A stretch of DNA of 20,000 nt from Catajapyx aquilonaris (taxonomy: Eukaryota). The position numbers and the translations under genes are program-made. Position 1 is the first letter of the stretch. Every line of letters begins with the position of its first letter. Shown piece after piece: positions 1-20,000 of this stretch. The stretch covers positions 61,634 to 81,633 of the forward strand of contig KZ538337.1 of the NCBI GenBank assembly GCA_000934665.2, written 5' to 3'. The notes under the pieces were generated by a model. It was given only the letters and a program-made list of their open reading frames with translations. It did no database searches and was not told the DNA's origin.

Positions 1-1873
1 TTTGCCAGAATTACGCCCCATTCACATATTTTCCGAGAGCAATATAAACTACTCTTAGTAACATTTTAACATACAACCAGACTCTATTCATGCTGCACCC
101 CTTACAGATTACGTACGGCCCAAAATTTTTAGAGTAACTAAAAATATGAAAAGCTAAAAAGTTGACTTCATTACATGGACCAAAAACATTCAGTCACCCG
201 TCCTGACCACCTGACACAACATACGGCAGCAATCTCGGTCAGCCCACTCGTATCTCAAATGGGCTCCCAAAAGATATTTGGGGCACTAAACCAGGCATTA
301 ACCATAATAATTAAAGCAACTCCCACAAAAAAAATCAGCTCTAAGCAAGCAATATAGTCAGGTAATCTCAAATCCACTCGAACCTGTCATCAAGGACAGT
401 AATTCCGGCTTATTTGTTTACACTGAGAGGGTTATTGATTCAAAGAAAAGGTCAAGCGCGCCCGTAGGATAAACCGCTACATTGTCGTGAATACAGATAC
501 ATATCAAAGGTCAAGCACATACTTTATCAGCAAAGTGATTACAAAATGTAAACAACCGCACGTGCCATCTTCTGCACCTTATCTCCACGTGTTACTTATG
601 ACCGCTCAGGCTCTTGCAACACTGCCAAATGCCATGGTGACCATTCATGAAGCAGGCTCATCACGATGTTGCAGTCTACTTCCTTCTTCCTGTCTGGGTT
701 CAGGTGTAGAATATTAACTAACTGTTGATAGTAAGATCTTACGTCGTTGTGTACAGTGCTTTTCACATTTTTTTGTAGAGTGTAACGTACACTGGCATAC
801 TTTTATATGCATCTCAGCTCTGACGCCTACGCGAGAGGGCAACTAGTTTTTGTTGATAAATAGTTATCAGGTGAAGCCCACAGTCTGGATTTTTTTGGAG
901 TTCCCTAATTGGCAGTACAAGCCCACATCTGTCTGGAGAAATACCTGTAAGCCTACATGTATTTGGATCGGCTTGATAAAATCCTCTGAGGTTTTCCGTT
1001 CCATTGCCTTTTCTATAGGCAGTTGTCGCTACTTTAAAGAAATGTAACAAGTTGTTTGTCATGTCATTAGTATTATGGCAGCATAAGACACTTAGCAACT
1101 TGTCCATCTTTCCATTTGTCCCGGTACGGTGTGCCAACTACACCATGCAGTTGCAGTCAGGTTAACACGAAATTATCAATTCCCCATGGTGAAATTGTGC
1201 AATTGAAAAATCGCAACTAATTTTGCAATATATATACACAGGGTTTGTAGTACATAGGCTATACCAGCTCGCCCCTTTTTGGAATCCTAACATTGGCATT
1301 AAGTACCTAAGTAAGCGTCTATGTTGAAGCATAATCCCCTGTTAGGTACACTGTACTTGCCAGGCCACTAATGTAACTAAACCAGAGGGCATTTATATTA
1401 CAAATTCATAATAGCTCCTTGTGAAACTATGTGTTTGAGTCCATTCCATCCAGAGTGGAAACACTCCAAATGGGTAAATTCATAAATAAATAAATGTACT
1501 TCCACTAACAAAGCGGCATTAATTATTGCGTCAAATCTGGACCACCTGCACTCGACAACAATACATGGAACATGATATGTTTGTCAGTCAACTTCGTGAG
1601 AAAATGCTCCGCTGCACTGACTGTCAGTAAGCAAGGTTCTTGAAAGTGGATGCATCCCATCTGGATACACGCACACACACGCACCAAAAAAACATGCCAC
1701 GAAACCATACACTGCATGCATGTGTATGCTGGGAATAAATCCTGACTGCCAAGCTTCCCTTCCGGATTCCAAGGAGCATCTTCAGTGGTGACAGGCATCG
1801 ATTCTGGTTTCATACAAATTGCACCGCATGTGTTTCGTATGCACGATCACACATGTGCCGACAATATATGCAA

Positions 1874-1909
1874 ATGATGATGATGATAGTGTTGATGATG
1901 ATGATGATG
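1874..1909. repeat. Imperfect (ATG)n microsatellite
   Basis: ATGATGATGATGATAGTGTTGATGATGATGATGATG. Confidence 0.9.
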
Positions 1910-2418
1910 CGGACAGAAGAAGTCTGCAGTGCAAAATGACGACACTGCTTAAATGTGGGTTAGCTGGTGTCAAAGAAGAGGAGGCTGGAAATTAAATTTG
2001 GGACTAGGAAATGTGTGGAACGGAACACTTGTGTTTGCACTGCAGATTTTCTTCCCTCCCTAGGACTTAATGCAAATCCGCCGCAGAGGTATTTTGATAA
2101 CCTTAAGGGACCCCCTAAACTACGTCGTGTCAATTTCAATTGTGTACTGTTCTCTCCAAAAAAATAAATACCTCCTTTTTTTTAACTCCCTGCCAACTAA
2201 GATCAAGTGAACCCATCACATCATTCCTTCTATTGACACAGTCCCCCAACCAATATTGACAATGGTCTTGTGTTCTGAATCCTGTACAGACATCCTATAG
2301 TAGAGCAATTTCTACGATTGCGTTTCATTACCTACCGAGAGTACTTGAGCAGCAAATGCATTCTTCCAAACCGATGCATCTGACATAGTCCAATCATAAT
2401 TATGAGGTCTACTGCTTA

Positions 2419-2547
2419 CAGGGTGTTCCTATAAATTTGCCCAATTTATTCAACCCTTGTCGCCTAAAATGCAGGACATTCTCCCATTCCGCCAAAATCA
2501 ACTGCTTTTATGAGAGGAAGTGCGTATACCCGTTGAGGAACACCCTG
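2419..2547. mobile_element. Small Tc1/mariner-type MITE, 129 bp
   Basis: Perfect 12-bp TIR CAGGGTGTTCCT / AGGAACACCCTG, flanked by TA at 2417-2418 and 2548-2549. Confidence 0.72.
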
Positions 2548-3470
2548 TACATTGCGGCACTTTGAGAGGCTTTGCTAAATCGGGTTCTATATTCGAGGCT
2601 AGCAATAAGTGCAACGTTTGATCAGCTAGGGCGTGATAATTAGGGGCTGGTAACAGAGCCGATCCAATCAATAAAGTTCTATTAGACGAAGCCTGTGTAT
2701 AGGATCAAGTGGTGGAGCGTGCGGGCATCCTGATTATATAATTTTTCCCACCTTCATAAAAGCCGAGTTCCACTTGAAAAAGACCTTATCGAAAGTGATG
2801 AAAGCAAAAGGAAACCCCCCCCACCATAATTCCAGATAACGTCACGCAAGTTTCACTAAAATGAAGGATTTATTGATATTGAAGCAGAAGAAGTTTCCAA
2901 GCACTGATATGACATCTGCTTCATTATGATGACAAACTGCGCGGATGTAGGAACAAAGTACATTTCCGCTTTGCTTTATCTTATTAGAGATAATTCATCA
3001 CACCCGGGCACTAATGAAAGTGAAAACGACTGAAAGATGGGCCACCGATTGTATGGGCTCATCGCATCTATCTATATCGCTATAACCTTTTGATCCGCAT
3101 TGTGACCCGCACCATGACACGCCCTGTTCAATGCCCAATAGTAATAACCGAAACAGTGTCGGGAAAAAGTGATTTTTACACAATGAGGCTCATTCATCTG
3201 GACAGAAATGTGCTGTTATCGCCAGGAACAACCATATCAAGGGCTAAGCCGGACAATGTTCGGTATTGCACGGTCCAAAATCTATTACCAACGTTGCCAC
3301 ATGCCTGAAAAAATCAACATGTGACCCGCACCCTGACTAAAAAGCCAGTTTGTATTCATACCTTTGTAATATTATGATGTCACTCTGTTTAAAAATATTG
3401 AGTTGAAATAGCCAAAATAATTCGGTTGAAACAATCGAACACTTTTCAACCAAAATGGCTAGTCCTTTAA

Positions 3471-3884
3471 AGGGACACTCCACTCAAAAAACAAGTTTGG
3501 CTCTAAATATCGGGCAAAAAATCCTGAATCCGACGATGCAATTAGTTTTTCGCTACGCAGAATGGTAATCCCAGGGCGAGGTGTCAAAGTGTGTCGTCTG
3601 CTAATGAGTGGCTCCGCCACGCGGGGAACAGGGGAACTGGAGGGCTGCACCGCTCTGGGATGGGCCTAAGCGCGCGGGCAGGCGGGAGCAGCCCTCCAGT
3701 TCCCAAGGTCCCGAGGGCGTCGCTGGCGGACGGCCAGCTTCTAGCGCACTATTTGAATTTCCCCACTTTGACCCCTCGCCCTGGGATTACCGTTCCGCGT
3801 GGCGTAAAACGGATTGCACCTTCGGATTCAGGATTTTTTGCCCGATTTTTAGAGCCAAACTTGTTTTTTGAGTGGAGTGTCCCT
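3471..3884. mobile_element. Non-autonomous Kolobok-like DNA transposon (MITE), 414 bp
   Basis: About 121-bp terminal inverted repeats (3471-3591 / 3764-3884) starting AGGGACACTCCACTCAAAAAACAAG and ending CTTGTTTTTTGAGTGGAGTGTCCCT. TTAA sits on both sides (3467-3470, 3885-3888). A TTAA TSD with 5'-RR...YY-3' ends is the Kolobok signature (piggyBac would start CCY). No transposase ORF. Confidence 0.88.
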
Positions 3885-5584
3885 TTAAACGAAAGAATGG
3901 TTCAGCCCTCCTCCACCCGGCTCTTCCCTCCTATCACGTCCTCGAATCACTCCGATGCTCAGAAAACACGACTGCTGTGACGTCAATTAATTAGTTAATT
4001 AGAGGCTAATATCTTTCAGCCAGTTTCGGTTACCGGTACCTCAACCATTACTGTAAATTCGCAACTTTCATGACCGTGCAGTTCCAAAGTGTAACACTTT
4101 CTGCACACGGTCCTGTAAGGTGTCACTGGCCTGTTGATCGCAGTTTGGGTGCGAATCTAAACAGGTTTTCTTTTTGCAGGAGACGCCAAACATTTTCACC
4201 GGTCCATATAAGGTCCGTCCCAAGTCTGGTAGTTACCCACGCTTCAATTCCATTCGATACACCCTACATATCCACCCTGTTCCCATCTGGACTTACACTA
4301 CTTGGTAGATAAGAAGACACGAGTCCTGTAAAGTGACAACCACCGCCATTTTCCCCTATTCTCTATGCCAACTCGCATCCAGCTGTCCATAAACTAATTC
4401 TGGACATGTTCCCAACTGTATCCTCCCTTGTTGATGTCAGCGCTGGTTTTGCTGAATATTATTCATAACACCAAAGGCCACCACCAAATTTATGACACCC
4501 ATGTAAAGATTTACATACATAAAGGTGGCAGTGAGGGTATAGGAAGAGAGGGGGGGGGGCTAATTATGGGACTCAAAGTGGGTGGGCATAAGATTCGACC
4601 CCCCAAAAAGGTGTGGGTTTTTCCCGTGACGTAAAAGACTCACCGGAGGCAACATACGCGTTTCATCTCTACCGACTATTTGCATACCTTCATCACGACT
4701 GGACGTTGATGGAATTGCAACTGGGGTGCCTAGGCCCAGGGACTTTTGATTACCATGTCCTCACGTGTTCCCTCCGATTCTTATTACCGCATCTGATGAC
4801 CAGAGTTATGCGCTGCTAGAGTTTCCTAGCTGAATTTCTGGAGAGGTTGAATTTACCACGGAATTTTGCGGGTCCCCTATTTAGAGAAAGGTCGTAAACT
4901 ACAGCTCTATAAAGGTCGTACCATTTTCGGATGGAGCAGATTCCTGCGGGATGCAAAGCAAGTTTTTTACCGTATGCAAATAAACCTGATGATAGACTAT
5001 AAAGATATACTATCTAGATTATTCTTCATAACGGTCATGAAAGAATGTCATCTGACCACACCTTTCGGCGTTATGTACCCACCCAAAGGTGGCAAGTAAT
5101 TTTTTGAATATAAAAATAGTCGCAATCTGGATCTACATTGAGCGACATTGGGTTGAGATGGAATGAGAATGAGAGACAAGATGCCAACCCAATGTAGGCA
5201 AAGAGTGGCAGACCCCACAATTTACCATTGGCCACGGCTGGAACCTTCTCCTAATATTAAACCAGCTCAGTAACCACAAAAAAATCTAAAAATGTAGCAG
5301 TTGGGCCTGTACCTCTTCTGCCCAAAAACTAGAATGAAACACCAGGACCACCCAGGCAAGGTACTTGTCTTCATATAGGTTTCCTTCCATGGCCATCATG
5401 AAATACGCAATCCCCCGCTGAACTCCAGCCTCTAGATGAGGGCTCAAGGAATGAGGGAGGACCAAGGACCCCCAAACTCACAAAATCGGATTGTTTTTGC
5501 TGATGATATGATGCTGGTGGACTCCACAAACAAGTCTAGGGGTCTGAGTTTTGCTTTTATTTAGCTTTGGGATGCCTCTGAGTT

Positions 5585-5613
5585 GGGGGTGGGAGGGGAG
5601 GGAGGGGGGGGGG
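5585..5613 (+). repeat. G-rich tract with G-quadruplex-forming pattern
   Basis: GGGGG-T-GGG-A-GGGG-A-GGG-A-G10: five G-runs with 1-nt loops. Confidence 0.75.
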
Positions 5614-6481
5614 AGAGAGAGAAAAGTCTTGGAATAGTAATAAAAAAGAATTTATGGCGGCTCGCCGCGGCGCTAAAGCCAAGATTGCTCAAAGCAGCGT
5701 CTTGAGTGATTTAGATTGTGGAGTAATAGATATCATCCTGATAAGTCCAGTAGCCAGCACATAAGAGAATCCTTGTTTGTGCTGAAGAAAAATCCAGTTG
5801 GCATATCAGTGAATGTGGTGTAGCCTATAAATTGGGCATAAGCCACGATAGTCGGGATTTGTGTATACACATTGTATCTCACGCTAACACTGACGTGATG
5901 TAAAATTGCATCGGGAGAACAATTTAAGTATAACGTCAAACATTACTACAGTGGAACTTTACCTAACGCCATTATTTCAGGGCAGCAAGTATTATACAGT
6001 CTAAACAGAGACGGGACAAAGTTTGTCAGTCACTTCAGCAATGTAAGTAGTTAGTGAAATGCTGCCGCATAATCTTCTAGTGTTCAGCATTTATTACTCT
6101 GTTGGACGAGATTTGTGGGGTCTAAAGGTTAAAAGTACTGCATTATGGCATTAAATCTTCAAAGTTTATTCTAGGACGCTGGGGGTGGTTGGATCTTGCG
6201 TCTCTTATTTTCCGGAAGGCTTACTCTGCACGACCGTAATCGCTAAGCGTAAAATGATTTTTAAATGACATGTATTTCACTGCGGTATGGATGTACTGTA
6301 CGCCTCAAATGTAAAACATTCTCAAATTTTTGGATATGACGAGACATTAAAGTTACGTTCAATGCGACATACACCTATGTACAATATGATTATAAACAAT
6401 ACTTTATAACTTAGGCATGTCCAAAATATTGCAACGATATGGCTTCAAAAGAGCATTTCTTTTGTACCGCACTGTACCCGC

Positions 6482-6534
6482 CGATCTGATTGGTGGAGCA
6501 GAGTTCACCACCCTGTGCTCCACCAATCAGATCG
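6482..6534. repeat. Perfect 19-bp inverted repeat with 15-nt spacer
   Basis: CGATCTGATTGGTGGAGCA (6482-6500) / TGCTCCACCAATCAGATCG (6516-6534). Confidence 0.92.
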
Positions 6535-7872
6535 CTTAGGGTATCTGATGTGGTGTGGAGAGGGAGATGTCGCTCTGGGTACTGTAGACACGAACAAAAT
6601 TCTTACACGAAATATCATTTTTGAGAAACAAACTTGAAGCCCTAAGAAAAAATGTGGCCATGGCAACACCAAAACAATTTTACTCCACTTTCAAAGAAAT
6701 CGGCAGTTAAAAATCGGACGAAATTTGAAATTTCACGTCTAATTCAGATTCATATATAACGCGAAATGTCTGAAATTAGCAAACGCGACACGACTGACTC
6801 CTCCAAATAATCCATATCCCATCAGCTTTTCACAAGGACCGCCTCCATATCATTTCAGCCTAATTAATTTTCTCTCTCAACCCCTCCCCCTCACCCATCT
6901 TTTTGAGATATGCAATTCCAGTGCAAATCATCGCAAGCTGACTGCATAACCGAGCGTCTTATCATAGATTCAGCATATTTTACTAAAGACCACGAAAAAA
7001 AAATATTTATATATATAAAGATGCAGAGTCTTCGGTAATGAAAGTCAAACAAGGGCACTGATATCGCCGAGTTCAAAATGTTTATGCGGCAAGTCATTTG
7101 GCTGACTAAAGGGATAGAATAATCCGTGACTCGCGCGACATTTTTTTTTTCTTTCCTCGAGGGCTTCAAAGTGTGTCATCCAGCTGAGAGTTTGAGTTTA
7201 TATAAGGGATCCTCTCATCAGGACGCTTCTTGGAAGATAAACACCCAAGCTGTTAGAGAGAGGGGGGAGGGGGGGGGGACCAAAGGTTATCAACCACATG
7301 AGTCGTAATCTTGGGTTTTTAAATTATGTTAAAACCGATGATGAGTTAGGAACAAGTGTAGCGGATTTATGGTTTGGAGTAGACAATAATGTAGATTTAT
7401 GCTTGAATTAATCTTATTGCTGGAGGCTACATTATTTTAAAATGTTATTATATACATGTAAAAGACCCAATGTTGATTCAAGAAATAGTGATCGATTTTT
7501 TTTACACAACAATTCGACTGGACTAGGAATAGCTTTGTGTCCAACACAACTTTTTTAACAGCCAACAAAGTTGTCCTCGTATATGGACCACAAAATCCCT
7601 TGCTAAATGTGCAAAAAAATTCGGGGGTTTTGTTGAATGGCTTGTTGCGGGAACCAAATTTTTCTGCGGATCCAATAAAAATCCTTTGTTGCGAAAAATT
7701 TATTTTTCGACCTGTGCAGTACAATACAATGCGAGGGAGTAGTCATTTTGGTGCTCCTGTGTAGGCTACCTTGTGCTCAAAACCCTTCGAGGTGCCTTGA
7801 CGTGCGGTAAATAACAAGTCAGACTATTAAATAAGAAATCGTAGGCGAAAAAGTCGCTGATGGACATACATC

Positions 7873-8012
<140 letters not shown>

Positions 8013-9299
8013 GGGAAGCCCACATGAAGGTTATCGTAACCTTTATGACACTTCGAGTAGTGATGCGAATATATGATAATCCATGAGAAAAAAAAACTAA
8101 CTATTGTGTTTCCTAATGCGAACCATTCATGCATGAAGCTAATGCATGGTAATAACTGGCTGAAAATAGTCATGATTACATGTTCGTTCTTACAGGGGAC
8201 ATTATCTAAGAGTCAAGTTGCGTTTCAATCAGTGTTAAGCAGGTCTCGCCCAAAACCGCCCATAACTCACCAGCACTACACTATAGATAAGTTACTCGTC
8301 AAAGTGTGGTTCACACTCTTATGCGAACACTATCGAAGGTCATCGGTGTCCAGACGGGATGTAGACTTGCTGTGCCGTACAAATACGCGGAGGTAGAAAA
8401 TGAGTTCAAATTGGTGCTCGCAGGTCACGACTATTGTAAATTTTCTCATGCTCTAATGATGTTGATGGTTTGAAGTCACTGAGCGTGGTAGTGTTCAAAA
8501 ATTGCACAGTATCATATCAGGCATGTCTATTTCCGCCTTGAGATAAGAACGTGTCAGTGGTGGGAGTGGGTAGAGTGGGTGGATGTTCTTCACATGCCTG
8601 CCTCCGCTCACGGCATAAATATGTCGCATGCAATTCAGCGCAATCTTATCTATACCGCTCATAACATCCTCATCATACCCTGCTGTACAGCAAAATTTGC
8701 ATCTTCTGACACATAATTTAGATATTCCAATTACATTCCACAACTCGATCTTATTTACACTGCCATATACGAACCAGCTGTGTATCATAATCAGCTGTCG
8801 ACTGCTGATGCAAGATATACCTATAATTATTACACCAGCGTACTATCATTTTTTTTCCATGACACTATCAAGTACTGTATACATCATACTCTTGTCTAAG
8901 TAGCTGTTTGATTCAAACAGCGTGAACCCACATCCGACCCCATCAATCAACCCCTCTGAGACGCTGTTCTTTAAATATATATACAAAAAAATCACTCGGT
9001 TCTGCAAATGTGGGTGAAGGTTGAGCCAAGTGCACCACAGGTCAAGTTCACTTCCTCACTGTTAACCCATCCTTACACAATCACTCCATTCAAGCTGCTG
9101 TATCTTCCATCTTACACAAGTCTTCTCGGATGCAGGATAGGCCGACTTGGTTCCTTGCCTGGGGATTGTTTATTTCAAATCTGGCATCCTTCCGAACCAA
9201 ATCGGAACTGGGCCGCACGTGTACTATCATAAATACAAGGTGTTTCCGAAATTGAGAATTTGAGGAAATCAGGTAGCTGCTACCTGCAACGTTCTATCT

Positions 9300-9595
9300 C
9301 AGGGGTGACGGGCAATCTTTTTTTTCTCCGTGGGCCGCATAGAGATTTTTTTAAAAAAAATTTGAAGGGCCGCATCTAACAAAAGAAATTTATCGTTTGA
9401 AATGAACTTCCATTAATTGCGTAAATTATCATTAAATTCTCTGAAACTCGATAAAATTAGCTAAATATATCAATGAAAATGGCCTGTATAATTTTTTTTT
9501 AAAAAAAACAATGTTTTTGTTTATTTAAAACGGCACCGAAATTTTTGCGCGGGCCGCACAAATTGTCTTCGCGGGCCGTACGTTACCCACCCCGG
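9300..9595. mobile_element. hAT (Charlie-like) non-autonomous element, ~296 bp
   Basis: Starts CAGGGGTG and ends CACCCCGG. Four subterminal GGGCCG(C/T)A motifs, two near each end, and an AT-rich interior, as in Charlie-type MITEs. No clean adjacent 8-bp TSD. Confidence 0.6.
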
Positions 9596-10729
9596 ATAGC
9601 TGCTATGCTCAAATGTACTCATTAAATTTAATAGGTAAAAAAATAATTCAGGGTATAATCGGAGATTTTCGTCTTGATATGTGTTGATATAACCGATAAC
9701 ATATCAGGTATAATCGCGGTTAAAAAAATTATTCAGTCTGTGTACAGTATAACCACAAAATAAATTTTTCCTGTCTTCTGGGACCTCCCTGAGAACCGGT
9801 TTATTTCAAGTCACATGTTGACAATTTTGCAGGCAATATTGTCACATTGTACAGGCTTGGCGTCGTCGCCAGCCCTCTGAAACAAATCCTTGCAAGCTAA
9901 TGTAAACCTCAGAAGGTGGTCGCTAGTGTCGAGCGCAATATATAGTGTCAGCCATATTTCATCCCATTTTGGGGGAGGTAGAAATCTTGGCAAGAGGAAT
10001 TTTGATTCCAGACGACTGGCACATTTTGCGCACAATTAAAACGCCCGGAGGTGTTAGAGAGACATTAACCTGGCAGAGTGTAAACTGAAATGGGAGCTTC
10101 CGAACAGTGCTGATGGCCGTCATAAAGCGGCGGCGTCAATTTTGGATAATCCGGACGAATAATTCACTACCCGGTTTGTGGAAAGTTCCGAGGAGCCACT
10201 TCTAGTATGAAACATTTATGCCTGGAAATGGCCCGGCTTGCGCATGACATGAGAAACCCTACCATAGGCCTGTCGACAGGCTACATCGCACAAATTATGC
10301 ATCAGCTTCAAACAGTCAGGAAGTTCGCATCGCAACTTGTGCCGAGCCAAACCGCATGCCTACGTTATGGTTTTCTTGCTAAAAGGCATCAAGGCCCATG
10401 GCACATTCGTGGAATATAAATGTCCAGGAACGGTTTTCAACCTCTGAAGACGCACTGAATTGTAGGATGATCAGTCACAAAGGGGTGATTTCAAGATATG
10501 AGCGTTTGCGGTTTGGATGATTGTATTGCCCTGTATGGGATCATTTTTGTATCTAACATTTCTCTCGGGAAGCATAAAGTTACTTGACCTTTGTAATGTA
10601 TATCTGGCTGGGTCACAATTCGGTAAATGTGAAATATGCAGTTCCAGCGCATGGGCATACAAGAGAAACACTCAGATTGTGTTGGTTTGAAGTTAAGGAA
10701 AATGTAATGTTAACACTTTCATCGGTACC

Positions 10730-10959
10730 TTTATAATTGATATTAATGAGGTTGGCCCAGCATTGCCTTTCAACCTCCAAGGATAGGGAAGGAAGGAAGC
10801 GGCTGTGGCCTATTATACGGAAGCGACCCCGGAATTATCCTAGAAAGAGCGTGGAAAACCACAGAAAACCACGGTCAGGGTTGCCGGCCCCGGGATTCGA
10901 ACCCAGGACCTCCCGATTAGCAGTCGGACGCCCTATCCACTATGCCAACCTGCTTCGGT
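10730..10959 (-). mobile_element. tRNA-derived SINE
   Basis: On the minus strand: Pol III A-box TGGCATAGTGG (10937-10947) and B-box GGTTCGAATCC (10893-10903), anticodon-like arm TCCGA-CTGCTAA-TCGGG and T-arm CTGGG-TTCGAAT-CCCGG. These are followed by a ~150-bp tRNA-unrelated body, a 3' stem-loop (10748-10777) and an AT-rich end. TCGGTACC occurs at both ends (10722-10729, 10955-10962), a possible TSD. Confidence 0.85.
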
Positions 10960-10965
10960 ACCGTA

Positions 10966-11285
10966 TCTATATTATTAATACCCGACTGTCATGGAAACTC
11001 TTCCAGCACCGTACGGCATACAGCATTGGGAGGTGTTTCAAAATTTTGCTCGCGTTTTCTATATTTGCAAACCACTTTTTTAAAATAGTGCCCTTGGAAT
11101 TTATAAAACGCAAAAAAAACGCGACGTCGCCAGTTCCACGGAATTCCCATTTCCGCCGTGCAGGGCGCTACCTGTTTGGTCACGACTCTCTTCTGCACGT
11201 GAGACGTTACCGTCGGATGTCGCTTCGATGCTGCTGCCTTTACCACACTAACCACTTTTGCCAAATGTTGGCAACCGGTGACTAG
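10966..11285 (+). mobile_element. Non-autonomous Helitron, copy 1 (320 bp)
   Basis: A|TCTATATTATTAA 5' end and CTAG|T 3' end (11282-11286). Hairpin TTGCCAA-ATG-TTGGCAA (11258-11274) lies 7 nt before CTAG. No TSD or TIR. Collinear similarity to 12476-12870. Confidence 0.82.
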
Positions 11286-12408
11286 TTAACTATAATGACA
11301 GATTATCACATAAGTTCAGTAAAAATATTCAAAAATTGATGGGAAAATATGAAACTGAGACATAATAAAAGGAATCAATTTTGGTTGAAATACGTATAAC
11401 AACCGTAATTTTTTTGGAAGTTACCATCTTCAATATGTCCCATTAGGAAGTTTTGAACAACGTCATTGCATAAACTTTGCACCAAAATGATTATCCTGCA
11501 CTTCAGGCGCTGTATAAATGTTAGCCTATCAAGGACAGTCGGCAAGTTTGAACTGGTCGGCAGCTGATGGATCATTCACGCCAGACCAGGTGGAAAGGAA
11601 GGATAAAGCGCATCCCCTTATCTAAGTAACGTGAATAATCAATCTGCTTGATCCACGCGCCTATTCAAAACATCTATTTACACTAACTGTATGGACTTTT
11701 TCATCCAACTTCAACAGTCAAGCCAAATACTTTGAATGTGTCAACTTGATGGGATGAAAGGTAGTTTGTAACATTACAGGGTGGTACGCTACCCAAAATG
11801 TCAAATTTTCAAGGAAAAAAATTATGAACAGTTCATCCTGGCATGTGACTGTGTCTCTGATTGTTGCTTCTAACATTAAACTGGTTGCTGGAATGAACAA
11901 GCTAGGGAATTGGGCCATACATCATTACATGCAGAATTCAAGTGAGGAGCGACAGACCACTTTGATCATGGCAGCCAATGACAACATTGAGTTCCGGGCA
12001 TGCATTCCTAAACAGGATTATATCCCATCATGATGCTAATGGCTACTAGAGCCATCTGCACCTTTTGACCGGCTTTCGTGCCAGCCTGGTGCCTAACTTG
12101 GGGAATTATGATCTCCCCAAACTCTGGGCTACAAGGCTCTCATACTCTATTTGCAGTTATACAGCACCTAGTGAGGTGAGCCTGAATTATTCATCATTTT
12201 GGCATGGAAAAATGGCAGGCACTGCATCAGGGTGAGTTAAAAAGTGCTATAGCTGACCGTTATTATTTAACAGGTCGGTTATAAATATAAAATGGAGATA
12301 ATAGCTCTTGAAACACGTTAGTCTACAGTGCACTCTCATCGTAATGCAGTTTAATGAACACTCACTTGTAATCAGGTTGAGCATCCCTCCCCCCAGGCAC
12401 ATGTTGAA

Positions 12409-12467
<59 letters not shown>

Positions 12468-12477
12468 CATCATCATC
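12409..12477. repeat. Compound microsatellite (ATT)19(ATC)4
   Basis: Direct reading; the last ATC overlaps the A|TC start of Helitron copy 2. Confidence 0.97.
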
Positions 12478-12870
12478 TGCATTATTAAAAGCTGACTGTT
12501 CCCACCACTCCTCCCGCGCCGCACAGCCTACAGCTTTGGGAGTTGTGTCAAAATTTTGCCTGTGTTTTCTACATGTGAAATAAACTTTTGTTTTTTTGAA
12601 AAAAGTGCCCAGGGACTTTGTACAAGTAAATCTCAAAAAGCTTTAAAAACTCAAACAAGCCGACCGCGGCCTTTCCACGGAATTCCCATTTCCGCCGTTC
12701 CGGGCGCGGGGCGCCACCTCCTGGGTGGCGACTCGCCTACTTCTGCACTTCACCATCTTACTTCGGCACTTCACCGTCGGATGTCGCTGCCTGGTCCGCG
12801 TCTCTCTCTCTCTCTCCACTTTCGCAATTTTGCCAAATTTTGTGCCAAATTTTGGCAAGTTGGTGACTAG
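12476..12870 (+). mobile_element. Non-autonomous Helitron, copy 2 (395 bp)
   Basis: A|TCTGCATTATTAAAA 5' end and CTAG|T 3' end (12867-12871). Palindrome TGCCAAATTTTGGCA at 12843-12857. Shares identical 26-bp (12673-12698 = 11134-11159) and 16-bp (12773-12788 = 11209-11224) blocks with copy 1. Confidence 0.82.
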
Positions 12871-14008
12871 TAATGTTATTATGTTGGGTACATTTTAATT
12901 AAGGGTAGCCTATAAAGGCAGTAACTGCAAATATCAGCACAATGCTCCCAAAAAGTGGCATGAGTGCGAGGGTCGTTTTTATTATTTTTTTATCAAGGCG
13001 CACTTACATCCGATTCGGCAGTTAGGCCCGGGAAAGGATCGGCTTTTCCAGACGATTCGTGCCAAGCATGCTAGATGACCTAGTCCAAGTAGCCAAACAT
13101 GTGGTGGAGGGAGACGAAAGCGGACCAACCGGTGTCCTACGTGACCATGGATAAGTATGTTCTCTTTTTTTAATACATATACCCCCCCCCCCCCCCTTCT
13201 CCTTCACAGTTACCAGACTGAGAATTGAAGAAGTGGATAACGCAACTTGCTTACAATAGAAATTGTGTCATCTATACATTTTCTCATAAGCTCGTTTTTA
13301 AGGAGTTAGGCTGAATATTATTTTTTTGGTGCTCAAAATTTAACCTGGAAGTCAGTGCCCATCTTTTCCATGTACAGTCGAATCTATCGACACTTAACTC
13401 CACCAAAAGTCGAATCAGTCACAATGAAAATAATTCCGCCCTGCCACATCTACAGCCATTATTGAAGGGCTTGAGTAGTGAATGATGCCAGCTGCCTCTA
13501 CTACAGGAGTTGCTCTCCAGCTCTGAATAGCTCTAAATGGAATCTCCAGTTGAGAAATATCCTACTTGAAAACTCATCGGTCTCCAGCCTTTTATCGACA
13601 GCACTTTCCCAATACGTTCCTTCCCCCCCCCCATGCCCTACCCCCTCCAAATCTCACAATCCCCCACGTTCTATACATAAATCGTTCTGATTCGAACTGA
13701 AATTGTCGAATTTAATCACAAAGTATACGTATATGCCCCCACCCAGTGCAGATGGAAATGTTCGATTGTCATAATTGCACCGGCGGCATTGTTATCGGAT
13801 TGAACGTGTACAGCTTCAGATTGGGCAGAGGTACCCAATATTTGCACAGTTTTTTTTAAAATAGGCTGGTGTTGATGAGCTTTGCCATACGCAAAGGCCA
13901 CTGGTGCAATTTTATATTCCACCTAGACTAGAGGCTTGTGATACTCAAAATTTTACGTCCAGAATTGACGTGGTACAGATATTTTCGATATATCCAAATT
14001 GTGCATTA

Positions 14009-14272
14009 CAGGGTGTCAATCCTAAGCGTGTCACCAGAAAAGTTGGTGGGAGAGGGCGCAGGTGTGGGCATTTTTGCATAAGGAACTAGGGGTCGGAAAC
14101 GCACCCTCACCGAGTCACTCCGCCGCGTGTCGCACGCCTCTTGCATACTGCCTGCCGCAAACTTGAAAGGGGCGTAACTCGGTGAGGGTGCGTTTCCGAC
14201 CCCTAGTTCCTTATGCAAAAATGCTCACACCTGCGCCCTCTACCGCACCATCTTTTCTGGTGACACGCCCTG
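14009..14272. mobile_element. Tc1/mariner-type palindromic MITE, 264 bp
   Basis: TA|CAGGG...CCCTG|TA ends (TA at 14007-14008 and 14273-14274). Near-perfect ~90-bp inverted arms (about 14026-14115 vs 14177-14268), e.g. GCATTTTTGCATAAGGAACTAGGGGTCGGAAACGCACCCTCACCGAGT and its reverse complement. Confidence 0.88.
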
Positions 14273-14599
14273 TATATCGATATTTTATACAGCAAAATGG
14301 TATCTCCGGTTTTAAACACTTTCAATATAAGTTAGTCCGATAAAATAGTTCATCTCAGCTATGCTACAGAATAGCCTAAAGAAAATCTCTTATCTTCCTC
14401 CTTAAATTAAAACCCTTCACAAATTTCAAGTACCTACACCACTGCATACTAATTTTCGTTATCCACATTTAGGAAAAGCCCAAACCCGATTTTTTTCTTA
14501 AAGTAATTATTTTCGCCGTCCACTCCAGCCTACAAATATCGATCAAGCAGTCAAAATATCGAAAAATCGACCATCCCCTACTTCCATCCCCCCCCCCCC

Positions 14600-14758
14600 N
14601 NNNNNNNNNNNNNNNNNNNNNNNNNNNNNNNNNNNNNNNNNNNNNNNNNNNNNNNNNNNNNNNNNNNNNNNNNNNNNNNNNNNNNNNNNNNNNNNNNNNN
14701 NNNNNNNNNNNNNNNNNNNNNNNNNNNNNNNNNNNNNNNNNNNNNNNNNNNNNNNNNN
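14600..14758. other. Assembly gap (159 N) flanked by poly-C on both sides
   Basis: Run of N between C homopolymers. A smaller gap at 19412-19415 also lies within poly-C, and there is a single N at 19785. Confidence 0.99.
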
Positions 14759-15930
14759 CCCCCCCCCCCCCCCTCTCCCCTCTCCCCACCCTTTTTTTTT
14801 CCTCCTTCCCCCAGAGACCCTTCCTGTGCCTTATCTCACCTGTTCAGGGCAAGAATGCTTTCCACTGGCATTTCAAATGAACCTAGCCTTTTTTTTTACC
14901 TCCTTTCAGATTCCCAACCTTCCTTCGGTACAAAACATCTAGTCGAGGACGTCAACTGGCTAAAGGAAAAAAAAAAAAAAAAATAGTGGGCTTGAGAATG
15001 ATGATGACTTGAGAAGGCCCATTTGCCCCACAGATGTGGTGCCGGGGACTATAGTTTGTGATGCTGTAGGGGGATGGAGGCGATGACACATTAGGACGAC
15101 GTCGTTCGTATTTCCACTTACATTAGGCAGGAATGGATGGTGAGAAATTTTTTTTTCAACTTCTACCAGGCTATAGTTGCAGTCGTGTTAATCAGTGAGG
15201 GAATTCTTGGTCTGACATGTTTGAACTCCGATAACATTTATGTTCAGGTTATGTTTAAATACTAATTTGGACCATAAAGCAAAATTCTTTGTAATCCTGA
15301 TTCTGAGTGCAAATGCATGGAGTAATCCTCTTACATTCGTGGAATGAGCCATCCCATCAAATTTATTCAAGCATAATATCCTTAAAGACTGCTATGTCAC
15401 ATTGCAGCGAATTGGTAAATTCAGGTGTGGCACCGGGTATTATGAAACGTTATGTAACATCCCTTTTGTGAGTTCATCTCTCTTGTTCAATATTGCAGAT
15501 TCCATCTAGGGCAGTCTAATCCTAGTGTTTGAACTGTCCGACTCCATTCATCGAGGATACCGATGGTGTAACTAACCATCGAAAATAACTCTTACATCAC
15601 TTGTTCGCCAATATTTTTTTTCACCACCGTCTGTACACACCCATCCTACCTTTTTTATCTTCCGGGTCACTCTAGCTTCATTCTAACCCGGAATGACAGC
15701 TCTTTTTACACCGGTGGTCAGGTGACCGGAACATTCCAGACGGTGATGTCAGGCCTATTGTCTTGTCCACCTCTCAATTATTGGGGCGTCCATAGCTTTT
15801 TTTTTGTGTACCAATCAGGATTTGAATTCGGACAGTACCGTACCTCTTGATGAGGTCAGACTCACAAAATAAATGTGACTCAAAATGTTCGCATCCACTA
15901 AGGATCAAAAAAAGAACGAATCAATCGATC

Positions 15931-16005
15931 ACTCACGCATCGTTGATTTGCTGAACAGAAGTCAGGAGCTACTTACCTGAAACAAAACCAAAAACACGCA
16001 ATTAG
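15931..16005 (-). other. Candidate recursive splice site (ratchet point) with 40-nt cryptic RS-exon
   Basis: Minus strand reads CTAAT (branch, 16005-16001), TGCGTGTTTTTGGTTTTGTTT, CAG|GTAAGT (junction between 15977 and 15976), then a second donor GC|GTGAGT at 15936-15931. Confidence 0.65.
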
Positions 16006-16064
16006 TTGAGGGTCAGCGACGACATTCTTTTAAAACCAATACAATTATGCCTGGTCCTTTCCTA

Positions 16065-16251
16065 CACTCTTAACCATTTACCTTCTCTAGAGAGGGTAAG
16101 AAAGTGGCCATTTTTTTACCTTACATTGTAGGGTAAATATTCTTGGGTAAATTGATTCTAAGGTAAATTTTGCATGTATTACCTTAGAAAATAGAGGGTA
16201 AAAAATGGCCTCTTTCTTACCCTCTTTACAGAAGGTAAATGGTTAAGAGTG
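16065..16251. mobile_element. CACTA/EnSpm-like MITE, 187 bp
   Basis: About 56-bp TIRs (first 22 bp perfect: CACTCTTAACCATTTACCTTCT). TA flanks at 16063-16064 and 16252-16253. About 10 copies of a TTACC/GGTAA motif in both orientations, resembling CACTA subterminal repeats. The superfamily call is inferred from the CACT terminus and 2-bp TSD. Confidence 0.82.
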
Positions 16252-17126
16252 TAGGTTGGAAATTCGGGGAAATTCCAAATGTCGGATTTAGTTAAATCTG
16301 GACCATTGCTTCTATATAAGTTCCTCATGATTATTTTACCATTTATAGCGTCCGGTATAGTTCAGTCAGGGTGAATAGGATGGAGAATTATGTTCTCTAG
16401 AGAGATGGGATTCGACCATGGATAGAAGCAGCTGCCGGTACAGGTATGTTTGTTTCTGTTCGATAGACATGCTTGGTTCCAGGGCTCAAAATGAGGTTTT
16501 AAAATAGGCAAATGAGGGCTTTATTCAGCGCAAATTCCCTGTTCCCTTAGGCCTAATAAATATTAGGCTTCGAGTCAAAATGGACTCATCATTATATCGA
16601 CTGGCATTTAAATTCAGTTTTCAGAAGGATTGGTTCACAATGTTGTGGTAGAATGGCTGGGTTTTGTGATAACCGAACTGTCAGTCATTATATAAATAAT
16701 ATTATTGGTACATTATTTTCAGGCGTGTTTGCACAAGGTGTTTCATAATGATTTAGACAAATTTATAGAGTGAATTGCTGGAAACTATAGAGTTGTCATT
16801 TATTGCGGCCTATACTACAAATAATGGGTATGAAATACAATGGCTGTGCTGCCTTTTAATTTTAATACAAGTGTTACTTAAAGTTAAATTGCAATCTCAT
16901 TCAAGTGTATAGCCAGGAGTCTACGAGGCAATGGAACTCTCTCATAGGTCTCATATCTCATAGGTTAACGTTAGTTTATTCGCCTCACAGGAAATGCACT
17001 CTTTGAGTCGTGCTAATTACTTGAGTAATGAGCATGCGGAGAACATATGACCCCCAGGTGCCCAAAATTTCACTCTACAGGTTCGTCTGAATCATTATGA
17101 AAATCCCTGCATTTATTTGGTTGTTA

Positions 17127-17343
17127 CCGCAGGAATTTGTCCGGTGGGGCGCGGCCGGATCGAATAAAATATCTCCTCAATTATTACATATTTTTCTGGT
17201 TTTATTTTTGTAAGCTATATCTCTGATATACACCTCGGGACATGTTTTTAATTAACTGAATATGTTTGAGTTATGAGCACTCTTATGACAAAAACCTCGC
17301 TCCCGGCCGTGTCCGAATGGACACAAAATGGACAAATTCCTGG
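17127..17343. mobile_element. Probable TA-flanked MITE, ~217 bp
   Basis: Perfect 13-bp inverted repeat CAGGAATTTGTCC (17130-17142) / GGACAAATTCCTG (17330-17342), extendable to GTTACC/GGTAAC with a 2-nt indel. Inner CGGCCGG/CCGGCCG match. TA at 17125-17126 and 17344-17345. Confidence 0.6.
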
Positions 17344-18898
17344 TAACGTTCATATTGATATATTTTAAATGCAAAGCCTGCAGACTCATTGTGATAAATG
17401 TTATAATCATATGATTATGGCAGGTTTTGTACACACATTTGCTTGGAGAGCAAACTTATGCAAAATGTTTACCTCGAAAATGACAGCTTTTAAAACAGTC
17501 TACAATAAGCACAACACATGCCACCACATTTGCGTAGTAATATTCATTTGATATGTTACCAACTGAAAGGTGCAGCAACAATTGTCACCATCGCAGTCAG
17601 CACCACTATTACATCTGTGACATCATTAACCAACTGCTGCTCTTTGGACGATCCAAACCATTATGAATAGTCTATCAGTATACAAATGGTAATCTACTGA
17701 CTTCCCACCCACACTGCAGATCAATATCATTCCTCATTCATTCATTCATTCATGACTGCTCCTGAAAGATAATCGCAAGCATATGCTCGATAATACTCGA
17801 ACTTTGACCCACATTGCGCAGGCGTCGGGGTCAGAATTTTCATTCCGGTTGATTAGACGGGGGCGCATAGCCCTGCAAAAATAGGGCCAGTGCCTTTTGC
17901 GAAACGCACGGTAGCGCAAAAATTAAGTGCAGCTGTTCAGCCTTCTTTTTTTAAAAGCAAGATGCGGCCTCAGACGCTCAAAGTAGGCTAAAGGCGCCTC
18001 CACGTAATATGCATTCAAGAGCCCTTCTCAAGAAGGAAAAAAAAAGTCCCTCCCAAAAAAAAGGAAGGTGAGTTATGCCCAGATGCTTAAGACGTGCAAG
18101 TGAAGTAGCAGAATGGCACCGACTCTTGGGATTTAATTTGAAGCTAGCTCGGTATTTAGCAAGCAAACACATTCAGACCTTCTCCTTAGTTGAATTCATT
18201 TCGCGAACCCCCTATATTCATTGGCAGAGTTGGCTGGGACACGCCCCATAATTTCCTTCCCATATAGGGACCTCGTGCTGGTGACCCTTAGACAGAAACT
18301 AACTCGGATTATTACCTTTGTGGATCCCCTGGCGTCTCTTTCCTATGATTTCCCAGTGTGAAAGCAGAGGATTTTGGGTTTCTCACAGTGGAGGAAAATC
18401 AATCCCTAGAGACAAGGGGGGGGGGGGGGGTTCATAATTTGAAGGTGTGGAAAATCCACCTCAACCATGGCAGACTTGTTTTTCCTCTGGGGACATCCAG
18501 GTCGTTTTGTTACTGCAATTCCACTGCTTAGCGACAATGCTCATTTGCTTGGGGGTCATTATGTAACGTTTGGCGTCCTCAAGAAGCACGTTCAACCACC
18601 CCCTTTGACCTTTTTTTTTGCTGCTCGAATTTGTACTTTTGGACCTACATAAGGCGCAAAAGAACTTTGCGAAATGATCGCCAACAACCAATAGGAATCA
18701 CTGGTCCTGATTTGACCTACCATACCTCCAATATCCTTCACTCACATTCATAGCTCAAGTTCTGAGTTTGATTCCTGAGTCAGGTTCTCATATAAAAAAT
18801 AAAGCTATTAAAATTTTACTGTATATACGTAAAGTACAAAGTTTGTACTGTATATGTTTGTCCCACCAGCCTAACCCACTTTCACACTACTTAGAGTA

Positions 18899-19184
18899 CA
18901 ATGCTGGACATTAATTCCGTCATAGTACTACTAGCGACATTTTCCGATGCGGCAGACGTGCAAATCGACGTGACAGAGTGCGAGTCGCGCTAGTAAGATA
19001 TGGTAGCCCTTGGGTGACGTCACTGGCTGGGGACAAGCCTTTTCTCCATTGCACTCCAGCCGGTGACGTCACTCAAGGCCTACCTCTTCTTACTCGCACG
19101 GCGCACACTCTCTCACTTCGATTTGCACTTCTGCCACATCAGAAAATGTCGCAAGCAGTACGACGCGATTAATGTCCAACACTG
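18899..19184. mobile_element. Tc1-like fold-back MITE, 286 bp
   Basis: TA|CAATGCTGGACATTAAT ... ATTAATGTCCAACACTG|TA (TA at 18897-18898 and 19185-19186). Degenerate inverted symmetry runs almost to the centre (GCGACATTTT/AAAATGTCGC, GTGCAAATCGA/TCGATTTGCAC). Confidence 0.82.
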
Positions 19185-20000
19185 TACCGGTACCGGTACT
19201 GAACCTTGGCTTACACGCTGATTCGGGGAAAAGTCCGAAATCCAAACTTTTTAAAGCCTAACTACCCAAAATTAGGAATTTTTCAGCTATATTAATAATT
19301 CGCTAATGAACAAATCCTGAAATTATATAAATTCTCCTATAAAGAGGTTATTGACCTATCGCAAATTATCCTACAGTTTCGCATCACCGCAGCTTCGTAT
19401 TAACCCCCCCCNNNNCCCCCCCCCCCCCCCAAATCAAATTATCCTCAACTTTTTGTTCCCAGATTGACCGCACAACACTGACTGTTCGCAACACAGCCCG
19501 CAAACTTCCAGCAATTTGATCAAGTTAGTATCATATACCGTACGCCAACTGCCGCCCACACCCTGAAACCAAACTACCAAACAGTTTGACAATACGTTGA
19601 CATTTTCCTAGCCCGAAATCCTAGATCCGAAATGTCGGCTGACTTGAAGAGATCCCAAGAGCATCACAACACTTGGTCTGGACTGGGATAAGCAACAAAA
19701 GGGGGTAGAAACTACACACGTGTCCGAGACTAAAAAGGCGCTCTTGTTATCAAAGTTTAGGGGCAGAGGGGGTTCTGTGTCCCCNCTCTATCCCAACCCT
19801 CGACCCAAAACCATCACAAAAATGAATCCTCTAGGACCTTATCAAGTTGTAAAGCACGGCAGCGGTGTGCTTCCCCCATCTTTTTTGGGCAGGCCCTCCA
19901 CCAAAATGAACAATGCGACACAGGATCTCACTCCCCTTTATCACTATTATCAGGCAACAATCCCAAAAAAGGGGGTACTTCCCTGCCCTAGAGGGATGCG

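What the first reader, a model, noticed from the sequence alone, without database searches (positions are those of the whole stretch)
15931..16005. Complete recursive-splicing signature on the minus strand: branch point, pyrimidine tract, CAG|GTAAGT and a 40-nt poison RS-exon
Seen: the minus strand reads ...CAACTAATTGCGTGTTTTTGGTTTTGTTTCAG|GTAAGTAGCTCCTGACTTCTGTTCAGCAAATCAACGATGC|GTGAGT. A strong acceptor abuts a consensus donor, a second consensus donor lies 40 nt downstream, and the 40-nt segment has stops in all three frames within 15 nt (TAA, TAG, TGA). Established: recursive splice sites in very long Drosophila and vertebrate introns have this AG|GT form, are defined by a short cryptic exon with a downstream donor, and such exons often carry premature stops. 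Inference: the window lies inside a very long intron of a minus-strand gene that is removed stepwise. This would be notable if the organism is a non-model invertebrate.
Basis: partly seen in the sequence, partly recalled or inferred. Interest (0 to 1): 0.75.

Follow-up and report, generated by a model that had tools for sequence, protein, structure and literature searches.

The report
Unverified candidate recursive splice site
A textbook-looking "ratchet point" splice signal sits on the minus strand of a gene-poor stretch of a eukaryote genome, but without RNA data, annotation or a related genome it stays a plausible, unproven example of a known mechanism.

Summary
The sequence is exactly as described. 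On the minus strand there is CTAAT (A at -26), a G/T-only tract with TT at -5/-6, then CAG|GTAAGT (junction 15977|15976). A second GTGAGT lies 40 nt downstream and a third at +111.

The 9-mer core alone is not beyond chance: 79 of 200 shuffles hold one. The full composite is rare: 0 of 200 shuffles, and about 0.005 per Mb per strand in 1.2e9 simulated bases, or about 2e-4 per window.

It meets every sequence-level hallmark published for Drosophila ratchet points. It lies outside the neighbouring MITE-like inverted repeat and has no second copy in the window.

The decisive tests could not be run. No genome or annotation is held, no RNA run is listed, no reads were laid, and no related DNA was found.

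Two of the three "poison" stops follow from the donor consensus itself.

My estimate: about 0.4 a real recursive site, about 0.4 an unused chance site, the rest an expressed short exon or repeat-borne motif. If real, it is a new member of a known kind.

The parts
16002..16006 (-). Branch-point-like motif CTAAT; the candidate branch A is at 16002, which is -26 from the acceptor G
   Evidence: Read. Fly ratchet-point branch points map to -36..-21 with a peak at -30. Its use as a branch point is inferred, not shown.
15979..16001 (-). Pyrimidine tract TTGCGTGTTTTTGGTTTTGTTTC: 17 of 23 pyrimidines, no A and so no AG, TT at -5/-6
   Evidence: 14 of 20 Y in -22..-3. TT at -5/-6 is found in 196 of 197 fly ratchet points against 43.76% of all introns.
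15977..15978 (-). Acceptor AG of the candidate ratchet point
15971..15976 (-). Ratchet-point donor GTAAGT; with the preceding CAG it is a full 9/9 consensus CAG|GTAAGT
15937..15976 (-). 40-nt candidate cryptic RS-exon. It shifts the frame and has stops in all three frames within 15 nt
   Evidence: read directly; exon length 40. Fly cryptic RS-exons are about 50 nt and generally out of frame.
15931..15936 (-). Downstream donor TGC|GTGAGT. It would define the cryptic exon and is weaker than the ratchet donor because its exonic -3..-1 is off consensus
15860..15865 (-). Third GTGAGT, 111 nt downstream of the junction; a possible alternative cryptic-exon donor
16061..16255 (.). Neighbouring MITE-like inverted repeat. 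It is not part of the splice signal; it ends 55 nt upstream (minus sense) of the branch motif
   Evidence: arms of 61 nt, 92% complementary; identical 22-nt termini; folds as a long hairpin

Best explanation
This is a candidate intronic ratchet point (recursive splice site) of a minus-strand transcript.

Proposed mechanism, all inferred from published fly and vertebrate work and none shown here:
1. The acceptor at 15977 and the downstream donor at 15936 (or 15865) are first recognised together as a short cryptic exon.
2. The upstream exon is spliced to 15976. This removes the first part of a long intron and rebuilds a strong donor, (exon end)|GTAAGT.
3. That donor outcompetes the weaker GTGAGT, so the 40 nt and the rest of the intron are removed in the next step. 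No trace is left in the mRNA.
4. If the ratchet donor failed, inclusion of the 40 nt would shift the frame and bring a stop codon.

Shown here: the motif, its improbability by chance, and its match to published hallmarks. Not shown: transcription, intron context, use of the site, conservation.
For: (1) Every sequence hallmark is present.
- It fits the (Y)nNCAG|GTAAGT consensus as quoted.
- TT at -5/-6: 196 of 197 fly ratchet points have it, against 189 of 885 (21%) of simulated chance sites.
- Branch-like CTAAT has its A at -26, inside the -36..-21 range, and there is no AG between it and the acceptor.
- A downstream donor lies 40 nt on. Cryptic RS-exons are about 50 nt, and most Duff sites have a further 5'ss less than 100 nt downstream. 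Among simulated chance sites, 5 of 189 (2.6%) have one.
- The ratchet donor is stronger than the exon donor, and the exon is out of frame.

(2) The composite is rare by chance: 0 of 200 shuffles; about 2e-4 per window, and <1.3e-4 with the branch motif.

(3) Published base rates (Shepard 2009, Table 2). RP-motifs are 4- to more than 20-fold enriched on the sense strand of introns over 50 kb in 5 of 5 invertebrates: sea urchin 0.540 against 0.066 per 100 kb, fly 2.196/0.101, mosquito 1.029/0, bee 0.484/0.122, beetle 0.807/0.101. The control-strand rate of about 0.1 per 100 kb equals my simulated chance rate of 0.92 per Mb. In flies, 91 of 160 motif-plus-conservation predictions were later verified.

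(4) CpG o/e of 0.74 is unlike a vertebrate (the comparison value is recalled). Vertebrates are the group where such motifs show no enrichment.

(5) There is no Pfam-matching ORF in the 20 kb (0 of 128). The segment has no second copy in the window and lies outside the neighbouring inverted repeat.

(6) Inference: if a genome has 80-500 real sites per 250-1000 Mb, a random 20-kb window holds a real site with this full signature roughly as often as, or several times more often than, a chance one.
Against: - There is no evidence that the minus strand is transcribed, that the window lies in an intron, or that the site is used or conserved.
- The organism is unknown. If it is a plant, a protist or an animal without ratchet-point enrichment, the prior collapses.
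- The core 9-mer alone is expected by chance (79 of 200 shuffles).
- Two of the three stops follow automatically from GTAAGTAG.
I allow a 3-5-fold higher chance rate.
- A good acceptor plus GTAAGT pair also occurs on the + strand (5980/6043). So splice-like pairs do arise here, or a + strand gene runs through the window, which would make the minus-strand site antisense.
- Strand skews are uninformative: minus-strand G>C by 0.05 and T about equal to A.
Confidence: 0.42

Rival explanations
1. Chance pseudo-site. A good acceptor happens to abut a consensus donor in intergenic DNA, in an untranscribed region, or antisense to a gene, and the spliceosome never uses it.
For: - The core motif is expected 0.48 times per window, and 79 of 200 shuffles have one.
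- Motifs at ratchet-point strength occur about 0.1 per 100 kb on control strands of every genome studied, and 0.92 per Mb in my simulation. That means hundreds per genome.
- The finding was picked out of a very large scan because of the motif.
- No transcript, annotation or conservation evidence exists.
- Another splice-like pair is on the + strand.
- The organism is unknown.
Against: - The full composite is about 2e-4 per window or less and occurred in 0 of 200 shuffles.
- TT at -5/-6, the downstream donor and the AG-free branch motif each add likelihood for a real site (against 21% and 2.6% by chance).
- In the 5 of 5 invertebrates studied, most sense-strand motifs in long introns are in excess of chance.
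Confidence: 0.38
2. An expressed short exon. The 40-nt (or 111-nt) segment is a real 5'-UTR, non-coding, poison-cassette or decoy exon that merely begins with GTAAGT. It would be an 'expressed RS-exon' like Ubx mI/mII or annotated vertebrate RS-exons, included in some transcripts. The ATG at its 3' end (…CAACGATGC|GT) could even be a start codon.
For: - Acceptor and donors lie at exon-like spacing.
- Expressed RS-exons are known: fewer than 50 in flies, and potentially more than 6,400 in mammals.
- Annotated RS-exons are common in deuterostomes, including sea urchin.
- The Bx RS-exon lies in a 5' UTR.
Against: - Stops in all frames and a length of 40 nt exclude an internal coding exon.
- With a 9/9 ratchet donor against TGC|GTGAGT, donor competition predicts skipping.
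- No RNA holder was listed, so there is no positive evidence of inclusion.
Confidence: 0.12
3. Repeat-borne motif. The segment belongs to a dispersed element, for example the antisense of an A-rich tail supplying the T-tract, so the signature is copied many times and says nothing about this locus.
For: - The window is repeat-rich: three long inverted repeats, a two-copy 320-nt element, a tRNA-like sequence and microsatellites.
- A MITE-like element ends only 55 nt from the branch motif.
- On the + strand the tract reads as an A/C-rich run.
Against: - The motif lies outside the inverted-repeat arms.
- Self-BLAST of 15400-16060 against the rest of the window gives only hits of 19 nt or less with E>1.
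- A 24-mer across the junction has 0 matches in metagenome contigs, though that collection seems to hold no DNA of this organism.
- There is no polyadenylation-signal-like AATAAA just upstream on the + strand (read).
- Genome-wide copy number could not be tested.
Confidence: 0.08

Closest known systems
Drosophila intronic ratchet points with cryptic RS-exons (Ubx, kuz, Bx; Burnette 2005, Duff 2015, Joseph 2018/2021, Pai 2018)
   Same: - Juxtaposed (Y)nNCAG|GTAAGT.
- TT at -5/-6.
- Branch-like A at -26.
- A short out-of-frame cryptic exon (40 nt against about 50 nt) closed by a weaker donor.
   Different: No intron context, junction, lariat or saw-tooth evidence, and no conservation are known here. 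The organism is unknown, and CpG o/e of 0.74 does not look dipteran (comparison recalled). Burnette 2005 and Joseph 2018 were not seen; they are cited through.
Vertebrate recursive splice sites defined by RS-exons (Sibley 2015; Blazquez 2018)
   Same: Same two-step logic: exon definition by a downstream 5'ss, a reconstituted RS-5'ss that outcompetes it, and a cryptic exon that would be harmful if included.
   Different: Only about 9-10 fully suppressed sites are established in mammals, and RP-motifs are not enriched in vertebrate long introns (ratio 0.9-1.5 in 8 of 8 species). This window is not vertebrate-like in CpG content. Sibley 2015 is not held.
Computationally inferred RP-site enrichment in non-drosophilid invertebrates (Shepard et al. 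2009) and the predicted RS site in locust NPF1
   Same: This is a motif-only prediction of the same kind. Sea urchin, mosquito, bee and beetle show 4- to more than 10-fold sense-strand excess. The locust site was predicted from the Burnette matrix and supported by U2AF65 RIP.
   Different: Those predictions were made inside annotated long introns on the sense strand. Here the strand and the intron context are unknown.
Poison or decoy cassette exons
   Same: A short non-coding segment with functional-looking splice sites and premature stops.
   Different: Poison exons are included in a regulated fraction of transcripts and need no donor at their 5' end. Here the 5'-terminal consensus donor predicts removal.

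Membership tests
Intronic ratchet point / recursive splice site | [quoted passage not shown] | tested here: met
   CAG|GTAAGT at 15979..15971 (-), with 14 of 20 pyrimidines in -22..-3. Consensus as quoted.
Intronic ratchet point / recursive splice site | TT dinucleotide at -5/-6 (196 of 197 fly sites) | tested here: met
   T at -4, -5 and -6. Published frequency. By chance, 189 of 885 simulated sites have it.
Intronic ratchet point / recursive splice site | Branch point about -36..-21 upstream, usually A | tested here: inconclusive
   CTAAT has its A at -26 and no AG follows it, within the published range. This is a motif only; use as a branch point needs lariat reads.
Intronic ratchet point / recursive splice site | Short cryptic RS-exon closed by a downstream 5'ss (<100 nt) that is weaker than the ratchet donor | tested here: met
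   GTGAGT at +40 and +111. TGC|GTGAGT against CAG|GTAAGT, judged by match to consensus. No NNSPLICE or MaxEnt score was computed. Criteria.
Intronic ratchet point / recursive splice site | Cryptic exon out of frame or carrying premature stops | tested here: met
   40 nt; TAA, TAG and TGA within 15 nt. Two of these stops are built into GTAAGTAG.
Intronic ratchet point / recursive splice site | Lies on the sense strand of a long intron (fly: 11.3-132.7 kb; segments 2.6-63.6 kb) | not testable with these tools
   No genome or annotation is held. The only indirect fact is that 0 of 128 ORFs of 55 aa or more match Pfam, which fits an intron or intergenic DNA.
Intronic ratchet point / recursive splice site | Junction reads from the upstream exon to the site, saw-tooth read density, lariats from the ratchet donor | not testable with these tools
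   No RNA holder is listed and nothing was laid.
Intronic ratchet point / recursive splice site | Strong conservation confined to the SA|SD core | not testable with these tools
   No look-alike in earlier scan windows. 0 matches to a 24-mer across the junction in metagenome contigs.
Dispersed repeat / MITE-borne motif | The motif lies within the element, and other copies carry it | tested here: not met
   It lies outside the arms 16061-16121/16195-16255, and there is no second copy in the window. Genome-wide copy number was not testable.
U1 snRNA gene (the + strand reads ACTTACCTG) | Match to the Rfam U1 model | tested here: not met
   The Rfam gathering scan of the window found only a tRNA-like hit at 10882-10953.

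The most novel reading that the evidence does not exclude
The site is a constitutively used zero-length-exon ratchet point in an animal that is neither a drosophilid nor a vertebrate. Stepwise intron removal with a suppressed cryptic exon would then be documented at RNA level in a further lineage, supporting an old, pan-bilaterian origin for the fly-type (cryptic-exon) mode.

In the listings of my three searches, I saw RNA-level validation only for Drosophila and vertebrates. For other invertebrates I saw motif enrichment and one predicted locust site with RIP support. I read only listings and the passages cited, not every paper.
Probability: 0.3. Interest if true: 0.4.

Novelty: new member of a known kind. 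Interest (0 to 1): 0.25.

Why it matters
If the site is used, it marks a long intron of a probably developmental or neural gene. In flies, 63% of host genes peak in nervous tissue. It would also add an RNA-testable ratchet point outside the two well-studied groups.

The mechanism, the motif and its enrichment in several invertebrates are already published, so a single unverified instance adds little. The practical value is a precise, cheap test: one RT-PCR, or a look at stranded total RNA-seq at 15976.

Tried and rejected
- Whole genome or annotation: none held.
- Earlier scan notes by place, words and sequence: nothing relevant.
- Sequencing runs: four DNA runs of one sample and study, and one run of unknown kind with next to none of the words. 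No RNA holder is listed.
So there is no read-level evidence on expression, junctions, polymorphism or copy number.
- Metagenome scan with a 24-mer across the junction: 0 matches.
- Second metagenome scan with the 22-nt terminus of the neighbouring inverted repeat: 1 match (L001). On reading, it is a GC-rich, ORF-dense, bacterial-looking contig that shares only the 22-mer. This is a chance hit, so no DNA of this organism or its relatives was available.
- Pfam on 128 stop-to-stop ORFs of 55 aa or more with fewer than 5 X: 0 hits.
- Rfam: only a tRNA-like hit.
- Clade hint from the 182-aa ORF over the tRNA-like/repeat region: 40 candidates, none at E<=0.001.
- Strand skews and the GTRAGT count asymmetry (11 on minus against 4 on plus): considered as hints of minus-strand transcription and dropped. 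Published sense and antisense donor densities are about equal (Table 3).
- U1 gene on the + strand: rejected.
- Papers not held: Burnette 2005 and Sibley 2015. Joseph 2018 was not looked up by id. Supplements were not opened. Shepard's Supplementary Figures S1-S3 and Pai's S1 Table could refine the base rates.

Full report
**Observation**

- a branch-like CTAAT whose A is 26 nt upstream of the acceptor G;
- a 23-nt tract of T, G and C with no A (17 of 23 pyrimidines), with T at -4, -5 and -6;
- CAG|GTAAGT, with the junction between 15977 and 15976;
- a 40-nt segment (15976..15937);
- a second donor, TGC|GTGAGT (15936..15931).

A third GTGAGT lies 111 nt downstream of the junction. The three stops (TAA nt 2-4, TAG nt 6-8, TGA nt 13-15) are there. 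TAA is part of GTAAGT and TAG of GTAAGTAG, so only TGA and the length of 40 nt (not a multiple of three) are independent of the donor consensus.

**Is it more than chance?**

The 9-mer YAG|GTRAGT alone is not. It is expected 0.48 times per window, and 79 of 200 dinucleotide shuffles hold at least one. It is the only such site in the window; the other AGGTRAGT, on the + strand at 18067, has no pyrimidine tract.

The composite is rare.
- TTTCAG|GTRAGT followed 19-49 nt later by GTRAGT occurred in 0 of 200 shuffles.
- In 1.2e9 bases of order-3 Markov sequence trained on the window (about 0.96e9 scanned), the counts were: 11152 YAG|GTRAGT; 885 with at least 14/20 pyrimidines; 189 also with TT at -5/-6; 5 also with a second GTRAGT at +25..+120; 0 also with an AG-free CTRAY branch motif.
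- That is about 0.92, 0.20, 0.005 and <0.003 per Mb per strand, or about 2e-4 per 20-kb window for the fourth level.
- Two shorter simulations agree.
- The window's own marginals agree as well: 14 acceptor-like sites and 15 GTRAGT per 40 kb of strand, which multiply to about 0.13 and 0.005 per Mb (my arithmetic).
- The simulated rate at the 'strong motif' level equals the control-strand rate that Shepard et al. measured in real genomes, 0.07-0.12 per 100 kb.

**Surroundings**

The window is non-coding at the level I could test.
- 0 of 128 stop-to-stop ORFs of 55 aa or more (those with fewer than 5 X) match Pfam.
- Rfam and ARAGORN find only a tRNA-like sequence at 10882-10953.
- The window is repeat-rich.
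- A MITE-like inverted repeat (16061-16255; arms of 61 nt, 92% complementary; identical 22-nt termini) ends 55 nt upstream, in minus sense, of the branch motif. It would fold as a long hairpin in a transcript. The splice signature lies outside it.
- A sensitive self-BLAST of 15400-16060 against the rest of the window finds nothing better than 19 nt at E>1.
- CpG o/e is 0.74. From recalled values, this is unlike vertebrates and unlike Diptera, and fits many other invertebrates or plants. The organism remains unknown.

**What could not be tested**
- No whole genome is held.
- Only DNA runs of one sample and one run of unknown kind were listed.
- No reads were laid.
- No look-alike exists in earlier scan windows.
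- A 24-mer across the junction has no match in metagenome contigs.
- A second scan with the inverted-repeat terminus gave one chance hit in a bacterial-looking contig.
- A protein search with the longest repeat-borne ORF gave nothing.

Intron context, strand of transcription, junction, lariat and saw-tooth evidence, conservation and genome-wide copy number all remain open.

**Comparison with what is known**

*Duff et al. preprint (whole text read).*
- 197 fly ratchet points in introns of 11.3-132.7 kb.
- A more prominent pyrimidine tract than ordinary introns.
- TT at -5/-6 in 196 of 197, against 43.76% of all introns.
- Branch points at -36..-21.
- Strong local conservation.
- 91 of 160 earlier motif-plus-conservation predictions verified.

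*Joseph et al. 2021 (Introduction and passages).*
- Ratchet points come with a cryptic RS-exon of about 50 nt, closed by a downstream donor that is generally weaker than the ratchet donor.
- There are more than 500 sites in flies and nine fully suppressed ones in mammals.

*Blazquez et al. 2018 (passages).* Most Duff sites have a further 5'ss less than 100 nt downstream.

*Shepard et al. 2009 (section 6 and passages).* RP-motifs are enriched on the sense strand of introns over 50 kb in 5 of 5 invertebrates: sea urchin 8.2x, fly 21.7x, mosquito far above 10x, bee 4.0x, beetle 8.0x. In 8 of 8 vertebrates the ratio is 0.9-1.5.

*Locust NPF1 paper (passages).* It predicts a site from the Burnette matrix and supports it by U2AF65 RIP.

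*Pai et al. 2018 (passages).* Recursive sites have about twice the conservation of control AGGT motifs.

The present site meets every sequence-level criterion. The defining functional criteria are untested.

**How likely is it real?** (inference)

Likelihood ratios against chance:
- TT at -5/-6: about 0.995/0.21.
- Downstream strong donor: above 0.5 (by a looser definition) or about 0.25 (my guess for exact GTRAGT), against 0.026.

If a genome holds 80-500 real sites in 250-1000 Mb, a random 20-kb window holds a real site with about 0.002-0.04 probability, and perhaps a quarter of these show the full signature. The chance rate is 2e-4, or up to about 1e-3 if I allow for looser definitions and real-genome clustering.

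I put about 0.5 on the organism being an animal with fly-, urchin- or bee-like enrichment. The posterior then ranges from about 0.25 to about 0.75. I commit to about 0.42 for a ratchet point with a suppressed cryptic exon, 0.38 for an unused chance site, 0.12 for an expressed short exon that begins with GTAAGT, and 0.08 for a repeat-borne motif.

**Mechanism proposed** (inferred)
1. Exon definition across 15977..15936.
2. Splicing of the upstream exon to 15976.
3. Use of the rebuilt strong donor in preference to GTGAGT.
4. Removal of the 40 nt with the downstream intron.

**Verdict**

If true, it is a new member of a well-described kind, and interest is low to moderate.

Noticed in passing
window 16061-16255: MITE-like element. 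It has inverted arms of 61 nt (92% complementary) separated by 73 nt, with identical 22-nt termini CCTACACTCTTAACCATTTACC. The region 15900-16270 folds at -138 kcal/mol, z = -11.5. I recognised no clear target-site duplication by eye.
   Followed up: partly
window 3463-3591 / 3764-3892 and 14048-14121 / 14171-14244: Two further long inverted repeats: arms of 129 nt at 91% and 74 nt at 95%. The first lies in the most GC-rich part of the window, GC 0.48-0.50. They are probably other foldback or MITE-type elements.
   Followed up: no
window 10882-10953 (-) and about 10975-11290 / 12490-12880: A tRNA-like sequence (Rfam 38.4 bits; ARAGORN 'Ser GCT', but 72 nt without a long extra arm) lies next to one of two copies of a roughly 320-nt repeat. 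Two ungapped segments of the repeat are 78% and 82% identical. The second copy abuts an (ATT)n run, which reads as an (AAT)n tail on the minus strand and is SINE-like. The 182-aa ORF across it has no protein relatives.
   Followed up: partly
window 5957-6049 (+): A plus-strand splice-like pair...CCATTATTTCAG| then 62 nt then |GTAAGTAG, with two of three frames open. It is either a chance pseudo-exon or an exon of a + strand gene. The latter would make the minus-strand site antisense.
   Followed up: no
whole window: GTRAGT occurs 11 times on the minus strand and 4 times on the plus strand. Three of the minus-strand copies lie within 112 nt at the finding. On the minus strand G exceeds C by about 5%, and T is about equal to A.
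   Followed up: partly
window 7873-8012 and 12409-12485: Compound microsatellites, (ATG)n running into (ATT)n, and (ATT)n.
   Followed up: no
window 14600-14758, 19412-19415, 19785: Runs of N, which are assembly gaps. The first is flanked by G/C homopolymer-like sequence.
   Followed up: no
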